In this document: positions 1 through 64,000 of the stretch, piece after piece
How positions within the stretch are numbered: the first letter of the stretch is position 1
Layout: each line of letters starts with the position of its first letter
Sequence record: PV467748.1
Direction: 5' to 3' (one strand)
Source: a phage
Length of the DNA stretch: 64,000 bases
The notes under the pieces: generated by a model
What the model was told of the DNA's origin: nothing
Database searches by the model: none
Seen by the model: only the letters and a program-made list of their open reading frames with translations
Made by a program: the position numbers and the translations under genes

Positions 1-642
1 TCAAACTTGGCTGCGAAACGAGCGTCCTGACCTTCACCACGAGCCCATAACAGTACATGGTAATCGGCAGGCATCATTTTCATATTAGTTTTGTTGATAA
101 TGAATTTGAATTCAGGGCCATCATGGTCTGCAACCACTAAGGAATACAATGGACGTGCCAGGTCCTTATCATCAACTTGTTTGTAGCCATTGATTACAAT
201 TTTACCATTGTCTACAGTAATAGCAAATGTATCAATACTCAGTCCAGAGGACACACGCATCAACTGTTGGTAATCTTCGGCTTTAAGGTCAAAAATAACT
301 TCAGCCACCGGGAACGGAATAGCTTTGCTTGGGAATGCAATTGTACTTGGGTCGGCAATAGGCCACTTAATAGTTGAACGTTGGTCTTTAATAATTAGAG
401 TGGTTTGGTCTTCACTTACCGAAACTTCAGCGCTATCAGATACCAATGACAGAATACTTAAGAAGCCGTTCAAATCATAGATTGCGGCTTCGATATCAAA
501 GGTATCACTTACAGTAGCTTCACCATAACTTGCACCCGTTACTGAACGAGTTAGAATAGTGTTACCAGGCTTAAGCATGATACCTGGGTTAATACTGGAG
601 AAGTTTTTCAGAATGGTCAGAGTTTCTTTAGAGAATTTCATA
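1..642 (-). CDS. 45: DNA polymerase sliding clamp gp45, N-terminal ~214 codons (gene runs off the window edge)
   Basis: Hand translation of the minus strand from the ATG near 642 gives MKFSKETLTILKNFSSINPGIMLKPG..., closely matching recalled T4 gp45; not in the ORF track because it has no stop in the window. Confidence 0.85.
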
Positions 643-665
643 ATGTTTCCTTATCAAGTCAAAAA

Positions 666-1079
666 TTAAGCAATAACGATCATTTGTTTACGAATGGATT
701 CAGGCAGAGATTTAATATACTCTGGAATCTGGGAAGCAACAATAGCACCGGCTTCAAGCAGTTGTTCGTCAAAATCTACGCAATAATCATCTTCGAGACG
801 TTCAGAACCATCACGGTCGATAACCAGTTTAGCACCTGCGGCCAATGAATCATTATAATGGCGACGCATAATTTCTACCCACTTATCAGATACGTCGTTA
901 TCAATGATACCGTAGAGCATGAACTTAGTTTCTTGTGGAAGAGACTGCAATCGACGTGCAGAGTCGGTATCAATATTCAGTACCCATGATTTACGGATAC
1001 GGTTTTGATTGTGTGGGTTGGAGTCAGTACGAATGGTTTTAACTTGGATATCTTTAACAGTAATAGCGTTAGCAAACAT
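666..1079 (-). CDS. small early protein in the rpbA position (RNA polymerase-binding protein A-like)
   Basis: Track ORF 666..1121 trimmed to the internal ATG (MFANAITVKD...); sits between genes 45 and 46 as rpbA does in T4. Identity is by position only. Confidence 0.4.
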   Translation of the reverse strand: MFANAITVKDIQVKTIRTDSNPHNQNRIRKSWVLNIDTDSARRLQSLPQETKFMLYGIIDNDVSDKWVEIMRRHYNDSLAAGAKLVIDRDGSERLEDDYCVDFDEQLLEAGAIVASQIPEYIKSLPESIRKQMIVIA

Positions 1080-1134
1080 AATATTTTCTCTCATTTGGTT
1101 GGTAGATGTATTATAAATCAATATTTTAAAGCAC

Positions 1135-1332
1135 TTAACGTTTAATCAAGTATTCATAAACGAACCAGGCAGGGTTCCTGTTCGACATGATTCTATCATA
1201 CTCTGACTTAAAAGCATTTCGGAGATAATCTTCAGTAACAAGATGTTCGTCTCCAGAGAAGTTGTTAACTAAAACATACCGCTTTAGTTCAGGAACGGCC
1301 AACAAATGCTGGCCTGTTATAAAATCACTCAT
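1135..1332 (-). CDS. hypothetical small protein (gene 45.2 position)
   Basis: Track ORF of 65 aa between 45 and 46; its start overlaps the gp46 stop. Confidence 0.4.
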   Translation of the reverse strand: MSDFITGQHLLAVPELKRYVLVNNFSGDEHLVTEDYLRNAFKSEYDRIMSNRNPAWFVYEYLIKR

Positions 1333-3011
1333 TCCATCACCGTGAATCGTCCAACTTTCTTCATTTGAAGATGTTGGCCATAAGCTTGTGGGTCATGGTC
1401 TCGGTGAGAGATAATGAACACGTTCGTATCTTCAAGGCTATTCAAGATGGTTGCAATGCTCTTAACACCCTCGGCGTCAGTAGCACTGTCAAAAACTTCA
1501 TCAAGAATTAATGTGCTGATATTAACACCGGATACCTTTGAAGCAATATCACGCCAGGTAAAAAGTAGTGCGATATCAATACGTGCTTTCTCACCCTGTG
1601 AAAATGAAGCATAACTAAAGTCTTCACGTCCACGTGATTTAATCGTCTCATTGAATTCTTCGTCTAGGGTAAAGACGTAGTCGGCTTCCATAATCTTCAA
1701 ATAAGAATTTATCTGCTTATTAAAGATAGGAATGTATTTCTTAATAATGGAACCTTTAATACCGGTATCCTTCAACATTTCTGTTAGAATTCCACGATGA
1801 TATTTTTCCATTACCAATGTGGATTTGGTAGAGACGATTTTATCAAGCTCTGCTTGAAGCGTGGCAATCTCTTCGGCATTACTTACAAACTCTGCAGCTG
1901 CTTGGTCTATTAATACTTTAACCTTTTTAGCCTTCTCAACAGCAGTAACAGCTTGTTGCTTATGAGTAGCTATCTGGGATTTAATAGCCAGCGCTTTATT
2001 ACGTTGCTCAGTTACTTGGTCTTTAATAAGTTTGAGCTCTTGGTATTGCTCATTAATCTTATCCAAAGATTTTTGAAGCTCAAAGTTTTTATCCTTAATT
2101 TTAGTAAGGATATTACCATGCTCTTCTAACCCTTGCATACACGTAGGACAGCTGCCACCAGTTTCGTATAATTTCACGACCTTAGTAAAGGTTGCCATAT
2201 CATTCTTGATTGCAAACCCTTTATTGCTCAGGTCACTCATGGAGTCGCTAGGGTCATCGTCGACAATGACATTGAGTAATTCATCAGTTAGTTTTTCTAT
2301 ATTGCCCTTCGCAGTCCTGGCTTCTTTAACGAGCTCATCATACATTAATTGTAGTCGTGCCGCGTTCTCGCCGGATAATTTACGCTGACGCTCTTCGTTG
2401 TCATTATAAATTTTAATCTGTTGGGTAATAGAATCCTGTTTAACGTCTATTACCTGGATTTGGCTATTAGTCTCACGAATCAGAGATTTGTTCAACTTAT
2501 CCATATCCGCTAATACAGAAACCTCTAAAAGGTCTTCCACCAGCTTTCGACGCGCTGGGGTTGACAAACCCATGAAGGGGGTATACCCTGCCGTGCCAAG
2601 AACGACAATCTGTTTGAAGCTTGCATAGGACATTCCGATAAGCTGTTCAAATTCTGCTTGGAAGTCTTTACTGCTGGCAGATTCATCAAGACGTTCACCG
2701 CCACAAGAGATTTCAAAAACGTTCGGTTTTTGCCCACGTTTGATGTAGTATTCTTTGTCGTCATATTCCATCCACAGTTCGACCAAAAGGTCTTTCTTGT
2801 TACTTGAGTTAATTAATTGCCCTTTCTTAACATCACGAAAAGGCTTACCGAACAGAGCAAATGTAACAGCTTCAAGGAACGTAGATTTCCCTGCACCATT
2901 TTTACCTGTGACTAAGGTCTTTTGGACCTTATCAAGTTGGATTGTAATAGGCTGCTGGCCTACTGACATGATATTTTTATACGTTACTTTCTTTAACTTA
3001 AAAGTCTTCAT
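1329..3011 (-). CDS. 46: recombination endonuclease subunit gp46 (SbcC/Rad50-like ATPase)
   Basis: 560-aa track ORF with Walker A GKNGAGKST, long coiled-coil middle and C-terminal LILDEVFD motif; same length as T4 gp46; followed by gp47. Confidence 0.9.
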   Translation of the reverse strand: MKTFKLKKVTYKNIMSVGQQPITIQLDKVQKTLVTGKNGAGKSTFLEAVTFALFGKPFRDVKKGQLINSSNKKDLLVELWMEYDDKEYYIKRGQKPNVFEISCGGERLDESASSKDFQAEFEQLIGMSYASFKQIVVLGTAGYTPFMGLSTPARRKLVEDLLEVSVLADMDKLNKSLIRETNSQIQVIDVKQDSITQQIKIYNDNEERQRKLSGENAARLQLMYDELVKEARTAKGNIEKLTDELLNVIVDDDPSDSMSDLSNKGFAIKNDMATFTKVVKLYETGGSCPTCMQGLEEHGNILTKIKDKNFELQKSLDKINEQYQELKLIKDQVTEQRNKALAIKSQIATHKQQAVTAVEKAKKVKVLIDQAAAEFVSNAEEIATLQAELDKIVSTKSTLVMEKYHRGILTEMLKDTGIKGSIIKKYIPIFNKQINSYLKIMEADYVFTLDEEFNETIKSRGREDFSYASFSQGEKARIDIALLFTWRDIASKVSGVNISTLILDEVFDSATDAEGVKSIATILNSLEDTNVFIISHRDHDPQAYGQHLQMKKVGRFTVME

Positions 3012-3232
3012 GTATTGTTCTCACGAATTGTTTGTTCGGCATATTCTAGCATTTCTTCGGAAGAAGCAAACACGTCGTCAAGTTCCATGGCCCATGAAAC
3101 ACCTTCAGAATATTCAGAAGTGACATACATAGTTCCGGTATACCAAGAACCATCCACGTCCCATTCTACATTACCAAACCAGCCATCGCCAATATGAAAA
3201 TCATGTTTATACATTTTCATCATTATAAGCAT
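3008..3232 (-). CDS. hypothetical protein (gene 46.1 position)
   Basis: 74-aa track ORF between 47 and 46 with overlapping stop/start. Confidence 0.45.
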   Translation of the reverse strand: MLIMMKMYKHDFHIGDGWFGNVEWDVDGSWYTGTMYVTSEYSEGVSWAMELDDVFASSEEMLEYAEQTIRENNT

Positions 3233-3470
3233 CCTTGATGCATGATTCAGCCATATGAATTAATGTTTCTGGAGTATCATCTACCATTACATTAAAGCTA
3301 AATTCTACAGCCCAATCAGTGGCAACATAAACTTTAATAAGCTCGTTGGTATCACGAGTGCTCACGGCTTCAAACCAGAACTTAATAATACTCGTTTGTC
3401 CATCGTCATCAATAACTGTGCAGTCATGCTCCAGTTCAAGTCCTGATTTTTTGAATTCATCTAAAGTCAT
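3207..3470 (-). CDS. hypothetical protein (gene 46.2 position)
   Basis: 87-aa track ORF; its start overlaps the gp47 stop. Confidence 0.45.
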   Translation of the reverse strand: MTLDEFKKSGLELEHDCTVIDDDGQTSIIKFWFEAVSTRDTNELIKVYVATDWAVEFSFNVMVDDTPETLIHMAESCIKDAYNDENV

Positions 3471-4489
3471 CGTGTAACCTCATTATAAAGTTGTGCAGCC
3501 ATAGTCTTAAGGGCTTTAACATCGTCTTCGGTGTGACCATCAGGAAGGGCATCGATATAATCATACATCATATCCAAGAGGGACTTAACTTCATCTTCCT
3601 CTTCAGAATCATCGATATCAACGCTGTTATCTACCTTAGACACAATACGTAAAGAGTGAACAACCTTTTCAAGTTCAGATTCGAACTTGGTAAGCCCGTC
3701 ATCAATTTTATCGACTATAACACGAACCGCAATATTTGTAAAATCTTTGTAATCGATAGTCGCATTCGGGTAATGAATCTTACGATGCCAACAGGTTTCA
3801 TTGATGATGAAATCCATTTTATGCGTTTCTGTATCGAAAATCCAGAAGCCACGAGGGTCGTTCTCATCACCGGCAGTTAGGGTCCATGGCGTACCAATAT
3901 ACTTAACGTTTGCCGCATCAGAAATGGTGTGGAAGTGGCCAGACCATACTTGCTTATACTTCTTAAGGAAATCAGGTTCTAAACCATGTGATTTCATTCC
4001 TTTATAGAAATAGAAACCATTTAATTCCCAGTGGCCAATACAGAAATCTGCTGTAGTATTTTTGATATGGTCCATGATATCGGTCGTGTTTTCTTCACAC
4101 ATCCATGGAATCAAATCAATTTCGGTGCCATCAAAGTTAACCGTAGTAGGTTTTTCAATAACCTTGATATGGTCGTATTTACCCAGAACTTCAGAAGCCG
4201 CGTTCGGCGTCAGGGTGTTTTTGTAGTGCATATCATGGTTGCCAACGATAGTATACATGGTAATGCCGTTGGCTTTAAGCAAATCAGAGATTTCGCGAGC
4301 GAATTCCATACACTTATGGGTAATTGCTTTACGAACGTCAAAGATATCACCGTATTGAATCCATACAGTAATGCCATTTGCTTTAGAATAATTAATAGCG
4401 TCTTGGATACCTTGACGTTGGATATTTTGTACCCACACATCATCGGCCTTCACTCCAAGGTGCCAGTCACCTGTGTTTAATATTTTCAT
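3467..4489 (-). CDS. 47: recombination nuclease subunit gp47 (SbcD/Mre11-like phosphoesterase)
   Basis: Track ORF 3467..4516 begins at a TTG; the first ATG gives MKILNTGDWHLGVKADD...GNHDMHYKN, near-identical to recalled T4 gp47, with calcineurin-like phosphoesterase motifs. Confidence 0.9.
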   Translation of the reverse strand: MKILNTGDWHLGVKADDVWVQNIQRQGIQDAINYSKANGITVWIQYGDIFDVRKAITHKCMEFAREISDLLKANGITMYTIVGNHDMHYKNTLTPNAASEVLGKYDHIKVIEKPTTVNFDGTEIDLIPWMCEENTTDIMDHIKNTTADFCIGHWELNGFYFYKGMKSHGLEPDFLKKYKQVWSGHFHTISDAANVKYIGTPWTLTAGDENDPRGFWIFDTETHKMDFIINETCWHRKIHYPNATIDYKDFTNIAVRVIVDKIDDGLTKFESELEKVVHSLRIVSKVDNSVDIDDSEEEDEVKSLLDMMYDYIDALPDGHTEDDVKALKTMAAQLYNEVTR

Positions 4490-4629
4490 AAGCCAAGCAC
4501 CGTTATTGCAATGCAAAATAAAATTATTGAAATGACCCCGTCAGGAGTGGAAAAGAATCCTATCCAACAAGCTCGTGTGAATGTGTAGAATGCCATGAAT
4601 AACACGACATATCCTAAAAGTAGTTCCAT
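4486..4629 (-). CDS. small hydrophobic peptide (47 aa), translationally coupled to gene 47
   Basis: Hand translation: MELLLGYVVLFMAFYTFTRACWIGFFSTPDGVISIILFCIAITVLGL; SD GAGGAGA 5 nt upstream; stop overlaps the gp47 ATG (ATGA). Below the track length cutoff. Confidence 0.45.
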   Translation of the reverse strand: MELLLGYVVLFMAFYTFTRACWIGFFSTPDGVISIILFCIAITVLGL

Positions 4630-4671
4630 ATGTTCTCCTCAGTTGGTTCATTTTATCATCCGAATATAAAG

Positions 4672-4692
4672 CAAAAAAGGAGCCTAAGCTCC
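4672..4692 (-). terminator. intrinsic-terminator-like hairpin (GGAGC-TTAG-GCTCC then U-run on minus strand)
   Basis: Plus sequence caaaaaaggagcctaagctcc read on the minus strand gives stem-loop followed by TTTTTTG. Confidence 0.45.
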
Positions 4693-4857
4693 TTTACCAA
4701 CTAATACACCATACAGAGGTTCATGAGAAGACCTGAACTTAATAGGCTTATATGTAATAGTACCTTCGTTTTCTGCTTTAATACGAGCGGCTTCAAATTT
4801 AAGAATCATCTCGTTTTTGTCAGATTTAATCTTATCAAAATCCATCGAATTCGTCAT
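4687..4857 (-). CDS. hypothetical small protein (56 aa)
   Basis: Hand translation MTNSMDFDKIKSDKNEMILKFEAARIKAENEGTITYKPIKFRSSHEPLYGVLVGKGA with SD AAGAGG 8 nt upstream; stop sits in the terminator hairpin; below the track cutoff. Confidence 0.35.
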
Positions 4858-5099
4858 TCATACGACCTCTTAAACTTTTTCGTATTCGTCATTCATTAGC
4901 CTGCAGTCCATGTTATCATCGCTGCCACCATTTCTTAAGTTGATGCGAATCTACCCAAACCTTGGCTACGGGCTCAATCCGAAAAATTCCATCGGAATAC
5001 TGGCCGACCATTTTGTATTCGGTTTCGGACTGCTTAATACAGATATTACCGTATGAGCGAAGTCTAAAGGCGGCTCCAATAAGAAGCCGTTTAAAGGGT

Positions 5100-5411
5100 T
5101 TATTTACTAGAGCCATTGACGATTTCCCAAATTTGTTTGCGGGTAGATTCCCACATCAATTGAACAAGTTCATCAGTAACAGGTTGACGGTAAATACCAC
5201 GTAATTTAATTAAAGCGTACTTATATGCTTCAAAGTTGTTTTCAAGTACAGCGCCTTGGGCATGGAGATTTAAACGACGGATTTCACGAGCATTCTTCTT
5301 AAGAATCTTAGCCGCTTGCGAATTAGCTTCTTTAATATTGTGCTCTTCTAAACGTTGCTGGGCTTCTTCAATTTGCTCATCAGTCAATTGAGAAATGTCA
5401 TGGCTTTGCAT
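5100..5411 (-). CDS. hypothetical protein (103 aa, helical, K/E-rich)
   Basis: Track ORF with SD AAAGGA upstream of the ATG; lies between 55 and 47 where T4 has a-gt and 47.1. Confidence 0.5.
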   Translation of the reverse strand: MQSHDISQLTDEQIEEAQQRLEEHNIKEANSQAAKILKKNAREIRRLNLHAQGAVLENNFEAYKYALIKLRGIYRQPVTDELVQLMWESTRKQIWEIVNGSSK

Positions 5412-5412
5412 A

Positions 5413-5643
5413 TTAATCCTTTGGAGTCAATTCAATAGTGAAGTAGAAATTAGCGTTCTCAACATGATAACGATAATCTACGTTATTGTCAGGAGAAGTG
5501 AATTCAATATTCCTGACGTTAAGTGGGTCAATATCAATAGGAAGACCTTTAACATCCCGTAATATCAATTTAATAAAATAAGGGAGTGCTTCGAAGTCTT
5601 CCATTCCATCTAAAAGTGGAGTGATATTAATCTGATGTTCCAT
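5413..5643 (-). CDS. hypothetical protein
   Basis: Track ORF 5413..5679 starts at GTG inside the gp55 3' end; the first ATG gives [11 protein letters not shown]...; weak RBS. Confidence 0.3.
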
Positions 5644-6184
5644 ATAAAAAATCCAGTTCACCAACTTTAGGTTCGGCACTCTTATCAGACCCTGGTGCTT
5701 TAGTTAAAGAGGTTTCATACTGTGTCATTTTATCGTAGATATCTTGGATAAAGGTTTCATCTGCAATACCTACCATATCGTCATCATTACTGTCGTAGAC
5801 ATTATGGACGAAGTAGCTATATTTCTTTGCCATTTCTTTACGTTCTTTTTTGATACGCTGAACGAAGGCATTAAAACAAGCCATAGTGATATATGCATGT
5901 GGGTTGTCGTATTTTGTTTCGTCGAAGTTGTGAAGACCTTTAATAGAAGCTTCGATTCCATCAGAAATCATTTCTTGCTTCCAGGATTGGGTATATCCTG
6001 AGAAGTTGAAACGTTTACTTAGTCCTTCAGCAATGAGCATAATAGCCAAGCCTATAACGTCGTTCTGACGAACTATTTTATTTGGATCGGTATTTTCTCT
6101 GAGCTCTGTTTTCCATTGGGTAATAGCTTTCAGAAGCTCCTTATTATTTACATAATTATTTTTAGTCAGTTTAATTTCGGTCAT
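5627..6184 (-). CDS. 55: late-transcription sigma factor gp55
   Basis: 185-aa track [31 protein letters not shown]...[12 protein letters not shown]... closely matching recalled T4 gp55 in sequence and length. Confidence 0.9.
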
Positions 6185-6250
6185 TGTTACCTCAGATAAC
6201 TCAAATCATAGGTCTATTATATCATGGTATTTGAAGACCCGTTTAAAGCA

Positions 6251-6514
6251 TCAACGGAGTAAGCAATAAGCCTGAAATACGGTTTCAAGGATTTGTATGA
6301 ACTCGGAATAAGAAATTGTATCAGTACATCCATGTTCAGACATATATCCACAAAATTCTTTAAAAAGACCTGGATATTCACGATGGTTGTATTTGGAAAT
6401 ATGAGACTTCCATACTAAAGAAGTCTCACCACAAACAAACTCAACATCCATACAGTTATCTATTAAGAAAAATCCGAGACCTTCATAAGCGAGGGTGGTG
6501 GATACGGGTTTCAT
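6251..6514 (-). CDS. hypothetical protein (87 aa)
   Basis: Track ORF in the gene-dense minus-strand early block (T4 55.x region). Confidence 0.45.
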   Translation of the reverse strand: MKPVSTTLAYEGLGFFLIDNCMDVEFVCGETSLVWKSHISKYNHREYPGLFKEFCGYMSEHGCTDTISYSEFIQILETVFQAYCLLR

Positions 6515-6777
6515 TGTAGGAATCGAGCTCCTTCTAATGCATCATCAAGATTATCAAACTCATCGACGTAATCAATACCGCCAACTTCATCTTTAGCGTA
6601 TAGCCAGTACCGTTTAAATTCATATTCGATAATAAAGTGGGCACCTTCAATCTGGAGAACCCCATCACCATTAAATTGGACTGCATAACCTGTAAAGCGG
6701 ACATCATCCAGGAGTTCTTCTTTCATAGCAATCATTTCCAAGTTTTTATCGTAATTAGAGAGTTTTATTTTAATCAT
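6511..6777 (-). CDS. hypothetical protein (88 aa)
   Basis: Track ORF; stop/start overlaps with neighbours. Confidence 0.45.
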   Translation of the reverse strand: MIKIKLSNYDKNLEMIAMKEELLDDVRFTGYAVQFNGDGVLQIEGAHFIIEYEFKRYWLYAKDEVGGIDYVDEFDNLDDALEGARFLQ

Positions 6778-7103
6778 TTCGCAGCCTTAACAATTTTCAG
6801 GTCAACGAATTTTTTCTTACGTTGGTTTTTCATGCGGCGGATAGTTTTATCCGTAATTTCACCTGGCTGCCAAGCTTTAGATTCAACACCAAAGGCGGCC
6901 ACATCAAACTCGTCGAGAATATATTGAACCAGGATTTCACGAATACCATTCTTACCAATTTTCTGGTCTTTAGAATGCATAATTGGTAACAGTTCAGCAA
7001 CCCATTGGTCGAGAATTTCAGGAGTCACAAAACCTGTATTCATCAGTTCGTTTACTTTATCGAAAGCGAAAGAGTTCAGTACGTTTTTGATTGCTTGTGA
7101 CAT
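6774..7103 (-). CDS. hypothetical protein (109 aa) with MSQAI N-terminus
   Basis: Track ORF 6774..7265 trimmed to the ATG preceded by CTGAGGAAATTATT; the N-terminal extension in the track covers promoter sequence. Confidence 0.5.
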   Translation of the reverse strand: MSQAIKNVLNSFAFDKVNELMNTGFVTPEILDQWVAELLPIMHSKDQKIGKNGIREILVQYILDEFDVAAFGVESKAWQPGEITDKTIRRMKNQRKKKFVDLKIVKAAK

Positions 7104-7175
7104 AATAATTTCCTCAGTTTTAAATTTATAATCCGTAGGACCATTATACTCTGGTCCCAAGAGTTTGTAAACTAT
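7104..7175 (-). promoter_or_regulatory. early-type promoter plus conserved leader (GTTTAC -35, ~18-bp spacer, TATAAT then GGTCCTACGG, SD GAGGAAATTATT)
   Basis: Minus-strand read: TAGTTTACAAACTCTTGGGACCAGAGTATAATGGTCCTACGG...CTGAGGAAATTATTATG; leader shared with the gene starting at 14376. Confidence 0.5.
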
Positions 7176-7372
7176 TTTTGTGCTTTGGCGCCTTTCCAAC
7201 CTTCGTACATCATTGCTGCGGAAATTAACAAAGCACCTGAGCAACTTGAATATTTGTGATTCCAAAACCAGTTCAGAAAAACTTCGTCATCAATACCTTG
7301 GGCTATCATATTTTCAAAGAACTGACGACGAGATTCGGCGATTCGCTGTGATAATTTAGATTCAGGATTCAT
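7172..7372 (-). CDS. hypothetical protein (66 aa)
   Basis: Track ORF 7172..7465 trimmed to the ATG preceded by GCTGAGGAAAAT. Confidence 0.4.
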   Translation of the reverse strand: MNPESKLSQRIAESRRQFFENMIAQGIDDEVFLNWFWNHKYSSCSGALLISAAMMYEGWKGAKAQK

Positions 7373-7379
7373 ATTTTCC

Positions 7380-7673
7380 TCAGCTATATCGATAACACTC
7401 GTTTGATTTACGTTTTGCAACTTGATGAGAAGTATTGTAATCAGGTTCATCGTCGTTGTAAACATCTTTTTTCAGCTTTCTCACTTCTTTACGAAGCTGG
7501 CGATTCATTTCATTCTTAACTTCAGAATCAACACCGCGCATACGTTTCCACTTGTCAGAACGGAAGATATTTTCTTCAACTCGTTCCTGACTTACGCCGT
7601 CAGGCGCTTTACGGCGTCCGGAATAATAAAAATCTTTTACAGACAATTCTTTACGACGAATAGTTTTACCCAT
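7380..7673 (-). CDS. hypothetical basic protein (97 aa)
   Basis: Track ORF with SD GAGGT upstream; K/R-rich. Confidence 0.45.
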   Translation of the reverse strand: MGKTIRRKELSVKDFYYSGRRKAPDGVSQERVEENIFRSDKWKRMRGVDSEVKNEMNRQLRKEVRKLKKDVYNDDEPDYNTSHQVAKRKSNECYRYS

Positions 7674-7675
7674 AG

Positions 7676-7930
7676 TTACCTCAGCAGTTTGTATCCAATA
7701 AGATGTTTAATGTACTGGATATCTTTGATATCCAAATCCAACTTAAGGTCTTTCAGACGGTCGGCCAGGGTCAAAAAGGTTACATGCTTCCAATTCTTAA
7801 CAGGACAGCAATAAGTTTTAGGGCCGTTGGCGATTTCAATATTCTTATCAGTGACGGTGAGAAAAATCAGGCGCTCATCATCCAGATTAAGGGTGACGAC
7901 ATTTTTCATTGAATGTAATTTCAGGCTCAT
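7676..7930 (-). CDS. hypothetical protein (84 aa)
   Basis: Track ORF with SD AAGGAAA upstream. Confidence 0.45.
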   Translation of the reverse strand: MSLKLHSMKNVVTLNLDDERLIFLTVTDKNIEIANGPKTYCCPVKNWKHVTFLTLADRLKDLKLDLDIKDIQYIKHLIGYKLLR

Positions 7931-8109
7931 AATTTGATTTCCTTAGCTATTGAACAAAACACGCTACGGTCACATACCATCATTGGAATATTTCTATGGT
8001 CCAGTACACGATACCATACGTCTGAATCGCTAGCAGCAATTACACGAACCGCACGCCCATTTACCAAATAATACTGGTCGGCTTTAATTTCTTTATCTTG
8101 GATAGTCAT
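7927..8109 (-). CDS. hypothetical protein (60 aa)
   Basis: Track ORF directly downstream of the promoter cassette at 8114-8168, SD GAGGAG. Confidence 0.45.
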   Translation of the reverse strand: MTIQDKEIKADQYYLVNGRAVRVIAASDSDVWYRVLDHRNIPMMVCDRSVFCSIAKEIKL

Positions 8110-8113
8110 AATG

Positions 8114-8168
8114 TTCTCCTCATGTGTTGATAGGATAGACTATAACACGTGAGGAGAGGAAGTAAACA
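8114..8168 (-). promoter_or_regulatory. early promoter cassette (PeSL-like): -35 GTTTAC, 17-bp spacer, -10 TATAGT, inverted-repeat arms ctcctcatgtg/cacgtgaggag enclosing the SD
   Basis: Plus sequence ctcctcatgtgttgataggatagactataacacgtgaggagaggaagtaaacac; member of the repeated family. Confidence 0.6.
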
Positions 8169-8486
8169 CTAATCTTCAATTAAATCTTGGTCATAACCAA
8201 GTTCAATCAAAAGTGACTTAAAGGCAGGAATATTTTCTATTTTCTTATTATCGACAAATATGACAGGATAGCGTATCGCTAAGCTCTTGAAGCCTGCACG
8301 TTTGGCCAATGATACTATAAGAGGCTTGTCATATACTGCGCCTGACAGCGTCTGGTTAATCACAGGATAGAAAGTATGTGGGATAGAAAGGGAATTTAGG
8401 AGCGATAGAACAGCAATGCACCCTGGACAGCGCATGACTGTCTCAGGGATACCGTAAATCTCAATTTTAGTTAACTTTTGGTCCAC
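8169..8486 (-). CDS. nrdH: glutaredoxin/thioredoxin-like redoxin (NrdH-like)
   Basis: 105-aa track ORF with CPGC active-site motif near the N-terminus; lies between 55 and 49 where T4 carries nrdH. Confidence 0.6.
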   Translation of the reverse strand: MDQKLTKIEIYGIPETVMRCPGCIAVLSLLNSLSIPHTFYPVINQTLSGAVYDKPLIVSLAKRAGFKSLAIRYPVIFVDNKKIENIPAFKSLLIELGYDQDLIED

Positions 8487-8763
8487 AGGAAATAACTCCT
8501 TGGTAGTCCCAGGTTTTTAGAACTTCGTCTTCATTAGTTCCGTACGGAACGTAAATCTGGATAAGGAACCCGGTATCATCAAAAGAGAAGTAGACAGTAG
8601 GTTTAATACCATGAATCTCTGACAGAGCATAGATGTCCTTGAGGTCTTCTTCCTTATCTTTAAAGAATTCTTGGTTCAGGTCACAGTCATGGAAGTACCA
8701 ATCATCACCAAACTTGTCCCATGCGGCCCAATTCAAAGCTACATATTCTTCAAAACGTTTCAT
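8467..8763 (-). CDS. hypothetical protein (98 aa)
   Basis: Track ORF. Confidence 0.45.
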   Translation of the reverse strand: MKRFEEYVALNWAAWDKFGDDWYFHDCDLNQEFFKDKEEDLKDIYALSEIHGIKPTVYFSFDDTGFLIQIYVPYGTNEDEVLKTWDYQGVISCGPKVN

Positions 8764-8975
8764 TCTTTCACCTTCATCATTTTTACTATAACACTATGAA
8801 CAGCCTGGATTCGTTTGTTGAACTCAGACCCTTCAAGACCCTTTTCAGTACTCAGAGCACCAATAATCACGAACAGCAATCCAAACGGAATAGCCAGGAT
8901 TAAAAGGCACACGATAAACAGAACCAATGTAATATTGGCCAGGATATCAGAAACAGCATTACGAAATTTATTCAT
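8760..8975 (-). CDS. small membrane protein
   Basis: Track ORF 8760..8987 trimmed to ATG (MNKFRNAVSDILANITLVLFIVCLLILAIPFGLLFVIIGAL...); one or two predicted TM helices. Confidence 0.4.
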   Translation of the reverse strand: MNKFRNAVSDILANITLVLFIVCLLILAIPFGLLFVIIGALSTEKGLEGSEFNKRIQAVHSVIVKMMKVKE

Positions 8976-9096
8976 TAAAGAACCCACATATTAGTTACAA
9001 CAAATAACCATTGGGCAGGATACTCAACACCCATAATACGCACTGCATCGTTCAGAGATTCGGCTAAAGCATAAAATGTGTAGCCATAAAAATTAA

Positions 9097-9570
9097 TCAT
9101 TTAAGCGATTTCCTCAGTTGTTTTTTAAATGAACCGACCATTTGTTTCTTTGTGTCAGATTCATTATAAGTCATTCCATGTGAAAGCATTTCAGCAATCA
9201 TTTCTTCCTTACCTAATCTACTGAACTCTTTGGTTTTATCAGTTACAAAGGTAGGGTGAATAGGATTCTTGGAGCAATCATTCTCGAGGTACGCAACTAG
9301 ATTTTTAAGACACTCGAGGTAGTCGTTGCCACGACCTTTAAGACCAGAGCGTACAAATTGGTGTCTGCTGCGTCCTTCCCAGGCGTTACAAAGATTACAG
9401 AGCAACCCACGAACTCGTCCGGCTTGTGGCCCTTCTAAATCATGAGAGTGGTCTAAGTGGTTACTTTGAACATCCGTATTTAGATGTTGTTTACATACTA
9501 AACACAAGCCCTGTTGGTCTTTGTACATCTGTTCTTTTTGTTCTTTATAAAGCTTGCCAGTCAACAACAT
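9097..9570 (-). CDS. 49: endonuclease VII (Holliday-junction resolvase) gp49
   Basis: 157-aa track ORF MLLTGKLYKEQKEQ...GLLCNLCNAWEG...SFKKQLRKSLK matching recalled T4 gp49 in sequence and exact length. Confidence 0.88.
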   Translation of the reverse strand: MLLTGKLYKEQKEQMYKDQQGLCLVCKQHLNTDVQSNHLDHSHDLEGPQAGRVRGLLCNLCNAWEGRSRHQFVRSGLKGRGNDYLECLKNLVAYLENDCSKNPIHPTFVTDKTKEFSRLGKEEMIAEMLSHGMTYNESDTKKQMVGSFKKQLRKSLK

Positions 9571-9606
9571 AATAAAACCCTTACCATTATTAGATAAGGG
9601 TATTTA

Positions 9607-9792
9607 TTATTTTTCGAATGTACTATAAAACGAGCGATGTAATCGTTTAAATTGACGCATCATCTTTTTGGTAGGTCGAGTGTATAACCCTACACAGGTG
9701 GCCATAAACTGGTCAGTAGGACTTCCTTTGATAAGAAGTTTCCAGAACTTTGCGCCATTTAATTTTTCAGTATAAATCAGTTCAGTTTTCAT
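9607..9792 (-). CDS. hypothetical protein (61 aa)
   Basis: Track ORF. Confidence 0.35.
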   Translation of the reverse strand: MKTELIYTEKLNGAKFWKLLIKGSPTDQFMATCVGLYTRPTKKMMRQFKRLHRSFYSTFEK

Positions 9793-9971
9793 CAGAACGG
9801 CCTATCAGCAAAGCGAAGTTGGGCTTCAAGCCAATGGATATAATCAGCTGCAGCTTTAATCAAGCCGGATTCTTCATCAGGTAACTTACGAGAATCTGAC
9901 AATTCATAAAGTGAATGTTCAATCAGACGGCCTTTATGACGGCCAATTTCAATTTTGGTACTCATAGCCAT
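9792..9971 (-). CDS. hypothetical protein
   Basis: Track ORF 9792..9983 trimmed to the first ATG (MAMSTKIEIGRHKG...). Confidence 0.35.
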   Translation of the reverse strand: MAMSTKIEIGRHKGRLIEHSLYELSDSRKLPDEESGLIKAAADYIHWLEAQLRFADRPF

Positions 9972-10090
9972 ATTCCATATCAATTAAATCATTGTTTGAA
10001 GGTTCATTATACTCTATTTCGGAATTGTTGTAAACAGGTTCCTCTGGCTCGGTAGGTTCTATCGTATCCCACCGAGCGACATACCATGGC

Positions 10091-10399
10091 TTAACGGTCA
10101 CACCACCAACTTGACACTTCAAAATCAGGCTCGCCGTTTTCCCAATACCAAGGGCCAACTGGATGCCAATCGCCATGCTCATCTTCTTCAAATTCTTCAG
10201 ATTCTAGCCCAACGTATTGCCATTGGACTTCATAAGCAGTGCCACCGATTACAACAGTATTCTCACCATACGGATTAGCCACAACAAAATCAATACCTTC
10301 TGCTTTAGCCAACCAAACCATGTATTCATAAAGTTTATATTCTAGGTCGTCTTCAGTACCATCACCTAGAAAAATGGTCTGTTCGTTTAATCCAATCAT
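10091..10399 (-). CDS. hypothetical acidic protein (102 aa)
   Basis: Track ORF; D/E- and W-rich. Confidence 0.4.
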   Translation of the reverse strand: MIGLNEQTIFLGDGTEDDLEYKLYEYMVWLAKAEGIDFVVANPYGENTVVIGGTAYEVQWQYVGLESEEFEEDEHGDWHPVGPWYWENGEPDFEVSSWWCDR

Positions 10400-10557
10400 T
10401 TAAAGTTCCAGAATGAAGCACCAACCAGAAATAAAGGCCAACAAATCATAGACGTCAGCCACCAACAAAAGTCACCGGAATCATCTAATTTAGCTAGAGT
10501 CTTAGCATAACCAATACCGATGATAAGATACAAAACAACCAACGATAATTCAATCAT
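10397..10557 (-). CDS. small membrane peptide (52 aa), coupled to nrdC
   Basis: Hand translation MIELSLVVLYLIIGIGYAKTLAKLDDSGDFCWWLTSMICWPLFLVGASFWNFK; its ATG overlaps the nrdC stop (ATGA); below the track cutoff. Confidence 0.4.
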
Positions 10558-10817
10558 TTGAAATATGCTCGCAGTTGGTCAAAGCCGCCAATAGAAGTTC
10601 CATCAGGAGCAAATACCTGAGGCATAGTCAAACCTACTTGAGATTCACGACCAAGAGCAGCCAGGAGTTCAGAAATCTTCTCGTCATCAAATACGCCTTT
10701 TTCCGGCATCACGTTAATGAATTCGTAAGGTTGCTTCTTAACATCAAGTAGACGTTTGGCATTATCACAGAAAACACAGCGGTGAATATTTGAATCATAA
10801 CCATAAACTTTAAACAT
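10554..10817 (-). CDS. nrdC: thioredoxin NrdC
   Basis: 87-aa track ORF MFKVYGYDSNIHRCVFCDNAKRLL... near-identical to recalled T4 NrdC (CVxC active site). Confidence 0.9.
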   Translation of the reverse strand: MFKVYGYDSNIHRCVFCDNAKRLLDVKKQPYEFINVMPEKGVFDDEKISELLAALGRESQVGLTMPQVFAPDGTSIGGFDQLRAYFK

Positions 10818-10818
10818 T

Positions 10819-11070
10819 TTAAATTCCTAATACTTGTTTGAATGCTTCAGAACGGTCAAGTTCTGTTCCATATTTTTCGAGGTGTTCGTATTTTAAATCA
10901 TACACATCAGATAGTATATTATTATACGAACGAGTTAAAGCAGATTTCAATACTGAATAACTGTCCGGAAATTTACCGTGCTCTTTATAATAAGCTAGAG
11001 TAAGTTCACGAACCGCCTTATCGGCGGCCTCTACATATTCTTTACGCTTTGCCATTTTCGTCTCGCTCAA
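10819..11070 (-). CDS. hypothetical protein (83 aa)
   Basis: Track ORF. Confidence 0.45.
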
Positions 11071-11263
11071 ATTTGTGCTTACAATGACGGCATTTATACT
11101 GAAGAGGGTTATGACGCCAATAAGTCAATTGGACCTGTTCAGTTCCACATTCAGGACAATTTGGAACATTCTTAGAAGCTCGTTCGCGACGTTCTACAAT
11201 TTTAATAATTTGATTCCAATCAGGAATACTTTGGTCGATATCATCGGCTAATTGGTATTTCAT
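11042..11263 (-). CDS. small zinc-ribbon protein (two CxxC pairs)
   Basis: 73-aa track ORF with CPEC...CRHC motif. Confidence 0.45.
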
Positions 11264-12270
11264 TTCAACAGCTCCAGAGCTTGTTCAAGACGGTCTAAAC
11301 GATTGGTAGACTCTTCCCAAAGTTTCTTGGCAGCGGTATATTGGCCAGCCAGTTTTTTGTTAATAGCAAGGGCATCTTTATACGCTTTTTCTAAGGCAAC
11401 GATTTCCGGTAACTTGGATTTAGTAATTGGTGTAGGAGCCATGATAGGGCTGTTCAAGTCGTTAATCAAGTCTTCTAATGTAGCAGGCTCTTTATCAGTA
11501 TTCACAATTTCCTCACATTTTTCTTGGTAAATTTCGGCGTCAGTTTTTGGAACAGGGCATTTGATTTCGCGAACTGTTACCAAAACTTCATATCCTTTCC
11601 AGCCTAAGTGGTGTTTAACTTCTTGGGTCTCATATTTCTCTACGGTATCCATCAAAGCTAAGGCTTGTTCGATAGTATTCAAGGTATCGTAAGCAATATC
11701 TTGATACTTTACAACTTCCGCATCATCTTTAGGTTTCCTATTAGGTGACCAAATAACAGAAATAATAGCTTTTCCTTTATAACTATTTGTTTTAATCATG
11801 CAATTAGCCATCGGGTGAATAGTACGGCAATCACCGGAAACTATAGTTTTAGAGGCCGCTTTGAGAATTAATGCAGAGTTAGCCTTGAATTCGCTAACCC
11901 AACGTTGCGGAAATAAACTACTAGGGTCCATACCTTTAATTTTGATATAACTATTTATGGTATCACCAAACCATTTGTAGCTAACAACACGGTTGGAACC
12001 TGGGTGTTTCTCTTTGCCAAACTCTGAAAGGATGTCCTTATTGACCAGTCGCGAAAGCAGTCGAGAACCTTTAAATGTTTTAATGATATCATGAATGCAC
12101 AAACGGCCTGCAATCTTTTCGATTTCAGCTTTGAAACAGCGCGATAATGCATCATCAATTTGGTCGACCCATTTATTGATATTAGAAACTATTACCACAT
12201 ATGGGGTTAATGGAGGGGTATTGGCAGTGATATACGTAGTAAAGGCATTGATGTATTCGGTACGGGTCAT
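11260..12270 (-). CDS. hypothetical protein (~336 aa) with C-terminal coiled coil
   Basis: Track ORF 11260..12330 trimmed to the ATG (MTRTEYINAF...) that follows the promoter cassette and SD GAGGAG; the first 20 track codons are promoter sequence. Confidence 0.5.
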   Translation of the reverse strand: MTRTEYINAFTTYITANTPPLTPYVVIVSNINKWVDQIDDALSRCFKAEIEKIAGRLCIHDIIKTFKGSRLLSRLVNKDILSEFGKEKHPGSNRVVSYKWFGDTINSYIKIKGMDPSSLFPQRWVSEFKANSALILKAASKTIVSGDCRTIHPMANCMIKTNSYKGKAIISVIWSPNRKPKDDAEVVKYQDIAYDTLNTIEQALALMDTVEKYETQEVKHHLGWKGYEVLVTVREIKCPVPKTDAEIYQEKCEEIVNTDKEPATLEDLINDLNSPIMAPTPITKSKLPEIVALEKAYKDALAINKKLAGQYTAAKKLWEESTNRLDRLEQALELLK

Positions 12271-12274
12271 GATA

Positions 12275-12329
12275 TTCTCCTCAGTAGTTGATAAAAGGAT
12301 TATACTCCATCCGTCCTTGGATGTAAACA
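12275..12329 (-). promoter_or_regulatory. early promoter cassette (-35 GTTTAC, ~18-bp spacer, -10 TATAAT)
   Basis: Plus ctcctcagtagttgataaaaggattatactccatccgtccttggatgtaaacat; degenerate family member without clear arms. Confidence 0.5.
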
Positions 12330-13223
12330 TTATTTTAGAGCTAATAGTGCCGCGCGAAGCTTGTCACGTTGGGCTTCCATATTCTTGATGCTATTCAGAA
12401 CGTCTTGAATACTCTTTTTCTCATCTTCAATCTGACCATTTAAACGGTGGATTGATTCCTGAATGCTATCTGCATAATAGGTCTCAATAGGTTTCATCGT
12501 AGGGTTAGTAACAACCAAAGAATTATCAGGTTTAATTTTCCAATGATACGGTTCTGAATTGAATGGCCTCGGCACAGCAGTGGTTTTGAATTTGTCATAA
12601 GTAGCATACTGACCTACAGGCCCATATGACGCAGTGGAGATTCGACGTTCCATTTGTGGTTCCTTTTGTTGGGATTGATAAGGGGCATAAGACAAAAGAT
12701 ATTCACGAGTTAGTTTAACATTAAAATACACCGCATCAGGCCGTCCGGAACAATCAGCATATTCATCGGTTGTAACCTTATATGATTCTACGGCCTTAAT
12801 ACGAGTCATTGCTTCTCTGAATAAGGTTTCGAATGCTTCACGAAGGGCCTTATTGCCTTTTGAGGTAGGACGGAAACGAACTTGGATACCGTCAGCCAGA
12901 ATATTAATGACTAGGTTACGAGCCGTAAAATTAATATTCTTGATATTGACAGGAACCGTAGAAATACGTCCTGCAGTAGCCAAGAGGTCTTTAATATTAG
13001 CTCGTAATGTCGCGCCAAATAAATGAGCTGGGCTACGGCAATAATCGTTCAAAGAACTAATATAAGTTCCTTTACGGCCTACGCCGTAAGTGTAGTTACC
13101 ATTACGAATCTGGCCGAAGTCGGCCAGCCGATCGATAGCGATACGACGTGTGGTATCAAAATCATATCGGGAATATTCTTTACGCGTTTTAATGTTCATA
13201 TTAAAGTCCAAATAATTTTTCAT
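12330..13223 (-). CDS. hypothetical protein (297 aa) with C-terminal coiled coil
   Basis: Track ORF; C-terminus ...EAQRDKLRAALLALK. Confidence 0.5.
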   Translation of the reverse strand: MKNYLDFNMNIKTRKEYSRYDFDTTRRIAIDRLADFGQIRNGNYTYGVGRKGTYISSLNDYCRSPAHLFGATLRANIKDLLATAGRISTVPVNIKNINFTARNLVINILADGIQVRFRPTSKGNKALREAFETLFREAMTRIKAVESYKVTTDEYADCSGRPDAVYFNVKLTREYLLSYAPYQSQQKEPQMERRISTASYGPVGQYATYDKFKTTAVPRPFNSEPYHWKIKPDNSLVVTNPTMKPIETYYADSIQESIHRLNGQIEDEKKSIQDVLNSIKNMEAQRDKLRAALLALK

Positions 13224-13401
13224 AGAATTTAGCTAAAGGCCAAGTCACAATAGAAACTATTCCAAATAAAGCAAGCACTGGCCAAATAAAGGTAGCGAAT
13301 ACTGCTTCGCCACCTGAGCTAATTTCCATATGTTTGCGGCCAATCAGAACAGTAATGAATCCTAATGCAAGGTACAGAAGAATAAAACCTGCGATTTCCA
13401 T
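13201..13401 (-). CDS. small membrane protein (66 aa, two predicted TM helices)
   Basis: Track ORF MEIAGFILLYLALGFITVLIGRK...IWPVLALFGIVSIVTW.... Confidence 0.45.
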   Translation of the reverse strand: MEIAGFILLYLALGFITVLIGRKHMEISSGGEAVFATFIWPVLALFGIVSIVTWPLAKFYEKLFGL

Positions 13402-13403
13402 AA

Positions 13404-14376
13404 TTAATCCTTAAGAAGATTTAAGATATCGATATATTTCTGGCGTTCAGCCTTAGCTTTGGCATTCAGACCAGAGAGTCGGAAAATCTCATCATCTTGT
13501 TGTTGAATTGTAACATTCAAGCAAGTAAGCAAATTGCTAAAATACTCGATTTGAGCTTGATGCTTCTCATTGCTGCGCACCGGTACAGGTTCTGGTTTAG
13601 GAGCTTGTTCTGAATGCTCCTCAGCCTGGTCTTTAATTTTATAAAGTTTAATACGCTGACCCACTCCAGTTTCGGCATCACCAAAACTAAGAACACCGCG
13701 CTGTTCTAATACAGACAGGGCCAATCGGAGATGGAACTTCCAGTTGTCATATTGACAACCACTAAAAGTTGAAATGGTATACTCATTTTCATTTCCGGGG
13801 TGGTTAACAATATTAAAGATAATCCGATCACCTGAACCATTAGTCTTAAAGGTCATTTGTTTATCTTGACCTTTTGCAAGTCGAGCACCAAGAGCCAGTA
13901 GACGTCGTTGGTTGGCATGAAGGTCTTGAACAACTTCGTCAAATGACATCGTCATCACCTGAACCATTAGTCTTAAAGGTCATTTGTTTATCTTGACCTT
14001 TTGCAAGTCGAGCACCAAGAGCCAGTAGACGTCGTTGGTTGGCATGAAGGTCTTGAACAACTTCGTCAAATGACATCGTCGGGATTAAACGTCCGTAGAG
14101 GTCATAGCCTTTGTTATAATTTTTAAGAATAATTTTGGCATTAGCACGAGACAACATACCCGTTTTACGAAGAGTTTTCATGACTCGGTCTTCTAACGTA
14201 AACGAACCTTTAGTCTTGTCAAAGATTTTAGTGAAGTCATCTTTAACAGTACAAACGTTGAACTTGTCCCACATCATATATAGAACCTTTTCAACTACTT
14301 CTTTAGTACTCGGAATACGACCAAATTTAATAACTTTTTTAACTTCAGAACGAATTTGATTAATTGCCTGTGACAT
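13404..14376 (-). pseudogene. gene split by a frameshifting 127-bp tandem duplication (two overlapping track ORFs; intact form ~280 aa)
   Basis: Track ORFs 13939..14376 and 13404..13967 both contain the 41-aa segment MSFDEVVQDLHANQRRLLALGARLAKGQDKQMTFKTNGSGD; codon arithmetic puts the two copies 127 nt apart; the first ORF ends DDVI* at the junction. Confidence 0.6.
13827..14080. repeat. perfect tandem direct duplication, 2 x 127 bp
   Basis: Copy 1 13827-13953 and copy 2 13954-14080 read identically (atcacctgaaccattagtcttaaaggtcatttgtttatcttgacc...caaatgacatcgtc). Confidence 0.8.
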
Positions 14377-14440
14377 AATAATTTCCTCAGTAAGTAATTA
14401 AGAACCTAGAACCATTATACCATCCTTGGTATAAAGCGTT
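14377..14440 (-). promoter_or_regulatory. middle-promoter-like element (MotA-box-like CGCTTTA, 12 nt, TGgTATAAT) plus conserved leader shared with 7104-7175
   Basis: Minus-strand read: AAACGCTTTATACCAAGGATGGTATAATGGTTCTAGGTTC...CTGAGGAAATTATTATGTCACAGGCAATT. Confidence 0.45.
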
Positions 14441-14964
14441 TATGCGAGAACCGTCTTTAAACGCTCTTCAAATTTCTGAAGCAGAGCTTGGCGTTCAACT
14501 CGTTGTGATTTGTACTGCTCGATACGACCTGAAGTGAGGGCGTACTGTTCGTTTACTGATTCCCGCATGAATTCAGGAATCTCTTTACAAGCTTTGATTT
14601 CGTCAAACTTATCAATAACAGCTTGTTGTTCGGCAATCAGATTATCGAAATAAGCGATATCAGATTTAACGTTTGCCAGGTCGGATTCAGTAGGCATTAA
14701 ACGTTTGTTACGTTCAGCTTGATAAGCTTGATTGTTTTCACGACTCCAGTGAAGAGTACGTTTTTTGTTAGTGTTTTTATAGAGCTCTACAATACCAACT
14801 GAATCGATGACTGCAATCCAGTTCCAACGGCTTTTGTAAATCTCTCCTCCAGATACGGTAATCTCATTACCACAAGCAACGTCGTTAAAGAACTTGCTTT
14901 GTTTTTCAGATTTGAAATTACCATTGTTAAAATTAATCAGTGAAAAAATATCTTTAGCGTTCAT
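14440..14964 (-). CDS. hypothetical protein (174 aa)
   Basis: Track ORF directly downstream of the promoter cassette 14969-15020. Confidence 0.5.
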   Translation of the reverse strand: MNAKDIFSLINFNNGNFKSEKQSKFFNDVACGNEITVSGGEIYKSRWNWIAVIDSVGIVELYKNTNKKRTLHWSRENNQAYQAERNKRLMPTESDLANVKSDIAYFDNLIAEQQAVIDKFDEIKACKEIPEFMRESVNEQYALTSGRIEQYKSQRVERQALLQKFEERLKTVLA

Positions 14965-14968
14965 GATA

Positions 14969-15020
14969 ACCTCCAGTAGTTGATAGGTCTATAGTATCAT
15001 TTCTACTGGAGATGTAAACA
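14969..15020 (-). promoter_or_regulatory. early promoter cassette (PeSL-like): -35 GTTTAC, 17-bp spacer, -10 TACTAT, perfect 9-bp arms ctccagtag/ctactggag
   Basis: Plus cctccagtagttgataggtctatagtatcatttctactggagatgtaaaca. Confidence 0.65.
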
Positions 15021-15021
15021 A

Positions 15022-15363
15022 CTAATAGAAACTTTTTTCACCTGCTTGACCACTAAACCATGCGGATTGAGTGTTCTCTTTCCGTTGGTGTTTAATACGA
15101 ATAAGGTATTCGTTCCTGATGGCGCAGAGTTCATCTCTGAAGTCGACTGCCAACTTAACCTGCTTACGGTCTAGATTTATTAAGGCCTGGGTCTTCGCGG
15201 CCAAGGCCAGTCTCTTGTAGTCTCCTTCTTCACAATCGGTTTTGTAAACCTTCTCGGCGAATTGGTGTTTAAATTCATTATCATAGTCTTCAATAGACTG
15301 TTTCATGGCATTAGAGTATTTCAACTCTGCTTTTATAAGGTCATAACTAAATTGTTCGAACAT
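15022..15363 (-). CDS. hypothetical protein (113 aa)
   Basis: Track ORF. Confidence 0.45.
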   Translation of the reverse strand: MFEQFSYDLIKAELKYSNAMKQSIEDYDNEFKHQFAEKVYKTDCEEGDYKRLALAAKTQALINLDRKQVKLAVDFRDELCAIRNEYLIRIKHQRKENTQSAWFSGQAGEKSFY

Positions 15364-15373
15364 AATTTCACCT

Positions 15374-16354
15374 TTATTTCAGAAGTGTAACTTCAGCGAT
15401 TTCGCTCCAGTCATTTTTATCGGTGGCAATGAAGTCCGCCAGATAAAGAGCCGTACGTAATGATACGTTACGAAGACGAGATACATTGGCCTTCATCCAT
15501 GCTAGAGCTTGATAAGTCTCAGCATCAGTCAGACCTCGGTTTTGCATCATATCAGTGGACAGGATAACGTCTTCAACACGAACCATAATCTCTTCATTCG
15601 AGTGAACTCCGAGGTCTAAGTAAACTGAACGAGATACTAAAGCCTGGAGGTGTGGAGCAAGTTTAGTGCCGCGTTCTAATTCACGGTCAATATCAACGTT
15701 GGTGATGAACACGATGGTGCCTTCATATTCGAATTCTTTATCGATATTTTTATCATCGAGGTAAGAACTTGAAGTGCTCCAGCACACCTTACGTTTTTCA
15801 CCGGTATCCAATGCCGCTTTTAACAGGTTCAGGATATCCATATCAGAGAATACATCGACATCATCGATAAGAAGAACACTATTAGGGCCGCGGTTATTCC
15901 AAAGCTGCTCGTAAAGACCGATTCCACTAATCTTTCCGTTGATTGATTTATATTCGATAGTTTCATTTTCGTGGGCATTCTGTAATGCTTTATCCAAAGA
16001 ATACGTTTTACCAATACCTGCGGCACCAGAGATGATAAGGGAACGAATTTTACCATCGATGATTCCGTTAGTCATCATGTTCATTACTTTAAAACGTTTG
16101 TTGATGCGGTGTTTCATTTCTTCAGCGGATTCAGTAACCACTACAGGAGCTTCAGCACCTTCCATTTCAACATCACATTTGAACACCCATATACCACGTT
16201 CAACACCATCAATCTGTACGAATACCTTGCCATCACCGAGGTGAGCTTCGGATTCATGAATTTTATTAGGGAACCAGGTTTTACCTGAACTCATGAACGT
16301 ACCAGAGATTTCATTACCGCGATAGATACCTTTGTTGATTTTGATAGTTAACAT
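15374..16354 (-). CDS. P-loop ATPase (AAA-like core)
   Basis: Track ORF 15374..16477 trimmed to the ATG (MLTIKINKG...) after SD GGAGAATATA; Walker A GAAGIGKT, Walker B VLLIDDVD, sensor-like FITN. Confidence 0.6.
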   Translation of the reverse strand: MLTIKINKGIYRGNEISGTFMSSGKTWFPNKIHESEAHLGDGKVFVQIDGVERGIWVFKCDVEMEGAEAPVVVTESAEEMKHRINKRFKVMNMMTNGIIDGKIRSLIISGAAGIGKTYSLDKALQNAHENETIEYKSINGKISGIGLYEQLWNNRGPNSVLLIDDVDVFSDMDILNLLKAALDTGEKRKVCWSTSSSYLDDKNIDKEFEYEGTIVFITNVDIDRELERGTKLAPHLQALVSRSVYLDLGVHSNEEIMVRVEDVILSTDMMQNRGLTDAETYQALAWMKANVSRLRNVSLRTALYLADFIATDKNDWSEIAEVTLLK

Positions 16355-16359
16355 TATAT

Positions 16360-16422
16360 TCTCCGTTTCACTCAGTAGATTTGATAGGTCCATAATAACA
16401 TGCTCTACGAGGTTGTAAACAC
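16360..16422 (-). promoter_or_regulatory. early promoter cassette (-35 GTTTAC, 17-bp spacer, -10 TATTAT)
   Basis: Plus ...ctcagtagatttgataggtccataataacatgctctacgaggttgtaaac. Confidence 0.55.
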
Positions 16423-16439
16423 TTTTTTGCACTAAACCC

Positions 16440-16462
16440 AAAAAAAGGACCCCGAAGGGTCC
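16440..16462 (-). terminator. intrinsic terminator (GGACCC-TTCG-GGGTCC then T7 on minus strand)
   Basis: Plus aaaaaaaggaccccgaagggtcc. Confidence 0.6.
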
Positions 16463-16686
16463 TAAATTGCGCTCCAATAATTATGGAAGCGGATATTATT
16501 GATAGCCCAGTTAATACAACGTCTTATCTGCTTAGTCGTAGGCTTGCATACGTACTTGAAATTGATTCTTCTACCGGTTTCTCTACAAACTACTTCAAGA
16601 TACCAACGACAGGTTTTATGAGGTCTTCCATATGACAGGAAAACCTTGATTTCTTCTTTAACGGTAATAAGAGTTGTGGTTGTCAA
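16462..16686 (-). CDS. small basic Cys-rich protein (74 aa)
   Basis: Track ORF; four Cys (CRW...C...C...C); overlaps the 3' end of the upstream gene by 29 nt. Confidence 0.35.
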   Translation of the reverse strand: MTTTTLITVKEEIKVFLSYGRPHKTCRWYLEVVCRETGRRINFKYVCKPTTKQIRRCINWAINNIRFHNYWSAI

Positions 16687-17668
16687 GATACACCTCTTCG
16701 ACGAACTTGTCCCAGAACTTCATGTCTACCTTCTCAGGCATACCGTTCTTAGCAGCCTGGATGGCTAGGACTTCAACCAAATCAACAGTATCTTCAAGAA
16801 GTTCTTGAACTTCTTTAAATGGTAATTCACCGGCTTTAATCAGCTTAATGATAGAGGCTTCACGCAATGGGAACACCAGGTCGCCTGTTTGGTAGATTTC
16901 CAACAATTGATACCCTGCGCGATAAGCATGGCTCAGAGCTTTCCAGTCAATACCTTCGTTAGCTTCAGCTTTACGGGCCCGTTCACCATATTCCGCATCG
17001 AGCTTATTCAGAGATTGCTTGAGCTCGATTAAAGATAAAGTAGTTTGGTACTTACGTCCAAGAACAGTATAGAACGTTTGAGGGCCTGTTTTCTCATGGT
17101 TATGGAATACCCATTCACAGAATTCGTTTTCAGGGAGTCGATGTTTGATATCTTCTACCTTAGTGCGACGTTGCTTAGTAGAACCATCTTCTTGATAATC
17201 AACCCACTGTTCAGGAATCTGGTTGACTATTGCCAGTACACCACGCAGAGCAGCCAGACGAGAACCTTTAACACCATATTTAGAAGCTTGCTTACGGACA
17301 TACCCTAAATAGGCTTTCATGTTGGTTGTATAGAACCGAGAACGGTTGTCTTGGATAAATTTCCATACATCAGGTAAATCAGATTTAACCACCATTTCAG
17401 GCGGAGTGTGGAGCATATCCAGAGCAACGGTTTCGCCATCAGCAGCCAGTTTAAAGAAATATTTCAGGCTATAAAGCTCATGGTCAACATCATCTTTAGT
17501 GTTTTTGGAAGCAGTGTTATTCGTGTTCAGGTTGGTATGGTTCATAGCCGTACCTAACAGAATATCACGCGGATGCGGAACAAAGATTTCTTTAAAATCG
17601 ATATCAGATTCCGGAGTACTTGTTCCATAAAGGTGGCTACCGAAGTAGCCCTTCATAATTGTTCTCAT
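16658..17668 (-). CDS. nucleotidyltransferase-fold protein (pol-beta superfamily motif GS-x10-SDIDF)
   Basis: Track ORF 16658..17698 starts at GTG; trimmed to the first ATG (MRTIMKGYFGSHLYGTSTPESDIDF...). Confidence 0.55.
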   Translation of the reverse strand: MRTIMKGYFGSHLYGTSTPESDIDFKEIFVPHPRDILLGTAMNHTNLNTNNTASKNTKDDVDHELYSLKYFFKLAADGETVALDMLHTPPEMVVKSDLPDVWKFIQDNRSRFYTTNMKAYLGYVRKQASKYGVKGSRLAALRGVLAIVNQIPEQWVDYQEDGSTKQRRTKVEDIKHRLPENEFCEWVFHNHEKTGPQTFYTVLGRKYQTTLSLIELKQSLNKLDAEYGERARKAEANEGIDWKALSHAYRAGYQLLEIYQTGDLVFPLREASIIKLIKAGELPFKEVQELLEDTVDLVEVLAIQAAKNGMPEKVDMKFWDKFVEEVYLDNHNSYYR

Positions 17669-18117
17669 TCTTTGTTCTCGAAGTGGATTACAGGACACAT
17701 CTTAGATTTACGAGCTTTAATGTATTGAATAACGATATTTTCTTTAGTTTCTCGGCCTTCACGCTCAGCTTGAATACGTTGCCATTCCTTTTCTTCTCTA
17801 CGGGCATCATACCATGCGTGTAAATTCATCGCACCAAATGCCAAACCGATGGATAGTGCAATAATAAGAGCTATTGTAATCAACCCTAAAGCAAACCCTA
17901 GACTCAACAGAACAGGAGTACTTAATACAAAGAAATGCTCTAATACCCCAGCGCCTGCAACAGTTAATCCAAAAAGCGTACTACCTGCAACAACAGCACA
18001 AGCAAAACAAGCCCAAACCATTTTCCAGAAATAAGCACACAAAGAGTGTGGTCGAGAATGACGGTCATAAAAACGGTCGTGTAATTTAACGTGCCAAGAG
18101 TTTGTGTTGATAATCAT
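17665..18117 (-). CDS. membrane protein (150 aa, about three TM helices)
   Basis: Track ORF with hydrophobic stretches FACAVVAGSTLFGLTVAGAGVL and LSLGFALGLITIALIIALSIGLAF. Confidence 0.5.
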   Translation of the reverse strand: MIINTNSWHVKLHDRFYDRHSRPHSLCAYFWKMVWACFACAVVAGSTLFGLTVAGAGVLEHFFVLSTPVLLSLGFALGLITIALIIALSIGLAFGAMNLHAWYDARREEKEWQRIQAEREGRETKENIVIQYIKARKSKMCPVIHFENKE

Positions 18118-18127
18118 AATATTTTCC

Positions 18128-18688
18128 TTAAGAGTTCATAGTTGGGATAACAGAGTTCAGATAAGAGACTAAAGCCTTGAGCTCGTCTTTAGTAAATACC
18201 ACTTCACTTTCACCATCGTGTCTTTGGGTCAAGGATAGCAAATCACGACCCTGATATTGATACACGGTTAATTCAGTATCATAATCCAGTTCTTCTTCGT
18301 CGCCTTCAAAGGTTTCACTAGAGCGAATTACAGCATCTTGACCAGGCACTTTCCATTCGACTTCTGGCTTGCATTCTTCCTGGAACAGTTTGAAAATACA
18401 ATCAAAGAATTTATCAGAATCGCTGATGCTCAGACATTCAATACCATTTTCCAGATTAAACCCAGTTTCATTTTTATAGATATAGGCAAACACATCATCA
18501 TTGATATCGATAGGAGCACTATGTCGACCGTTAAGATAATCGTGTCTATCTAAAACCATTAAATCATAAAGCGGTTTAATATCAGCGATAGTCAGTACGA
18601 TTTTATCGTCTTCTTGTGAAAGCTCAATTGCGTTATTAACTACTTCAGCGGACAGTTCGCCAAACAATTCAGTTGTTTCAATAATCAT
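18128..18688 (-). CDS. hypothetical highly acidic protein (186 aa)
   Basis: Track ORF; D/E-rich throughout. Confidence 0.5.
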   Translation of the reverse strand: MIIETTELFGELSAEVVNNAIELSQEDDKIVLTIADIKPLYDLMVLDRHDYLNGRHSAPIDINDDVFAYIYKNETGFNLENGIECLSISDSDKFFDCIFKLFQEECKPEVEWKVPGQDAVIRSSETFEGDEEELDYDTELTVYQYQGRDLLSLTQRHDGESEVVFTKDELKALVSYLNSVIPTMNS

Positions 18689-18698
18689 TTTCTATTCC

Positions 18699-18896
18699 TC
18701 AACGGTTATGTTTTAAAATACTATAAAGCTCTTCGACTTGGTCTGCATTCAGACAAATCATATCATTTTCTTGTTGGAGCGTAATTCCACCTTTTTCTTC
18801 CCAATCTTTAACAAAGACGTCATCGTCAGATTCTTCAACATCTGCTAAAAGGGCAATCACACCATCTTCAGAACAACCATTTGGATCGTATAACAT
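18699..18896 (-). CDS. hypothetical acidic protein (65 aa)
   Basis: Track ORF. Confidence 0.4.
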   Translation of the reverse strand: MLYDPNGCSEDGVIALLADVEESDDDVFVKDWEEKGGITLQQENDMICLNADQVEELYSILKHNR

Positions 18897-19016
18897 TTAC
18901 AATTTCCTCGCTAACCATGAAAAGAATAAACCGATTAAAATAGGGCCTATAATCATTGTTGACCAAGCCCAGGGTTCTAAGTAATAAATCATCTCATACT
19001 CCTGTGCCAATAGCCA

Positions 19017-19199
19017 TTATGCTTTCAACTCATTAAGATACTCAACCAATGCCGCTTTAGAGTTATCCAAATCTCGTTTACACTGCTCTATTGCGGAATA
19101 TGAATAGCCTTCACAATGTTCTACTGCACTATCATAAGAATCACGTTCAATAGCAGTAGCCAGTTTAAGGATTTGTTCAATCTGTTCAGTAGTTAACAT
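19017..19199 (-). CDS. hypothetical protein (60 aa)
   Basis: Track ORF. Confidence 0.4.
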   Translation of the reverse strand: MLTTEQIEQILKLATAIERDSYDSAVEHCEGYSYSAIEQCKRDLDNSKAALVEYLNELKA

Positions 19200-19203
19200 A
19201 TTA

Positions 19204-19440
19204 TCACCAGTATTTGTTGATGGTAGAAATCAATTCTTGGGCTTGAGTAGTCTTCAGCTTACACCCACAACCCTTTAATGTATCTTTAAGGAGCCATGGT
19301 TCCTTGAGCTCGTCCTTTTCTAGGCGAATTCTGTATCCTCGATAATCGACAAAGATGCTTTGGTCGTCGAATATCTTAACCTCAAGAAGGCGGTTATTAA
19401 TTTCATATTCTAATGAAACCGTAGTACTTGTAAGTTTCAT
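19204..19440 (-). CDS. hypothetical protein (78 aa)
   Basis: Track ORF directly downstream of promoter cassette 19446-19498, SD GAGGAG. Confidence 0.5.
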   Translation of the reverse strand: MKLTSTTVSLEYEINNRLLEVKIFDDQSIFVDYRGYRIRLEKDELKEPWLLKDTLKGCGCKLKTTQAQELISTINKYW

Positions 19441-19445
19441 TTTGT

Positions 19446-19498
19446 TCTCCTCATTAGTTGATAGGTCTATAGTATCACGTTCCTAGAGGATGTAAACA
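19446..19498 (-). promoter_or_regulatory. early promoter cassette (PeSL-like): -35 GTTTAC, 17-bp spacer, -10 TACTAT, imperfect arms
   Basis: Plus tctcctcattagttgataggtctatagtatcacgttcctagaggatgtaaaca. Confidence 0.6.
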
Positions 19499-19506
19499 CC
19501 TAAACG

Positions 19507-19532
19507 AAAAAAGGTCCCACCGAAGTGAGACC
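19507..19532 (-). terminator. intrinsic terminator (GGTCTCAC-TTCG-GTGGGACC then T6 on minus strand)
   Basis: Plus aaaaaaggtcccaccgaagtgagacc. Confidence 0.6.
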
Positions 19533-19537
19533 TTTGA

Positions 19538-19921
19538 TTATTCTAACGTTAACAAATATTTAGTCTGGTAAAAGACACCAGTGATATCGTCCAAAGTCGA
19601 CTGGATGGCCTTAGGAAGTGTATCATAGATTTTATCAGATGCTTTAAGAAGCTCGTCAAGAAAATCTACCGGGTCCTTAGGCAAGTCTGAAGCAGACGGT
19701 AATGATGCTTTATATTCTTTGCCACTGAATCCGAGATATTGCTCACTAAATTGGTCCAGTGGTCCTTGAACTTCTACATAATAGAAGTCATACGCTTTGT
19801 GTCTTGCATAGCTTTTGGTTTCTAAATGGGCTGACTTAAAATAGGCTAAAGAAACCAGTAGCCAACCAATATAAGAATCCACTTCAGACCCTCGACCGGG
19901 TACGAAATCATTGAACTTCAT
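19538..19921 (-). CDS. hypothetical protein (127 aa; rI.-1 position)
   Basis: Track ORF immediately downstream of the rI-like gene. Confidence 0.45.
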   Translation of the reverse strand: MKFNDFVPGRGSEVDSYIGWLLVSLAYFKSAHLETKSYARHKAYDFYYVEVQGPLDQFSEQYLGFSGKEYKASLPSASDLPKDPVDFLDELLKASDKIYDTLPKAIQSTLDDITGVFYQTKYLLTLE

Positions 19922-20201
19922 CTTCCACCTTCATTAGTTTTGCATAACGCTCTCCGATGGCACGACCTTCAATTGAGCATGTTTCTACAGTCTGACAACT
20001 TGAAATCTTCCAGGAAGCCGTAACATAGGCCCAATAGTCTTCGGAGGCCTTTACGCTAGGTCTACTCATTTGCGCATAAACAGGCATCGCACTACTAGCA
20101 AATGCATCCATCAATTTATCATGAGTATTATTTGCTAGTGAAACTGTAGGGCTTAAACATCCCGCCATAAGGATACAAGCCGCTGTACGGAAAATATCCA
20201 T
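19908..20201 (-). CDS. rI: lysis-inhibition regulator RI-like periplasmic protein
   Basis: 97-aa track ORF, same length as T4 RI; N-terminal hydrophobic signal-anchor; C-terminal pattern resembles recalled T4 RI; located just downstream of tk. Confidence 0.5.
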   Translation of the reverse strand: MDIFRTAACILMAGCLSPTVSLANNTHDKLMDAFASSAMPVYAQMSRPSVKASEDYWAYVTASWKISSCQTVETCSIEGRAIGERYAKLMKVEDEVQ

Positions 20202-20293
20202 ACAAAAGTCCTTTGTTGTTTTATACTATTTGCCTTTCGGCCTTAACCGATAGCGATTACCAAAAGCTAAAGCTCTACGGTTAGTATTATTAT

Positions 20294-20572
20294 TTATAGC
20301 TTTTTAAGCTTACGACAATAAGAATAGAACACGTCGTTAAAATTATGCTCAGCCCAATTCCTCTGTATAGGCGAGGTAATGGAAAGCATATAATGGGCTT
20401 TAATTAAGTCCATCCCATTTTTATTAGGACATTCTTTATTATTAGCATTATACGTCGCCGCTACAACCTCTATCTCTCTTTTGTAAGCCACCTCATCCAT
20501 GATAGGCGAAAGAACAATATAAGAAATAGCCACAGCGAACGCTAGAATTAAAATCTTTGAATTTAGGTCCAT
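20294..20572 (-). CDS. small membrane/secreted protein (92 aa)
   Basis: Track ORF with N-terminal hydrophobic segment ILILAFAVAISYIVLSPI. Confidence 0.45.
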   Translation of the reverse strand: MDLNSKILILAFAVAISYIVLSPIMDEVAYKREIEVVAATYNANNKECPNKNGMDLIKAHYMLSITSPIQRNWAEHNFNDVFYSYCRKLKKL

Positions 20573-20579
20573 AGTACCC

Positions 20580-21152
20580 TCAACTCGTTATTTCTATCCA
20601 GTGCTTCCTGCACAATGACACGTAAGAATCGTTGCCACCTATAGAAACTTGGGCTCCGTCCTTAATTGCGACACCATCTTGGACCCTAGCAGTCATAGTA
20701 GCTTTACGGCCGCAATGGCACACACCTTTGTACTCAACGAGTTTATCTGCCGTAGCGAGTAATTCAGCAGAACCAGGAAACAGTTTACCCTGAAAATCAG
20801 TTCTTAGCCCATAGCACATAACTGGAACATTATAATTGTCTACTATCTTTGCCAGTTGTTTTATCTGTGCAGGTTCTAAGAACTGTGCTTCATCCACAAA
20901 CACACAGTGGATATCTTTTTGAGATTCAGCCCAACGATAGAACTCGTATAGGTCCATATCCGGAGTCACTGCATTAGCCTCTTGACTAATCCCTATACGA
21001 GACGAAATGGTATGGCTTGATTCTCTATTGTCTATCGCAGGCTTTAAAAGGAGCACGCCCATACCACGTTCTTTGTAGTTATGAGCTGCCGTTAGCAATG
21101 AAGCGGTCTTACCTGAGTTCATTGCCGCATAGTGAAACATCAAACTTGCCAT
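20580..21152 (-). CDS. tk: thymidine kinase
   Basis: 190-aa track ORF MASLMFHYAAMNSGKTASLL...VFVDEAQF...CHCGRKA...CRKHW, closely matching recalled T4 Tk. Confidence 0.9.
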   Translation of the reverse strand: MASLMFHYAAMNSGKTASLLTAAHNYKERGMGVLLLKPAIDNRESSHTISSRIGISQEANAVTPDMDLYEFYRWAESQKDIHCVFVDEAQFLEPAQIKQLAKIVDNYNVPVMCYGLRTDFQGKLFPGSAELLATADKLVEYKGVCHCGRKATMTARVQDGVAIKDGAQVSIGGNDSYVSLCRKHWIEITS

Positions 21153-21877
21153 TTAGATACAATTCCTCTATAAGAACAATCAGGATAACCTTTATTCAGG
21201 GCTATCTTTTTAAACATATATGCCGAGGGCTTATTAGATTCTTCCCATAGCATTTTCAATTCGTCATAATATTTCCAAGCCTCATTTCTAATAGGAGAAG
21301 GTTTTCCTTTCATTGCACCTTGTTTACCAAACATAGGATTCTTTTCACCCTTTTTAGAATCACTCATGTTTTTAATAGTAGCACATGAATGCTTAAAGCC
21401 TTTTAATTTTTTAGAGGCTTGCCCTATTTTAGCTTTATGTTCGTCTGTAAACCCTATTCTATTTGAATAGTGGTTCTGGCCTTTATTAGAAGTAGTGTGT
21501 TTAGAAGCTTCTATCCTCGCGTCGCTCCATTTAACTCCTTTTTTAGACCTAGACATTTTATATTTGGTCAATAAAGATAACTTGGACCCTTTCTTTTTAC
21601 CACGTCCGCCATCAGCAAAATTTAAGGAATGTTTTCCATATTTTAATTTAGCTTTTTCTACTAAAGGAACTTCAGCGTCGTAAGCTTCATCCTCAGTTTC
21701 AAAGAATTTTAATATACGGGTTTTATAAGGGTGTTTTTTGCAAATATTTTTAACAACAGTACCACTTCCAAAATACCCATCAGAAAGATTATCGGTAGAA
21801 TGTTTTCCTACGTAATAATAGTTGGCCTTGAGGGTTTTTATTACAGTTAAATAATTATAATGGAATTCCTTTACCAT
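21140..21877 (-). mobile_element. free-standing GIY-YIG homing endonuclease gene (Seg-like) upstream of tk
   Basis: 245-aa track ORF with N-terminal GIY-YIG-type motifs (YYYVGKHST...YFGSG) and K-rich NUMOD-like repeats; its 3' end overlaps the tk start. Confidence 0.65.
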
Positions 21878-21886
21878 ATTACCTTC

Positions 21887-22081
21887 TTAAAGACTATTCA
21901 CATAAGCAATTAATTCATTTTCTTTTTTAGAAAACTCATCTTCTTCATCACCATACGCATCCCAAGGAAGAGAGTTATCTAATTCACATTCTGTATTGAG
22001 TTCCATAAGCTCATGGATAAGCTCAAACAATTTATCTTTCTGTTCTTTACTCAGACTCATAACCATTGCACCTTTAAGCAA
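21887..22081 (-). CDS. hypothetical acidic protein (64 aa)
   Basis: Track ORF. Confidence 0.4.
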   Translation of the reverse strand: MLKGAMVMSLSKEQKDKLFELIHELMELNTECELDNSLPWDAYGDEEDEFSKKENELIAYVNSL

Positions 22082-22269
22082 TATTCTTCTACATGCTGTT
22101 TACGTTTATTTTTATCTATAAAAGTATATTCAACATATTCACCGATATACCATTTATCAGTATTGTGTTGACTTTTTATAGGGCATTTAGTTACTCGTGT
22201 TTCGGTCCAGTGCCGAATAATTTCCGCTTTGTTTTTAGGGTCAAATGGATGCGGGTAATGTGCTTTCAT
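22057..22269 (-). CDS. hypothetical protein (70 aa)
   Basis: Track ORF. Confidence 0.4.
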   Translation of the reverse strand: MKAHYPHPFDPKNKAEIIRHWTETRVTKCPIKSQHNTDKWYIGEYVEYTFIDKNKRKQHVEEYCLKVQWL

Positions 22270-22720
22270 AATCCACCACTATTAAATCAATATCAGGAGT
22301 AAACATGTCGATTAATTTAGAAACCTTGTCCCAATCACCGCCAGCAATACCACAACCTATACGAGGAATATAAATTCTTGGTTTAAACAAAAGGTCATTT
22401 GCTTGTAGATTTAATTCTATCATACAGTTTACTAAAGCACCGTAATCAAGATTAGGGCCTGGTTCGTATTGGGTATATAAATTATAGCACATTGCAAATC
22501 CATTAGGCTTATGTTTAAAAACAATAGACATATCACCTAATTTATCTCGAGAGCCGTATTCGGTAGTAGTCTTATCAATTTCTAAAATTTTAGGATAAGC
22601 TCTTGCTAATTGACCTGCTACACCTGAACCCATAGTGTGAAAACAGTTGCACCCATGTGCAATAATATTACCTTGGAGAAACAGGGCGACGATATCGCCC
22701 TTAATATAATTAATAATCAT
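22241..22720 (-). CDS. macro-domain protein (ADP-ribose binding/processing fold)
   Basis: 159-aa track ORF with GDIV...NIIAHGCNCFHTMGSGVAGQLA and later IPRIGCGIAGGDW, matching the macro-domain glycine-rich loops. Confidence 0.6.
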   Translation of the reverse strand: MIINYIKGDIVALFLQGNIIAHGCNCFHTMGSGVAGQLARAYPKILEIDKTTTEYGSRDKLGDMSIVFKHKPNGFAMCYNLYTQYEPGPNLDYGALVNCMIELNLQANDLLFKPRIYIPRIGCGIAGGDWDKVSKLIDMFTPDIDLIVVDYESTLPASI

Positions 22721-23073
22721 TTAGAGTTTAGTCCTCGGTTGTAAGAGTCAACGAGTCTGTCTACCATAGACGCGCACATTTCTTTGTACTTTTTATCAGA
22801 TGGAACACATTCAGTAACGTTTAGACGTTGCTCGTATCTTTTAGAAAGAGTTTTCTCTTTCATTCGGCGATGCTCGACGTCGTTCTGTCCATCTTTAAAA
22901 GCAGCTGTTATTTTTGAACTGAATTCAATAACACATTCAGTATTACTAGGATGACAATAATCTTTTGCTGTACGGGTAGCATACTCGACAATTGAATTAT
23001 TACTATCACCAACTTGTGACGCTAATACTCCCGGAGCAATCAACATAAGCGCTATAGTCATCTGTTTAATCAT
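22717..23073 (-). CDS. secreted/periplasmic protein with signal peptide (118 aa)
   Basis: Track ORF; N-terminus MIKQMTIALMLIAPGVLASQ. Confidence 0.5.
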   Translation of the reverse strand: MIKQMTIALMLIAPGVLASQVGDSNNSIVEYATRTAKDYCHPSNTECVIEFSSKITAAFKDGQNDVEHRRMKEKTLSKRYEQRLNVTECVPSDKKYKEMCASMVDRLVDSYNRGLNSK

Positions 23074-23613
23074 TTAATATACCGCCTCAAACATCTTTTT
23101 AGATTTTAGGTAATTGGCCTTTTCTAGAACTTCGGAAGCATATTTACTGCCTGCTTTGACGTCCCAGCCCGCATTATAAGAAGCAATCGCTTTTCTCAGG
23201 TCACCTTTGTGAACATCAATCCAATAAGACAGTTCAATGTAGGCCCAAGAGGCACTGTTCTGTCGTTTTTGGACCATACGAATTATTTCTTTATCAGACA
23301 TCTTCCAACCTACCTGTTGAACACGACTTCTTAACGTAGGCAAGTAATTTTGGAACATGCCATAAGCATGGTGCTTATCTTTATTTAAACCCTGATTAAT
23401 TCCGGCGGATGATTCCTGCCATAGTAATCCGGCCATGATATATCCTAATCCTTTTTGATTAGGGTTTTCTTTGAACTTTCCCGACTTTTGGTATTGTTCA
23501 CCGAAAGCATACGCATAATGTAAATTGTCGAGCTGCTCACTGTTGAAAGTAGGCTCTACGCTATAGGCAGACATACTAACTGTCAATAGTAAAGTGGCTA
23601 ATACTTTTTTCAT
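23074..23613 (-). CDS. periplasmic lytic-transglycosylase-like protein (SLT domain)
   Basis: 179-aa track ORF with signal peptide MKKVLATLLLTVSMSAYS and motifs WQESS, YGMFQ, SYNAGW typical of SLT lysozyme-like domains. Confidence 0.55.
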   Translation of the reverse strand: MKKVLATLLLTVSMSAYSVEPTFNSEQLDNLHYAYAFGEQYQKSGKFKENPNQKGLGYIMAGLLWQESSAGINQGLNKDKHHAYGMFQNYLPTLRSRVQQVGWKMSDKEIIRMVQKRQNSASWAYIELSYWIDVHKGDLRKAIASYNAGWDVKAGSKYASEVLEKANYLKSKKMFEAVY

Positions 23614-23625
23614 GAGTCCTCATTA

Positions 23626-24084
23626 TTAAAGATAGATTACTTTCGTGCTGGTTTTACCTTCTAAACGTTTAGAGTTAACAAATGCCATACGACATTTTAA
23701 TGAATATCCTTTATCAGGATGTTTACGATCTACGGTCATACCCAACCATAAGGTTTTATCGGTAATCTCGAGACGCAGTGGGCGATACACTTTACCAGGG
23801 ACAATTTCAGATTCTATGTCAGGAAGAGGCTCCTGGATTAAAAATTCATGGATTTCTTTAACATGATTGTGGAGCTTCTTGAACAAAGAGAAAACGTATT
23901 TTTCGTCAATTTCACGTTGGATAGCACGGTCCAACAGGTGATTAGAGTACTTAATAAAGAAAGCTGGGACCCCGCTCTTGATGGCGGCTTTTTTGATGGA
24001 CGCGTTAAGTTCACGAAATTCGGTTTCGAACTGACGACGTAATTTGTTGCGGCGGATGAATACTTCTGAATTAATTTCTGACAT
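23626..24084 (-). CDS. regB: endoribonuclease RegB
   Basis: 152-aa track ORF MSEINSEVFIRRNKLRRQFETEFR...LDRAIQREIDEKYVF... closely matching recalled T4 RegB. Confidence 0.88.
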   Translation of the reverse strand: MSEINSEVFIRRNKLRRQFETEFRELNASIKKAAIKSGVPAFFIKYSNHLLDRAIQREIDEKYVFSLFKKLHNHVKEIHEFLIQEPLPDIESEIVPGKVYRPLRLEITDKTLWLGMTVDRKHPDKGYSLKCRMAFVNSKRLEGKTSTKVIYL

Positions 24085-24091
24085 TTTGTAA

Positions 24092-24141
24092 TCTCCTGTA
24101 GTTGATAGGTCTATAGTACCACGTCTACAGGAGATGTAAAC
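24092..24141 (-). promoter_or_regulatory. early promoter cassette (PeSL-like): -35 GTTTAC, 17-bp spacer, -10 TACTAT, perfect arms ctcctgtag/ctacaggag
   Basis: Plus ctcctgtagttgataggtctatagtaccacgtctacaggagatgtaaac, immediately upstream of regB. Confidence 0.65.
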
Positions 24142-24145
24142 TGCT

Positions 24146-24355
24146 TTATTCTTGGAATGGGGTAAGTTTTCCGACAGCAGAACAAATTTCTACCAGCACC
24201 GGATAAAACTCTTTCACCTGTTCAAGGCGCTGGGCTGCGTACTGCAATTCACCTTCTTCAATACAAGCCGTTTGGTCGTCAAGCAAGTATTTGTGGTAGC
24301 CGGTACAGGCTTCACCGATGATGCGTTGGAATTCTTGCAAACTTTCGATTTTCAT
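24146..24355 (-). CDS. hypothetical protein (~69 aa)
   Basis: Track ORF 24146..24397 trimmed to an internal ATG that abuts the upstream stop. Confidence 0.35.
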   Translation of the reverse strand: MKIESLQEFQRIIGEACTGYHKYLLDDQTACIEEGELQYAAQRLEQVKEFYPVLVEICSAVGKLTPFQE

Positions 24356-24633
24356 TAGTATTTCTCTTCCGGTTGGAAAACGGAACGACAGGCCCACATA
24401 CTAGCTTCTTTAAGACGGTCAATTGCATTACGAATCTGGGTAATGCGTTCATGAGCCTGGTCTAGTTCTTGTTCAGAAACCTCTTCGGCATCTAAGTTCA
24501 TATAATAGGTAACATGTTCTTCTTCTAATGCTTTAAAGATTAAGCCTAATCGAACTTCGGCATCTTTAATAGCATTCACTTTACTGATTTTGTCATCGGT
24601 ATGTGGCTTATAACCTTTGATATCTTCAATCAT
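24355..24633 (-). CDS. hypothetical protein (92 aa)
   Basis: Track ORF. Confidence 0.45.
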   Translation of the reverse strand: MIEDIKGYKPHTDDKISKVNAIKDAEVRLGLIFKALEEEHVTYYMNLDAEEVSEQELDQAHERITQIRNAIDRLKEASMWACRSVFQPEEKY

Positions 24634-24848
24634 TTCACTTCCTCACCTGTTCCAATATCATATTCTACCAAACGAAGGCCGTCAGTCCAGCCTTGCACCG
24701 AGATATACGTAGTCGGGTAAATCACTTCTTTACCATTCCACTGACCGCCGTCCCAGACTTCCAGAAAGTCTTGTTCACCCGGCCCATTAAACCATTCAAC
24801 AAATCTCTTCAGAGCTTCATCAGAGCCTTCAATTGTCAATTTAGACAT
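24630..24848 (-). CDS. hypothetical protein (72 aa)
   Basis: Track ORF. Confidence 0.45.
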   Translation of the reverse strand: MSKLTIEGSDEALKRFVEWFNGPGEQDFLEVWDGGQWNGKEVIYPTTYISVQGWTDGLRLVEYDIGTGEEVK

Positions 24849-25137
24849 ATTTTTTCCAGTCAGAAATCATATGAATCTCTTGGTCATACGTCAAGAGACT
24901 GCGAGTAATAATACCCTTACACGGCCCAGAGATGAACTCGAGAGTGAAGTAAGGAACCTGTTTCATTAATCGGATGCTTGGGGCATGACATCTAAAACGA
25001 GAGCCCTTAAAGGGCCCTGACATGAATACATATTCTAATGGATAGAAATAAGCATATTCGAAATTTGCAGTAAGGTCCTCTCTTCGAACCTTACGTGAGA
25101 AATAACAGAACTCAAAAAGTTCTTCATCAGTCATCAT
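24841..25137 (-). CDS. hypothetical protein (98 aa)
   Basis: Track ORF. Confidence 0.45.
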   Translation of the reverse strand: MMTDEELFEFCYFSRKVRREDLTANFEYAYFYPLEYVFMSGPFKGSRFRCHAPSIRLMKQVPYFTLEFISGPCKGIITRSLLTYDQEIHMISDWKKYV

Positions 25138-25661
25138 TGCATTCCTATCACAAAGAACAGCGGCAGAGGTTTAGAACCCTGGCACATAAATTTGTTAATC
25201 ATTACCTGGTAAGCTTCATAGAACTTATCCATCGATGGAAGGCGCATTGGCTCTTCGATAATAATCAATAATCGAGTAACTGATAGACCACGATACTTAT
25301 GGAAGTTATCTTCGTCTAAAAATGATCGCACGGTATCATATACAATAAACCCAGGACCTTCTACTTGAAGATGTGGATGAGCCTTAGAAACCCTTTTTAT
25401 TACATTACAGATTTCGCGTGACCGGTGCGAAGAACTCGACATAACAATCACATCATTACCCTTGGAAACCCAATCAGCTGCGAACTGGGCAAGGGCACTT
25501 GTTTTACCTGTTTGGCGTCCACCGTCAAGTCGAAGAGTACCAAACTCTTGCATTCTTGAAGTAGGTTCGTACCAGGTGTATTGGTTTGAGTCTAAACGTT
25601 CAATGGCGCGTTCAGCGAAGGCGTGCATTAAGGTTAGATAAATGGGAGTTAAAAATTTCAT
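25134..25661 (-). CDS. small P-loop NTPase (175 aa)
   Basis: Track ORF with Walker A GGRQTGKTSA and Walker-B-like LLIIIEEP. Confidence 0.5.
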   Translation of the reverse strand: MKFLTPIYLTLMHAFAERAIERLDSNQYTWYEPTSRMQEFGTLRLDGGRQTGKTSALAQFAADWVSKGNDVIVMSSSSHRSREICNVIKRVSKAHPHLQVEGPGFIVYDTVRSFLDEDNFHKYRGLSVTRLLIIIEEPMRLPSMDKFYEAYQVMINKFMCQGSKPLPLFFVIGMQ

Positions 25662-25810
25662 AGTGGTCTCTTAGTTGTGGGGCCATTCCTTGGCACATAA
25701 TTCATCCCTTTCTGCATTTACCCATTACCGCACTTGGGCTCGACCTTATTACAGGTTGGCGGGAGTCCCTCACAGAATTGTGAGGTCCAGGTTGCTCCCA
25801 TTTTTAAAGA
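25662..25810 (-). other. 149-nt structured intergenic region with a nested ~40-nt stem-loop and no promoter cassette
   Basis: Plus 25759-25800 gcgggagtccctcacagaattgtgaggtccaggttgctccc has outer arms GGGAG/CTCCC and inner arms CCTCACA/TGTGAGG. Confidence 0.35.
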
Positions 25811-26170
25811 TTAAAGATGGTCGAGTGCCGGGTTATGAGGCTTTTCTGCTTTAGCAGTATTTTTGTGCCAATCTGATTTAGAAACACGAATTGCATCCGC
25901 ACCGTAAGAGCTCTTAAGGAGGCCCTTTTTATTGTAAACACTTATAGAAGTAAGGGTGTCACCATTCCAAGTAGCATGGACGAAGTTGGATTTAGATTTA
26001 AGTTCTTTAGCCAGGCTCTGGTTGGTAGCCATGGAAGCAAAGTCTTTACCTGTAACTTTAAAAACTTCAGATGGGTTCAGCCCTTCTTTAGCCTTAGCCA
26101 ATTGTTCAGGAGACATAGCTTCGTTAATGCGCTGAGTAGATTCAGTAATAAATTGTTGGTAAGTTTTCAT
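25811..26170 (-). CDS. internal-protein-like gene with capsid-targeting sequence (CTS), 119 aa
   Basis: Track ORF starting MKTYQQFITE, matching the T4 internal-protein N-terminal CTS and prohead-protease site pattern [IL]-x-E. Confidence 0.6.
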   Translation of the reverse strand: MKTYQQFITESTQRINEAMSPEQLAKAKEGLNPSEVFKVTGKDFASMATNQSLAKELKSKSNFVHATWNGDTLTSISVYNKKGLLKSSYGADAIRVSKSDWHKNTAKAEKPHNPALDHL

Positions 26171-26212
26171 ATTATTCCTTAAGTTGATAGAAGTATTCTA
26201 TCACGGATTTAA

Positions 26213-26629
26213 TTAAGCGTAAATAGCCTTGCCGTAATGTTTGTACCAGGTAGGACGCTGTGCAATTTTTTCGTCCAAACGAGCTTGTGAAATGGCGATA
26301 GAAGCTTCGTGAGGAACATAATCACCACGGAATTCCTGAGGAATGTCACTAATGTCCTGGACCGTAGTATCCTTGATATTAAAGCCACGTTTTAAACATT
26401 CAGCTATAAGCTCAATTTGACGCTTACGTAAAAATTCAAGCTTATCATAAAAGAATGTAACGTGGCCTGTACCAAGGATAAAAGTAGGACTGATTTTAAA
26501 ATCACGAACACGTTTACCGTTAGCAACATGCTTACGAACTGCACCGAAAACACGTGGTAATTCACGATATTCGGCCATTAAGTGTTGGTCAGCCAATTCA
26601 GATACTAAGGTAAGGTTGATACGAGTCAT
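26213..26629 (-). CDS. denV: endonuclease V (pyrimidine-dimer DNA glycosylase) DenV
   Basis: 138-aa track [37 protein letters not shown]... essentially identical to recalled T4 DenV. Confidence 0.92.
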
Positions 26630-26635
26630 TTTTAA

Positions 26636-26686
26636 TCTCCTGTAGTTGATAGGTCTATAGTATCATGCCTACAGGAGATGTACACT
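26636..26686 (-). promoter_or_regulatory. early promoter cassette (PeSL-like): -35 GTGTAC, 17-bp spacer, -10 TACTAT, perfect arms ctcctgtag/ctacaggag
   Basis: Plus ctcctgtagttgataggtctatagtatcatgcctacaggagatgtacac, immediately upstream of denV. Confidence 0.6.
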
Positions 26687-26711
26687 GCTTTTTATCTATA
26701 AGAGGGCTTTA

Positions 26712-27308
26712 TTAATTACCACGGGCTGCATTAGCAACGGCGTAAGCGTACTGAACATTAGCGTCTTTAAACGTACCTTTAGAGGTATCTATTTCTGCCT
26801 TAAAGCCACCTTTAGCCATAACATCAGCAAATTCTTTACGGAAAGCCATTGCATCAAGACCTTTCCATGTTGATTTGTGCTTGGCAAATTCAAGACCGGC
26901 GAAGTTGACAGCCTTAGCCAATTTATTATCAATAGTCCATTTACCTGCTTTAGGTACAACTACCGGGCCTTTCTGTTTAGAGAACAGTTTTAAATTCCAG
27001 CGACGAAGGTCGCCGTCAGCTTTAACAAAAGCTGCGTCCAAGTTACTAGCAACAACATCCTGAATATGGCCAAATTTAAGCCCATCAGCTTCAATATTTA
27101 GGTCGTTACGCCAGCGAAGTCCTTCCCAGGCGAAAGCTTTAAAGTCAGAAGCTTTTGTAGCTAAGTACCGTTCAATAGGAGCTGTTTTAGCATCAAAACC
27201 GTTTCCTGGGCGATCAACGCCGTTTCCTCGGTAAGTCCACTCATCTTTATTAATGCCTTGGACCTTTCCTACAGAAGCTTCGGCGATAAATTCTTTATAC
27301 GTTTTCAT
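26712..27308 (-). CDS. internal-protein-like gene with CTS (198 aa; ipII position)
   Basis: Track ORF starting MKTYKEFIAE; lies between denV and e where T4 carries ipII/ipIII. Confidence 0.6.
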   Translation of the reverse strand: MKTYKEFIAEASVGKVQGINKDEWTYRGNGVDRPGNGFDAKTAPIERYLATKASDFKAFAWEGLRWRNDLNIEADGLKFGHIQDVVASNLDAAFVKADGDLRRWNLKLFSKQKGPVVVPKAGKWTIDNKLAKAVNFAGLEFAKHKSTWKGLDAMAFRKEFADVMAKGGFKAEIDTSKGTFKDANVQYAYAVANAARGN

Positions 27309-27324
27309 ACGGGTTCCTTAAAGG

Positions 27325-27390
27325 TAAATATTTTAATTGGTCTGTTCAAGTAACTGTATATATACTATCACAATTCTAGGAGATGTAAAC
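27325..27390 (-). promoter_or_regulatory. degenerate early promoter (-35 GTTTAC, 17-bp spacer, -10 TAGTAT) overlapping the 3' end of the upstream IP-like gene
   Basis: Minus-strand read GTTTACATCTCCTAGAATTGTGATAGTAT.... Confidence 0.45.
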
Positions 27391-27789
27391 TTATTTGTAA
27401 GTTTTCATCCAATTCTTGAACAAAGCCGCGACGTCTTTCTCTTTAACGTTCAGTTTAACGTCCAGCATTTTGCCACCAGCGGCACGTGTCTGACGAATCT
27501 TAGCCGTACCGGTTTCGCCGTTCCACTCAACATAATACTGTCCGGTGTTCATAGCGATACCATCGCCATAGTCTTCATTTTTAGAAGTGGTGAATGCCAG
27601 CTTCATAGTCTTAGATACACGAGCCTGCATGCCTGACTGTAGAGCGTTACGAACGCGAATAACCTGAGGAGTGGCCTGGGTCAGGTTCTCGTTCAGTTCT
27701 TCGGTGAACTCTTCGGATTCGAACATCGCCAAAAGTTCTTTAGATGCAGGAACTACATTCTCTGCGATAAATTCATTATAAGTTTTCAT
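27391..27789 (-). CDS. internal-protein-like gene with CTS (132 aa; ipIII position)
   Basis: Track ORF starting [10 protein letters not shown]; ends ...KNWMKTYK*, a CTS-like remnant at the 3' end. Confidence 0.6.
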
Positions 27790-28270
27790 ATGCTTTCCAA
27801 GTACCTGTTTTAAATGTTGAAATCACGCGCTTAGCACGGTTAGGAGTTTGCTTGTACCAACGAGATTGAGCCAGGTTAACTGCCGCATCGTTCCAACGTT
27901 TCTGTTGGAGCATACGTAAAGAGTTAGTGAACCCTGCTACACCTGCTTCACCCATTTGGAAGACCATATTAATCAATGCGCAACGACGAACTTCGTCCAA
28001 CACATCATAAACCGGTTTCAATTTAGGATTACGCATTATAGCTCTACGAGCATTTTCCACTGAACGATTAAAGAGTTGTTCGGCTTCAGCCATAGTAATA
28101 CGACCATTACAAACTCGACCCATAAGCTTATCAAGTTCAGCGCGGGCAACATCTTTAGATGGGTTCTTGGTAACTAACTGGCCAATACCAATAGTCCAAT
28201 AACCTTCAGTGTCTTTATAAAGATTTAAATCAAGACCTTCGTCTTGACGTAACATATCAAAAATATCCAT
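27776..28270 (-). CDS. e: lysozyme (endolysin) e
   Basis: 164-aa track [35 protein letters not shown]... closely matching recalled T4 lysozyme in sequence and length. Confidence 0.92.
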
Positions 28271-28274
28271 AATA

Positions 28275-28300
28275 CCTCCTGAGTATAGGAGGTATTTATA
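28275..28300 (-). promoter_or_regulatory. late promoter TATAAATA with SD-sequestering hairpin (CCTCCT/AGGAGG) for gene e
   Basis: Minus-strand read GATATAAATACCTCCTATACTCAGGAGGTATTATG; same architecture as described for T4 gene e. Confidence 0.6.
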
Positions 28301-28750
28301 TCAAAAGAGCGAATCTAAAACCTTAAACATCGACGGGCCCATGACATATTTCCATTGTGGACGTTTAATCAAGGCAAAGGCATCGAATTCAGGAATCGTA
28401 CGACCATCAGGGAACGTATGGTAAGCTGTACATTTGCAATTCTTGAACTGCTCGTGTTCCACAGGCACAGTATATAAGAACAGGTGTAGATTCTTATTGC
28501 TTGAATATTTGAACTCGCCTAGGTCTTTCAGGAATGCAGGATCGTATGCCGTGAATCCAATCTCTTCTTCGGTTTCACGCATTGCGGCTTGAATAGGCTC
28601 TTCGCCTGGTTCTACATGACCTTTAGGAATGTCCCATTTATGACGCATGTTCTCTGGATTACGAGAGCCTGTTACACGACCCATAACTAGTTCTTTATCA
28701 ACGGTCATGAACAAAATACCGGCAGATAGTTCTTTCACTTTCTTACTCAT
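28301..28750 (-). CDS. nudE: Nudix hydrolase NudE
   Basis: Track ORF 28301..28855 trimmed to ATG (MSKKVKELSAGILFM...); Nudix box GHVEPGEEPIQAAMRETEEEIG; sits directly downstream of e as in T4. Confidence 0.8.
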   Translation of the reverse strand: MSKKVKELSAGILFMTVDKELVMGRVTGSRNPENMRHKWDIPKGHVEPGEEPIQAAMRETEEEIGFTAYDPAFLKDLGEFKYSSNKNLHLFLYTVPVEHEQFKNCKCTAYHTFPDGRTIPEFDAFALIKRPQWKYVMGPSMFKVLDSLF

Positions 28751-28979
28751 CGTCTCGTTTCCATGATTGGTTAAAAATATCTTGCATAATAATTTGAAGT
28801 CTATTTTCTGATGATGGACTTTCACTATCAGACACTTGAAGCATATAGTCACCAATAGGACAGAACATATTCATATCGCTTTCTAAATCTTCTTTGATTT
28901 TCTCTTCTGACGTTCCGGTATCATAGGAATACAGATAAGAATCACATGACTCAGATTTAATATAAATTGCAATACTCAT
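28743..28979 (-). CDS. hypothetical acidic protein (78 aa)
   Basis: Track ORF; start coupled to the upstream stop. Confidence 0.4.
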   Translation of the reverse strand: MSIAIYIKSESCDSYLYSYDTGTSEEKIKEDLESDMNMFCPIGDYMLQVSDSESPSSENRLQIIMQDIFNQSWKRDDE

Positions 28980-29569
28980 TTACGGCATTCCTTAATAAAC
29001 TCATTTAAATTATGTTTGTTTTTACCTTCGTCGTAAAGACGTTGTTGACGACGTAAACGCCATGGCATTTCAATAGCCAAGCACCAAATACTTAAAGCAG
29101 CGCCAGCTGTGAAAAGATTCATTAATCCGGCGCCAATAATAGTTCGTTCTAGCGCATCATTCCAGTTAGCATCGATTAAAAATGAACTCAACACTAACAT
29201 TGGAAGTAAAGTAATAAAATACGCTACAACATATCGTCCGAACGTAAGCCATTCAGTATCGATGAGCTTAGCCTTTCCATCTTGGAGACAAATATACTTA
29301 TCGTCAGTGCGGGTGATTTTCTTTACCGGTTGCCAACCATTTACGATATAACCCATTCTGAACTCCTCAATTAAAAGCTGTTTCATTTCGGCAGTACAAC
29401 CTGACCAATCTATTGTACTGGCTGAAATTCCTTCATCACCGTCATCGATATTTCGCCAGGACTTTTTAATAATCATAGTCTCACCACTTGGGATAATAAT
29501 TCCGGCATTTTCCGACCGACGGATGAAGTTTGTATCAATACCCATACAACCAGGTTCATAAAGGGCCAT
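28976..29569 (-). CDS. membrane protein (197 aa) with C-terminal tail ...NEFIKECRK
   Basis: Track ORF; two C-terminal TM helices then a basic tail whose last codons contain the SD of the next gene. Confidence 0.5.
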   Translation of the reverse strand: MALYEPGCMGIDTNFIRRSENAGIIIPSGETMIIKKSWRNIDDGDEGISASTIDWSGCTAEMKQLLIEEFRMGYIVNGWQPVKKITRTDDKYICLQDGKAKLIDTEWLTFGRYVVAYFITLLPMLVLSSFLIDANWNDALERTIIGAGLMNLFTAGAALSIWCLAIEMPWRLRRQQRLYDEGKNKHNLNEFIKECRK

Positions 29570-30255
29570 TACCAGCCCTCCATAGGAAATTCCAGATATA
29601 CTTGAGCATTAACGCGGATTTCATTTGTAATCTTTTTAACACGGTCGGTATTACGAGACACACGACCAAACCAGCGCCACCCGTTACTTACTGCACGAGA
29701 ACCTGTATGCCATGTTTGCCAATCAAACTGGAGTAACGTGCGGTCAGGAGCATCCCACTTGGTTAATTCATTGGACTCAATTTTTTCCAGAACTTCTTTA
29801 TGCCACTGGCGATAGATAAGTTCGCCTTCAGGAATCTGACTGAACCAGGCAGTTCCGGTTGCAAAATGAGTAGGACACACATCAGCGTTAACAAGACCAA
29901 GAATATGTTCAGAATGGTATCGAGGATTATCATAATCAGGTTGGCCTGCGGTAATAAAGTGTTGACCCACCGGAATATCCGGGCGTGGTACATCATCATG
30001 GTGATAACCTGGGATAGCAGGATACCAACCAGGCATCAGCATATGAACCCGAGAATCAAATACGCATTCAACGGCTTTCCACTCATCAGGGAGATTAGTA
30101 ATAAAGCTACGAGTAATAGGACCACCATTTTGTGCAGCAAAATTCAAATCGCAGTTAAAGAACATAGGCTCGTTTTTAATATCATCATTAGAAATATGAC
30201 CTGCAAAACCACCTACTGCACGAGCTTTAGAATTAAAAGTTTTTGGACCGTTCAT
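29569..30255 (-). CDS. hypothetical protein (228 aa) with His/Asp cluster YHHDD
   Basis: Track ORF; possible metal-binding HxD...H arrangement, not a confident family assignment. Confidence 0.45.
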   Translation of the reverse strand: MNGPKTFNSKARAVGGFAGHISNDDIKNEPMFFNCDLNFAAQNGGPITRSFITNLPDEWKAVECVFDSRVHMLMPGWYPAIPGYHHDDVPRPDIPVGQHFITAGQPDYDNPRYHSEHILGLVNADVCPTHFATGTAWFSQIPEGELIYRQWHKEVLEKIESNELTKWDAPDRTLLQFDWQTWHTGSRAVSNGWRWFGRVSRNTDRVKKITNEIRVNAQVYLEFPMEGW

Positions 30256-30269
30256 AATATTTTCCTCAC

Positions 30270-30482
30270 TTACTTTTTGTTGAAAAAGTACATTTTACCT
30301 TTAGGAGATAAGGATACACGAAGGGCGTTACCAATACCAACTGAACATTTAACCAGGTCAGCAGATTTCAATTCACCAAATGCTTGACGAAGGTCTCCAT
30401 CACGGGTGTTAACCATCAGGCATTTAGCACCAGCTGCACGAACTTCGTTTAACATGTTGATTGCTTGGTTAGAAAGTTTCAT
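30270..30482 (-). CDS. hypothetical protein (~70 aa)
   Basis: Track ORF 30270..30560 starts at TTG within promoter sequence; trimmed to the ATG (MKLSNQAINML...) after SD GGAGAATAAA. Confidence 0.45.
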   Translation of the reverse strand: MKLSNQAINMLNEVRAAGAKCLMVNTRDGDLRQAFGELKSADLVKCSVGIGNALRVSLSPKGKMYFFNKK

Positions 30483-30493
30483 TTTATTCTCCA

Positions 30494-30551
30494 TTTCACT
30501 CTGTTGTTTTGATAGGTCTATAGTATCACACCTATAGACCTTGTACACTGT
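30494..30551 (-). promoter_or_regulatory. early promoter cassette variant with internal 10-bp palindrome aggtctatag/ctatagacct (-35 GTGTAC, -10 TACTAT)
   Basis: Plus ctctgttgttttgataggtctatagtatcacacctatagaccttgtacac. Confidence 0.55.
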
Positions 30552-30560
30552 TTTGTGCAA

Positions 30561-31520
30561 TTATTTTTCGAAAGGACGAATTAAATGATGGTTATCTTGG
30601 AAACGCTTGATGTAGTCGTTTTCACCTAAAGTCTTATACATATTCACTACAGCTTGGTAGTTTTCCCAGGCGTACTCGCGGAACCAACCTGAAGTGATTG
30701 AGGTACACACTTTCTCAAGAGCCATATAAAAACTTAATGATGGTGAAATATTGAAATCATTAGGAACCTGTGAACGTTCTAGTGCCAGGACACAAGTTTC
30801 TTCATATACACCAGCCAGTTTAATAGCTTCAGGCAAAGCCTCGAACTTCTCACGAGAGGTCATGACTTCAGAACCTTCCTTCATATAAAAGGTATATGCA
30901 GGGCGTCCAGCCAATGCTACTGCTTCATGAATAGAGTCATGGTCCAGCGTATAAATGGTATCATTAAAGAACGATGATTTGTTTACGTCCAATTTAGGGT
31001 GAGAATAGCTCAACGTTTCTTTTTGACGTTGCAACATAATTTCCTGGAGTTCTTCGTTCAGGGTGATACCTTTATTACGAAGGTATTTGATGTGGGACAT
31101 AGTTTTCAAGAAGAACGGATTATTCTTCAGGAAACGATGAGAGGTTTTGATAGCCAGACAGATATCAGGGGTTGCCCAATAGAAACCAGTAAGACGGTCC
31201 TTTTTAATATGATTTTCAGCATATTTCAGGAGACGATAGCTTGAAGTGAAATCTTCGTCTTGAAGCTCACCGGTAATTTCTCGTACGTTAGTCAGGGCAC
31301 GAACGATATAAGCTTCAAAATAGGTTTCTTTACCGTTGTACATGCATTTAAAAGCCTGGACATCAGGGTTATCCACAGGAACATGAGCGCCGAACATACG
31401 TGCTTTAAAGTGATTCCATGAGCCTTGGTCGGCAATGAAATCCCAATCAGAATTTTCGATATGCTTACTTTCAATCAGACCTGCGTGGTGCAGTGCACGA
31501 GAACCAATAACTAGCATCAT
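30561..31520 (-). CDS. hypothetical protein (319 aa); N-terminal GS...SDWDF motif loosely resembles a nucleotidyltransferase loop
   Basis: Track ORF MMLVIGSRALHHAGLIESKHIENSDWDFIAD...; assignment weak. Confidence 0.45.
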   Translation of the reverse strand: MMLVIGSRALHHAGLIESKHIENSDWDFIADQGSWNHFKARMFGAHVPVDNPDVQAFKCMYNGKETYFEAYIVRALTNVREITGELQDEDFTSSYRLLKYAENHIKKDRLTGFYWATPDICLAIKTSHRFLKNNPFFLKTMSHIKYLRNKGITLNEELQEIMLQRQKETLSYSHPKLDVNKSSFFNDTIYTLDHDSIHEAVALAGRPAYTFYMKEGSEVMTSREKFEALPEAIKLAGVYEETCVLALERSQVPNDFNISPSLSFYMALEKVCTSITSGWFREYAWENYQAVVNMYKTLGENDYIKRFQDNHHLIRPFEK

Positions 31521-31547
31521 AATATTTTCCTCATTAATAAAGACGAG

Positions 31548-31700
31548 TTACTTCATATTTACCCAGTTCAGATTTTTTGCTTCAATACGCGTTGCGGCTA
31601 GATTAGCAGCCTCTAGTGAAGAAAATTGGACCACTTGGGAAGTATTCTGCCTTACGCCACCTTGTGGGTGAGTAACAAAAACAATAAGAACATTATACAT
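31548..31700 (-). CDS. hypothetical small protein (50 aa)
   Basis: Hand translation MYNVLIVFVTHPQGGVRQNTSQVVQFSSLEAANLAATRIEAKNLNWVNMK; fills an otherwise empty gap; weak SD; below the track cutoff. Confidence 0.3.
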   Translation of the reverse strand: MYNVLIVFVTHPQGGVRQNTSQVVQFSSLEAANLAATRIEAKNLNWVNMK

Positions 31701-31721
31701 AATATTTTCCTCAGAGTAAAC

Positions 31722-31961
31722 TTAAATTTCAGCAACGTAATCGTTATGCAATTCCCACATATCATCAGAATTATTCTTAATGATAGGAATTATCTCATTA
31801 GAGATTTCTTCTGCATAAGGGTCATTGATACAGTGAGCATCTTCAAAACTAACACCGTAATCAGACTTCTTATAGGCAAAGCCATAAATCTTTTTAAACT
31901 TGACACGACTAATTCGTACCGGCTCATCAGACTTATCAGACAATGGAGAGTAATACCACAT
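31722..31961 (-). CDS. hypothetical protein (79 aa)
   Basis: Track ORF. Confidence 0.45.
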   Translation of the reverse strand: MWYYSPLSDKSDEPVRISRVKFKKIYGFAYKKSDYGVSFEDAHCINDPYAEEISNEIIPIIKNNSDDMWELHNDYVAEI

Positions 31962-32002
31962 ATGTTCTCCTCGTTTGTGTAGGGTAATAGTAACATGATT
32001 TT

Positions 32003-32332
32003 CTAGAGTTGTACATCACTTCTGCAATATTCTAAAAATAATTTATCATTGTCTACTGTATCCCAACGACGCCAAGATGGGTTCCAGACCAAAGCGTTGT
32101 CACCACAATCATTGAGCTTAAAATGGTCGTAGTACATAGCTATATGTCTGGTTTCGTCGCCAGAGAACCCTAGTATAGGCTCACCATGAGTATGATACAT
32201 ATGATGGTGCATTGAGAGGTCGCATTTGTAAAACATCTCACGTTTACCACGAATGAACAAGAAAGCTTGACCATTCATATAGAATTCTTTATCTGTTTTC
32301 AAAAGATATTTGAATACCGAATCTTTATGCAT
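32003..32332 (-). CDS. hypothetical His-rich protein
   Basis: Track ORF 32003..32347 trimmed to ATG (MHKDSVFKYL...); contains HHHMYHTH. Confidence 0.4.
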   Translation of the reverse strand: MHKDSVFKYLLKTDKEFYMNGQAFLFIRGKREMFYKCDLSMHHHMYHTHGEPILGFSGDETRHIAMYYDHFKLNDCGDNALVWNPSWRRWDTVDNDKLFLEYCRSDVQL

Positions 32333-32362
32333 AAGTCCTCCTACCACATCCTTGTGGTTAAA

Positions 32363-32590
32363 TTATTTTCCTAACGAAACACGAGTAGGTTTTTTACCAA
32401 AATAGTCTTCATAAGACCCATCTAAACGACCTGCTTTAGACCGACAATATGAATCGTACTTTTTGTAATAAGACATCTCAGTATTATACCGCGGGTGTCT
32501 ATCAGACATAATAATACTTAACGGCCAACCTTTGGCATAATCGCGAAGACCATTTATTTTACGAATGTATCTTTTCTTTAATTTTAGCAT
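32363..32590 (-). CDS. hypothetical basic protein (75 aa)
   Basis: Track ORF. Confidence 0.4.
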   Translation of the reverse strand: MLKLKKRYIRKINGLRDYAKGWPLSIIMSDRHPRYNTEMSYYKKYDSYCRSKAGRLDGSYEDYFGKKPTRVSLGK

Positions 32591-32808
32591 GAGCTCGGAT
32601 ACCAGATTTTACCATCGGCCTGGGCAACGAAGGTACGACCAGCTTCTTCACCATAACAAGAGCTATTCAGCCAATCTTCGAGACGAACTTCGCCGTCATA
32701 ATCGTCGAGCTCAACACCAAAACTTTGAGCAGAAGCCATATCTTTTACTTTCTTATACAGTGCAGCCAGTTCAAGTGCCGCTTTTTCTAATTCATTAATA
32801 TCAGACAT
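32584..32808 (-). CDS. small protein, paralog family member 4 (C-terminus ...YPSSC)
   Basis: Track ORF 32584..32958 trimmed to internal ATG (MSDINELEKAALELAALYKK...). Confidence 0.45.
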   Translation of the reverse strand: MSDINELEKAALELAALYKKVKDMASAQSFGVELDDYDGEVRLEDWLNSSCYGEEAGRTFVAQADGKIWYPSSC

Positions 32809-32818
32809 TTTTATCGCC

Positions 32819-33031
32819 TTAGCAAGACATAGAGGATGTAAACCAGAAACCTTCACCATCCGGGATACCGTAATCATCACGGGCCCATTCATAATCATCA
32901 TATTCCGGATTCTTTGGAGAAATGTATTGTCCACGACCAGAAACATGGAACTCTTCACCCGTTTCGTCAGCCACGGCCTGGCCTTTACGTACTAATTCGC
33001 GGATTTGTTTTTCAATTTCATCAATAGTCAT
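32819..33031 (-). CDS. small protein, paralog family member 3 (C-terminus ...FTSSMSC)
   Basis: 70-aa track ORF with SD AAGGAAATAAA upstream. Confidence 0.5.
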   Translation of the reverse strand: MTIDEIEKQIRELVRKGQAVADETGEEFHVSGRGQYISPKNPEYDDYEWARDDYGIPDGEGFWFTSSMSC

Positions 33032-33040
33032 TTTATTTCC

Positions 33041-33322
33041 TTAACATTCAGAAGAAGAGGACACCCAACCGCCATTTTCTAGGCTGGTGGTGTAATCATG
33101 CTGGTTTACAATAGCGTACTGGGCTTCACCGTATTCTTCCCAGTGGGCAAGGTCGGCTTTCAAGGCGCCAGGAGAATAATAGTCACCGCCCATACCGCGA
33201 GCAGGGTATATATTAAAATGAGTCTCATATTTGTCAGCAATTTCCTCAGCACGACGAATAGCTTTGTGGATATCATTTACTGCGTCAGCCAGCTCTTTAT
33301 TTTTATGGTAATCATTCATCAT
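33041..33322 (-). CDS. small protein, paralog family member 2 (C-terminus ...VSSSSEC)
   Basis: 93-aa track ORF; shares the EEIADKY motif with member 1. Confidence 0.5.
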   Translation of the reverse strand: MMNDYHKNKELADAVNDIHKAIRRAEEIADKYETHFNIYPARGMGGDYYSPGALKADLAHWEEYGEAQYAIVNQHDYTTSLENGGWVSSSSEC

Positions 33323-33331
33323 AAAATTTCC

Positions 33332-33622
33332 TTAGCACATTGCCGAAGAGGAGATCCAAGCACCAACTGTAACGACGCCATTTTCAACTTCACCACCGTT
33401 GTTTTCAATTTCATCTTTAAACCACTGGGAGCATTCATAACCAACAGGGTAGTATGTACGTCCTGAGCCATAATCACCTGTTCCGAATTGAATACCGTAC
33501 TTATCGGCAATAGCTTCACATTTGGATTCGATGGTATCCACTTTATTCAGAAGAGCATAGATAGCCTTTTCTGCAGATTTCTCGTCGTTGTGTTCTGGGA
33601 TTTCGATTTCAATTTTATTCAT
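33332..33622 (-). CDS. small protein, paralog family member 1 (C-terminus ...ISSSAMC)
   Basis: 96-aa track ORF; EAIADKYGIQF motif; GGWxSSSxxC-type C-terminus. Confidence 0.5.
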   Translation of the reverse strand: MNKIEIEIPEHNDEKSAEKAIYALLNKVDTIESKCEAIADKYGIQFGTGDYGSGRTYYPVGYECSQWFKDEIENNGGEVENGVVTVGAWISSSAMC

Positions 33623-33969
33623 GATTTACATTCCTTAATAAAGGTTTCAAGGTCATTACGTTTGGTTTGTTTTACATACTCATTATAATTAGCCATCTCT
33701 AAAGCATATCTCTTTTTACGCGGCTTGTTTATCCTATTGGTGTTGATAATATCCAAGACCAGAGGGATAAAGTATCCTATTAAAGCTGGAACCCAAATCC
33801 AGGCAAGGTTCAATTCAAATAGGTTTTGTGTCGTATCATTAACGACTCCACCAGCAATTAGTCCAACAAATCCGGCAATCGTACCAGTGACAAGTCCAGC
33901 GAATAAAGAAATAGCGATATCATAATCTGCTAATGCGTAACCAGGGTCGGTTTTACTAGGCTTATACAT
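33619..33969 (-). CDS. membrane protein (~116 aa) with C-terminal tail ...DLETFIKECKS
   Basis: Track ORF 33619..34005 trimmed to ATG (MYKPSKTDPG...); TM helices then basic tail. Confidence 0.5.
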   Translation of the reverse strand: MYKPSKTDPGYALADYDIAISLFAGLVTGTIAGFVGLIAGGVVNDTTQNLFELNLAWIWVPALIGYFIPLVLDIINTNRINKPRKKRYALEMANYNEYVKQTKRNDLETFIKECKS

Positions 33970-34498
33970 TTTGAACCTCTTTAGCGTATTCACGGCATTC
34001 AGCAATAAAACGATTAAGCTTCCGTTGTTGTTTACGACTTTCTAATGTGTACTCAGTAGTTAAGATACCAAGCTCGGCTTTATCATAATTTTTAATATCA
34101 GTGTAAGATGGGCGACGGTCGACCATTCCAAATACATCACCATTTTCTAAAGCTACATAGCATACTAAATGGTAATCATCGTCTGCTATATTAAGAAGCA
34201 CACAATCAGCGCTCTCGTTTAAAGAATATACTGAATAACGTAGTCCGGCGAATTCCACTCGTTGAATAGCCAGATTTACGTCAATAATTTCCAAAGCATC
34301 TTCAAAAGAAAGGTCTTCAGCTAAAGCAAAAATAAAAGGTAATTTGGTAGTATCGCCACGGCTAGATGTTCTGCTTAAGAAATCGTTTGAATAGCCTAGG
34401 TCTTGGCGAATTCTATAAAGAACTGAATTGGTTTCATGGGAAAGACCGCTATTTTTAAACCAATCAATATTAGATATCAAATTATCATATAAGCTCAT
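33962..34498 (-). CDS. hypothetical protein (178 aa) with tail motif ...NRFIAECRE
   Basis: Track ORF with SD GGAGGAGAGGAG upstream. Confidence 0.5.
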   Translation of the reverse strand: MSLYDNLISNIDWFKNSGLSHETNSVLYRIRQDLGYSNDFLSRTSSRGDTTKLPFIFALAEDLSFEDALEIIDVNLAIQRVEFAGLRYSVYSLNESADCVLLNIADDDYHLVCYVALENGDVFGMVDRRPSYTDIKNYDKAELGILTTEYTLESRKQQRKLNRFIAECREYAKEVQNV

Positions 34499-34514
34499 AA
34501 TATTCTCCTCTCCT

Positions 34515-34539
34515 CCAAATAGGGAGACCGAAGTCTCCC
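34515..34539 (-). terminator. terminator-like hairpin (GGGAGAC-TTCG-GTCTCCC) followed by the SD of the next gene
   Basis: Plus agggagaccgaagtctccc; weak U-run. Confidence 0.4.
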
Positions 34540-34546
34540 GGTAATA

Positions 34547-35140
34547 TTACTTAAGTGAATTAATGTAGTCTTCGATATCAGCAGAAGTCGTATCCATTCC
34601 AACTTGTGGGCCTTTAAACGTTTCTACACGAAGCAGGGTATCTTCAATATCAATCTTAGTCAGTGCAGCGATTTCAACAACATCATCGGCAGTAGCAATA
34701 CCAAGGGCAGCCATATTACGAGTTTCACGGATGTACTCGAGCTTAACGGCTAGTTCCTGACGGGAGTCATCAAGTTCCTTGACCTTCAGTTTAATTTCAT
34801 TACGCATTTCGATATAATCATCGGCTTTCTTACGAAGTTGAGTAGCCGTACGACGGTAAAGGAGGCCAAGTTTAGCATGCACCTGAACATCAGAGCCTTC
34901 TTTAATCAGTTTACGAATTTCGCGTTCTTTAGAACTAGCCAGTTGGTCTTTTTCGTTAGCAAGTTCACGAATACGTTTTTCTTCATTCACCGACTTAACA
35001 TGAGCAGTCTGGAGTTCAGTAATTTTATCAATCAGGGTAGAAGCAGCTTTAGTATACTGGTCTTCGATTGACAGGTTCTGAGTCATTGCGGTACCCAGTT
35101 TAGAACGGATGAACTCAACAATTTTCTTTAAAGTATTCAT
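34547..35140 (-). CDS. coiled-coil protein (~198 aa), possibly PspA/IM30-like
   Basis: Track ORF 34547..35215 trimmed to the ATG ([15 protein letters not shown]...) after SD GAAGGAAATACT; long heptad-rich helices; family assignment tentative. Confidence 0.4.
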
Positions 35141-35159
35141 AGTATTTCCTTCAGTTGGT

Positions 35160-35216
35160 TGGTATTTTGTAATCCATGAGGACATTATACCCTGTCCTCT
35201 GAGGGGTGTAAACATT
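35160..35216 (-). promoter_or_regulatory. early promoter (-35 GTTTAC, 18-bp spacer, -10 TATAAT) with arms GAGGAC/GTCCTC flanking the -10
   Basis: Minus-strand read GTTTACACCCCTCAGAGGACAGGGTATAATGTCCTCATGG. Confidence 0.55.
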
Positions 35217-35218
35217 TT

Positions 35219-35617
35219 TTATTTCATTTTTGCTAGGCAGATTTCATTGGCTTCCCATTGAGCTTGCTTAATAATAGCTTTGGATACAGGAACCCTTTGG
35301 CCATAAGTTTTTGACGTTGAGAGAACAATGTATTTGTTTGCTTCATTATGCCAGCCCCGTGATTTTTCGCCATGGGTGCCTTTAACTACAGCTGACACCT
35401 CAACAGAGCAACCACCATCAGAAATCTTGGTTTCGACAATCCATTCATTTCTCTCAGCAGCTTCAAGTTCCAATCTAGTTTTTTCTTCATACATCGCGGC
35501 CCAATCAGTTTTTGCCAAGTTGAAAGTAAGAGCTTTCTCTAATTCTTTGGCATATTTTTGTTGTTCAGGTGTTAATGAATTATACAACTCTTGCATTTCT
35601 TTATCTTCGATATTCAT
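35219..35617 (-). CDS. hypothetical protein (132 aa)
   Basis: Track ORF. Confidence 0.45.
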   Translation of the reverse strand: MNIEDKEMQELYNSLTPEQQKYAKELEKALTFNLAKTDWAAMYEEKTRLELEAAERNEWIVETKISDGGCSVEVSAVVKGTHGEKSRGWHNEANKYIVLSTSKTYGQRVPVSKAIIKQAQWEANEICLAKMK

Positions 35618-35675
35618 TATGTTCTCCTCAAATTATGGGCTCATAATATCTTAATCATGGGCCCATGTAAACGTT

Positions 35676-35942
35676 TTATTTCATATTATTGAAATAATCT
35701 TCCGCATCAAAATCATTATCATGATAAACTTTGGTAGACAATTTAACATAACCTTCGGCAGCGAACATATTAACCACAACCTTTACAGTATACCATTGTC
35801 CATCATCTTCATTACCCATTACTGCATAGGTTTCATACACCGGGTGTTCAGGACCGACAACCTTAATATCGTTAACTGTGGCACCAAATTCTTCCGGAAC
35901 ACATTTCATAAAGAAATTAAACACTTCACCATAATTATCCAT
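35676..35942 (-). CDS. hypothetical protein (~88 aa)
   Basis: Track ORF 35676..35957 trimmed to ATG (MDNYGEVFNFF...) after SD GGAGAGTAAA. Confidence 0.45.
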   Translation of the reverse strand: MDNYGEVFNFFMKCVPEEFGATVNDIKVVGPEHPVYETYAVMGNEDDGQWYTVKVVVNMFAAEGYVKLSTKVYHDNDFDAEDYFNNMK

Positions 35943-35948
35943 TTTACT

Positions 35949-36007
35949 CTCCTTCACTCTGTTGTTTTGATAGGTCTATAGTATCATGTTCTACGAAAGA
36001 GTAAACA
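35949..36007 (-). promoter_or_regulatory. early promoter cassette (-35 GTTTAC, 17-bp spacer, -10 TACTAT); leader shared with cassette at 30494
   Basis: Plus cactctgttgttttgataggtctatagtatcatgttctacgaaagagtaaacatc. Confidence 0.6.
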
Positions 36008-36028
36008 TCTTTTTAAACCTTTTAGAAA

Positions 36029-36057
36029 CAAAAAAGGCCCAACCTTTCGGAAGGGCC
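36029..36057 (-). terminator. intrinsic terminator (GGCCC...CCTTCCGAAAGG...GGGCC then T6 on minus strand)
   Basis: Plus aaaaaaggcccaacctttcggaagggcc. Confidence 0.6.
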
Positions 36058-36062
36058 TAGAA

Positions 36063-36617
36063 TCAGTTCTTGTAGAACCGGAATGGGTTTATGTGGAAGG
36101 CTAACATAGCCTTAGGGATTTTACGAGACAAAAGGCTCTTAAGCTTCCAACCACAGTACACGCGAAGGTAAAAGGTAATCCCACCAACCTTAAGATATGG
36201 AACTGAAGCAAATACACCCCAGGCGTCGTCATTCCACATCCATAACCACCCGTGATGAGCTTTATCAGGAGAACCGGATTCCACGTCGGGATTACCTCGA
36301 TAATGGAATTCCGAGCTACAATCACGACCGAGTTTATGGTAAGCAAAGTTATAAGCTTTATTTCGCCATAGCCAAGCTACTCTCTGAAGATAAACGCCGC
36401 CCGGCATTTTCCTGATGTTAGCCCAACGTTTAATATGACCTTTATCACCGTCAATTGGATTATCGTATGTCATCATCCAATCAAAGCCGTACGGTAATTT
36501 ACCTGTCTTTTTATTGTGGAAAGGAACCACAAATGGTGCAAGGATAACAGCCAGAACCATAGAGATAAAATCTAGTGGGACCAACAGAACCCAACTCAAA
36601 TATTTTAAAAGTTTCAT
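36063..36617 (-). CDS. membrane-anchored Trp-rich protein (~185 aa)
   Basis: Track ORF 36063..36722 trimmed to ATG (MKLLKYLSWVLLVPLDFISMVLAVILAPFVVPF...) downstream of the terminator at 36635. Confidence 0.45.
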   Translation of the reverse strand: MKLLKYLSWVLLVPLDFISMVLAVILAPFVVPFHNKKTGKLPYGFDWMMTYDNPIDGDKGHIKRWANIRKMPGGVYLQRVAWLWRNKAYNFAYHKLGRDCSSEFHYRGNPDVESGSPDKAHHGWLWMWNDDAWGVFASVPYLKVGGITFYLRVYCGWKLKSLLSRKIPKAMLAFHINPFRFYKN

Positions 36618-36634
36618 ATATTTCTCTAAGTTAA

Positions 36635-36656
36635 CCAAAAAGCCCCAGATGGGGCT
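36635..36656 (-). terminator. intrinsic terminator (AGCCCC-ATCT-GGGGCT then T5 on minus strand)
   Basis: Plus aaaaagccccagatggggct. Confidence 0.55.
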
Positions 36657-36660
36657 TTCG

Positions 36661-37125
36661 TTATTTGATTTGTTTAGCAGACCAGATACGGTCTTTGATG
36701 ATTTTCTGAATATCTTCAACATACTCTAAGTCGTGAGCATGCGGATTATCTTTGAAGCTATGTGCTCGTGCCAGTTTCTGGCCTTCTGTTTTGATTACTA
36801 AAAGCTCTTTAAGAATTGCTTCATACTTAGAAATAATTCCTTTGGCGATATTTTTTTCTTGAGCGGCTTTAGGGTCCGCTTTTGTCGCAGGTGCTTTACC
36901 TGTAGCTTTCTGGAACAATTCACCTGATGCAGCTAGGCTTTTAAAAACTCGGCTAACAGTATTAGCATTAGTAAAACCTTCGGCTTTAAAATCTTTAATA
37001 AAACGGAAACGTTCTTCATCAGAGGCGTCTTTGTAAGAATATTTACCTGCTTGAATTGCTGCAATAGCAGCGGCTTTTACATCTGAACTAGATTGTTCGG
37101 TCAAAAATTCATTGTAAGTTTTCAT
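36661..37125 (-). CDS. internal-protein-like gene with CTS (154 aa)
   Basis: Track ORF starting MKTYNEFLTE; first gene downstream of the tRNA locus. Confidence 0.55.
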   Translation of the reverse strand: MKTYNEFLTEQSSSDVKAAAIAAIQAGKYSYKDASDEERFRFIKDFKAEGFTNANTVSRVFKSLAASGELFQKATGKAPATKADPKAAQEKNIAKGIISKYEAILKELLVIKTEGQKLARAHSFKDNPHAHDLEYVEDIQKIIKDRIWSAKQIK

Positions 37126-37164
37126 TATTATTTCCTAAGTTAATTAACTTATCTATTTATTATG

Positions 37165-37194
37165 CCAAAAAGCCCCAACCTTTCGGAAGGGGCT
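37165..37194 (-). terminator. intrinsic terminator (AGCCCC...CCTTCCGAAAGG...GGGGCT then T5 on minus strand)
   Basis: Plus ccaaaaagccccaacctttcggaaggggct; same core as the terminator at 36029. Confidence 0.55.
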
Positions 37195-37243
37195 ATGCCT
37201 TGCGGCAACCTTGTCGGGGTTCCACCTGCTAAGGCAAGTGTTT

Positions 37244-37335
37244 GTACGAAACGCCGGGATTCGAACCCGGTTATTAAGTAGTTGACGCTACTCAATATTT
37301 TTAAAAGGCCATATCTCGACCATATCCGAACGTTC
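37244..37335 (-). ncRNA. tRNA-like structured RNA (canonical T-arm and acceptor-like stem, overall too long for a standard tRNA)
   Basis: Minus-strand CCGGGTTCGAATCCCGG T-arm followed by CGTTTCG, with complementary CGGAACG about 85 nt upstream; could be a type-II tRNA or a T4-type small stable RNA. Confidence 0.3.
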
Positions 37336-37576
37336 CGTCAAAAACGCTACTCGGCTTACGGCAAAGATATTTCCTCGAATCGATAATTCTGTGCGCCGTT
37401 TCTGCTGTGATGTAAGGGGACGTTAACAGATCGTAAAGATTTGTTAATGCCAGTCCTTACTCAGGGAACATCAGTCCGACGACTTACCGGTAGCGACCCG
37501 GTTTCTTGTTTGTTGCGCCGGTGAATGCTGGTAATCAGTCTTCATACGACGGCTTGACTATATAATAGTCTTCATT

Positions 37577-37651
37577 TGGTATCCCGCCCTGGGATCGAAC
37601 CAGGACCGCAAACTTAGAAGGATCGTATGCTATCCATTACACCAGCGGGAC
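37577..37651 (-). tRNA. tRNA-Arg (anticodon UCU)
   Basis: Minus-strand GTCCCGCTGGTGTAATGGATAGCATACGATCCTTCTAAGTTTGCGGTCCTGGTTCGATCCCAGGCGGGATACCA; anticodon loop CTTCTAA; T-loop TTCGATC; encoded CCA. Confidence 0.65.
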
Positions 37652-37656
37652 GTAGT

Positions 37657-37733
37657 TGGTGACCCAGACCAGATTTGAACTGGTAACCTTTCCCTTATGA
37701 GGGGACTGCTGCTAACCATTGAGCTACAGGGCC
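37657..37733 (-). tRNA. tRNA with CAU anticodon (Ile-lysidine type or Met)
   Basis: Minus-strand GGCCCTGTAGCTCAATGGTTAGCAGCAGTCCCCTCATAAGGGAAAGGTTACCAGTTCAAATCTGGTCTGGGTCACCA; anticodon loop CTCATAA; T-arm ACCAG-TTCAAAT-CTGGT. Confidence 0.6.
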
Positions 37734-37818
37734 TTAATTCTATTATGAAAGGCTCTTTGAGGGAAGAACCTTTGGTAATAGAGGGTATTAATGATAGAGT
37801 AATAATATCATATAATTC

Positions 37819-38295
37819 TTAAAGCATATCAAGTGCTTTCACATCAGGAATTTTAATTTCTTCTTCAATGATATACAGCTTGACATAAGAAATTACACGG
37901 ATAAAATCGCCATCATATTCACAAGCCATACCAAGGAGCTCAGTAAGGGCTTCATTCAAGTAGTATTCTTCCTCGTCGTCATTCAGCAAAGCTTCTAAGT
38001 CTTGGACCCAAAGGACTTTATCTAAAAATTCAGGAGTCAACTGGCCTGATTTTACACCAGATTCAATGTGAGCAATAACCAAGTGCTTAACTACGTCCCA
38101 TTCCGAATTACCACATTTATCCGGGTTGTTGCAATGCGAACCATGGAAAAGTTCTAGGATATATTTGTACTGTTGGATTTCATGTTCTTCTACGCCAAAT
38201 ACAGTCTGGGTTTTATAGTTATCGCCATCATTTTCCCAGGTTTCAATTTCAATCGCATAACCTTTAGGGATAGTTTGTCCGAATTTAATATTCAT
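37819..38295 (-). CDS. hypothetical acidic protein (~158 aa)
   Basis: Track ORF 37819..38304 trimmed to ATG (MNIKFGQTIPKG...). Confidence 0.45.
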   Translation of the reverse strand: MNIKFGQTIPKGYAIEIETWENDGDNYKTQTVFGVEEHEIQQYKYILELFHGSHCNNPDKCGNSEWDVVKHLVIAHIESGVKSGQLTPEFLDKVLWVQDLEALLNDDEEEYYLNEALTELLGMACEYDGDFIRVISYVKLYIIEEEIKIPDVKALDML

Positions 38296-38582
38296 TGCGG
38301 CCACATATTAATGTAATCAAGTTTAATAGAAGCAATCTTCAAAGGATTTTTAAAGATGTCGTATTCGACCAATCCGTTTTCAGTTGCGGTGTAGAAAGTA
38401 AAGTTAACAGAATTATAACGGCGACCATTAACTTTTAGTTTAACGTCGCTTGAACTACGACCAATATTAACCTGTTGGACATCAAGCACAGCATCTTTGC
38501 CAAAGTTGCGAATCAGTAGCTCTGCTGCAACCTGGTCTGAATTATATCCATTCTCTGGATTAGTAACCTTAACGTATAACAT
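38292..38582 (-). CDS. hypothetical protein (96 aa)
   Basis: Track ORF. Confidence 0.45.
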   Translation of the reverse strand: MLYVKVTNPENGYNSDQVAAELLIRNFGKDAVLDVQQVNIGRSSSDVKLKVNGRRYNSVNFTFYTATENGLVEYDIFKNPLKIASIKLDYINMWPQ

Positions 38583-38984
38583 TTAACCCTCGTCTACAAT
38601 AGTATGGGTATTAGCATTAACAATCTGCCACCAGTCAAAACGATCGGAGCCGTAAAGAAACTTATTCTCGTTTTCTTTAACAATTTCACGTAGTTCATCT
38701 TCAGTGGCAGCTTTAGCGATTAAATCGGTATAGCCACCACGTGGATAGTAGTTATCACCCGCGAACAGAAGGAAATTTACTTTACCAGAAGGAACATATG
38801 CTTCCTTAGGATACTTGTTTCCTGCTTGGTCTACCACTTCAATATAACGGTAAGGAATATCAGTACTTTCAACCCATTGCCAAGCCGCAGCAGGGGATTC
38901 AAAAGCATCTACACCTAAACGGTTATCTTCATCTTTAGACGGATTATTTTCATAATCCGCATATACATAATATTCAACGTTCAT
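38583..38984 (-). CDS. hypothetical protein (133 aa)
   Basis: Track ORF. Confidence 0.45.
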   Translation of the reverse strand: MNVEYYVYADYENNPSKDEDNRLGVDAFESPAAAWQWVESTDIPYRYIEVVDQAGNKYPKEAYVPSGKVNFLLFAGDNYYPRGGYTDLIAKAATEDELREIVKENENKFLYGSDRFDWWQIVNANTHTIVDEG

Positions 38985-39169
38985 TATTCACCTTTAGAGA
39001 TTTTATCCATAACGAAAGAAATTGAACCAATTAAGAATGCCACTACTAAAGAAATTATATTCTCGGAAGTTGAAAGCATATCGAGCATGAATCCTGTAAA
39101 CATACTAAAGCCAAAAGCGGTAACAGCGGCCAGTGCAGTAACATTTCTAATTAATTCACAACGTTTCAT
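38984..39169 (-). CDS. small membrane protein (~61 aa)
   Basis: Track ORF 38984..39181 starts at TTG; trimmed to ATG (MKRCELIRNVTALAAVTAFGFSMFTGFMLDM...). Confidence 0.45.
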   Translation of the reverse strand: MKRCELIRNVTALAAVTAFGFSMFTGFMLDMLSTSENIISLVVAFLIGSISFVMDKISKGE

Positions 39170-39184
39170 TTTATTCTCCAATCA

Positions 39185-39236
39185 CTCATTTGTTTTGATA
39201 GGACTATAGTACCATCACTAAAGCCCGTTGTAAACA
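39185..39236 (-). promoter_or_regulatory. early promoter cassette variant (-35 GTTTAC, -10 TACTAT)
   Basis: Plus tcactcatttgttttgataggactatagtaccatcactaaagcccgttgtaaaca. Confidence 0.55.
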
Positions 39237-39237
39237 A

Positions 39238-39510
39238 TTATTTTAAATAAATTGCATATTTTTTATAACCAGCTGTCTCGTGGCGCAGCCCTTTTTCATT
39301 AGCAAAACGTTCAATATTATTGATTTGATTCTGGTCAAGTTCTGACGTGTCAAATACAAAAAAGTTTCGCTTGTTGCCTAAAGTTACATGATTAGTCAAA
39401 TCGATGTTATAGAGATGATTTATATTATCAATCATGGTCTTAACAGATTTGTTAATTTTTGCTTCTTCATTAAGAATAGATTCAGCGATAAATTCTTGAT
39501 AAGTTTTCAT
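39238..39510 (-). CDS. internal-protein-like gene with CTS (~91 aa)
   Basis: Track ORF 39238..39555 trimmed to ATG giving MKTYQEFIAESILNEE.... Confidence 0.55.
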   Translation of the reverse strand: MKTYQEFIAESILNEEAKINKSVKTMIDNINHLYNIDLTNHVTLGNKRNFFVFDTSELDQNQINNIERFANEKGLRHETAGYKKYAIYLK

Positions 39511-39519
39511 TTTGATTTC

Positions 39520-39578
39520 CGTGTGGTTGGTTTGTTTTGATAGGTCTATAGGCATGATACTATAGACCTTGTAAACAC
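39520..39578 (-). promoter_or_regulatory. early promoter cassette variant with internal palindrome aggtctatag/ctatagacct (-35 GTTTAC)
   Basis: Plus ttttgataggtctataggcatgatactatagaccttgtaaacacc. Confidence 0.5.
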
Positions 39579-39587
39579 CTTTTTAAA

Positions 39588-40486
<899 letters not shown>

Positions 40487-40494
<8 letters not shown>

Positions 40495-41248
40495 TTTTAT
40501 TTCCTAATAATTTATCAATAGTGGTGTATAGTTCAGAAAGAGTGCCGTTATTTTCAACAACAACGTCACCAGGTAAAATTGGTAGACCCGCTTCAGTGAT
40601 GTGCGAGTCTTGTACTTGACCGGTTTCAGCGCGAACTACATGAATAATCGTAGCACCCATCGCTCTGAGCGAATCAATTTCGTGTGTTTGACGAACATCA
40701 GGTACGACATAGTATTTCGCATCAGAGTATATTTTATCAAAATAGTCTAAAGCGAACAACTTAACCCAATACATCTTATCAAATTGGTTAACAATAATGT
40801 CGGTCCCAAGGGTCTGCATGAGACGACGTACTGACCAATTGTTATTTTTATTTATTACTTCAAATAGCTGGTCTTTTGTTTCTTCAGACAGATACTGGAC
40901 CGGGGTAAGACCATAATGATATGCGGTACGAATGTCCATTCCTGGAATAGGAAGGATATTATTCAGTTTGACAATAGCATGTTCAAAAATATCAACCACA
41001 TCATATGGTTTTAAAGGAAGGATTTCTTCACGGTCGTAACCGATACCTTCAAAACAGTTGAAATCCAGTTTAGGCATATAACTACGGTCGAATACAGGGT
41101 CATCAGAGATGTATTCATAGGCTTCAGCCAGATACTTTTTAATAGGACCCGCGAGCTGAAATTTTACCGAATCCATATTTTCGATTACATAGTTAGCAAC
41201 GGTATCCTTACCGCTACGTTTGATTCCTACAATTGATATTAGTTTCAT
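40487..41248 (-). CDS. 1: deoxynucleoside monophosphate kinase gp1
   Basis: 253-aa track ORF MKLISIVGIKRSGKDTVANY...VRRLMQTLGTD...MYWVKLFALDY matching recalled T4 gp1. Confidence 0.88.
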
Positions 41249-41838
41249 TATTTTCTCATAGATGGATGCATAGACATACGAGCCACACGTTGTTCGGCAT
41301 ACGAATCAATTTGTGGACGACCTGTAACTATTGTACCATCTATTTCTACAGCAAACGATTTGAAGTTGAATGTTGCTGTAGCGATTATCGCAGGGTCAGA
41401 ATCTTCTTTATACGAGTACTGGATTTCCGAGAGGTCGGATGGCCATCCACCGTAGTAATGAATGCTCATTACGATTTTCTGTTTGTTGTTATCAAGGATG
41501 TGGAGGGTGATAGCTTCCGGCTGTCCTTTAGGATGCCAGGCTTCTGAATCATGGGTTACATAGTTGTTTAATGACAACATCCACTTATAAACGTCAAGCC
41601 ATGATTTCAATTCTTTGTCCACAAGAAAGTTCACGACCAATGGGTCGAATTCTACAGTAGAACCTGGCAGCTTAGCACGATGTATGCCCTGGGTCGATCC
41701 TGGGACGTCTGAGACCGGAATATGGATACCCGGTAGTGTTACATCTTGTACGTTCAATTTGAATGCCTGCGTCATTCCTGCGTCACTAACCTCTAAGATA
41801 AAGTTAGTAGTGTTAGTTTGGTTAAATAAACCGTTCAT
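41248..41838 (-). CDS. 3: tail completion / sheath stabiliser gp3
   Basis: Track ORF 41248..42003 trimmed to internal ATG (MNGLFNQTNTTNFILEVSDAGMTQAFKLNVQDV...), removing the overlap with gene 2; SD AGGAA upstream. Confidence 0.75.
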   Translation of the reverse strand: MNGLFNQTNTTNFILEVSDAGMTQAFKLNVQDVTLPGIHIPVSDVPGSTQGIHRAKLPGSTVEFDPLVVNFLVDKELKSWLDVYKWMLSLNNYVTHDSEAWHPKGQPEAITLHILDNNKQKIVMSIHYYGGWPSDLSEIQYSYKEDSDPAIIATATFNFKSFAVEIDGTIVTGRPQIDSYAEQRVARMSMHPSMRK

Positions 41839-41850
41839 AGGGTTCCTATA

Positions 41851-41885
41851 TTGCTTAAGTCCTAGCCAGTGTATAATGGTCCTAG
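41851..41885 (+). promoter_or_regulatory. plus-strand promoter-like element (MotA-box-like TGCTTAA, 13 nt, TATAAT then GGTCCTAGGT) antisense to the early genes
   Basis: Plus atattgcttaagtcctagccagtgtataatggtcctaggtctg; the downstream motif TATAATGGTYCTAGG recurs on the minus strand at 7144 and 14414. Confidence 0.35.
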
Positions 41886-41923
41886 GTCTGTTCCATTCAA
41901 TAACTGGCTGGGATAATAGATTA

Positions 41924-42760
41924 TTATGAGTTCTTCCATACTTTCTGAGCTGAGTAACGCTTACCTTTAGACATAAATTGCTGAAGTGGAAGCATGACCA
42001 CATTAGCCCAATCAGCAGGTTTTATCTCTACTAAAGGTCCCTTAATATTTCCAGGGATATAAGCCTTAATCATCACGTCTGCACCAGCGAATCCTTTTAC
42101 CTTACTCCAATCGATTTTTAATTTAGTCGAGTTAGTAATGGTAGGCGTACTCGCGTATTGCTTCAGCAATTCTTCCAGAAATTGTTGACGTGCTTTAGGT
42201 GGAATATAGTGTAAGTTCAGTCCGTACATTAAATTATGCTTACCTAACCCAAGATAAATGATTAAAGGATATTTGTCCCAGTATGGTAGGGTATCCTTGT
42301 GCTTGGCGTCATAGATATAAGCATAAAGCTTACCAGGAGATGGTTTAGATATCTGGTGTCCACGAATTCCTTTCTTTAATGTTTCTGTAAACCATTTAGC
42401 TGATTTATTGTTTACGGCAGCGCCTTCGTTAGCAATCTTATCACGAATACTCTTTCTAAAACTATTCACCAAAATTAATTGACGTTCGGCTTTGGTTAAT
42501 TTATTGCCAGGTTTCTTCTGAAGTTTTTCAACCTGTACAGCAGTTTTAATTCGACTCGAGTATCGAGACATCGCAGATGTAAAGCTAGAATACTTAATGC
42601 CTTTATCTTCAGCGAATTTCTTAGCCGAAACACCTTTAGCCTTAGCCTTGGCATATTCAACGCCTAAAGTTATCCATTGTTGTTCTGAACGGGTAGGCTT
42701 GGAACCTTTTGTAGTTTCAGTAGCCTCGTTTATGTAAGAAAATATACTCATCCTTTCCAT
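41924..42760 (-). CDS. 2: DNA end-protector protein gp2
   Basis: 278-aa track ORF in the gene 2 position between 3 and 4; length close to T4 gp2. Confidence 0.7.
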
Positions 42761-43197
42761 CCTAATTTTTTCAGTGAGTTTTCGGTAATCAATCTGAAAT
42801 TAATTCCCATTTTATCTGCTGTAGCTTTAGCAGCTTTCCATTTATCTTTATTTACACTCCATGTATAATGTTCGTTGATATATCTCTTTTTAGCAGCTGT
42901 AGTCATTTTAGCAGGCGCCGCTGGAGGATGGGTTTCTTTAAAAGGTTTGACTTCGAAAAAGAATTGTTGACCGTTGTCGAACTTCACCCAGAAGTCCATA
43001 AAATACCGACGTTTCTTTCCATCGGCGTTACTAAAATATGGAATCACAACCTCTTCCGAGTTCCACTGGACGACATTAGGATGGTTGTCAAGCCAACGCA
43101 TAAGCCATGCTTCCCAAGAGGAACGATATTGGATTTTCTTCCAATCACCTTTATATTTTTGTAAGTTTGTAGGTTTAAATTTCCCTGAGTAGGCCAT
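42748..43197 (-). CDS. 4: head completion protein gp4
   Basis: 149-aa track [21 protein letters not shown]... matching the recalled T4 gp4 N-terminus and length; divergent from gene 53. Confidence 0.8.
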
Positions 43198-43207
43198 AGT
43201 GCCTCCT

Positions 43208-43215
43208 TATAAATA
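43208..43215 (+). promoter_or_regulatory. late promoter TATAAATA for gene 53 and the baseplate operon
   Basis: Exact TATAAATA 27 nt upstream of the gp53 ATG. Confidence 0.7.
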
Positions 43216-43222
43216 TTAATAT

Positions 43223-43230
43223 TATTTATA
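43223..43230 (-). promoter_or_regulatory. late promoter TATAAATA for gene 4
   Basis: Plus tatttata is TATAAATA on the minus strand, about 25 nt upstream of the gp4 ATG. Confidence 0.65.
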
Positions 43231-43242
43231 CTCGGAGGCACT

Positions 43243-43845
43243 ATGCTCTTCTCATTTTTCGACCCTATAAATTACGAATCAAAAACAGTCAAGGCAGATT
43301 CCGGCTCATTAACAAATGCCGATGTATTGAGCGTACCGATGACTGATATATTTAGAAATTATAAAGAATATTTTGATAGAGTGGCTAAAAATTATACACT
43401 AAAAACTTATTATATCAATGGAGCCCCGCGTCCGGAAGAATTAGCCCATCAACTTTATGGTAACGTGCAATTATATTGGGTTTTATTGATGTGTAATAAT
43501 ATATACGACCCTTATTACGGCTGGATTACAGGCCAAGAAGTTGCATATCAAGCAGCTATTCAACGTTATGCTACTGCAGGCGGAAACCAAGTTCTTTATC
43601 ATGTCAATGAAAAAGGTGAGAAATTCTGGAATCTTGTTAATACCCCAGAAAATCCTTATACTTGGTACGATAAAGGCGATACAGAAAAACGTTATCCTCA
43701 ATATGAAGGTCCTTTGGCCGCAGTAGATATTTACGAGGATGCCATTCGTAAAAATGAATATAAGCGCGAAATAAAGATTATAGACCCTAATGACATCGAG
43801 TCCTTTGTTTCCGCTTTAATTAGAGAAATGGAAAAAGCGCTATGA
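43243..43845 (+). CDS. 53: baseplate wedge protein gp53
   Basis: 200-aa track ORF in the gene 53 position, followed by gp5. Confidence 0.75.
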   Translation: MLFSFFDPINYESKTVKADSGSLTNADVLSVPMTDIFRNYKEYFDRVAKNYTLKTYYINGAPRPEELAHQLYGNVQLYWVLLMCNNIYDPYYGWITGQEVAYQAAIQRYATAGGNQVLYHVNEKGEKFWNLVNTPENPYTWYDKGDTEKRYPQYEGPLAAVDIYEDAIRKNEYKREIKIIDPNDIESFVSALIREMEKAL

Positions 43846-45629
43846 TTAACATGTCTGATAATGTCAGTTGGTTCGTCGGTGTAGTTGAAGACCGAATGGA
43901 CCCACTCCAACAAGGCCGAGTACGCGTGCGAGTATGGGGTATGCATCCATATGAAAAAGTGCAAGGTCCAGTAAAAGGCCTTCGTACAGAAGATTTACCA
44001 TGGATGTCTGTATTAATGCCTACATCTTCCGCCTCTGTTTCAGGTATTCAAACCGCTATGACTGGTATGGTTCCTGGTACACAGGTTTATGGGCATTTTC
44101 TTGATAAGTGGAAATTAAACGGACTTGTCCTTGGTACATACGGTTCCGCTTCAAGACAGAAGGCTAATCCTAATGAAGGTTTTAGCGATCCAACAGGTCA
44201 ATATCCGCTTTATTTAGGTAACGATGCCGCTGCACTAAACCGAGGTGGTGAAGTTGGATATGATGCCACTTCCAACGTAATACAAGATGCAAACACCGAT
44301 GTAGGTATTAATCCTGATGGTTTAGATTTGAGCCAGGTTAAGCCTGATGATAATCCTAATTTCACAATAGAAAACATGCTTCACCGTGATGAAGGGCTTC
44401 GACTGAAGGTATATTGGGACACCGAAGGATACCCTACTATAGGTATAGGCCACCTTATCGCCCCACAACCTATTAGAGATATGAATCGAATAAACAAAAT
44501 ATTATCTAATCAGGTAGGACGAGAAGTTAAAGGTAACCCTGGTGCAATATCAATGGATGAGGCTTCTAAATTATTCCAAGAAGACCTTAAAAAAGTCCAA
44601 AACGATATAGGTCGGCATAGTGTTGTAGGTCCTGTTTACAATAAAGAAAACCGTTCAAGACAAATGGCTCTTGAAAACATGGCTTTCCAAATGGGATTAG
44701 GTGGATTGGCTAAATTCCGTGGAATGCTTAGTGCAATGCTAATAGGCGATTATAAAAAGGCATTTGAGGAAGCTCGTAATTCAGTATGGTTTAACCAAAC
44801 TAAAGGTCGCGCATCAAGGGTATCAATGATTATCCTTACAGGTAACATGGAATCATATGGTATTATGGCCCCTAAAGAAAGGTCATTTAATGGTCGTTCG
44901 TATAGAATGATTCAAACATTTGCTGCCCCTACAAATTCGGACCCTGCAGACCCGTGGACTCCAGAAGACACAAGGATTCTTTTTAAAGAACCTGATTCTA
45001 GTTATAAAGGCGAATATCCATATGTCCAAACCATGCAAACTGAAGGTGGGCATATCCAAGAATTCGATAATACCCCAGGGCAAGAACGTTATCGATTAAT
45101 CCATCCTACCGGTAGTTATGAAGAAGTTGCTCCTGATGGTCGTAAAACTTCTAAGACGGTAGCCGATGGTTATTATATGACCCAAGGCGATTCAAATACT
45201 TATGTTGGTGGTAATAATAAAGTCAACGTTGGCGGTGATGAAACCTATTATAATATGGCTAACGTTCGCCGTCAGACTGATGGGTCTGAAAGCATTCATA
45301 TTCGAGGTAATGAAACCAAAACTGTAGAAGGTAATGGAACTCTGCTTGTTAAAGGAAATGTTAAAATAGTTATTATGGGTACTGCTGATATAACTGTTGA
45401 ACAAGAAGCATATATTACGGTTGAAAAGGATACAACAGTTAATGTCAACCAGAATGCAGATATAAGCGTTAAACAAAAGGCCACAATCAATGCTCAAAAT
45501 ATGGATGTAAATGTCGAACAAGATTTAAATTTTGCAGCGACGAACATTAATTTAAACGCATCAAATACTGTGCATATGGATGGTGGTTCATTAGCTAAAG
45601 TATCTGGTGGCAACGTACAGGTCGGTTAA
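43842..45629 (+). CDS. 5: baseplate hub and tail lysozyme gp5 (cell-puncturing device)
   Basis: 595-aa track ORF with internal T4-lysozyme-like domain (MLHRDEGLRLKVYWDTEGYPTIGIGHLI) and C-terminal beta-helix repeats (VNVNQNADISVKQKATINAQNMDVNV). Confidence 0.9.
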   Translation: MINMSDNVSWFVGVVEDRMDPLQQGRVRVRVWGMHPYEKVQGPVKGLRTEDLPWMSVLMPTSSASVSGIQTAMTGMVPGTQVYGHFLDKWKLNGLVLGTYGSASRQKANPNEGFSDPTGQYPLYLGNDAAALNRGGEVGYDATSNVIQDANTDVGINPDGLDLSQVKPDDNPNFTIENMLHRDEGLRLKVYWDTEGYPTIGIGHLIAPQPIRDMNRINKILSNQVGREVKGNPGAISMDEASKLFQEDLKKVQNDIGRHSVVGPVYNKENRSRQMALENMAFQMGLGGLAKFRGMLSAMLIGDYKKAFEEARNSVWFNQTKGRASRVSMIILTGNMESYGIMAPKERSFNGRSYRMIQTFAAPTNSDPADPWTPEDTRILFKEPDSSYKGEYPYVQTMQTEGGHIQEFDNTPGQERYRLIHPTGSYEEVAPDGRKTSKTVADGYYMTQGDSNTYVGGNNKVNVGGDETYYNMANVRRQTDGSESIHIRGNETKTVEGNGTLLVKGNVKIVIMGTADITVEQEAYITVEKDTTVNVNQNADISVKQKATINAQNMDVNVEQDLNFAATNINLNASNTVHMDGGSLAKVSGGNVQVG

Positions 45630-45630
45630 T

Positions 45631-47694
45631 ATGAATTACTACGATAAAGTTGATGAAGTGGTAGGGACTGTAACAAGTCCCTGTGATGACGCAGTAGGAC
45701 CCGGTGAATATCGCCGGGTTAAATGGGAATTATATAACCCAACAGGTGCTTTTATTCAACCCGGGAATGGCGTTGAATGGGATACCGAGATTATTCCACT
45801 AGCTACACATTTATACACACAAAATCCATTTGGTAATAAGTCCGAAACTTTTCCTGCACCTCCCCCGCCGGAAGATGGAACAAGTCAAGGTATCTGGTGT
45901 GCTAAACTCGGAATATTCTTTATTACGCAATTGGATTTAGAAAATTATGTAGAATCGATTGGTGCAACTCTTTTGCCCGGTAATGATTGGTATGGCGCTG
46001 ATTTATCAAAATCTGTATTGTATAAAACATCTATTGAATATGATATGTATCGCATCGAAAACTGTGGCGGTGTATGGACGTCACAAGGCCCCAGAATGGA
46101 CCCCAGGACGATGATTGCAGTTACGGCTGATTATCATATGTATGTCAACTTTAACGGCCTTGGTGACTCCCGCAGGGCTTATTTGAAGTACTATGAGACA
46201 AAACCTTGTACTTATGTTGGACTGGTATTAAATCTAGATGTTGATATGAGTATCCCAGGAACTCCGATTCCAGGACCGGTATCCATCGGGTCTTTACCAC
46301 CAGAAATAACCGGGCGAGCCAGGGCAATAAGCTGTGTTCCTTTTACAGCGGAATTCCCTTACAACGGATTGACCAATGCGATTATGGCTTCATGGAATAC
46401 ATCTAGGAATTCATTCAAATTATATTGGGATATGCTCCCTGGATGGCCATCATCTGGTGGGACCGATTGGGAAAAATTCTTCGATTCTGGGTATAGTAAG
46501 CTATCGGTCGCAATGGAAGAGCTAGGCAACTCAGCTGTTGCTATGTGTCAATATGTTCAGCAAATGGCTTTTCTTGCATTTAAAGATGCCATATCACAGG
46601 TCTTGAATATTGTTGGTGGTGGGTGGGACTTACTTAAAAGCTTTTTACCCTCGATTACTATTATGGGCATGACTATTGACCTGGAAGACCTCTGCACTTC
46701 AGGTGATGGTGTACAGAAATTAAAAGAAGCATGGAAAAACTTTAATTTAGAAGAAACCATCCAATCGATTTATTCTGCCATTGGGTCGGCATACGATTAT
46801 TCGGTTGAACGCGTCAAGATGTATTCGCGTGACCTTATTGATGCAATTACAGACTTGTATGACTGGGCCTGGTCTCAATTGCTTATGGCTGGTGTTGCAT
46901 TATCAAAACTGTGTGTAGACCTCGCTCAAATATGGAGTATGCCTCCTATAGTTCCGAACCCAGTTTGGAGCGTTATTACTGCGGTCAAGGAAATGATGAA
47001 GCAAGTTAAACCACTGGACATGATAATGAGCGGTAACTTTCCAGGATTCACGGCATCAGATGTTTATCAAGTGGTTATGGAAAAGGTAGACCAGAAAATA
47101 GACGAAGCTTATGCAATGATTGAGGCTCTTAAAACCCAGGCACTCAATCTGTGGAATGAGATTAAGCTCAAAAAGCAAGAAGTACAAAAACAAGCTATTG
47201 AATTTAAACAATATCTTTCAGGAATGTACGAAAAAGTTACAGACGAGCTAACTGCTCAGAAGGAAGCCGCATTAGCACAAGCTGAAGCTGCACTTGAACT
47301 TTTAAAGAATAAATATAAACAGATTAAGAACTCTATTACCGAAAGTCAAACCTCCGTTTCTGATGTATTAGATATGGCTTTAGAAGAATTCAAAAAACTT
47401 CCTATTGTGGCTCAAATGGAAGAACTTCTCGGTATGCTCGGAGCTACTGTAGATGATATCATGGTTATATACGAGAACTCAGTAACTAAAGCAAAATCTT
47501 TATATCACGAATTTACTGATGGTTCCAGGTCAATGAAAGACTTGTGCAAATCAATGTATAACCAAATATCAACATTATCCTTAAGTAAGGTGGTACAATG
47601 GATTAATAAGATGCTGGGAATATTCGGTTTAACGATTGCATTTCCATCCCTTTCCATTTGCATACCTTGTTTAGAATCTCCTACTAGGAATTAA
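45631..47694 (+). CDS. large uncharacterised protein (687 aa) in the gene 5.1-5.4 position
   Basis: Track ORF 45607..47694 trimmed to the ATG 2 nt after the gp5 stop; Gly/Pro/Trp-rich N-terminal half, Ala/Lys-rich coiled-coil near residue 520, hydrophobic Cys-containing C-terminus; no PAAR motif seen. Confidence 0.6.
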   Translation: MNYYDKVDEVVGTVTSPCDDAVGPGEYRRVKWELYNPTGAFIQPGNGVEWDTEIIPLATHLYTQNPFGNKSETFPAPPPPEDGTSQGIWCAKLGIFFITQLDLENYVESIGATLLPGNDWYGADLSKSVLYKTSIEYDMYRIENCGGVWTSQGPRMDPRTMIAVTADYHMYVNFNGLGDSRRAYLKYYETKPCTYVGLVLNLDVDMSIPGTPIPGPVSIGSLPPEITGRARAISCVPFTAEFPYNGLTNAIMASWNTSRNSFKLYWDMLPGWPSSGGTDWEKFFDSGYSKLSVAMEELGNSAVAMCQYVQQMAFLAFKDAISQVLNIVGGGWDLLKSFLPSITIMGMTIDLEDLCTSGDGVQKLKEAWKNFNLEETIQSIYSAIGSAYDYSVERVKMYSRDLIDAITDLYDWAWSQLLMAGVALSKLCVDLAQIWSMPPIVPNPVWSVITAVKEMMKQVKPLDMIMSGNFPGFTASDVYQVVMEKVDQKIDEAYAMIEALKTQALNLWNEIKLKKQEVQKQAIEFKQYLSGMYEKVTDELTAQKEAALAQAEAALELLKNKYKQIKNSITESQTSVSDVLDMALEEFKKLPIVAQMEELLGMLGATVDDIMVIYENSVTKAKSLYHEFTDGSRSMKDLCKSMYNQISTLSLSKVVQWINKMLGIFGLTIAFPSLSICIPCLESPTRN

Positions 47695-47695
47695 A

Positions 47696-49654
47696 ATGGC
47701 TACTCCTACGAATTACCAATTAACAAGAACCGTTAACGCTATCCCAAAAGTATTTGTGGGAGCTACGTTTGAAGAGATTAAAAAGAATATTATCGATTGG
47801 CTTTCTAGCCAGGACGAATTTAAGGATTACGATTTCGTTGGTTCGCGAATGAATATCCTGATTGACATGTTAGCTTACAACACCCTGTATATGCAGCAGT
47901 TTGCTAATACCGCGGTATATGAATCTTTCATCGGTACTGCTAACTTGCGTTCCTCCGTCGTCCAGGCTGCACAGGATAACGGCTATTTGCCAAGTTCTAA
48001 ATCAGCAGCCAAAACAAGTATCATGTTGACATGTACTCAAGCCCTGAATGAAAAGAATATTCGTATCCCACGTGGTACTAAATTCCTGGCCTATGCCCGT
48101 GATACTTCAGCGGACCCATATGCTTTTGTTACCACGGAAAACGTTATTGCCGTACGTGATGTTAATAACCAATATCTTCCTATCGTATCTTTAGCACAGG
48201 GCCGTATTATTCGTACCGAACTTAAGTATGACCCTAAAACCCCTATTCTTATTCGTGACCCGGATATCGATAGACAAGAAGTTAAACTTTATGTTGATGG
48301 CGCAGAATGGGCTAACTGGACTAATAAATCCATGGTTCATGCTGGTAGTACATCAACAATTTACTATATGCGTGAAACCGTAGATGGTAATACTGAATTC
48401 TTCTTTGGTGAAGGTGTTGCTGAAAAATCAGTTGCAGGTGGGGTATTAGAAGCTAATTATATTGGTGGTTTAAAACCTGTTAAAGATGCCACCATTGTTA
48501 TAGAATACCTTCGTACAGACGGCGAAGTTGCTAATGGGGCAGTGGACTTTAGTTATGCGGATTCTTTGGCATATATTACGGTTGAAAAAATTACAGAAAA
48601 CTACGATGAAAATCCGGATTATGTAGGTGCTGATGGTGGTGGTGACCCTGAAGATATTGAACGTATTCGTGAATTGGCTGTAGTTAAACGTGAAGCCCAG
48701 ATGCGTGCTGTAACTGGTACAGATTATGATACATTCGTTTCAGAGCGATTTGGTTCTATTGTACAAGCAGTACAAACCTTTACAGACCCAAATAAACCGG
48801 GTTACGCCTTTGTTACCATTAAACCTAAATCAGGATTGTATTTGACGGCAGTACAACGTGAAGATATCCAAAATTATCTTTCAGAATTTAACTTGGCACC
48901 TATTACCCCTTCGGTTATTTCTCCTGACTACTTGTTCTTGAAGCATAAAATTAAGGTTTCATATGCACTGAACAAATTACAGGAATCCGAACAATGGCTA
49001 ACGGCCCAAATCCTTTCCCAAATAGACCGTTATTATATTAACGAAGTTGAAATATTCAACCATGGGTTTGCCAAGTCTAAAATGTTGACTTATATTGATA
49101 ATGCAGACCACAGTATCCTTGGCTCTTCGGCTACGGTAACAATGGTTCGCGAAGTATTAAACTTCTTCAAAACACCTGAAGCAGGTATTAAATACTATAA
49201 TCAATACACCAACCGTTCTGTAACTTCTAGTGAATTTGAGTTCGTCCCAACAAACGTATCGGATGTTGTTAAATCTTACAACGTACGTATTGTTGCCACA
49301 GATAAAGACGAACGAGGCGATGGTAAAATGGTTATAGGTCCTTTCCGACCTGGCGATGTAATTGAAAACCAATACATTCAACCTTATACCGGAGATGACT
49401 TTGATAAAATGGCAGCGCCTGCAGACCAATCAGTCTACTATATTATTGGCGAAATTGATTATTACTCAGATTTTATTTTCTGGGATATCGCCGCAATAGG
49501 CCTTACTTCCGACCGTTTTGAAGTCCAGTCTATTGAACTTTATGCAGGGCCAGACCAAGACAACATCTTTACCAAAGACGGTTCTTTAATCGTATTTGAA
49601 GATGACCTTCGTCCTCAGTACACAACTATAGAGTTGGAACCAATTACAATATAA
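47696..49654 (+). CDS. 6: baseplate wedge protein gp6
   Basis: 652-aa track ORF MATPTNYQLTRTVNAIPKVFVGATFEEIKKN... closely matching recalled T4 gp6. Confidence 0.9.
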   Translation: MATPTNYQLTRTVNAIPKVFVGATFEEIKKNIIDWLSSQDEFKDYDFVGSRMNILIDMLAYNTLYMQQFANTAVYESFIGTANLRSSVVQAAQDNGYLPSSKSAAKTSIMLTCTQALNEKNIRIPRGTKFLAYARDTSADPYAFVTTENVIAVRDVNNQYLPIVSLAQGRIIRTELKYDPKTPILIRDPDIDRQEVKLYVDGAEWANWTNKSMVHAGSTSTIYYMRETVDGNTEFFFGEGVAEKSVAGGVLEANYIGGLKPVKDATIVIEYLRTDGEVANGAVDFSYADSLAYITVEKITENYDENPDYVGADGGGDPEDIERIRELAVVKREAQMRAVTGTDYDTFVSERFGSIVQAVQTFTDPNKPGYAFVTIKPKSGLYLTAVQREDIQNYLSEFNLAPITPSVISPDYLFLKHKIKVSYALNKLQESEQWLTAQILSQIDRYYINEVEIFNHGFAKSKMLTYIDNADHSILGSSATVTMVREVLNFFKTPEAGIKYYNQYTNRSVTSSEFEFVPTNVSDVVKSYNVRIVATDKDERGDGKMVIGPFRPGDVIENQYIQPYTGDDFDKMAAPADQSVYYIIGEIDYYSDFIFWDIAAIGLTSDRFEVQSIELYAGPDQDNIFTKDGSLIVFEDDLRPQYTTIELEPITI

Positions 49655-49681
49655 GCCTCTTCGGAGGTTTAAGGAGATTTA

Positions 49682-52600
49682 ATGTCTGTACAAGCGCCTT
49701 ATGTTACTAGTCTGAGAATTGATAAACTCTCGGCTAACCATGTGAGCATTCTTTGGGATGACGTAGGCGCCAACTTCTATTATTTCGTAGAACTGGCCCA
49801 AACGAAGGATGCGGGTGTAGAAATTCCCGACGATAGATTATTTTGGAGAAATTTAGGTTACACCCCTAATAACGAATGGTTTGAAGAGGCATTCATTTCT
49901 CCTAATTCATTTTATAAAATGCGAGTTGCGGTGGCCGCCCAGGGGTTTGAGCAGTCTGAATGGGTTTACACTGAAGAATTTGAAACTTTCTCTACCAACG
50001 CATATACGTTTGAGCATATGCGTGAATTCACTTTATCTAATAAATTTATTGAAGAAAAATTCACAAAAAATAATCAGAATTATGTGAACTTTAATACTGA
50101 TGCCATTATGGCTTCCTTAATGACGGAAGATTTTAACTTTACGCCGGCGTATTCGCATTTGTCATCTATATCAAATTATGTTTTAAAAGCAGACCGGTTC
50201 CATGAAATCCAAGGAAGCATTCAAGCAGTTTGTAAAGACCCTAAACGTTCTATTTTAATGGAACTTGGTGGTGTACTTTACCTTTTAGAAAGGTTCCAAA
50301 GTACTGCTAAGGTTTCTAATGATAAAGGGCAGAACTGGCATTATATCCGTTTGTTTAATGACCGAGTAGGTAACCCTGTTTCACGTACGGCACATTACCA
50401 AACTGAAACTACTACGTATGTTCTAGGTTATGACCAAATATTTTACGGACGTAAATCAAGTGATATTCGTTGGTCTGCTGATGATGTCCGTTTTAGCTCC
50501 CAAGATATAACATTTGCTAAAATAGGTAGTGATATCGACCTTCCATTTGAAATCGAGATATTTGGGTCATATGCAAAACTTCCTTTGCCTATTTCCACTA
50601 TTGCCGAAGCTATATGCGCTTCTGATGATTTCATTTATGTTGCAGGTAGAGACAGAGTTTATAAAGCAAAAACATCTGAGGCCCCTATAGACACCGACCC
50701 TAGTTCTCCGACTTATGGAGAGAAGATATTTGAAAGCGGATATTCGACTATCACAGGGAACCCTAAAGCTGTTTGTTATAAATTAGATTCTATCCAAGGC
50801 CATACATTTGCTTTAATTACAGGTGAAGTTAAAGAAGAAAAAATGGACCCTACGGTCGAATCCAATGTGGTTGATTCTGAATCCAAAGGTGTTTATTGGT
50901 TAGACACTTCAACTGATACATGGATCCGTGTATTTGGAAACACTGAAGAAGAACGTCGTCGTATAGAGCATGGATATACCAGCATGTCTACTGATGGAGA
51001 GGAATTATTTTTCAGTTCAAGCAACTTTAGATATGAAGTAGAGGTTGATTCTGAGCTTCCTTTGGAATACCCTGAAATTGTCACCTCCGCCGTTAAATAT
51101 GTTAAAGATGAACAATGGATTCACGATAAACATTATTTGATGATGAGTTTTAGGTCTAACTCTAAATCCGATTTCAAAGAATTTAAACCCGGGCGTATGG
51201 CTTATTATGCCGAACCATTCTTTAGTTGGTCTCGACGCGATGGAACCCGTTCATGGATTACCACTGGTGGCCATGCGATGGTTGTTTATAACGATGCTTT
51301 ATACCAGAAAATTATCGACCTGAACAGTGGTTCTTCACCTGAACGTATTGTTCATGAGATTTGGAATAAAGGTTTTTGTAAAGTCACATCTCCTAATATA
51401 GAGTTCAACGGCTTTAAGAAATATTCTTCTGGAATGATGATTCACAAATCTACAGGTGAATTGGTTGGATATTTTGAATTCGACTATCGTGTACGCGATG
51501 AAGTCCGTGTTATTTGGAAGCCTAAAGAAATTATGTTTACGGCTGAATTGCAAAACCAAGAACATGAAATCCCGTGGAAACCTAAAGAGGAAGTTGGTGA
51601 GCAAGACCCGGACCTCCAGCCTTTACTGGTTAAAATGATTCCAGATAGTTATTTGCTTCAAGATAGCAACTTTGAAAAATTCTGTGAATACTATCTCCAA
51701 TTTATTAGTGATGGCTCAGGTACACACTATAATAATTTGTTGAATCTTATTCGTAACCAATACCCACGTGAAGAAGATTCATGGGAATATTTGTGGTCGG
51801 AAATCTATAAGCGTAATATCTATTTGTCGAAAGAAAAACGCGACGAAGTAGTTCGTTTTTTCCAGGCACGCCAAACCGATTTTTGGTCTACAAAAGGTAC
51901 CGAAGCTTCTTATAAGTTCCTGTTTAAATTGCTTTATAACGAAGATGTCGAAATTGATATCGAGTCCAAGAACTCTATCGAATATGATATCATCGTAGAA
52001 TCCGACAATATCAGTGAAGATATCGTAGGCCAAACGATTTATACTCCTACAGGTCGTAGTAATGTTACTTATATAGAACGAAATTACAAAGATGGTAAAC
52101 TGCAATGGCGTTTAACCATTCATAATCTTTTAGGTCGTTTTATAGTCGGACAGGAAATTAAATCTGAACGTACTTCGTTCAAGGGTATGATTGTTCAGGG
52201 CGTACGTGGTAAAGAGCTTTTGAGTAACAATATCGACTATATCAACCGTAACCGTTCTTATTATGTGATGACCATTAAGTCTAATCTCCCTACCTCTCGT
52301 TATCGCAACGATGTTTTGAGATTTGTTCATCCAGTAGGTTTCGGCTTTGTAGGTATAACTTTGCTTTCTATGTTCGTTAACGTAGGTTTAACGCTAAAAC
52401 ATACAGAAACTATTATTAATATCCTTAAGAACTACAAATGGGACTCAGGTTTGCCATCTGAATGGTATGATAGAGTTGCTGTAATAGGTTTTGATGGTAA
52501 TATAGAACGAGACCCTAGAACAGGACTTCCGGTTTATAACGTTGGGCCTAAAGCAGGAGAACCGTTTGATATTCCTGTTGATTATGATGCAGAAAATGAT

Positions 52601-52777
52601 TTCTCTGTATTCCAAGGTCAATTACCACACGAACGTATTAAAAAGCATAGTCCATTGTTTGACCAAAGTGCTGTGACCTTTGCCAATTGGCGTGCACTGG
52701 TTGATAAGCGTCTTAAAGACGATATTGGAAATCCTAGAGACCCTAAAGTTCCAACTCAGGTAAAAATTAATGATTAA
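49682..52777 (+). CDS. 7: baseplate wedge protein gp7
   Basis: 1031-aa track ORF (T4 gp7 is 1032 aa) in the expected position; SD AAGGAG upstream. Confidence 0.85.
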   Translation: MSVQAPYVTSLRIDKLSANHVSILWDDVGANFYYFVELAQTKDAGVEIPDDRLFWRNLGYTPNNEWFEEAFISPNSFYKMRVAVAAQGFEQSEWVYTEEFETFSTNAYTFEHMREFTLSNKFIEEKFTKNNQNYVNFNTDAIMASLMTEDFNFTPAYSHLSSISNYVLKADRFHEIQGSIQAVCKDPKRSILMELGGVLYLLERFQSTAKVSNDKGQNWHYIRLFNDRVGNPVSRTAHYQTETTTYVLGYDQIFYGRKSSDIRWSADDVRFSSQDITFAKIGSDIDLPFEIEIFGSYAKLPLPISTIAEAICASDDFIYVAGRDRVYKAKTSEAPIDTDPSSPTYGEKIFESGYSTITGNPKAVCYKLDSIQGHTFALITGEVKEEKMDPTVESNVVDSESKGVYWLDTSTDTWIRVFGNTEEERRRIEHGYTSMSTDGEELFFSSSNFRYEVEVDSELPLEYPEIVTSAVKYVKDEQWIHDKHYLMMSFRSNSKSDFKEFKPGRMAYYAEPFFSWSRRDGTRSWITTGGHAMVVYNDALYQKIIDLNSGSSPERIVHEIWNKGFCKVTSPNIEFNGFKKYSSGMMIHKSTGELVGYFEFDYRVRDEVRVIWKPKEIMFTAELQNQEHEIPWKPKEEVGEQDPDLQPLLVKMIPDSYLLQDSNFEKFCEYYLQFISDGSGTHYNNLLNLIRNQYPREEDSWEYLWSEIYKRNIYLSKEKRDEVVRFFQARQTDFWSTKGTEASYKFLFKLLYNEDVEIDIESKNSIEYDIIVESDNISEDIVGQTIYTPTGRSNVTYIERNYKDGKLQWRLTIHNLLGRFIVGQEIKSERTSFKGMIVQGVRGKELLSNNIDYINRNRSYYVMTIKSNLPTSRYRNDVLRFVHPVGFGFVGITLLSMFVNVGLTLKHTETIINILKNYKWDSGLPSEWYDRVAVIGFDGNIERDPRTGLPVYNVGPKAGEPFDIPVDYDAENDFSVFQGQLPHERIKKHSPLFDQSAVTFANWRALVDKRLKDDIGNPRDPKVPTQVKIND

Positions 52778-53774
52778 TTCTACAGTAGTTTATCGTTCTA
52801 TTGTTACTTCAAAATTTAGAACGGAAAAAATGTACAACTTTTACAGAACAATAGGTGATGGCGAAGACCAGAACACTATGTATGTATCTTTCGGAAGGGC
52901 CCGACCATGGGCCGATAACGAAAATGACCCTGGTTTTGCTCCGCCTTATCCTGTAGATGATTCTGAGGGCGTAGAAGACGTCTGGACAAACATGATGGGT
53001 TGTGTTAAGGTTTATAAGAGTATGTTGGATTGTGTTGTTCCTCGCAAAGACTGGGGCGATACCTCTTATCCTAATCCGTTTACTTTCCAGATTGGTGAAA
53101 TTGTAGTGGCGAACAGCCAGCCGCAAAACCGTACTGATGTCGGTGCCGGGTGGATGGTTTATCGTTGTGTAGATATTCCGGAATCAGGTACATGTTCTAT
53201 TTTGTCCCTTGATAATAAAACTGAGTGTATTAAACTTGGTGGTAAATGGACTTCAAACGTACAATCGGTTAAAGCCCCTGCAGGACAAGGCGATACGGAA
53301 GGTATGGTTGATACAGGTGATGGTTATCTCTGGGAATATTTGTATGAGATTCCGCCTGATGTAAGTATCAACCGTTGCACTAATGAATATATTGTGGTTC
53401 CATGGCCGGAAGAAATTGCCGAAGACCCAGAACGTTGGGGATACGAGAATAACCTTACTTGGCAGCAAGACGATTATGGATTGATTTATCGTATTAAAGG
53501 CAATACCATTCGTTTTAAAGCATTCTTAGATTCAGTTTACTTCCCTGAATTTAGTCTTCCTGGTAACAAAGGATTTAGACAGCTTTCGATAATCTCTAAT
53601 CCATTAGAAGCTAAAGCTCACCCATCCGATCCGATCATTAAAGCCGAAAAAGAGTACTATGATGTTATAGACCTCTCCCGCCATTCAGGTGAAATGATTT
53701 ATATGGAAAACCGCCCTCCGGTTATTCGTTCCATGGACCAAACAGAAGAAATTAACATTATCTTCGAATTCTAA
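52770..53774 (+). CDS. 8: baseplate wedge protein gp8
   Basis: 334-aa track ORF, same length as T4 gp8, correct position. Confidence 0.85.
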   Translation: MINSTVVYRSIVTSKFRTEKMYNFYRTIGDGEDQNTMYVSFGRARPWADNENDPGFAPPYPVDDSEGVEDVWTNMMGCVKVYKSMLDCVVPRKDWGDTSYPNPFTFQIGEIVVANSQPQNRTDVGAGWMVYRCVDIPESGTCSILSLDNKTECIKLGGKWTSNVQSVKAPAGQGDTEGMVDTGDGYLWEYLYEIPPDVSINRCTNEYIVVPWPEEIAEDPERWGYENNLTWQQDDYGLIYRIKGNTIRFKAFLDSVYFPEFSLPGNKGFRQLSIISNPLEAKAHPSDPIIKAEKEYYDVIDLSRHSGEMIYMENRPPVIRSMDQTEEINIIFEF

Positions 53775-53776
53775 TA

Positions 53777-53795
53777 AGGGCCGCAAGGCCCTTTC
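53777..53795 (+). terminator. stem-loop (AGGGCC-GCAA-GGCCCT) after gene 8
   Basis: Plus agggccgcaaggccct followed by ttcgggttt. Confidence 0.4.
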
Positions 53796-53835
53796 GGGTT
53801 TAATAAATACAGTATATCAATAATGAGGCATACCT

Positions 53836-54696
53836 ATGATTAAGCAAACTGGTAAAGAACTAATTGACGTCGGTGAAATTGGTAATGCCAGCACCGGCGA
53901 CATTCTTTATGATGGCGGTGTTAAACTGAACACTGACTTAAACAACATCTATAATACTTTCGGCGACCAACGTAAAACTGCTTTAACTGGCGAATTAACC
54001 GGTCAGAAATTACACGCTACAGGTTATTATCAAAAATTTGGTGATATGGACCAAGCAAGCTCAGTAGATTTAGGCTCTTTGGTGGATATCGATGCTTCTA
54101 CCGGTTCTATCGTGTTAACCACTGTAAAAGGTGCGGTCGGTGAAGGTATTGAAATAATTAACTCTAATGGAAGTATTTCAGCTACCAACTATCTTGAAAT
54201 CCGTATATTGGATACTTTCGCAAGCCATTCATCTTCGTCTTTGCGTATTGTGACACCTTATACACGAGTTCTTTTATGGTGTGTATCAGATACAAACGGC
54301 ATTGCAGTATGGGATTATTCAATTGAAAGTATGTTTGGTGATAAACGTGTTCCATTAAATAAGACATATAATATATCTTCTGTTGCTCGTGATATTCCGG
54401 TGGTTTATTCTGGCCAGTATTCATTGGTCAAACTTTTAGTTACAGCAGTGAATGCCAACGAAACCATTTACAAAGCTTCAGAATACCTTGTGTTTATCGA
54501 CAACCAAGCTAGAAAGATTTATTCCACCGAATACGCCGTTATTAAACGTGGACAAACTTCAGATGATGACGAAATTTATTCCCTAGATTTTAAATTCGAT
54601 ACATCAAACTATATTATCGCGACCGCTTCTTCTGTCAATCCTATGAGGCTTGCAATTAAGGTCGTAGAAACCCAAACTATTGGAGTTCCAGTATAA
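53836..54696 (+). CDS. 9: baseplate protein gp9 (long tail fibre socket)
   Basis: 286-aa track ORF (T4 gp9 is 288 aa), correct position. Confidence 0.85.
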   Translation: MIKQTGKELIDVGEIGNASTGDILYDGGVKLNTDLNNIYNTFGDQRKTALTGELTGQKLHATGYYQKFGDMDQASSVDLGSLVDIDASTGSIVLTTVKGAVGEGIEIINSNGSISATNYLEIRILDTFASHSSSSLRIVTPYTRVLLWCVSDTNGIAVWDYSIESMFGDKRVPLNKTYNISSVARDIPVVYSGQYSLVKLLVTAVNANETIYKASEYLVFIDNQARKIYSTEYAVIKRGQTSDDDEIYSLDFKFDTSNYIIATASSVNPMRLAIKVVETQTIGVPV

Positions 54697-56507
54697 TGAA
54701 ACAAGACTTAAAAGTAGGTTCCGCTGTTGATGACGGGTCCGGTGATTACCTGCGTGCAGGTGGTCTTAAAATTAATAACAACTTCAATGAGCTTTATTAC
54801 CAATTAGGTGATGGCAACAACCCGCATGCAGCAGGCGCTTGGAAACAGCATTCTACTGCAGATGGTGCTTTGTTGAACGCTGTAATGGGTCATAGCTATA
54901 CACTTAATACTCAAGGTGGGCGTATTAACGTTCAGCTTCCTAAAGGCTCCCCTGAAGAATATAACTTTGTTATCCGTGTACGTGACGTGTATTCTTCATG
55001 GCAAGCTAACCCAGTAACCCTAATCCCTGCCACAGGTGATACCATTAAGGGTTCAGCTACTCAAGTAGAAATTGCTCGCAACTTCTCTGACCTTGAATTA
55101 GTTTATTGTGCGCCAGGACGTTGGGAATATGTTGAAAATAAGCAAGTAAACCGTATTCCAAATAACGACCTCGCTACTGTAGCAACTAAGCAGTTTATTG
55201 CCACTGAAGGCCAAACGGATTTTCTAGACATTTTCCCAGGGCTTTCTTATAACGTGGCGAGTTTAAGCGTTTCACAACGTGGTAACAATTTGTTCTACGG
55301 TGTTGATGATATTTTTGATGCTGCTACCGCAGAGTTCGGTTCTCCAGGTGCTCAACCAGGTGAATTGGTAGCTTTGAATGGTAAGGACATCCGTTTAAAA
55401 TATCCTTGTGAAGCCGGTGATACTGTTATTATCAAATCATATAATGACGGACTTGCCCAATGGCGTAGCTCTTATAACCGCCGTGATATAACAATCCAAA
55501 GTTCAGAATTGACTAAAAACGTTTCTGTTCCTGGTTCTTCTTTCGTCGGAGATTTGAATACTTCGCATGTTATATCGGCCGCTGATTTGAATATTTCTGT
55601 TAACAGCCCTATCAACCCAAATGCTTGTCAAGTCATGCTTAATAGCACATTACTTCATCAAGCTGGTACAGCTGGACTTCCTTCGTTTTATTGTGAAGGT
55701 GCTGATGGCCGTACTGCTACCGAGTGTTTTAATGCTGGTGGCCAATGGACCCAATCTAAATCAGACTATATTTTTAATTTGACTCCTGAAGATAAGATTG
55801 AATCCATCGAATTTGGACGTAACTTTGAACACGGTGATATTCTTACAGTAATTTGGTACAATAATGATATCGGTACCACCATGGAAATTGATGAGATTTT
55901 GGATTATACCAACAACATCTATATTTCTAAAGGGCCTTCTATCGATATAACAGGTCAAGTTCGTATCACTGATGTAGACAATCCTTTTGCACCTAACGTT
56001 GAACCGGTCGCCGCATCCAATATTACAATAGACACAGCAGCAACGTTTTTTGATTTGATTTATCCAATAGGAACCATCTATGAGAACACAGTGAACCCTA
56101 ATAACCCTAAAACTTATATGGGCTTTGGTTCATGGAAGCGTTTATCTGATGTGTTCTTAGTAGGTTGGTCTCCTGACGCTAGTTCTTTGTTTAATGCAAA
56201 TAACAACGATCTGGATTCTGCTGGTATTCCACAGTCAACTGCCGGTGGTACTGGTGGCGCTCATGTGGCTAATTTGAAATATGAGAATATCCCTGAACTT
56301 AATACCGATGATAAAGTCCTTATTGCTGATAACGATGGCCCTATTTTTGTAGGTGGATGTTTAGTTGACCCTGATTCACAAGGACCAGCTTATACAAAAT
56401 ATCGTGAAGATAAAGCCAGTATTAATAAGGCTCAAGGAACCACTCCTATCCCGGTTAATACTCTACCACCATACTTAACTGTTCATCGCTGGATGAGGAT
56501 TGCATAA
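54696..56507 (+). CDS. 10: baseplate wedge protein gp10
   Basis: 603-aa track ORF (T4 gp10 is 602 aa), correct position. Confidence 0.85.
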   Translation: MKQDLKVGSAVDDGSGDYLRAGGLKINNNFNELYYQLGDGNNPHAAGAWKQHSTADGALLNAVMGHSYTLNTQGGRINVQLPKGSPEEYNFVIRVRDVYSSWQANPVTLIPATGDTIKGSATQVEIARNFSDLELVYCAPGRWEYVENKQVNRIPNNDLATVATKQFIATEGQTDFLDIFPGLSYNVASLSVSQRGNNLFYGVDDIFDAATAEFGSPGAQPGELVALNGKDIRLKYPCEAGDTVIIKSYNDGLAQWRSSYNRRDITIQSSELTKNVSVPGSSFVGDLNTSHVISAADLNISVNSPINPNACQVMLNSTLLHQAGTAGLPSFYCEGADGRTATECFNAGGQWTQSKSDYIFNLTPEDKIESIEFGRNFEHGDILTVIWYNNDIGTTMEIDEILDYTNNIYISKGPSIDITGQVRITDVDNPFAPNVEPVAASNITIDTAATFFDLIYPIGTIYENTVNPNNPKTYMGFGSWKRLSDVFLVGWSPDASSLFNANNNDLDSAGIPQSTAGGTGGAHVANLKYENIPELNTDDKVLIADNDGPIFVGGCLVDPDSQGPAYTKYREDKASINKAQGTTPIPVNTLPPYLTVHRWMRIA

Positions 56508-57172
56508 TGACTTTAACTGAAATGAAAAGCGGGTTAAAATCCCGCTTAGCCGATTATTTGGAATTATCTTACACTAGTGACAAGCCTACTGCTGTCGCTG
56601 ACCAACGTCCTATCGGTGGGCCTTCTGCAAACCAAACCCAGAAGGGTGTTTATTTTCCTACAGTCCAAAGTGCAATAGATGATATTGCATTTAGAACAGA
56701 GCTTCCTGTGAACTCTGTTATTATTACCACAGAAAACAGAGCACCTGGATTTATTCAGCAATCTGATAAAATTACATTTACCGGTTCTATTTCTTCAGGT
56801 GGTGAACTTGGCGACCCGGTTATTATTAAAGTGTTCGGACTTCCTGTAGAGGTCTTAGTTGGCGATTCATCTGTATTGGTTGCATCTAAAGTAAATGATG
56901 TGTTTTTAGACGCTATTGCTAATAGCTATATTTTAGCCGAAACTGCTATTGATGCCTTAGACCAATCTACCTTGAATATTAAATACAATGACTATCAGAA
57001 TCATATTTTTTCACCATATAAACAATCGGGTTGTACAATTTCCCATACTATAGTCCAACAGCCAAGGGCTGGATACGGTAAGTGGGAATACTTAGGTAAC
57101 TCTACCCAATCGTTAGCAGGTGGTACAGTTAACGGCACGATTCCTTTATATTACTATAAGAGATTATATTAA
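56507..57172 (+). CDS. 11: baseplate wedge protein gp11 (short tail fibre attachment)
   Basis: 221-aa track ORF (T4 gp11 is 219 aa), correct position. Confidence 0.85.
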   Translation: MTLTEMKSGLKSRLADYLELSYTSDKPTAVADQRPIGGPSANQTQKGVYFPTVQSAIDDIAFRTELPVNSVIITTENRAPGFIQQSDKITFTGSISSGGELGDPVIIKVFGLPVEVLVGDSSVLVASKVNDVFLDAIANSYILAETAIDALDQSTLNIKYNDYQNHIFSPYKQSGCTISHTIVQQPRAGYGKWEYLGNSTQSLAGGTVNGTIPLYYYKRLY

Positions 57173-58698
57173 TGTCAACAAACACACTAAAACACATTAG
57201 TGATAAATCGGAATTCAAATCATTCGACCCTACTGGGTCGAATTTCCCGCCTGATATTACTAATGTTCAAGAAGCATTGGCAACTATTTCATTAATCGGC
57301 GTCACAGGTAATGTTCCTTCAGCTACAGAAACGTCCCAAGGCATTATTCGTCTTGCCACAACACAAGAAGTAATGGATGGTCTGGATGCTTATAGTGCAG
57401 TGACACCAGCAACTTTAAAAGCTCGTTTAGATATTCCTACTCAGGCAACAGAAACTTATGTAGGTATCACCCGTTATGCTACTAATGCTGAAGCTATAGC
57501 AGGCACAGAGCCCCAGGCTGCAATCGTAGCAACCTCTTTGAAAGCGGTAATGGATTATACATTTGAGAACCGTTTATCAACAGAGAACGCCACAGGCGTT
57601 ATCAAGATTTCAACTACACCTGCCGCATTAGCTGGTACCGACGATACCACAGCAATGACCCCACTTAAAGTATCGCAAGCAATTGGCGCGGCCACAGCGG
57701 CGTTACCGGTTTATTCTACAGCAACGACCACAAATGAAGGTTTGGTTCGTTTAGCTACTAATGCTGAAGTTGGCAATGGAAGTCTTTCGGTAGGTATTGC
57801 TATTTCTCCAGCCGGATTAGCCACATTAACTTCCACCGAAGCTCGAAGCGGTATTATTAAACTCGCTGGTTGGGATATGGTATCTAATGGTACCGACCAC
57901 ACTGCCGCTGTTACACCGGCTTCTTTGTTAGCTCGTACAGGTAATACCGGACGTATTGGGTTGGTTCGTTTATCTACTACCGTAGGTCAAGGTGATGGTA
58001 ATACAGCACTGGCTTATAATGCTAACGTTATTTCTACTTCAGGTGGTGAAATATGGGGTACTTTAAACGTTAATGGCGCGTTACGTCGTAACGGTGTTGA
58101 TGTTGTTACACATGACCAATTATCAGATAGCGTTCCGGTAGGTACTATTTGTATGTGGGGTGGCAATGAAGGTAATATACCTGGTAAATGGCGAGCTTGT
58201 GTAGGTGGGACTTATACTGGCGGTGCATATTTAAATGCTGTTGGTGGGCGTTGGGGATGGTGGGGTGCTATTCCAGATTTCCGTGGATTATATCCTCGTG
58301 GCGCTAACATGGTTGGTGGATATTCTGAAGGCGAAGTTAACCCACATATTGCTGGTAACCGAGGACAAGACGGTAAAGGTAAAGCCCGTTTAGGTAACGG
58401 TGTCGGTTCGTTCCCACAATCTTCCGTTCAAGCCCAAGCATTACGTTATCATAAACATGCCGGTGGTTTTGGTGAACATGATAACTATGGCGCTTTTGGT
58501 AACACCGCTAACTCCGGGTATGTTGGTACTCGTAAAGGCCTTGACTGGGATAACCGTAGTTATTATACCAACGAAGGTTTTGAGACCACCGATCCTTGGA
58601 ACCGTGATGGACATACCACATTGAATAGTGAAGGTCTTATTGCCAACGAAACACGTCCATGGACAATGTCCGTTCTTTTTATTATTAAAGTAGAATAA
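57172..58698 (+). CDS. 12: short tail fibre protein gp12
   Basis: 508-aa track ORF with repeated ATxxGxIRLAT-type motifs and a C-terminal His-rich knob region (RYHKHAGG). Confidence 0.85.
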   Translation: MSTNTLKHISDKSEFKSFDPTGSNFPPDITNVQEALATISLIGVTGNVPSATETSQGIIRLATTQEVMDGLDAYSAVTPATLKARLDIPTQATETYVGITRYATNAEAIAGTEPQAAIVATSLKAVMDYTFENRLSTENATGVIKISTTPAALAGTDDTTAMTPLKVSQAIGAATAALPVYSTATTTNEGLVRLATNAEVGNGSLSVGIAISPAGLATLTSTEARSGIIKLAGWDMVSNGTDHTAAVTPASLLARTGNTGRIGLVRLSTTVGQGDGNTALAYNANVISTSGGEIWGTLNVNGALRRNGVDVVTHDQLSDSVPVGTICMWGGNEGNIPGKWRACVGGTYTGGAYLNAVGGRWGWWGAIPDFRGLYPRGANMVGGYSEGEVNPHIAGNRGQDGKGKARLGNGVGSFPQSSVQAQALRYHKHAGGFGEHDNYGAFGNTANSGYVGTRKGLDWDNRSYYTNEGFETTDPWNRDGHTTLNSEGLIANETRPWTMSVLFIIKVE

Positions 58699-58707
58699 GG
58701 GTAAAAA

Positions 58708-60297
58708 ATGATTAACAAATTGGAACTTAGTGAGTTACCATTTGTTGACGGCGTACCTGATGCTCCTCAAAAGCGTATCCAATGGATACGCGAGGGTGAT
58801 TGTATGTCTGCAGCAAAAACAAAATACGGCAATGAAGGTAATTTGAACGCTGCTGCTTTAGGAGTTCAGAAAAACGTTGAAGCTCTTGATGCGAATGATT
58901 TGAAAACCGCAGATAAAGTTAACGAACTGGTAGAAAACGTTAATAATATCAATGATGCCTTAGAAATGGCTACGGATATTTCCGTCATCCAACAAATTGA
59001 GAAAAACCGTGTTGATATCGTAGAGCTTAAGAGAGTAGAAGGCGAAACCACTACTGGGCTAAACAATTTAACCATAAATTTCGACCACCTAAAAGAAGAC
59101 GTTGGTTACCATGACCCTTTACAAGATGGCCCATATTTAACTGTACGTGAAAATATTGTTCTTCTTAAAACCGAAATAGGTCATTATGAAAACCAGGATA
59201 TAAATGGTAATCCGTTGCCTCCTGGTGAAACCAGTGAAGCCACCGGTATGAAACGTCGCATCATTGATAATACCACTCAATTGGTCGACCATCGTCTTCG
59301 CATTGATACCCTTGAAAGGAATTATGAAGATTCTGACGTCGGGCAACTAGGTATTAAATTAAATGAAATTCGTGCTGAACTTGGCCCTCATTCTGATACT
59401 GTAGGTAAACAACAGGCTTATACCCGAATTTCTGTATTAGAAACGGCTGCAATTAATTTCAATACATCTATCGACGAAATTAAGACTAATATTGATTTCT
59501 CCGGTATGCCTATAAAGGACCGAGTAACTACTTTAGAAAACAAAACTCTTACCCTAGAAAATTCAGTCAACGTTGATTTAAAACCTCGTGTAACATCAAT
59601 TGAAACCCAAATAGGTTCTGAATCAACTCCTACTTCTATTAATGGACGTTTAAGCGGTCTTCGTACTGATGTAAATGACCTTAAAACCATAGTGGGTGTT
59701 AGTTCAAGTGATGGCTTACGTTTCCAAGTTACTGATATCAACCGCCGTTTAGGTAGTGAAGTATCTCCGGCAGCTGGGACCGTTAATAAGCGTTTAAATG
59801 ACGTTATTATCCAAGCAAACCAATCTACTTCATCTATCCAGGATATTCAAGTAGAAATTGGAAATAACCAATCCGGTATTAAGGGTACTTTACTTAAACT
59901 CACCAATAAGGTTGACGGGACAAACCCTAACGGTACTACTGTAGAAGAACGTGGTCTTATTAATGCGGTTACTTCTTTAGAAACCCAGATGTTAGGTAAG
60001 TTGAATGATGCCCCTTCCGATGGTAAGCTTTATGCTCGTCGTAATGCTACGTGGACCGAAGTTCCTAACGTTTCTACTGAAATAGGGACCGTTAAAGCTG
60101 ATTTAGTTGTTACCGATGGTAATGTGGCAGCTTTAACTTCTAGAGTTACTACGGCAGAAGATAAAATCACTGCATTAGAAACTGAACTTGCTAAACGTCC
60201 GCCAGTGGCTCCTGTTGCTGATGGACTTCCGTATGTTCTGGTTGATAATGCGTGGGTGCTATTGTCAGATTTTGTGACTTTAAACCCATCACCATAA
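58708..60297 (+). CDS. wac: fibritin (whisker) Wac
   Basis: 529-aa track ORF with N-terminal LPFVDG motif, long coiled-coil body and foldon-like C-terminus (DGLPYVLVDNAWVLLSDFV). Confidence 0.85.
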   Translation: MINKLELSELPFVDGVPDAPQKRIQWIREGDCMSAAKTKYGNEGNLNAAALGVQKNVEALDANDLKTADKVNELVENVNNINDALEMATDISVIQQIEKNRVDIVELKRVEGETTTGLNNLTINFDHLKEDVGYHDPLQDGPYLTVRENIVLLKTEIGHYENQDINGNPLPPGETSEATGMKRRIIDNTTQLVDHRLRIDTLERNYEDSDVGQLGIKLNEIRAELGPHSDTVGKQQAYTRISVLETAAINFNTSIDEIKTNIDFSGMPIKDRVTTLENKTLTLENSVNVDLKPRVTSIETQIGSESTPTSINGRLSGLRTDVNDLKTIVGVSSSDGLRFQVTDINRRLGSEVSPAAGTVNKRLNDVIIQANQSTSSIQDIQVEIGNNQSGIKGTLLKLTNKVDGTNPNGTTVEERGLINAVTSLETQMLGKLNDAPSDGKLYARRNATWTEVPNVSTEIGTVKADLVVTDGNVAALTSRVTTAEDKITALETELAKRPPVAPVADGLPYVLVDNAWVLLSDFVTLNPSP

Positions 60298-60299
60298 TA

Positions 60300-60319
60300 A
60301 AGGGCTTCGGCCCTTTTTT
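60300..60319 (+). terminator. intrinsic terminator (AGGGC-TTCG-GCCCT then T6)
   Basis: Plus agggcttcggcccttttttg immediately after wac. Confidence 0.7.
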
Positions 60320-60321
60320 GC

Positions 60322-60329
60322 TATAAATA
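60322..60329 (+). promoter_or_regulatory. late promoter TATAAATA for gene 13
   Basis: Exact TATAAATA about 21 nt upstream of the gp13 ATG. Confidence 0.7.
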
Positions 60330-60350
60330 CGGTTATTAGAGGAATAAACC

Positions 60351-61286
60351 ATGGCAAGTGAATCATATAACCCTAAGCAACTCAAGGACGCAATCCTGCG
60401 CCGCCTGGGTGCACCGATTACGAATATTGAAGTAACTACAGACCAAGTATACGATTGCATCCAGCGCGCCCTGGAGCTCTACGGTGAGTATCATTATAAC
60501 GGCTATAACAAAGGTTATCAGGCTTTTTATATAGGTCATGATGATGAAGAAAAATTCCGTAACGGCGTATTTGACCTTAAAGGTCGTAATATATTTGCAG
60601 TGACACAAATTTTAAGAACCAATGTGGGTTCTTTAACATCTATGGACGGTCAAGCGACTTATCCATGGTTTACTGATTTTGTATTGGGCCTAGCTGGTAT
60701 TAATGGTGGTCTTGGAACTTCTTGTAATAGCTTTGGACCTAATGCCTTCGGTGCTGACCTCGGTTATTTTACCCAACTGATGCAATATCGTTCTATGATG
60801 CAGGACCTTTTGGTTCCATTGCCTGATTATTGGTATAACGATGCCACCGAACAATTGAAGGTAATGGGCAACTTTGTTAAAGGCGACTTTATTGTAATTG
60901 AAGTTTATACCCGTTCATTTAATGGCGTTGATTCCATGGTTGGGAATACAGCAGGATATGGATATGCTTCTGGTGGCTGTGACGAAAATGAATGGAGCCC
61001 TGGGGCTATTTGGGATAACCCGGCTCGTCGTATTTCAGGTATGAGGGCAGGTGAAGACCTTGGTTTGCAAGATGGTTCATATAATAACCGTTGGGTCAAA
61101 GATTATGCCACGGCATTGGTTAAAGAAGTCAATGGTAATATTTTGGCCAAACACCAAGGCATGCAACTTGCGGGTGGAACCACTGTAGATGGTATTCGAT
61201 TGATTGAAGAAGCCCGTTTAGAAAAAGAACGTCTTCGCGAAGAATTAGATTTACTCGACCCACCAACACCTATTTTAATTGGATAA
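60351..61286 (+). CDS. 13: neck protein gp13
   Basis: 311-aa track ORF (T4 gp13 is 309 aa), correct position after wac. Confidence 0.85.
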
Positions 61287-61288
61287 TT

Positions 61289-61933
61289 ATGAACTATAAT
61301 AAGATTTACAAATCTTTAATAAATAAGGGCCTCGAAAGAGGTCTAAATAAAAAGAAGGTAGGGTTTTATACAGAGAAGCATCATATTGTCCCTAAATCCA
61401 TGGGTGGTAGTGAAGACAAATCCAATTTTGTCCTTTTAACCGCTAGAGAACATTTTGTAGCTCATCAATTATTGTATAAAATACACAAAAACCGTTCTAT
61501 GGCCCATGCTATGATTAATATGTGTGCTGATAGCACAGGTAATAGGGTTAATTCTAAGTTATTAGATTGGCACCGTAAAGCTAAGGCTAAGGCCCAAAGT
61601 GAGATGGTTTCAGGTGAAAACCATCCTATGTATAACAAGAAACATAAAAAAGAAACATTAGAAAAAATGAGATTGGCCAAATTAGGCGTCCCATGGACTG
61701 AAGAAGTTAAGGAATCTAGAAGAGAAGAATTACTTAAAACCTCTGAACACGCTAGGACTTTCATCGACTATAAATCTGGCGGAGAAAATTCAGCCGCAAA
61801 GAAAATATGTATAGAAGGTATAGTATTTGATTATATGGAAGAAGCGGTTCCTTGGTGTAATATATCAAGAAGAACTCTTTTAAATAGAATCAAATCTTCA
61901 GACCCTAAATGGAGGGATTGGAATTATGTCTAA
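61289..61933 (+). mobile_element. free-standing HNH homing endonuclease gene inserted between genes 13 and 14
   Basis: 214-aa track ORF with HNH motif EKHHIVPKSMGGSEDKSNFVLLTAREHFVAH and NUMOD-like GENHPMYNKKHKKETLEKMRLAKLG; no gene occupies this junction in T4. Confidence 0.7.
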
Positions 61934-62702
61934 CACTTTTGATTCAAGCTTATTTGCTAGGCTTGAGGATGGTTCAGGTTACGTTAATACAAATAAAAGC
62001 GAAATTCTCAATCCGTTCGTCAACTTTTATCGCCATGAGAATACTCAAACATTGGCCGATGCTTTAGTTGCAGAATCTATCCAAATGAGGGGAATTCCTT
62101 TATATTATATCCCTAGACAGTATGTTAAGCCTGACCAATTGTTCGGCGAAGACCTCCAAAACAAGTTTACAGTGGCCTGGAAATTTGCAGGGTATTTGGA
62201 TTCCTTTGAAGGTTATTCCGGTGACAATACTTATTTCAGTAAGTTCGGTATGATGGTTAATGATGAAGTAACAATCACAATTAACCCTAACCTTTTTAAA
62301 CATCAATGCAATGGCACTGAACCTGTTTCAGGCGATTTGATTTATTTCCCAATGGACAACAGCCTATTCGAAATTAACTGGGTACAACCTTACGACCCAT
62401 TCTATCAAGTAGGAGCTAACGTCCAGCGTCGCATCACTGCTACCAAGTTCATTTACAATGGTGAAGAACTTCGTCCTGAATTACAGAGAAATGAAGGTAT
62501 TAATATTCCTGAGTTTAGTGAGCTTGATTTAATGCCCGTTAAGAATATCGACGGATTGGCTGATATCTCCGACATTCAATACGAAGAGGTCAATGAGATT
62601 AATGCTGAAGCGGCTGAATTCGTACATCCTTATGTTGTAATTAATGGACGAGGAGAGGATGCTCCTCCTACAGCATTTGATGATGCTTTTTTAGATGATT
62701 AA
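61926..62702 (+). CDS. 14: neck protein gp14
   Basis: 258-aa track ORF (T4 gp14 is 256 aa). Confidence 0.85.
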
Positions 62703-62710
62703 ATAATACA

Positions 62711-62732
62711 TGGCGCATGGTGCGCCATTTTA
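62711..62732 (+). terminator. stem-loop (ATGGCGCA-TGG-TGCGCCAT then TTTT) after gene 14
   Basis: Plus atggcgcatggtgcgccatttt, followed by SD AGGAGG of gene 15. Confidence 0.5.
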
Positions 62733-62741
62733 GGAGGTTTG

Positions 62742-63608
62742 ATGTTTGGACATTGGTATAATAGTTCGCTACGTCGCTATATTGTTTTGATGGGTGATTT
62801 ATTTTCCCATGTTCAAGTAGCACGTCAAAGAGAAGATACAGGACTTAAATTTATTAAGGTTCCTATTACATATGCTTCTAAAGAAAGATTTATGGCTAAC
62901 TTAGGTAAATGGACGGCAGTACAGAATATTCCAAATCCTAATATGACAGCTAAAGAACGGGCCGAACAAAAAGCTAAAGTGGAAACAGTTCTTCCGCGTA
63001 TGAACCTCCAAATGGTTGATATGCTTTACAACTCACAATATAAAACGGCCCTTCAAAACAGAACACAAATTCAATTTGAGAATGGCGACCCACGTAAGCG
63101 TGTCAGCCAATATTCTCCTACTCCGGTTAAAATGATTTTCGAACTGGGTATTTACACTAGAACCCAAGATGATATGTTCCAAATTGTAGAACAGATTATG
63201 CCTTATTTCCAACCTCACTTCAATACAACTATCACTGAACTCTATACAAACGAAATTAAATTTGACCGTGATATCCGTATTGTGTTCCAATCTATAGCAA
63301 TGGATGAACAATTAGAAGGTGATACCACTTCTAGACGTCGCTTAGAGTGGTCTATGATGTTTGAGGTTAATGGTTGGTTATATCCTCCTGTGAAGGAAAT
63401 GGAAGGCGAAATTAAAACCATTTATCTTGATTTCTTTGCCAACTCAAAGGAACTCGCTCCTGAAGGTAATTTCGAATCGGTTGATAGCGAAGTGGTTCCT
63501 AGAGGTGTAGAAGAAAAAGAATGGGACGGTAGGTCCATTCAAACATATTCACAAGATATTCCAGTGCCTGTCGAGCCAGCGCCTCCAGCACCAAGGAGAA
63601 ACCCATGA
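62742..63608 (+). CDS. 15: tail sheath stabiliser and completion protein gp15
   Basis: Track ORF 62739..63608 starts at TTG; ATG one codon later; SD AGGAGG; position after gp14. Confidence 0.85.
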
Positions 63609-64000
63609 GCGATTTAGATATCAGTAAATTAATGGATATTACCGACCTCCCTGGCTTGTCCGGGGAGGAAGTTACAGCCTACGAACCATTAGTATTAAAG
63701 GAAGTGGAAAGTAATCCACAAAACCGAACTCCAGATTTAGAAGATGACTATTCAGTGGTTCGTAGAAACTTACACTTCCAGCAGCAGATGTTAATGGATG
63801 CAGGTAAAATATTTTTAGAAGCCGCTAAGAACGCAGAATCACCACGCCATATGGAAGTATTTGCCACATTAATGGGTCAGATGACTACCACTAACAAAGA
63901 GCTTTTAAAACTTCATAAAGAAATGAAAGATATTACCGCTGAACAAATCGGTACTAAAGGTGGAGAGCCTAATCAAACTAATATCCAAAATGCTACTATT
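63605..64000 (+). CDS. 16: terminase small subunit gp16, N-terminal part (gene runs off the window)
   Basis: Hand translation [114 protein letters not shown]... matching recalled T4 gp16; ATG overlaps the gp15 stop. Confidence 0.85.

Follow-up and report, generated by a model that had tools for sequence, protein, structure and literature searches.

The DarT2 toxin ADP-ribosylates thymidine in single-stranded DNA, at the second T of TNTC, with the consequence that replication is blocked, and the macrodomain of DarG2 undoes this modification. In bacteriophage T4, a saturated transposon library (HIDEN-SEQ) on a DarTG2 host returned tk.4 as the single significant hit, and a clean tk.4 knockout was found to be DarTG2-sensitive (bioRxiv 10.1101/2025.11.20.689424; November 2025, not peer reviewed). 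The gene was renamed adfM, for anti-DarT factor Macrodomain, in the same preprint, whose authors go no further than stating that the removal of ADP-ribose from DNA by T4 AdfM 'seems likely'. Our search of the literature for biochemical work on T4 Tk.4 found none, the genetic phenotype of the HIDEN-SEQ preprint being the sole evidence; likewise, no test of the T4 macrodomain was found in a study of RNA ADP-ribosylation reversal, in the CmdTAC paper or in a review of bacterial and viral ADP-ribosylation. The name AdfM has also been given to gp104 of PhiKZ, which removes DarT2 marks from an oligonucleotide in vitro, does so more weakly when carrying the N23A substitution, and rescues DarT2 toxicity (Cell Reports 2026, PMC13309987).

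Macrodomains that carry Gln at the position of the catalytic lysine are represented by a single characterised enzyme, SCO6735 (PMC9411070). Its hydrolysis of thymidine-linked ADP-ribosylated DNA outpaces that of DarG and TARG1, and it also rescues DarT toxicity; its Q85A and Q85E mutants are inactive, N27S is nearly inactive and G128E displays a substantial loss of activity. According to the authors' proposal, Asn27 locks Gln85, which in turn orients the distal ribose so that a water-mediated cleavage can follow (PMC9411070).

Identity of the gene

The phage DNA analysed here is a stretch of 64,000 nucleotides (PV467748.1, hereafter the window). On its minus strand, at 22241..22720, an ORF with an ATG start encodes a single-domain macro protein of 159 aa; the ORF coordinates and the annotation of the neighbours confirm the initial annotation in placing it between tk and regB. 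The 2.3-kb region around the gene displays 94-97% nucleotide identity to JS98-like relatives of T4 (genus Dhakavirus), and the JS98 ORF of the same position and length is annotated 'tk.4; phosphatase; contains A1pp phosphatase motif', an annotation identical to that of T4 tk.4. When compared to T4 Tk.4 (NP_049723), the window protein has 56% identity and 74% positives over 155 aa without a gap (E 8e-69), which corresponds to the full length of proteins of near-equal size (155 aa in T4). It lies between tk.3 and vs, and the order tk.3-tk.4-vs-vs.1-regB is common to the window, JS98 and T4. Judged by alignment and synteny, the window protein is thus the Dhakavirus (JS98-type) ortholog of T4 Tk.4/AdfM.

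The two orthologs have H22, N25, N80, Q84, G122 and G124 in common. They differ in the second glycine-rich loop, which reads IGAGIGKGNW in T4 and IGCGIAGGDW in the window, the latter being the family consensus, and in the genus of the phage that carries them (Tequatrovirus for T4); besides, the DarTG2 phenotype is known for the gene of T4 alone. The family is large: the window protein matches PHROG 335 (1.9e-70), and tblastn matched 2772 phage records, about 310 with a homolog at 90% identity or more. Labels given to the gene in the public records include Tk.4, 'A1pp phosphatase', 'macro domain protein', 'Poa1p-like family protein' and also 'hypothetical protein'. For the initial annotation the function of the gene was still to be settled, yet the gene belongs to a well-populated family that is already annotated and whose T4 member has recently been characterised at the level of a preprint, so that the finding is already known.

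Genetic context

The window tk.4 is embedded in an uninterrupted series of minus-strand genes. In the sense of transcription it is followed by tk.3 (Pfam DUF7202, 7.1e-37), tk.2 (DUF7438), an ORF for a NUMOD3 endonuclease and tk (Pfam TK, 1.3e-56), and it is preceded by vs, vs.1 and regB (REGB_T4, 2.2e-69). The vs ortholog (valyl-tRNA synthetase modifier; 22717..23073, minus strand), assigned by its position and the annotation in JS98 and T4, adjoins tk.4 upstream and is transcribed in the same direction; its product has no Pfam match, and, among the genes of T4 that are conditionally required in minimal medium, vs has been reported to be the strongest (bioRxiv 10.1101/2025.11.20.689424). The vs stop codon overlaps the tk.4 start codon in an ATGA (22717..22720, minus strand), and the 3' end of tk.4 overlaps the start of tk.3 by 29 nt (22241..22269, minus strand). 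With overlaps at both of its ends, tk.4 is likely to be co-transcribed and translationally coupled with its neighbours.

A scan for promoters and terminators around tk.4 yielded none above the shuffled background. Upstream of regB, the consensus scan returned a sigma-70-like match, TTTACA-16-TACTAT with TG (24113..24140, minus strand), which is a candidate early promoter of the regB-vs.1-vs-tk.4-tk.3 run, albeit a weakly backed one, because the promoter-like sites of this region are fewer than those in shuffled controls. A terminator-like hairpin within tk.4, TTGCACATGGGTGCAA (22647..22662, minus strand), lies inside the codons for HGCNCFH without a proper T tract and most likely represents a chance match.

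The NUMOD3 ORF (245 aa, 6.1e-11; 21140..21877, minus strand) separates tk from tk.2, with a 13-nt overlap with the start of tk. It is not found in JS98, where tk adjoins tk.2, while it is 96% identical to a gene of VR5 and 86% identical to genes of IME540 and ABTNLS3; copies at about 61% identity adjoin tk in T4-like phages of Klebsiella. Annotations elsewhere read 'site-specific intron-like DNA endonuclease' or 'homing endonuclease', and the ORF has the look of an inserted free-standing homing endonuclease gene whose presence varies among close relatives. The tRNA genes of the window (37577..37733, minus strand) are two only, Arg-tct and Met-cat, separated by 5 nt, while the equivalent position of JS98 holds three (Arg, Asn and Met), tRNA-Asn being the one that is missing here.

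About 5.6 kb from tk.4, the window has an ortholog of the NudE-type Nudix hydrolase (28301..28855, minus strand; PHROG 1185, 1.1e-72), in which the match begins at residue 31, the true start probably being downstream of the listed TTG. T4 NudE hydrolyses ADP-ribose, and one may speculate that the window NudE could dispose of the ADP-ribose freed by the macrodomain. Further away, an ortholog of T4 gp57B is encoded at 39794..40249 (minus strand; PHROG 755, 2e-66). Since gp57B is treated as Acb1, an anti-CBASS cyclic-nucleotide phosphodiesterase (bioRxiv 10.1101/2025.11.20.689424), with this ortholog the window would have two anti-defence genes.

Macro fold and active site

The window protein belongs to the macro domain family. 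The assignment, made at the outset by inspection, held in an HMM search, in which Pfam Macro (PF01661) scored 33.8 bits against a gathering cutoff of 22, with profile positions 2-117 of 118 covered. In a search of the PDB with the single sequence, Poa1p, BT1257, SCO6735, DarG of Mtb and TARG1 were matched. A family profile was also built from 54 members and used for the PDB search, the conservation counts and the AlphaFold2 alignment. This profile retrieved BT1257 (2.5e-19), TARG1 (2.8e-17), SCO6735 (3.3e-15) and Poa1p (4.3e-15), followed by the DarG proteins of Mtb (1.4e-12) and Taq (2.5e-10). AlphaFold2 run on the 54-member alignment returned the three-layer alpha/beta/alpha macro fold (pLDDT 93.4, pTM 0.88), on which the initial annotation had made its reading depend. 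BT1257-like, TARG1-like, Poa1p-like and DarG-like relatives are not separated by these sequence and fold scores, so that homology by itself does not reveal the substrate specificity.

Both glycine-rich loops that had been noticed at first sight are present in the translation. The first, substrate-binding loop, HGCNCFHTMGSGVAGQL, spans residues 22-38 (22607..22657, minus strand), and H22, G23, N25, C26 and G33 are invariant in 54 of the 54 family members. The second, phosphate-binding loop, IGCGIAGGDW, spans residues 121-130 (22331..22360, minus strand) and contains the invariant G122, G124 and W130. Together with N80 and Q84, the residues H22, G23, N25, G122, G124 and W130 are invariant throughout the family, Q84 being Gln in every one of the 54 members; its codon, read from the sequence, is CAA (22469..22471, minus strand).

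In order to place these residues, the window protein, T4 Tk.4 and PhiKZ AdfM, the last translated from the sequence given in PMC13309987, were aligned with the sequences of SCO6735, BT1257, TARG1 and DarG taken from HMMER alignments. The column of the catalytic lysine (Lys80 in Taq DarG, Lys84 in TARG1) is Lys in DarG, TARG1 and PhiKZ AdfM; the same column, which corresponds to Gln85 of SCO6735, is Gln in the window protein, T4 Tk.4, BT1257 and SCO6735. N25 of the window protein is aligned with N27 of SCO6735 and N23 of PhiKZ AdfM, G122 and G124 with G126 and G128 of SCO6735, while A126 sits at the position of D125 in TARG1.

Proposed function and alternatives

We consider it probable, with some confidence, that the window protein is a stand-alone macro-domain ADP-ribosyl glycohydrolase which acts as an orphan antitoxin against DarT2 by means of a Gln-type, SCO6735/BT1257-like site. 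In this scheme AdfM would be made early in infection, probably from the regB-vs-tk gene run, and its most likely job would be to remove the ADP-ribose that the DarT2 toxin of a host DarTG2 system puts on thymidine within TNTC motifs of single-stranded phage DNA, by which DNA replication would be restored. The active site would operate without a catalytic lysine, as in SCO6735 and BT1257 and unlike in DarG and PhiKZ AdfM: Gln84, kept in place by Asn25, would orient the distal ribose so that the thymine-ribose bond can be broken in a water-mediated step, while the two glycine-rich loops would clamp the diphosphate. We infer by analogy both the de-ADP-ribosylation of DNA by the window protein and T4 Tk.4 and the Gln-based mechanism, and we extend the latter to the AdfM clade of the T-even phages and Dhakavirus because the equivalents of Q84, N25 and G124 are invariant in it. 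The reversal of DarT, one of the roles suggested in the initial annotation, is supported for the T4 ortholog by the DarTG2 sensitivity of the tk.4 knockout (bioRxiv 10.1101/2025.11.20.689424). Several points speak against this explanation: the protein is 56% identical to T4 Tk.4 and does not have the same second loop, the DNA-positioning lysines and the mobile loop of SCO6735 are missing, and the net charge is -4. As an argument against DNA binding the acidic charge was dropped, since PhiKZ AdfM, which is active on DNA, is more acidic (-6).

The public labels 'phosphatase', A1pp and Poa1p-like imply a different role, that of an ADP-ribose-1''-phosphate phosphatase or O-acetyl-ADP-ribose deacetylase, in other words a small-metabolite enzyme that takes no part in defence evasion. 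We regard this as improbable: the labels are transfers by homology, which cannot tell Poa1p from DarG, TARG1 or BT1257, and a specific phenotype on DarTG2 hosts is known for the T4 ortholog. Moreover, Appr-1''-p originates from Tpt1-type tRNA splicing and is not known to be made by the T4 RNA repair enzymes (Pnkp, Rnl1), which argues against a phosphatase role. As macrodomains of this class often accept several substrates in vitro, a phosphatase activity would in any case be compatible with a role on DNA. An equally improbable option is a protein de-ADP-ribosylase which would erase the marks set by Alt, ModA and ModB of the phage itself, as a means of temporal control, or those of host defence ADP-ribosyltransferases; the family profile indeed scores TARG1 nearly as well as BT1257. 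Cleavage of arginine-linked ADP-ribose is nevertheless performed by ARH-type enzymes and is not known from macrodomains, which speaks against a reversal of the phage's own marks. T4-like phages do encode three ADP-ribosyltransferases, but these, Alt, ModA and ModB, modify arginine (PMC8120803). TARG1 and SCO6735 also strip Glu/Asp-linked ADP-ribose from proteins (PMC9411070), but the Lys84/Asp125 dyad by which TARG1 acts on Glu-ADPr is Gln84/Ala126 here, and tk.4 has been reported only as a DarTG2-dependent hit (bioRxiv 10.1101/2025.11.20.689424). A modulation of the phage's own transferases, as contemplated in the initial annotation, thus found no supporting evidence and is unlikely, because the marks of Alt, ModA and ModB are arginine-linked and the TARG1 dyad is missing.

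The neutralisation of DarT2 could also depend chiefly on the protein binding to the toxin or to the toxin's product, through inhibitory interaction or sequestration rather than turnover. In vitro, DarT is inhibited by each of the catalytically dead variants SCO6735 Q85A, DarG K80A and TARG1 K84A, most strongly by that of SCO6735 (PMC9411070), but the complete catalytic set is invariant across the 54 homologs, as expected under selection for enzymatic activity, and the window protein, whose 159 aa correspond to positions 1-142 of the 338 in the DarG model, lacks the C-terminal DarT-binding domain of DarG. As the main mode of action we give binding slightly less credit than either of the preceding options; non-catalytic inhibition of DarT may nonetheless be a possible contribution. 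The least probable reading, and one to which we attach hardly any weight, is a breakdown or sequestration by the protein of immune signals derived from ADP-ribose, for instance the gcADPR and His-ADPR of Thoeris. This had been put forward in the initial annotation, and no support for a Thoeris-signal role was found in the literature; a 2026 preprint on macrodomains and Thoeris was set aside as it concerns the macro domain of the host ThsA and not a phage enzyme.

The discovery value of the locus is small, since annotations of the gene exist in hundreds of T4-like genomes and an anti-DarTG2 role has recently been assigned to the ortholog of T4. With hydrolysis of DarT2 marks as the preferred reading, AdfM-like macrodomain, putative DNA ADP-ribosyl glycohydrolase, would be a better public label than 'phosphatase' or 'hypothetical protein'. 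What remains of value is the Gln-type active site, as opposed to the Lys-type of DarG, and the suggestion that anti-DarT2 macrodomains entered phages on more than one occasion.

Comparison with known macrodomain systems

The differences from DarG (PDB 5M3I, 5M31/5M3E and 7OMU) concern the active site as well as the architecture. The catalytic Lys80 of DarG is replaced by Gln84, the DarG loop PPLGxGNGGL reads PRIGCGIAGG in the window protein, and the DarG model (NCBIfam NF048014; PADLOC DarG) scores 28.1 bits against a cutoff of 250, with model positions 1-142 of 338 only. DarG has a C-terminal DarT-binding domain and an adjacent darT; the window protein has neither, its neighbours being vs and tk.3. 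By these sequence features it is not a DarG antitoxin. Next to bacterial and environmental homologs, darT was not found at the two loci inspected, which do not amount to a survey: the one in Pelagimonas (P0081) is an orphan surrounded by housekeeping genes, and the other (P0087) is on phage-like contigs. The human TARG1/OARD1 differs by its Lys84/Asp125 dyad, and yeast Poa1p aligned confidently over the N-terminal half only in the single-sequence search.

SCO6735 of Streptomyces coelicolor and BT1257 of Bacteroides thetaiotaomicron (PDB 5E3B and 2FG1/2AFC) form the Gln-type branch of the ALC1-like macrodomains. The window protein resembles them by having Gln in place of the Lys of DarG and TARG1 together with the conserved Asn (Q84 and N25, equivalent to Q85 and N27 of SCO6735), although the identity is only about 27%. 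The 'mobile loop' of this branch, which is 5-6 residues longer than the loop of DarG and TARG1 (PMC9411070), is absent, the window protein and T4 Tk.4 both displaying a 6-column gap relative to BT1257 at this place, and the columns of the DNA-positioning Lys34 and Lys89 of SCO6735 are A/S/G and G, respectively, in the family. We did not file the window protein in the SCO6735/BT1257 subclass, because the defining Gln is present but the loop is missing; by analogy, it probably works like these enzymes.

PhiKZ AdfM shares with the window protein the name, the proposed anti-DarTG2 role, the status of a stand-alone phage macrodomain and the Asn (N23, equivalent to N25), but it is of the DarG type, with Lys in the catalytic column and a PPLGCANGGL loop, and it is imported into the phage nucleus. 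A close kinship to this chimallivirus protein was rejected, the similarity amounting to 27% over 33 aa (E 0.001). From their sequences, the two proteins called AdfM, that of the T4 type and that of PhiKZ, look like independent recruitments from different macrodomain branches. Whether the Tk.4 clade of the T-even phages and Dhakavirus itself goes back not to DarG but to a Gln-type, SCO6735-like macrodomain that was recruited independently, which would have a short DarG/TARG1-like loop and would have lost the DNA-positioning lysines of SCO6735, is in our estimate an evenly balanced matter. If so, anti-DarT2 macrodomains would have been gained by phages at least twice, from different branches (Gln for Tk.4, Lys for PhiKZ gp104), and the Tk.4 branch might have broader or different substrates than DarG, for example ADP-ribose linked to other bases or to proteins.

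Follow-up and report, generated by a model that had tools for sequence, protein, structure and literature searches.

A T-even internal protein locus in a Dhakavirus, with an ipIII orthologue and two orphan genes that carry capsid-targeting leaders

Three open reading frames (ORFs) around the denV gene of a T-even phage begin with the N-terminal capsid-targeting sequence (CTS) of T4 internal proteins (Ips), and a sequence-only reading of the DNA proposed that they encode injected counter-defence proteins with divergent bodies. Which of these proteins are already characterised, and what might the others do? The stretch of DNA analysed here (the window) contains 64,000 nucleotides of record PV467748.1. 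Its closest nucleotide matches are WG01, AnYang and JS98 (about 94%), and judged by its sequence the source is a Dhakavirus, a JS98/WG01-like T-even phage. Sequence features, homologies and cassette polymorphism are described here. With a probability of roughly 0.6, we read the region as an Ip locus with IPIII and two orphans (to be referred to as w132 and w119, after their lengths in residues), whose products would be packaged, injected and directed against restriction, and whose cassettes would be reshuffled among phages.

Gene order and capsid-targeting leaders

The genes are arranged on the minus strand in the order e (lysozyme gene, 27776-28270), w132 (27391-27789), ipIII (26712-27308), denV (26213-26629, Pfam Pyr_excise), w119 (25811-26170) and vs.8 (25134-25661). 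This order is T4-like (e, Ip genes, denV, vs.8), and the interval is the same as that of ipIII/ipII in T4. The three ORFs have exactly the coordinates given in the sequence-only reading, which did not mention the strand, and they flank denV as it described, with w132 and ipIII on one side and w119, located 3′ of denV, on the other. The start of w132 overlaps the final 14 nt of e. T-even phages have two hypervariable Ip loci. The e-to-vs.8 stretch is one of these, and in the window it carries three cassettes. The window contains no ipII orthologue, and no terminator-like site is found within 25000-29000. At 25675-25800, a 135-nt "spacer" shows covariation and wide conservation and resembles a structured RNA. 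Rfam contains no match to it, and its position in T4 is about 64814-64939 of NC_000866 (minus strand).

The assignment of the leaders as CTSs is sound. Tyr4, Phe7 and the [IL]8-x-E10 motif are kept in all three N-termini, including those of w119 (MKTYQQFITE) and the ipIII orthologue (MKTYKEFIAE). Experiments on T4 IPIII (PMC9026906, citing Mullaney & Black 1996) assigned targeting to positions 4 and 7 of the CTS and processing to positions 8 and 10, and in T4 the 10-residue leader suffices to package foreign proteins (PMC9026906). A degenerate pattern for the CTS-coding DNA, ATGAARACNTAYNNNNNNTTYHTNNNNGAR, has 6 matches in the 64-kb window, with 0.00 expected (100 shuffles), and every one of them is the start of an ORF on the minus strand. 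Three matches are the CTS-coding 30 nt of w132 (27760-27789), ipIII (27279-27308) and w119 (26141-26170). The other three, absent from the sequence-only reading, are in the second Ip locus, beside 57B and tRNA genes. They begin a 154-residue ORF (36661-37125, MKTYNEFLTE, phrog_2280), a 90-residue ORF in the 57B-ipI slot (39238-39510, MKTYQEFIAE, phrog_7673 "internal head protein"), whose similarity to T4 IPI is limited to the leader, and a 69-residue ORF directly 3′ of 57B (39588-39797, phrog_23867), the mature part of which is acidic (pI 4.1).

All three ORFs of the e-to-vs.8 locus share three features of T4-type internal proteins, namely the CTS (as described in PMC9026906), the location in an Ip locus (e-denV-vs.8) and a small, basic predicted mature protein (109-188 residues, pI 8.8-9.65). 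The mature forms of T4 IPI*, IPII and IPIII have pI values of 9.0-9.65. JS98, a close relative, has the core genes 67, 68 and 22 and a gp21 prohead protease 89% identical to that of T4 (gene 21 is located beyond the end of the window). Outside the leader, the three bodies are unrelated to each other, in agreement with the sequence-only reading, as the best E value in BLASTP is 0.4 once the first 10 residues are removed. A profile-profile alignment of the w132 and w119 families is confined to residues 1-24.

One known internal protein and two orphan families

The 198-residue ORF is the ipIII orthologue. It is 87% identical to T4 IPIII over the full length (E = 2e-127) and matches phrog_5341 ("internal virion protein") at 1e-114, and its counterparts in JS98 and AnYang are annotated as ipIII. 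It shares with T4 IPIII the type of CTS (MKTYKEFIAE here, MKTYQEFIAE in T4) and the e-to-denV interval. There are differences, however, in that w132 intervenes between e and ipIII in the window phage, and the orthologue has a 6-residue insertion (GVDRPG) and 26 substitutions or gaps. With 87% identity to T4 IPIII, this is a characterised protein and does not have a divergent body. The suggestion of divergent bodies therefore holds for w132 and w119, which are unlike IPI, IPII and IPIII, and not for this ORF; close homology to T4 IPII or IPIII had itself been named as grounds for abandoning the idea, and it applies to one gene of the three. T4 Ip3 inhibits GmrS1/GmrSD2, a type IV restriction enzyme of E. 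coli ECOR17 (PMC12373910), and IPIII is required on this host (PMC9391042). By analogy, type IV restriction enzymes of the GmrS1/GmrSD2 type are the most likely target of the orthologue.

The second protein, w132, was recognised as an ORF with a CTS N-terminus and belongs to phrog_15461 (unknown function; 8e-91). Its family comprises 17 clusters among 5.8 billion proteins, all of them with the CTS. In Serratia 4S and Erwinia Cronus, the homologous gene directly follows e, and the leaders are MKSYNQFLDE and MKTYKEFLAE, respectively. The propeptide is predicted to consist of residues 1-10, or possibly 1-34. Leu32 and Glu34 are invariant in the family, and the structure model shows residues 1-36 as disordered; the pI of the mature protein would be 9.9 if cleavage occurs at LNE34. 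The cleavage site of T4 IPI, ITE17-19, is a precedent for such second, more internal sites, and w119 possibly has one as well (INE17).

The C-terminus of w132 (...WMKTYK) resembles a CTS start, and its DNA is 76% like the start of w119 over 33 nt. We considered whether it is the scar of a downstream CTS gene. The C-terminus changes gradually among the homologues, however (WMKSYK, WMKVHK, WMKTHAK, WLK), and for this reason it is probably intrinsic to the protein.

The third protein, w119, belongs to phrog_3966 (unknown function), and its family has 3 clusters among 5.8 billion proteins. An exhaustive HMMER search gives matches to two long repeat proteins, one annotated as RTX and the other as a helicase (E about 3-6e-4), and both were rejected as due to repeats or composition. 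A homologue in ESCO10 is labelled "RNA polymerase ADP-ribosylase", in a record where the product names are visibly shifted or garbled, and the label was set aside. A marginal profile match of the w132 family to the D3 region of Salmonella flagellin (E = 0.02, 18 bits) has no support from Foldseek and was given no weight, as it may be compositional.

Searches of Pfam, NCBIfam and PDB sequences find no family for either orphan, and the sequence searches indicate no enzymatic domain. Structure prediction, which the sequence-only reading had recommended, produced models of low to moderate confidence for both proteins (pLDDT 56 for w132 with AF2, 65 for w119) and gave no functional clue. The w132 model has no match in the PDB with an E value below 0.24 in Foldseek, and the w119 model has no fold match. 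A literature search found no virion proteomics for either family. The two families are distributed over Dhaka-, Mosig- and Marfavirus and Serratia and Erwinia phages. In both, the CTS is kept across genera while the bodies fall to about 35-50% identity, and the leader in Serratia 4S differs only at positions that are dispensable in T4.

The two orphans are set apart by sequence from all three T4 Ips. A detailed comparison can be made with IPI*, reportedly the subject of an NMR study by Rifat and coworkers in 2008 and an injected inhibitor of the GmrSD enzyme of E. coli CT596. We propose that w132 and w119 are like IPI* (Ip1) in being small, basic, packaged and injected, with a propeptide cut at [IL]-x-E. 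The low-confidence model of w132 (helix, β-sheet, helix) loosely resembles the description of IPI* (PMC3012670). In contrast, neither orphan has sequence or profile similarity to IPI* beyond the first 7-11 residues. With hhalign, only residues 1-11 of the w132 family align with T4 IPI (probability 3.9%). Moreover, the T4 IPI gene is in the other Ip locus. For T4 IPII (Ip2; inhibitor of GmrSD/BrxU of ECOR21), the e-to-denV interval is the same, and in AnYang a true ipII orthologue occupies it. None of the three bodies has significant similarity to T4 IPII, however, and the best matches of the orphans, with E values of 0.14 or worse, are to other ORFs.

Cassette polymorphism and proposed exchange at the leader

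The number of CTS cassettes per locus varies from 1 to 5, in varied order, among T4, JS98, WG01, AnYang, ESCO10, moskry, Serratia 4S and Erwinia Cronus. In ESCO10 the interval from e to denV is empty of cassettes, w119 is absent from JS98, and T4 has neither w132 nor w119.

This polymorphism bears on the possibility that the orphans are packaged by the CTS and serve the virion itself, in DNA condensation, charge neutralisation, scaffold or head assembly, or as an aid to ejection, with no counter-defence role. Their basic mature forms (pI 8.8-9.9) fit DNA-associated proteins, and in T4 the loss of IPIII reduces head assembly to about half the rate and the burst to about 40% of normal (PMC9026906). 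However, the genes are dispensable across the lineage, as the three phages above illustrate, and presence or absence together with very narrow families is the signature of host-specific accessory genes. In addition, all three T4 Ips proved to be specific nuclease inhibitors (PMC12373910). A pure virion function is unlikely for w132 and w119.

One junction was aligned at the base level, between w119 and JS98 orf112. The window matches JS98 at 97% identity from 26694 to 26141, where the CTS codons end, and beyond this point the two sequences diverge completely. The two genes thus have the upstream sequence and the CTS in common and their bodies are unrelated, and the 30 nt that encode the w119 leader form the left recombination joint.

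A T4 late-promoter consensus, TATAAATA, is located upstream of e (28293-28300, minus strand). No other such site is found near the locus, and late transcription of the CTS genes probably originates here. Two sigma-70 or early-type promoter-like sites, which are consensus matches only, are found on the minus strand as well. One is upstream of ipIII (27362-27389; TTTACA-16-TAGTAT with TG), within a promoter and stem-loop (PeSL)-like repeat at 27334-27396, and the other is upstream of w119 (26195-26223; TTTACG-17-TAGAAT with TG). Repeat comparison identifies a PeSL-like module of 63 nt on the minus strand upstream of denV (26629-26691), with 92% identity to a copy upstream of regB (24085-24147). 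This repeat is also present in WG01, JS98, AnYang and ESCO10. We propose that the cassettes are reshuffled between phages by recombination at a shared module, consisting of the promoter/stem-loop, the ribosome-binding site and the CTS.

Hyperplastic Ip loci and PeSL-mediated modular shuffling in T4-type phages were reportedly described by Repoila et al. in 1994, Arbiol et al. in 2010 and Comeau et al. in 2014. The window shares with these loci the variable number and order of cassettes among close relatives, the breakpoint at a conserved leader (w119/orf112) and the promoter/stem-loop repeats between genes. There is no essential difference from the described loci, and the window is a further example, in Dhakavirus.

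Could the leader be kept as a recombination module (promoter, ribosome-binding site and first 30 nt) and not for packaging, with the ORFs being cytoplasmic early proteins or relics? The breakpoint exactly where the CTS codons end, the PeSL-like repeats that flank the cassettes (PMC4122927) and the early-type promoter-like sites ahead of ipIII and w119 are consistent with this, and yet we consider it highly improbable. Distant homologues vary in both DNA and protein and still keep Tyr4, Phe7, [LI]8 and Glu10, as in MKSYNQFLDE of Serratia 4S, which argues for selection on the peptide. The ORFs are also intact and conserved across genera, and a 10-residue leader of this kind is sufficient for packaging in T4 (PMC9026906).

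Predicted mode of action and possible targets

The preferred reading, injection of anti-restriction proteins, follows the T4 model, from which we infer packaging, cleavage, injection and targets. Each protein would be synthesised late in infection and would bind, through its 10-residue CTS, to the scaffolding core (gp22) of the prohead. Cleavage by the gp21 protease would follow after [IL]-x-E10, with LNE34 of w132 and INE17 of w119 as possible additional sites. The small, basic mature protein would remain in the head with the DNA and enter the host alongside it, where it would act stoichiometrically, ahead of any phage gene expression.

The injected counter-defence proposal of the sequence-only reading is reasonable, but it is already the published view of this locus. 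Repoila and coworkers (1994) are said to be among the sources of the view that Ips are a diverse group of CTS-tagged, injected anti-restriction proteins. The internal proteins of T-even phages have been described as a diverse defence set with the CTS as their sole common feature (Rao & Black 2010, PMC3012670). A different GmrSD type IV enzyme is blocked by each of Ip1, Ip2 and Ip3, and all proteins of both Ip loci have been proposed to act likewise (Silas et al. 2025, PMC12373910). By analogy with Ip1-3, w132 and w119 are most likely additional inhibitors, each specific for a subtype of modification-dependent (GmrSD-family) nuclease or of another first-response defence. In the same study, however, ip4-10 gave no reproducible inhibition of five further GmrSD systems (PMC12373910, section 10, Supplementary Fig. 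9), so a GmrSD target for every Ip is a hypothesis.

The orphans may instead be injected against a target other than GmrSD, such as other DNA-sensing defences, host nucleases (RecBCD) or host transcription (cf. Alt). Besides the results for ip4-10, this would fit the models of the orphans, which have no fold similarity to IPI* or any known inhibitor, and the range of their families, in phages that may have cytosine modifications unlike those of T4 (PMC13326640). We nevertheless regard it as fairly unlikely, with all three characterised proteins of the Ip loci directed at GmrSD enzymes and enzymatic domains nowhere indicated in the orphan sequences.

Judged only by synteny, the cytosine modification of Dhakaviruses may differ from glucosyl-hmC (PMC13326640), which could change the relevant defence targets. 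The window has no ORF of the size of an α-glucosyltransferase between genes 47 and 55. Arabinosylated hmC or 5-hydroxycytosine is suspected in Dhaka-, Mosig- and Marfavirus. A possible, though rather doubtful, extension is that w132 and w119 are two new families of injected inhibitors, against nucleases tuned to such non-glucosyl modifications or against a class of defence that no Ip has so far been found to block. If true, the Ip arms race would reach beyond glucosyl-hmC and GmrSD.

As the concept, the locus and one gene of the three had been described before, the contribution here consists of candidates and not of a new principle. The locus also illustrates clearly how cassettes are exchanged, with a breakpoint at the CTS codons. 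Targets are known for Ip1, Ip2 and Ip3 only, and w132 and w119 are compact, well-defined candidates for the existing GmrSD panels. As internal proteins act before phage gene expression, they are first-line determinants of host range. This role matters when T4-like phages are chosen or engineered for therapy, a use for which many Dhakavirus isolates are candidates.

CTS genes around denV and near gene 57B

The window comes from a Dhakavirus, a JS98-like T-even phage, and the 2.7 kb around the finding show about 94% nucleotide identity to Escherichia phages WG01, AnYang, JS10 and JS98. Every gene of the e-to-vs.8 region is carried by the minus strand. In transcription order these are the e lysozyme gene (27776-28270; Pfam Phage_lysozyme), w132 (132-aa ORF, 27391-27789), the ipIII orthologue (198-aa ORF, 26712-27308), denV (26213-26629; Pfam Pyr_excise, phrog_1183), w119 (119-aa ORF, 25811-26170) and, after a gap of 150 nt, vs.8 (25134-25661). 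The sequence-only reading had placed three ORFs starting with the T4 capsid-targeting sequence (CTS) around denV. They are seen at these positions, with the minus strand to be added, and w119 begins with MKTYQQFITE.

All three genes are real, and the window as a whole has six such proteins. A degenerate CTS DNA pattern has six matches in the 64 kb (0.00 expected from shuffles), and all six are the starts of minus-strand ORFs. The other three belong to a second internal protein (Ip) locus, in the 57B/tRNA region, and encode proteins of 154 aa (MKTYNEFLTE; 36661-37125), 90 aa (MKTYQEFIAE; 39238-39510) and 69 aa (39588-39797). The latter two are directly downstream of 57B, the position of ipI in T4, and none of the three resembles T4 IPI past the leader. 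The window codes for six candidate internal proteins. With a mature pI of 4.1, the 69-aa protein is acidic, in contrast to the others.

The ATG and first codons of w132 are located inside the last 14 nt of e (27776-27789; ...AYENL* overlapping ATGAAAACTTATAA), leaving the gene without a spacer, promoter or separate upstream region. The JS98 copy is placed after ipIII, with its own ipIII-like RBS region. Both ipIII and w119 have an early-type promoter-like site upstream. Near the locus, a T4 late-promoter consensus is seen before e alone, and no terminator-like sites were found. The protein used in prohead assembly would probably come from late read-through out of e.

One known internal protein and two orphans

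The 198-aa protein is IPIII. It is identical to T4 IPIII at 172 of 198 residues (87%, E 2e-127), belongs to phrog_5341 ('internal virion protein'), and is annotated as ipIII in JS98 and AnYang. The sequence-only reading had proposed divergent bodies for the trio, and had itself counted close homology to T4 IPIII against this. The proposal fails for the 198-aa protein and holds for the other two. These orphans, the 132-aa protein (phrog_15461) and the 119-aa protein (phrog_3966), are in families of unknown function and have no relatives in Pfam, NCBIfam or the PDB. Past the leader, neither is similar to T4 IPI, IPII or IPIII, and they show no likeness to each other, as had been claimed.

The two orphan families have a very narrow distribution. 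Among 5.8 billion proteins, 17 clusters at 90% identity belong to the 132-aa family. Its phage records number about 50, ranging from Dhakavirus to Klebsiella phages (for example Marfa, about 85%) and to Serratia 4S and Erwinia Cronus (about 50%). The 119-aa family has 3 clusters, with just two credible representatives among 1.84 billion, and its records are 13 from Dhakavirus and about 77 more at about 32% identity; moskry, the one examined among the latter, belongs to Mosigvirus. A marginal profile match (E 0.02, 18 bits) links residues 30-101 of the 132-aa family with the region of the D3 domain in phase-1 flagellin from Salmonella (PDB 1io1, residues 224-296, is an example). The fold search gives this match no support, and it probably reflects composition.

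The 132-aa protein ends in ...NWMKTYK* (27391-27420), and the DNA of the w132 3' end is 76% like the w119 start region over 33 nt. This stretch could be left over from a CTS joint, or it may be intrinsic, as suggested by its gradual variation in homologues (WMKSYK, WMKVHK, WMKTHAK, WLK).

Leader, cassette variation and function

In T4 IPIII, the first 10 residues are enough for packaging, with residues 4 and 7 serving targeting and residues 8 and 10 processing by gp21, which cleaves after L/I-x-E (PMC9026906). Y4, F7, I8 and E10 are present in all three ORFs of the trio, and the leader is kept throughout each orphan family despite the divergence of the bodies. JS98 gp21 is 89% identical to that of T4 and adjoins genes 67, 68 and 22 (the window ends before gene 21). 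The predicted mature proteins of the trio are small and basic, with pI of 8.8-9.65, compared to 9.0-9.65 for T4 IPI*, IPII and IPIII. The best explanation is that the trio are packaged, gp21-processed and injected proteins.

Each orphan contains one extra [LI]-x-E site, at LNE32-34 (132-aa protein) or INE15-17 (119-aa protein). The former follows an acidic, variable segment that is disordered in the model, its L32 and E34 do not vary within the family, and a cut here would raise the pI to 9.9. The T4 IPI propeptide ends at ITE17-19, a precedent for sites further in. Possibly gp21 cuts at these second sites too.

Between e and vs.8, relatives differ in how many CTS genes they have and in what order. 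T4 has e, ipIII, ipII, denV; the window has e, w132, ipIII, denV, w119; and WG01 has the window order plus an 85-aa CTS gene. AnYang has e, w132, ipIII, ipII, denV, w119 and a 99-aa CTS gene, and JS98 has e, ipIII, w132, denV and a 99-aa CTS gene, with ipIII and w132 swapped. The e-denV interval is empty in ESCO10 (e, denV, w119, 99-aa CTS gene). The Mosigvirus moskry has e, a 93-aa gene, denV, an annotated non-CTS ORF, a 104-aa gene and a w119 homologue, while Serratia 4S and Erwinia Cronus have e, a w132 homologue and denV. Product names in the ESCO10 record (vB_EcoM_ESCO10, OM386655.1) look shifted or garbled, the lysozyme being named 'baseplate subunit'; its name for the 119-aa homologue, 'RNA polymerase ADP-ribosylase', was set aside, and the annotations of this record are best avoided.

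The breakpoints, from pairwise BLASTN, are at the cassette edges. In the clearest case, the window matches JS98 at 97% identity over a stretch that starts upstream of denV and reaches the last CTS codon of w119 and of orf112, the unrelated CTS gene at this position in JS98; right after that codon the two sequences are unrelated. A rival reading is that the leader is kept merely as a recombination module. The leaders of the 132-aa homologues in Serratia 4S (MKSYNQFLDE) and Cronus (MKTYKEFLAE) have changes at non-critical positions only, and in Mosigvirus the 119-aa homologue starts with MKTYQEFITE.

Repeats of 63 nt, made up of a promoter and a stem-loop, are present at 24085-24147 (upstream of regB), 26629-26691 (denV), 27334-27396 (ipIII) and 30492-30554 (another gene), with further modules at 35942-35986, 39170-39214 and 39512-39556 in the upstream regions of small genes. 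Their core is TTGATAGGTCTATAGTATCA (plus strand). The copy at regB shares 92% identity with that at denV over 63 nt, and in the denV module a GGAG Shine-Dalgarno is sequestered within the hairpin. They resemble the PeSL (promoter plus stem-loop) modules of T4-type hyperplastic regions, proposed there to mediate shuffling (PMC4122927).

PMC3012670 and PMC12373910 credit Repoila et al. 1994 with describing ip genes that are polymorphic and can be recognised from the leader. IPIII is required for T4 growth on ECOR17 (Srikant et al. 2022, PMC9391042), and Ip1, Ip2 and Ip3 each block one GmrSD-family type IV enzyme, that of Ip3 being the GmrS1/GmrSD2 doublet of ECOR17 (Silas et al. 2025, PMC12373910). 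The counter-defence hypothesis is therefore the current textbook view. The initial observation is confirmed and its interpretation partly supported, one gene being the known IPIII and the idea of injected counter-defence proteins already published. The sole novelty is that two unnamed, narrowly distributed families join the set, and either may be among ip4-10.

By analogy, the IPIII orthologue likely has the target of T4 IPIII, and the orphans are likely anti-defence proteins whose most probable targets are modification-dependent nucleases. A structural role for the orphans is one rival. Another is a non-GmrSD target. In the work of Silas et al., ip4-10 gave no reproducible hits against five more GmrSD systems, and the authors proposed that every protein of the two Ip loci targets GmrSD variants (PMC12373910). 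In the span 3467-6184 there is no ORF of alpha-glucosyltransferase size between the putative genes 47 (3467-4516) and 55 (5627-6184), the neighbors of a-gt in T4. From synteny, a 2026 paper raises the possibility that the cytosine modification made by Dhakaviruses is a different one (PMC13326640).

An RNA-like element between w119 and vs.8

The apparent w119/vs.8 spacer holds a conserved RNA-like element of about 126-135 nt (about 25675-25800, minus strand). In T4 the same element is directly after denV (NC_000866, about 64814-64939, minus strand), annotated as the vs.8 5' end, and it is conserved in 973 phage records, T4 included. Between close relatives it has non-triplet indels (17 nt and 4 nt), which argue against coding. 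Beyond the T-even group, unrelated phages and metagenome contigs have it next to tRNA clusters, in the orientation of these clusters, and in Jiaodavirus and Marfavirus it is located between two Ip genes.

The 40-nt core is invariant (CCNACC-UGUAAUAAGGUCGAGCC-NNAGYGC-GGUAANGG), with covarying helices on its flanks. The closing helix P1 has at least eight complementary variants (GGGAG/CUCCC, GGGAA/UUCCC, AAAGG/CCUUU, AAAGC/GCUUU, AAAGA/UCUUU, GGAAC/GUUCC, GAAUG/CAUUC and GUGUA/UACAC). In 29 of 30 loci a covariance model (R1) detects the element exactly once. In the alignment, itself fitted to this model, 93.5% of cells pair (83.9% in shuffles), 12 pairs are doubly changed (reached by 0 of 500 shuffles), and the covariation score is 0.263 (0.107 in shuffles, at most 0.095 in slid controls). 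Rfam 15 has no match for the element, and its core sequence was not found in the literature searched. It has the look of a small, structured RNA that is so far undescribed, and it may be worth more attention than the CTS genes themselves.

Follow-up and report, generated by a model that had tools for sequence, protein, structure and literature searches.

Why should three genes of one phage, two of them encoding membrane proteins, end in nearly the same few residues? The window, the whole 64,000-nucleotide stretch analysed here, comes from a Dhakavirus, a JS98-like relative of T4, and an earlier note on it had suggested that a common FI[KA]EC[RK] ending may come from a protein module shared by the genes, from a translational-coupling junction that they have in common, or from the two together. 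When the window was translated in six frames, exactly three matches to this motif appeared, all near the C-termini of the three reported ORFs, which were present at 28976..29569, 33619..33969, and 33962..34498, all on the minus strand; the looser pattern FI.EC returned the same three sites only. These are F-I-K-E-C-R at 28982..28999 (-; TTT ATT AAG GAA TGC CGT), F-I-K-E-C-K at 33625..33642 (-; TTT ATT AAG GAA TGT AAA), and F-I-A-E-C-R at 33992..34009 (-; TTT ATT GCT GAA TGC CGT). Composition predicts 0.004 matches (Poisson P(>=3) ~1e-8, for a motif defined after the fact), and the observed count is far from chance. The first two ORFs do end at the motif (FIKECRK and FIKECKS, each followed by the stop), while the third extends nine residues further than had been described, ending in FIAECREYAKEVQNV.

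Sequence comparison identified the first two ORFs as homologues of T4 e.2 and e.3, respectively; the third is the counterpart of e.5 by position. The product of 28976..29569, with the tail ...NLNEFIKECRK, matched PHROG 2203 (E=8e-70) and was 44.8% identical to RB14 e.2 over 100% of the query by tblastn; its counterpart is annotated e.2 in JS98 and Bp7. It comprises an N-terminal soluble part, two transmembrane (TM) helices, a basic juxtamembrane stretch, and then the tail. The 116-aa product of 33619..33969 (...DLETFIKECKS) aligned with T4 e.3 over its full length (BLASTP, E=6e-9), falls with it in PHROG 2330, and has two TM helices followed by a basic cytoplasmic C-terminal helix. Hydropathy recovered the two TM helices that had been assigned to each of these proteins, at residues 108-126 and 148-166 in the e.2 homologue and at 20-38 and 57-75 in the e.3 homologue; an AlphaFold2 model of the former has helices at 110-134 and 138-196. 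The third product (33962..34498; PHROG 8788; 178 aa, soluble, tail ...KLNRFIAECREYAKEVQNV) comes from the first gene after e.6, an arrangement seen in all related phages that were examined. It occupies the e.5 position, and its tail is of the extended e.5 type, F-[IV]-x-E-C-R-E-Y-[AV]-K, but its body is not detectably e.5-like apart from a weak match to PHROG 2607, the family of T4 e.5 (E=0.006), and its BLASTP alignment with T4 e.5 was confined to the tail. It is probably a strongly diverged e.5.

T4 e.2, e.3, e.4, and e.5 (PHROGs 2203, 2330, 2604, and 2607) are accessory ORFs between e.6 and nudE, and T4 has the tail on e.3, e.4, e.5, and an e.2 relic. The window differs from T4 in having no e.4 copy and in carrying ~4 kb of other genes between the e.3-like gene and e.2, as RB69 does. 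Family libraries and paper searches yielded neither an earlier description of the tail motif nor a function or shared motif for e.2-e.5.

The final codons of two of the genes were found to serve as a Shine-Dalgarno (SD) sequence and to overlap the next start codon, as had been claimed. In the e.2 homologue and the e.3 homologue, the K-E codons supply AAGGA 9 nt upstream of the next ATG. The SD at 28989-28993 (-) serves the gene downstream of e.2 (28743..28979, -; PHROG 2900), whose ATG (28977-28979) overlaps the e.2 stop as ATGA, and that at 33632-33636 (-) serves the gene downstream of the e.3-like gene (33332..33622, -; PHROG 899), whose ATG (33620-33622) overlaps the stop in the same way. 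The latter gene is also the first of four W-x-S-S-S-x-x-C paralogues. The motif at 33992..34009 is not used as an SD: the next ATG (33967-33969) lies 5 nt before the stop of 33962..34498 and is served by GAGGT at 33975-33979 (-), formed by K-E-V codons. Among K-E tails that supply an SD, Lys is AAG in ~8/8 families, grouped by hand as independent, versus 30% AAG in the window genes (P~7e-5); in K-E tails that do not, Lys is AAA. Where no start codon is near, the two middle residues of the tail are AE, ME, TE, DQ, KY, AK, DY, or KM. Within the Dhaka/Gapriver group, synonymous variation is lower in the tail (5/27 codons) than upstream of it (52/99; P=0.002). The K-E codons in the middle of the motif (AAG GAA) have a second role as the SD of the next, overlapping gene. 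If that gene overlaps the stop codon, either the two variable middle codons are kept as AAG GA(A/G) or the R-K codons as AGG AAA, and these act as its SD.

These data raise the question of whether the amino-acid motif is a by-product of a nucleotide element, either a translational-coupling junction or a recombination linker for cassette shuffling. The SD function of the K-E codons and the lowered synonymous variation in Dhaka/Gapriver tails would both fit such an element, as would an exact 14-mer common to two window tails, TTTATTAAGGAATG, and the mosaic structure of the e.2 and e.3-like genes, in which variable middles lie between conserved ends. There is also a precedent in the PeSLs, promoter-early plus stem-loop cassettes of T4-like hyperplastic regions, for which shuffling has been documented in T4-like phages (PMC4122927, PMC2839356). 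PeSLs resemble the tails as short conserved gene-boundary sequences in variable T4-like regions that are linked to mosaic genes; unlike the tails, they are non-coding promoter/terminator composites that act at the DNA level. We found no promoter or stem-loop inside the tails, no RNA structure at the three window junctions (z ~+0.5), and no further window copies of the 14-mer beyond chance.

The tail is coding, and it is conserved between genera as amino acids, not nucleotides. F, I/V, C, and R are kept in homologues from T4, RB69, and Kanagawa-, Jiaoda-, Winkler-, Teguna-, Biquarta-, and Pseudotevenvirus, with differing codons (TTT/TTC for Phe; ATT/ATC/GTT/GTG/GTC/GTA for I/V; TGC/TGT for Cys; CGT/CGC/CGA/AGA/AGG for Arg). 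The third window tail and many others supply no SD, and the motif is retained in cases where the next start lies 17-43 nt away. The earlier note had reasoned that a purely nucleotide signal would leave synonymous sites in the tail as conserved as non-synonymous ones and the motif missing from protein homologues elsewhere; because synonymous codons instead turn over, and the motif persists without an abutting gene, that explanation is largely refuted and we consider it highly improbable. The tail also varies less than any other segment of the e.2 and e.3 families, in which the TM regions diverge to ~25-50% identity, and between families only the tail and a juxtamembrane R-x-QQR stretch align by hhalign or BLAST. 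Since the same tail recurs in all examined T4-like lineages, it is a real protein-level signal. The protein module and the coupling junction are therefore both supported, at different positions of the tail.

A search of related genomes extended the tail beyond the three window genes to all of the e.2-e.5 group in T4-like phages. Its general form is h-x-x-[FWY]-[IV]-x-x-C-[RK], 0-25 residues before the protein end, and 1-5 genes per genome carry it in the e.6-to-nudE cluster (12 T4-like genera or lineages examined). Besides the six genera named above, it was found in Tequatro-, Mosig-, and Dhakavirus and in Gapriver-like phages; Providencia phage PSTCR6 carries it with F replaced by Y, and Ceceduovirus has only a variant in which Arg is replaced by Ile (FINYCI). 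Across the complete T4 genome (69,073 aa of six-frame ORFs), the tail is confined to e.2-e.5: e.3 and e.5 alone have the strict motif, and the additional copies are the e.2 relic and a shifted e.4 variant, FVKESRC. A tail HMM scored members at 13.8-20.4 bits, and the best non-member among 791 ORFs reached 6.0 bits. In 41 of 45 IMG/VR loci, across which e.6 identity spans 98% down to 28%, the motif stands at the end of the first ORF of 80 aa or more that follows e.6. Cys is replaced in 9/39 tails (4 V, 2 I, 1 M, 1 S, 1 K), which means that the tail does not depend on any one chemistry.

What might such a tail do? In the AlphaFold2 model of e.2, residues 138-196 form a single helix (pLDDT 64-83), and the tail of the e.5-like protein was predicted to be helical with low confidence (model pLDDT 46.7, which is poor). 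Tail positions -3, 0, +1, +4, and +8 lie within a 100 degree arc of the helix, mean hydrophobicity is -0.3 to -0.6, and the whole segment is very polar; amphipathicity is moderate only and not always above shuffled controls. The tail is cytoplasmic and helical with its hydrophobic residues on one face, and does not resemble a segment embedded in the membrane. From the conserved one-face hydrophobics in a very polar segment, we infer a docking helix for a common partner, with e.6 as the candidate, or for the carriers themselves, on which the SD role is superimposed; we hold this to be somewhat better than an even bet. The carriers are the soluble e.5-position protein, the small two-TM proteins e.3, e.4, and lineage-specific copies, and e.2, all of them early, non-essential accessory products of genes that lie between e.6 and nudE. 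In the membrane carriers, the tail forms the far end of a long helix running from TM2 into the cytoplasm. Docking by this helix would allow proteins that are otherwise unlike to bind a single partner in common or to bind among themselves.

The tail could instead be a relic of paralogy, with the e.2 C-terminal half, e.3, e.4, ORF133c-like proteins, and perhaps e.5 being tandem duplicates of one small membrane protein that have no common partner, the tail evolving most slowly because each protein needs it for its own folding, topology, or homo-oligomerisation. The genes are in tandem and alike in architecture, with a pair of TM helices and then a basic stretch ahead of the tail; e.3 and e.4 align weakly over their full length, RB69 ORF133c matches the two-TM-plus-tail part of the e.2 PHROG (E=8e-4), and PHROG cross-matches link e.5-position proteins of several genera. 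If e.3, e.4, the e.2 C-terminal half, and ORF133c are old paralogues, the tail could be shared by descent without a shared partner, which counts against docking. However, soluble e.5-type proteins without the TM hairpin still have the same tail, and all but the tail has diverged past detection, which would require identical selection of unusual strength on the same 6-9 residues of 4-5 lineages throughout the divergence of the Straboviridae. As tail-only conservation across lineages is most simply explained by one common constraint, we regard paralogy without a partner as possible but rather doubtful.

Resemblances to two known sequences were also considered. The tail might mimic the conserved cytoplasmic amphipathic helix and hinge of SecE (FAREARTEVRKVIWPTR in E. 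coli), docking phage proteins on SecY. Like the tail, SecE/Sec61-gamma has a cytoplasmic helix close to the membrane that follows the pattern F-h-(K/R)-E-(small)-R, and the tail profile had its best PDB match, at a non-significant E=0.07, in the amphipathic helix of SecE from M. jannaschii (QKIEQLKEFIEECRR). The T4 e.5 tail, FVKECREYVKAITIPSK, aligns gap-free to E. coli SecE 71-87 with a BLOSUM62 score of 29, reached by 1/1000 shuffles, and 6/7 tails chose the same register. Searches of whole databases gave this similarity no significance: phmmer, run across the PDB with the T4 e.5 tail, missed SecE and found a chance FVKEC in an unrelated enzyme, the e.5-tail profile matched nothing, and Pfam SecE was not matched. 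The helix precedes the TM segment in SecE but follows TM2 in the phage proteins, and E. coli SecE has Ala at the most conserved I/V and Cys of the tails, leaving SecE mimicry improbable.

The second resemblance is to the targeting sequence of T4 internal proteins, MKTY(Q/N/K)EFIAE, after whose I-x-E the gp21 protease cleaves. Like the tail, it is a peptide of ~10 residues on otherwise unrelated phage proteins, which it takes to one destination, and the two have the letters EFI(A/K)E in common; of the seven places where FI[KA]E matches the window translated in six frames, six fall in the three tails or at the N-termini of three internal proteins. The targeting sequence sits at the N-terminus of head proteins and is cleaved after its Glu, whereas the tail is C-terminal, defined by a conserved C-R that the targeting sequence lacks, and on the cytoplasmic side of the inner membrane in the membrane carriers. 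Glu varies across genera (FIKGCR, FVDQCR, FIQMCR, FIKYCR), and the tail HMM gave targeting-sequence-like N-termini only ~6 bits. A capsid-targeting or prohead-protease signal is contradicted by this cross-genus consensus and is scarcely credible.

If the tail is a docking helix, the e.6 product is by inference the best candidate partner. The e.6 homologue (34547..35140, -; PHROG 1203), a predicted coiled coil, heads the cluster and was found in 1111 phage records; e.6 is conserved and always lies just ahead of the first gene with a tail, an adjacency that could be plain conserved gene order. Profile searches suggest that e.6 may be a distant relative of PspA/Vipp1. It matched Vipp1 among PDB profiles, collinear from residue 1 (E=0.006-0.02), and Pseudotevenvirus homologues matched Pfam PspA_IM30 (E=4e-4), under the curated cut-off (20.4 bits vs 33.9). 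NCBIfam gave no support for this link and showed coiled-coil noise at comparable E-values (SMC, 6e-4), and hhalign to E. coli PspA covered residues 1-27 only, at 2% probability.

A precedent for membrane recruitment exists in PspB/PspC and PspA (PMC5596341, PMC7619361). PspB/PspC and LiaI are small inner-membrane proteins encoded beside a PspA-type gene, whose product is bound by their cytoplasmic C-terminal part. The phage two-TM proteins likewise have a cytoplasmic C-terminal helix and are encoded downstream of e.6, with its sub-threshold PspA/Vipp1 similarity, and would act like PspB/PspC or LiaI in recruiting a PspA-type protein to the inner membrane. The comparison has its differences: PspA membership is putative for e.6, its binding by the tails is a prediction, the tails show no similarity to the C-terminus of E. 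coli PspC (compared by eye, PspC only), and the soluble e.5 carries the same tail without a Psp counterpart. Upstream of e.6, a promoter-like TTTACA-17-TATAAT (35184..35212, -; 11/12 consensus matches) is a possible early promoter of the transcription unit comprising e.6 and the tail genes.

The peptide FI[KA]EC[RK] occurs three times in a six-frame translation of the 64 kb window, at 28982-28999, 33625-33642 and 33992-34009, against 0.004 matches expected from composition, and the looser pattern FI.EC matches at the same three sites and nowhere else. All three matches are on the minus strand, near the C-termini of ORFs for which an earlier note had proposed a shared tail: ORF1 (28976-29569), ORF2 (33619-33969) and ORF3 (33962-34498), which we found at these coordinates and as described. 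The note had the ORFs ending at the motif. This held for ORF1 (FIKECRK, then stop) and ORF2 (FIKECKS, then stop), which terminate one residue past it, but not for ORF3, which continues for nine more residues (FIAECREYAKEVQNV, then stop). In both ORF1 and ORF2 a basic segment comes after two hydrophobic helices, in agreement with the topology proposed for them. We defined a FIxxCR-tail group by [FWY]-[IV]-x-x-C-[RK] no more than about 30 residues from the C-terminus, a hydrophobic residue at position -3 (counting from the aromatic residue as 0), and a gene located in the cluster running from e.6 to nudE; all three window ORFs belong to this group.

The region shares 97% identity with Escherichia phage fDHCT2 and 92-95% with JS98, Bp7 and other genomes of Dhakavirus, a group of T4-like Straboviridae. 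The minus strand carries all of its genes in the order of the T4 'e' cluster: e.8, an unnamed ORF (orf133 in JS98), e.6, the tail region, nudE, e (lysozyme) and internal proteins. By sequence comparison, ORF1 is an e.2 homologue: it matched PHROG 2203, the e.2 family, at E=8e-70 over residues 32-197 and RB14 e.2 at 44.8% identity over 100% of the query (tblastn), its JS98 counterpart is annotated as e.2, and its homologues carry PF26896 in precomputed Pfam assignments. It lies immediately upstream of the nudE-proximal genes and has its two transmembrane (TM) helices in the C-terminal half. Judged by its database matches, ORF2 is an e.3 homologue, aligning with T4 e.3 over its full length (BLASTP, residues 1-115, E=6e-9) and sharing PHROG 2330 with it (E=1.5e-38 for ORF2, 2.9e-57 for T4 e.3); it has TM helices at 20-38 and 57-75 and the M-x-K-P N-terminus of the e.3 family. 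ORF3 falls in its own family, PHROG 8788, with a weak match to PHROG 2607, which contains T4 e.5 (E=0.006, 28 residues), and a BLASTP comparison with T4 e.5 aligned the 15-residue tail and nothing else. It is the first gene downstream of e.6, encodes a soluble protein without a TM segment, and carries the extended tail of the e.5 type, F-[IV]-x-x-C-R followed by at least five residues. With the T4 e.5 family taken as PHROG 2607 and its relatives 13418 and 10830, we treated ORF3 as a candidate fast-diverged e.5.

When the three proteins and the neighbouring ones were scanned against Pfam, NCBIfam and PADLOC, nothing meaningful was returned, and the PHROGs assigned to them are described only as 'unknown function' or 'membrane protein'. 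Word-indexed searches with the tail proteins returned close relatives only. No account of the motif, and no role for e.2-e.5, came out of the family libraries or the paper searches, and querying the literature by gene name gave nothing relevant. Although few viruses are as well studied as T4, our searches returned no function for e.2-e.6.

The tail recurs across T4-like phages. In T4 itself, e.3 ends KEFVIDCRKIK, e.4 ends MKFVKESRCKSQS and e.5 ends EKFVKECREYVKAITIPSK, and reading along the old frame of the e.2 relic leads to NLNNFITECRKLK shortly before nudE. In RB69 there are five tail genes, ORF133c among them. When e.6 neighbourhoods were fetched from further genera, tail-bearing genes numbered five in Jiaodavirus, four each in Kanagawavirus, Winklervirus and Gaprivervirus-like phages, three in Tegunavirus, and one each in Biquartavirus (Aeromonas) and Pseudotevenvirus, while Providencia phage PSTCR6 has variants with Y for F. 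In an alignment of 39 tails on the aromatic residue, that position is F in 35, W in two and Y in two; the next is I (30) or V (9), the cysteine position is C in 30 with V, I, M, S or K in the remainder, and the basic position is R (33) or K (6). Position -3 is hydrophobic and -2 acidic or polar. In the e.4 family the cysteine has moved by two residues (FVKESRC, FVKEIRC). Between zero and six residues follow the motif in the membrane proteins, and 5-25 in proteins at the e.5 position.

The motif is specific to this cluster. In the complete T4 genome (566 six-frame ORFs, 69,073 aa), [FW][IV]xxCR occurs in e.3 and e.5 only, with the e.2 relic and the e.4 variant as additional tails beyond the strict pattern. 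A tail HMM scored the five strict members from T4 and the window at 13.8-20.4 bits and the next best of 791 ORFs at 6.0; because these members had been used to train it, what is informative is that no other ORF matched. Of 46 IMG/VR loci found through e.6, 45 were readable, and in 41 of these the first downstream ORF of 80 aa or longer ends with the strict motif, across e.6 identities from 98% down to 28%. The exceptions are an e.5 that is truncated and possibly frameshifted, an inserted ORF, and the variant FINYCI in Ceceduovirus. An exhaustive search of 1.84 billion proteins found no more than six representative clusters of the two-TM family, all of which keep the tail (FIKECKS, FIREVR, FIDDCK, FVRDCRK). 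Conserved in 12 genera or lineages and in five or more protein families, the tail ties the orphan genes e.2-e.6 into one functional group. We also noted a 48-aa ORF with one TM segment ending NFIMVCRKTKFK upstream of e.6 on a Gaprivervirus-like contig (L005, 6713-6859, plus strand); its match overlaps the hydrophobic segment in part and could be a chance one.

The earlier note had asked whether the shared ends reflect a protein module, a translational-coupling junction, or both. Our data indicate both, at different positions of the motif, with codon turnover at some and Shine-Dalgarno (SD) codons at others. A purely nucleotide-level signal, either a coupling junction or a linker like the PeSL cassette (early promoter plus stem-loop; PMC4122927), would leave synonymous sites as conserved as the rest and the motif absent from protein homologues. 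This reading is contradicted because codons turn over, the motif persists where it has no SD role, the tail is conserved within families, and between families the tail alone aligns. Between genera, the codons alternate for Cys (TGC/TGT), Arg (CGT/CGC/CGA/AGA/AGG), Phe (TTT/TTC) and Ile/Val (ATT/ATC/GTT/GTG/GTC/GTA). The motif is kept in ORF3, where the SD is a GAGGT 30 nt downstream of the Phe codon, and in genes whose successor starts well past the stop, by 31 nt for a Jiaodavirus 102-aa gene, 43 nt for a Tegunavirus 95-aa gene and at least 17 nt for Aeromonas e.5. Of all stretches of these proteins, the tail varies least within a family, and the TM regions fall into divergent allelic types; when the three families were compared by profile-profile alignment and BLAST, only the tail aligned, together with a juxtamembrane R-x-QQR of e.2 and the e.5-like protein.

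The nucleotide-level component is confined to particular codons. Where the next ATG overlaps the stop, the SD is formed by the two middle codons of the motif, AAG GAA/GAG or AAA GGA; in T4 e.3 it comes from the R-K codons AGG AAA. In K-E tails that supply an SD, Lys is encoded by AAG in approximately 8 of 8 families, grouped by hand as independent, compared to 30% AAG in window genes (P ~7e-5), while K-E tails that do not supply one use AAA (RB69 ORF133c and two Gapriver-like e.5-like tails). At the middle positions, tails that lie apart from a start codon carry AE, ME, TE, DQ, KY, AK, DY or KM. In the closely related Dhaka/Gapriver set, synonymous variation was lower in nine tail codons (5/27) than in 33 upstream codons (52/99; P=0.002), which is consistent with an overlapping translation-initiation region. 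There was no wider DNA repeat, a 14-mer being confined to two tails, and no RNA structure at the three junctions, which folded no better than shuffles (z ~+0.5). We also rejected the tail as a PeSL cassette: such cassettes combine an early promoter with a stem-loop terminator at a non-coding gene boundary, whereas the tails are coding, lack a promoter-like site and have junctions that fold like shuffled sequence. The feature is thus a short peptide common to otherwise dissimilar phage proteins, with an overlaid SD, and the locus offers a clean natural case of dual coding in which two motif codons, fixed as AAG GAA, are also the ribosome-binding site of the next gene.

In the AlphaFold2 model of ORF1 the two TM helices form a hairpin, and the second continues without a break from 138 to 196, taking in the tail (pLDDT 64-83), with the soluble part below 50; the model of the e.5-like protein (pLDDT 46.7) was too poor for a fold search. 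The tails of the membrane proteins should be cytoplasmic, since two TM helices are followed by a strongly basic C-terminal segment (positive-inside rule). The tail itself is helical in both models, at low confidence in that of the e.5-like protein. On a helical wheel, an arc of 100 degrees contains positions -3, 0, +1, +4 and +8, and L/I, F, I/V, C and V line up in a narrow stripe bordered by Arg. The rest of the segment is very polar (mean Eisenberg hydrophobicity -0.3 to -0.6). A stripe of this kind on a polar helix is the signature of packing against a protein rather than into the bilayer. Co-expression of the tail genes is likely, because they are tightly packed, with stops and starts overlapping, and an early-promoter-like site (TTTACA-17-TATAAT) precedes e.6.

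We conclude that the tail is probably a docking helix, through which a variable set of accessory proteins, both soluble and anchored in the membrane, would gain access to one partner, or to each other. Pure paralogy, with the tail playing a local structural role in two-TM proteins, is also plausible; it explains the tail of the soluble e.5 less well. A metal- or disulfide-bridging role for the cysteine was considered; V/I/M replacements in some paralogues argue against its being obligatory. Mimicry of SecE was suggestive in one pairwise test, where the score of the T4 e.5 tail against E. coli SecE was reached by 1/1000 shuffles, and the best match of the tail in an unbiased PDB search was M. 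jannaschii SecE (E=0.07). Database-wide checks failed to support it, and Pfam SecE gave no match. In SecE the helix precedes the TM segment, with a K-V-x-W-P hinge, whereas the tail has the opposite order. We regard the finding as real and of modest importance; its main value is in linking T4 orphan genes into one testable group.

We also considered the capsid targeting sequence (CTS) of internal proteins, an N-terminal MKTY-x-EFIAE cleaved by gp21 after Glu. The tail was rejected as a CTS or gp21 signal: it is C-terminal, and its Glu is not conserved across genera while C-R is. Sequences of the form MKTY(K/N/Q)EFIAE start three internal-protein genes on the minus strand of the window (27279-27290, 27760-27771 and 39481-39492) and account for three of its four non-tail FI[KA]E matches. 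T4 gp61.1 starts MKTFKEFIKE.

The best lead for a partner of the tail is the product of e.6 (34547-35140, minus strand; also L026, 3998-4594), a predicted coiled-coil protein conserved in 1111 phage records. The gene always lies immediately upstream of the first one with a tail, including in Aeromonas phages and Pseudotevenvirus, where the two have relocated beside nrdD/nrdG. An 11-homologue e.6 profile had Synechocystis Vipp1 as its top PDB matches (E=0.006-0.02, residues 1-143 against 1-145). Pfam PspA_IM30 (PF04012) matched two Pseudotevenvirus homologues in the same collinear register as for Vipp1, one at E=4e-4 (20.4 bits) and the other at E=0.0095 (16 bits), both below the cut-off of 33.9; the 20.4-bit homologue aligned over residues 2-144 to profile positions 3-146. 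PF04012 did not match the window e.6, NCBIfam gave only LiaH at E=0.11 amid coiled-coil noise, and hhalign assigned E. coli PspA a 2% probability. The apparent similarity of e.6 to PspA/Vipp1 is thus convergent but sub-threshold, and a literature search found no phage-encoded PspA. The C-terminus of e.6 itself, D-Y-I-N-S-L-K, resembles a tail variant by eye, but e.6 was outside the top 30 tail-HMM matches.

PspB/PspC and LiaI, all small proteins of the inner membrane, bind a PspA-type effector through their cytoplasmic C-terminal part (PMC5596341, PMC7619361). If e.6 is PspA-like, the tail proteins would resemble them in adjacency and topology. A more speculative reading, which we consider improbable, is that e.6-to-e.2 would form a phage Psp-like membrane-maintenance module, in which e.6 would be a divergent PspA/Vipp1 protein (ESCRT-III fold) and the tail would dock a varying set of small inner-membrane proteins (e.2, e.3, e.4 and others) and the soluble e.5 to recruit or regulate it at the inner membrane of the infected host. 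Should the lead to PspA prove true, T4-like phages would bring a membrane-stress machinery of their own, its membrane adaptors included.

Several minor features accompany the cluster. A perfect hairpin, GGGAGAC-UUCG-GUCUCCC (34522-34539, minus-strand sense), lies in the 48 nt that separate the stop of e.6 from the start of the e.5-like gene, and a simple terminator scan did not call it; stable hairpins with UUCG tetraloops are known in T4 intercistronic regions. T4 e.2 (102 aa as annotated; L003, 3473-3961, minus strand) is a truncated gene interrupted by in-frame stops, past which the last part of TM2 and the tail (IEMPWRLRRQQKIFDEKKYAQNLNNFITECRKLK, then stop) can still be read in the old frame, right up to nudE; in RB14, e.2 is intact at 162 aa. 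The e.2 and e.3-like genes are mosaic in the Dhaka/Gapriver group, with conserved ends and a TM region of two allelic types (approximately 25-50% identity), a pattern that points to exchange of cassettes or to diversifying selection acting on the membrane part.

Within a block inserted between the e.3-like gene and e.2 lie two larger, conserved minus-strand ORFs of 228 and 319 aa (29569-30255 and 30561-31520), homologues of RB69 ORF132c and ORF134c without a Pfam, NCBIfam or PADLOC match; the equivalent block in Kanagawa-, Winkler- and Tegunavirus holds homologues of one or both. The cluster that holds the tail also has another, different conserved C-terminal motif, W-x-(S/T)-S-S-x(0-2)-C, in which Cys is the last residue. 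It ends four tandem small paralogues at 32584-33622 on the minus strand (32584-32811, 32819-33031, 33041-33322 and 33332-33622), which terminate in KIWYPSSC, GFWFTSSMSC, GGWVSSSSEC and GAWISSSAMC. This family, PHROG 899 (function unknown), is absent from T4 and occurs in 2-5 copies between the e.3-like gene and e.2 in RB69 (ORF136c-139c), Kanagawa-, Winkler- and Tegunavirus, and PSTCR6.
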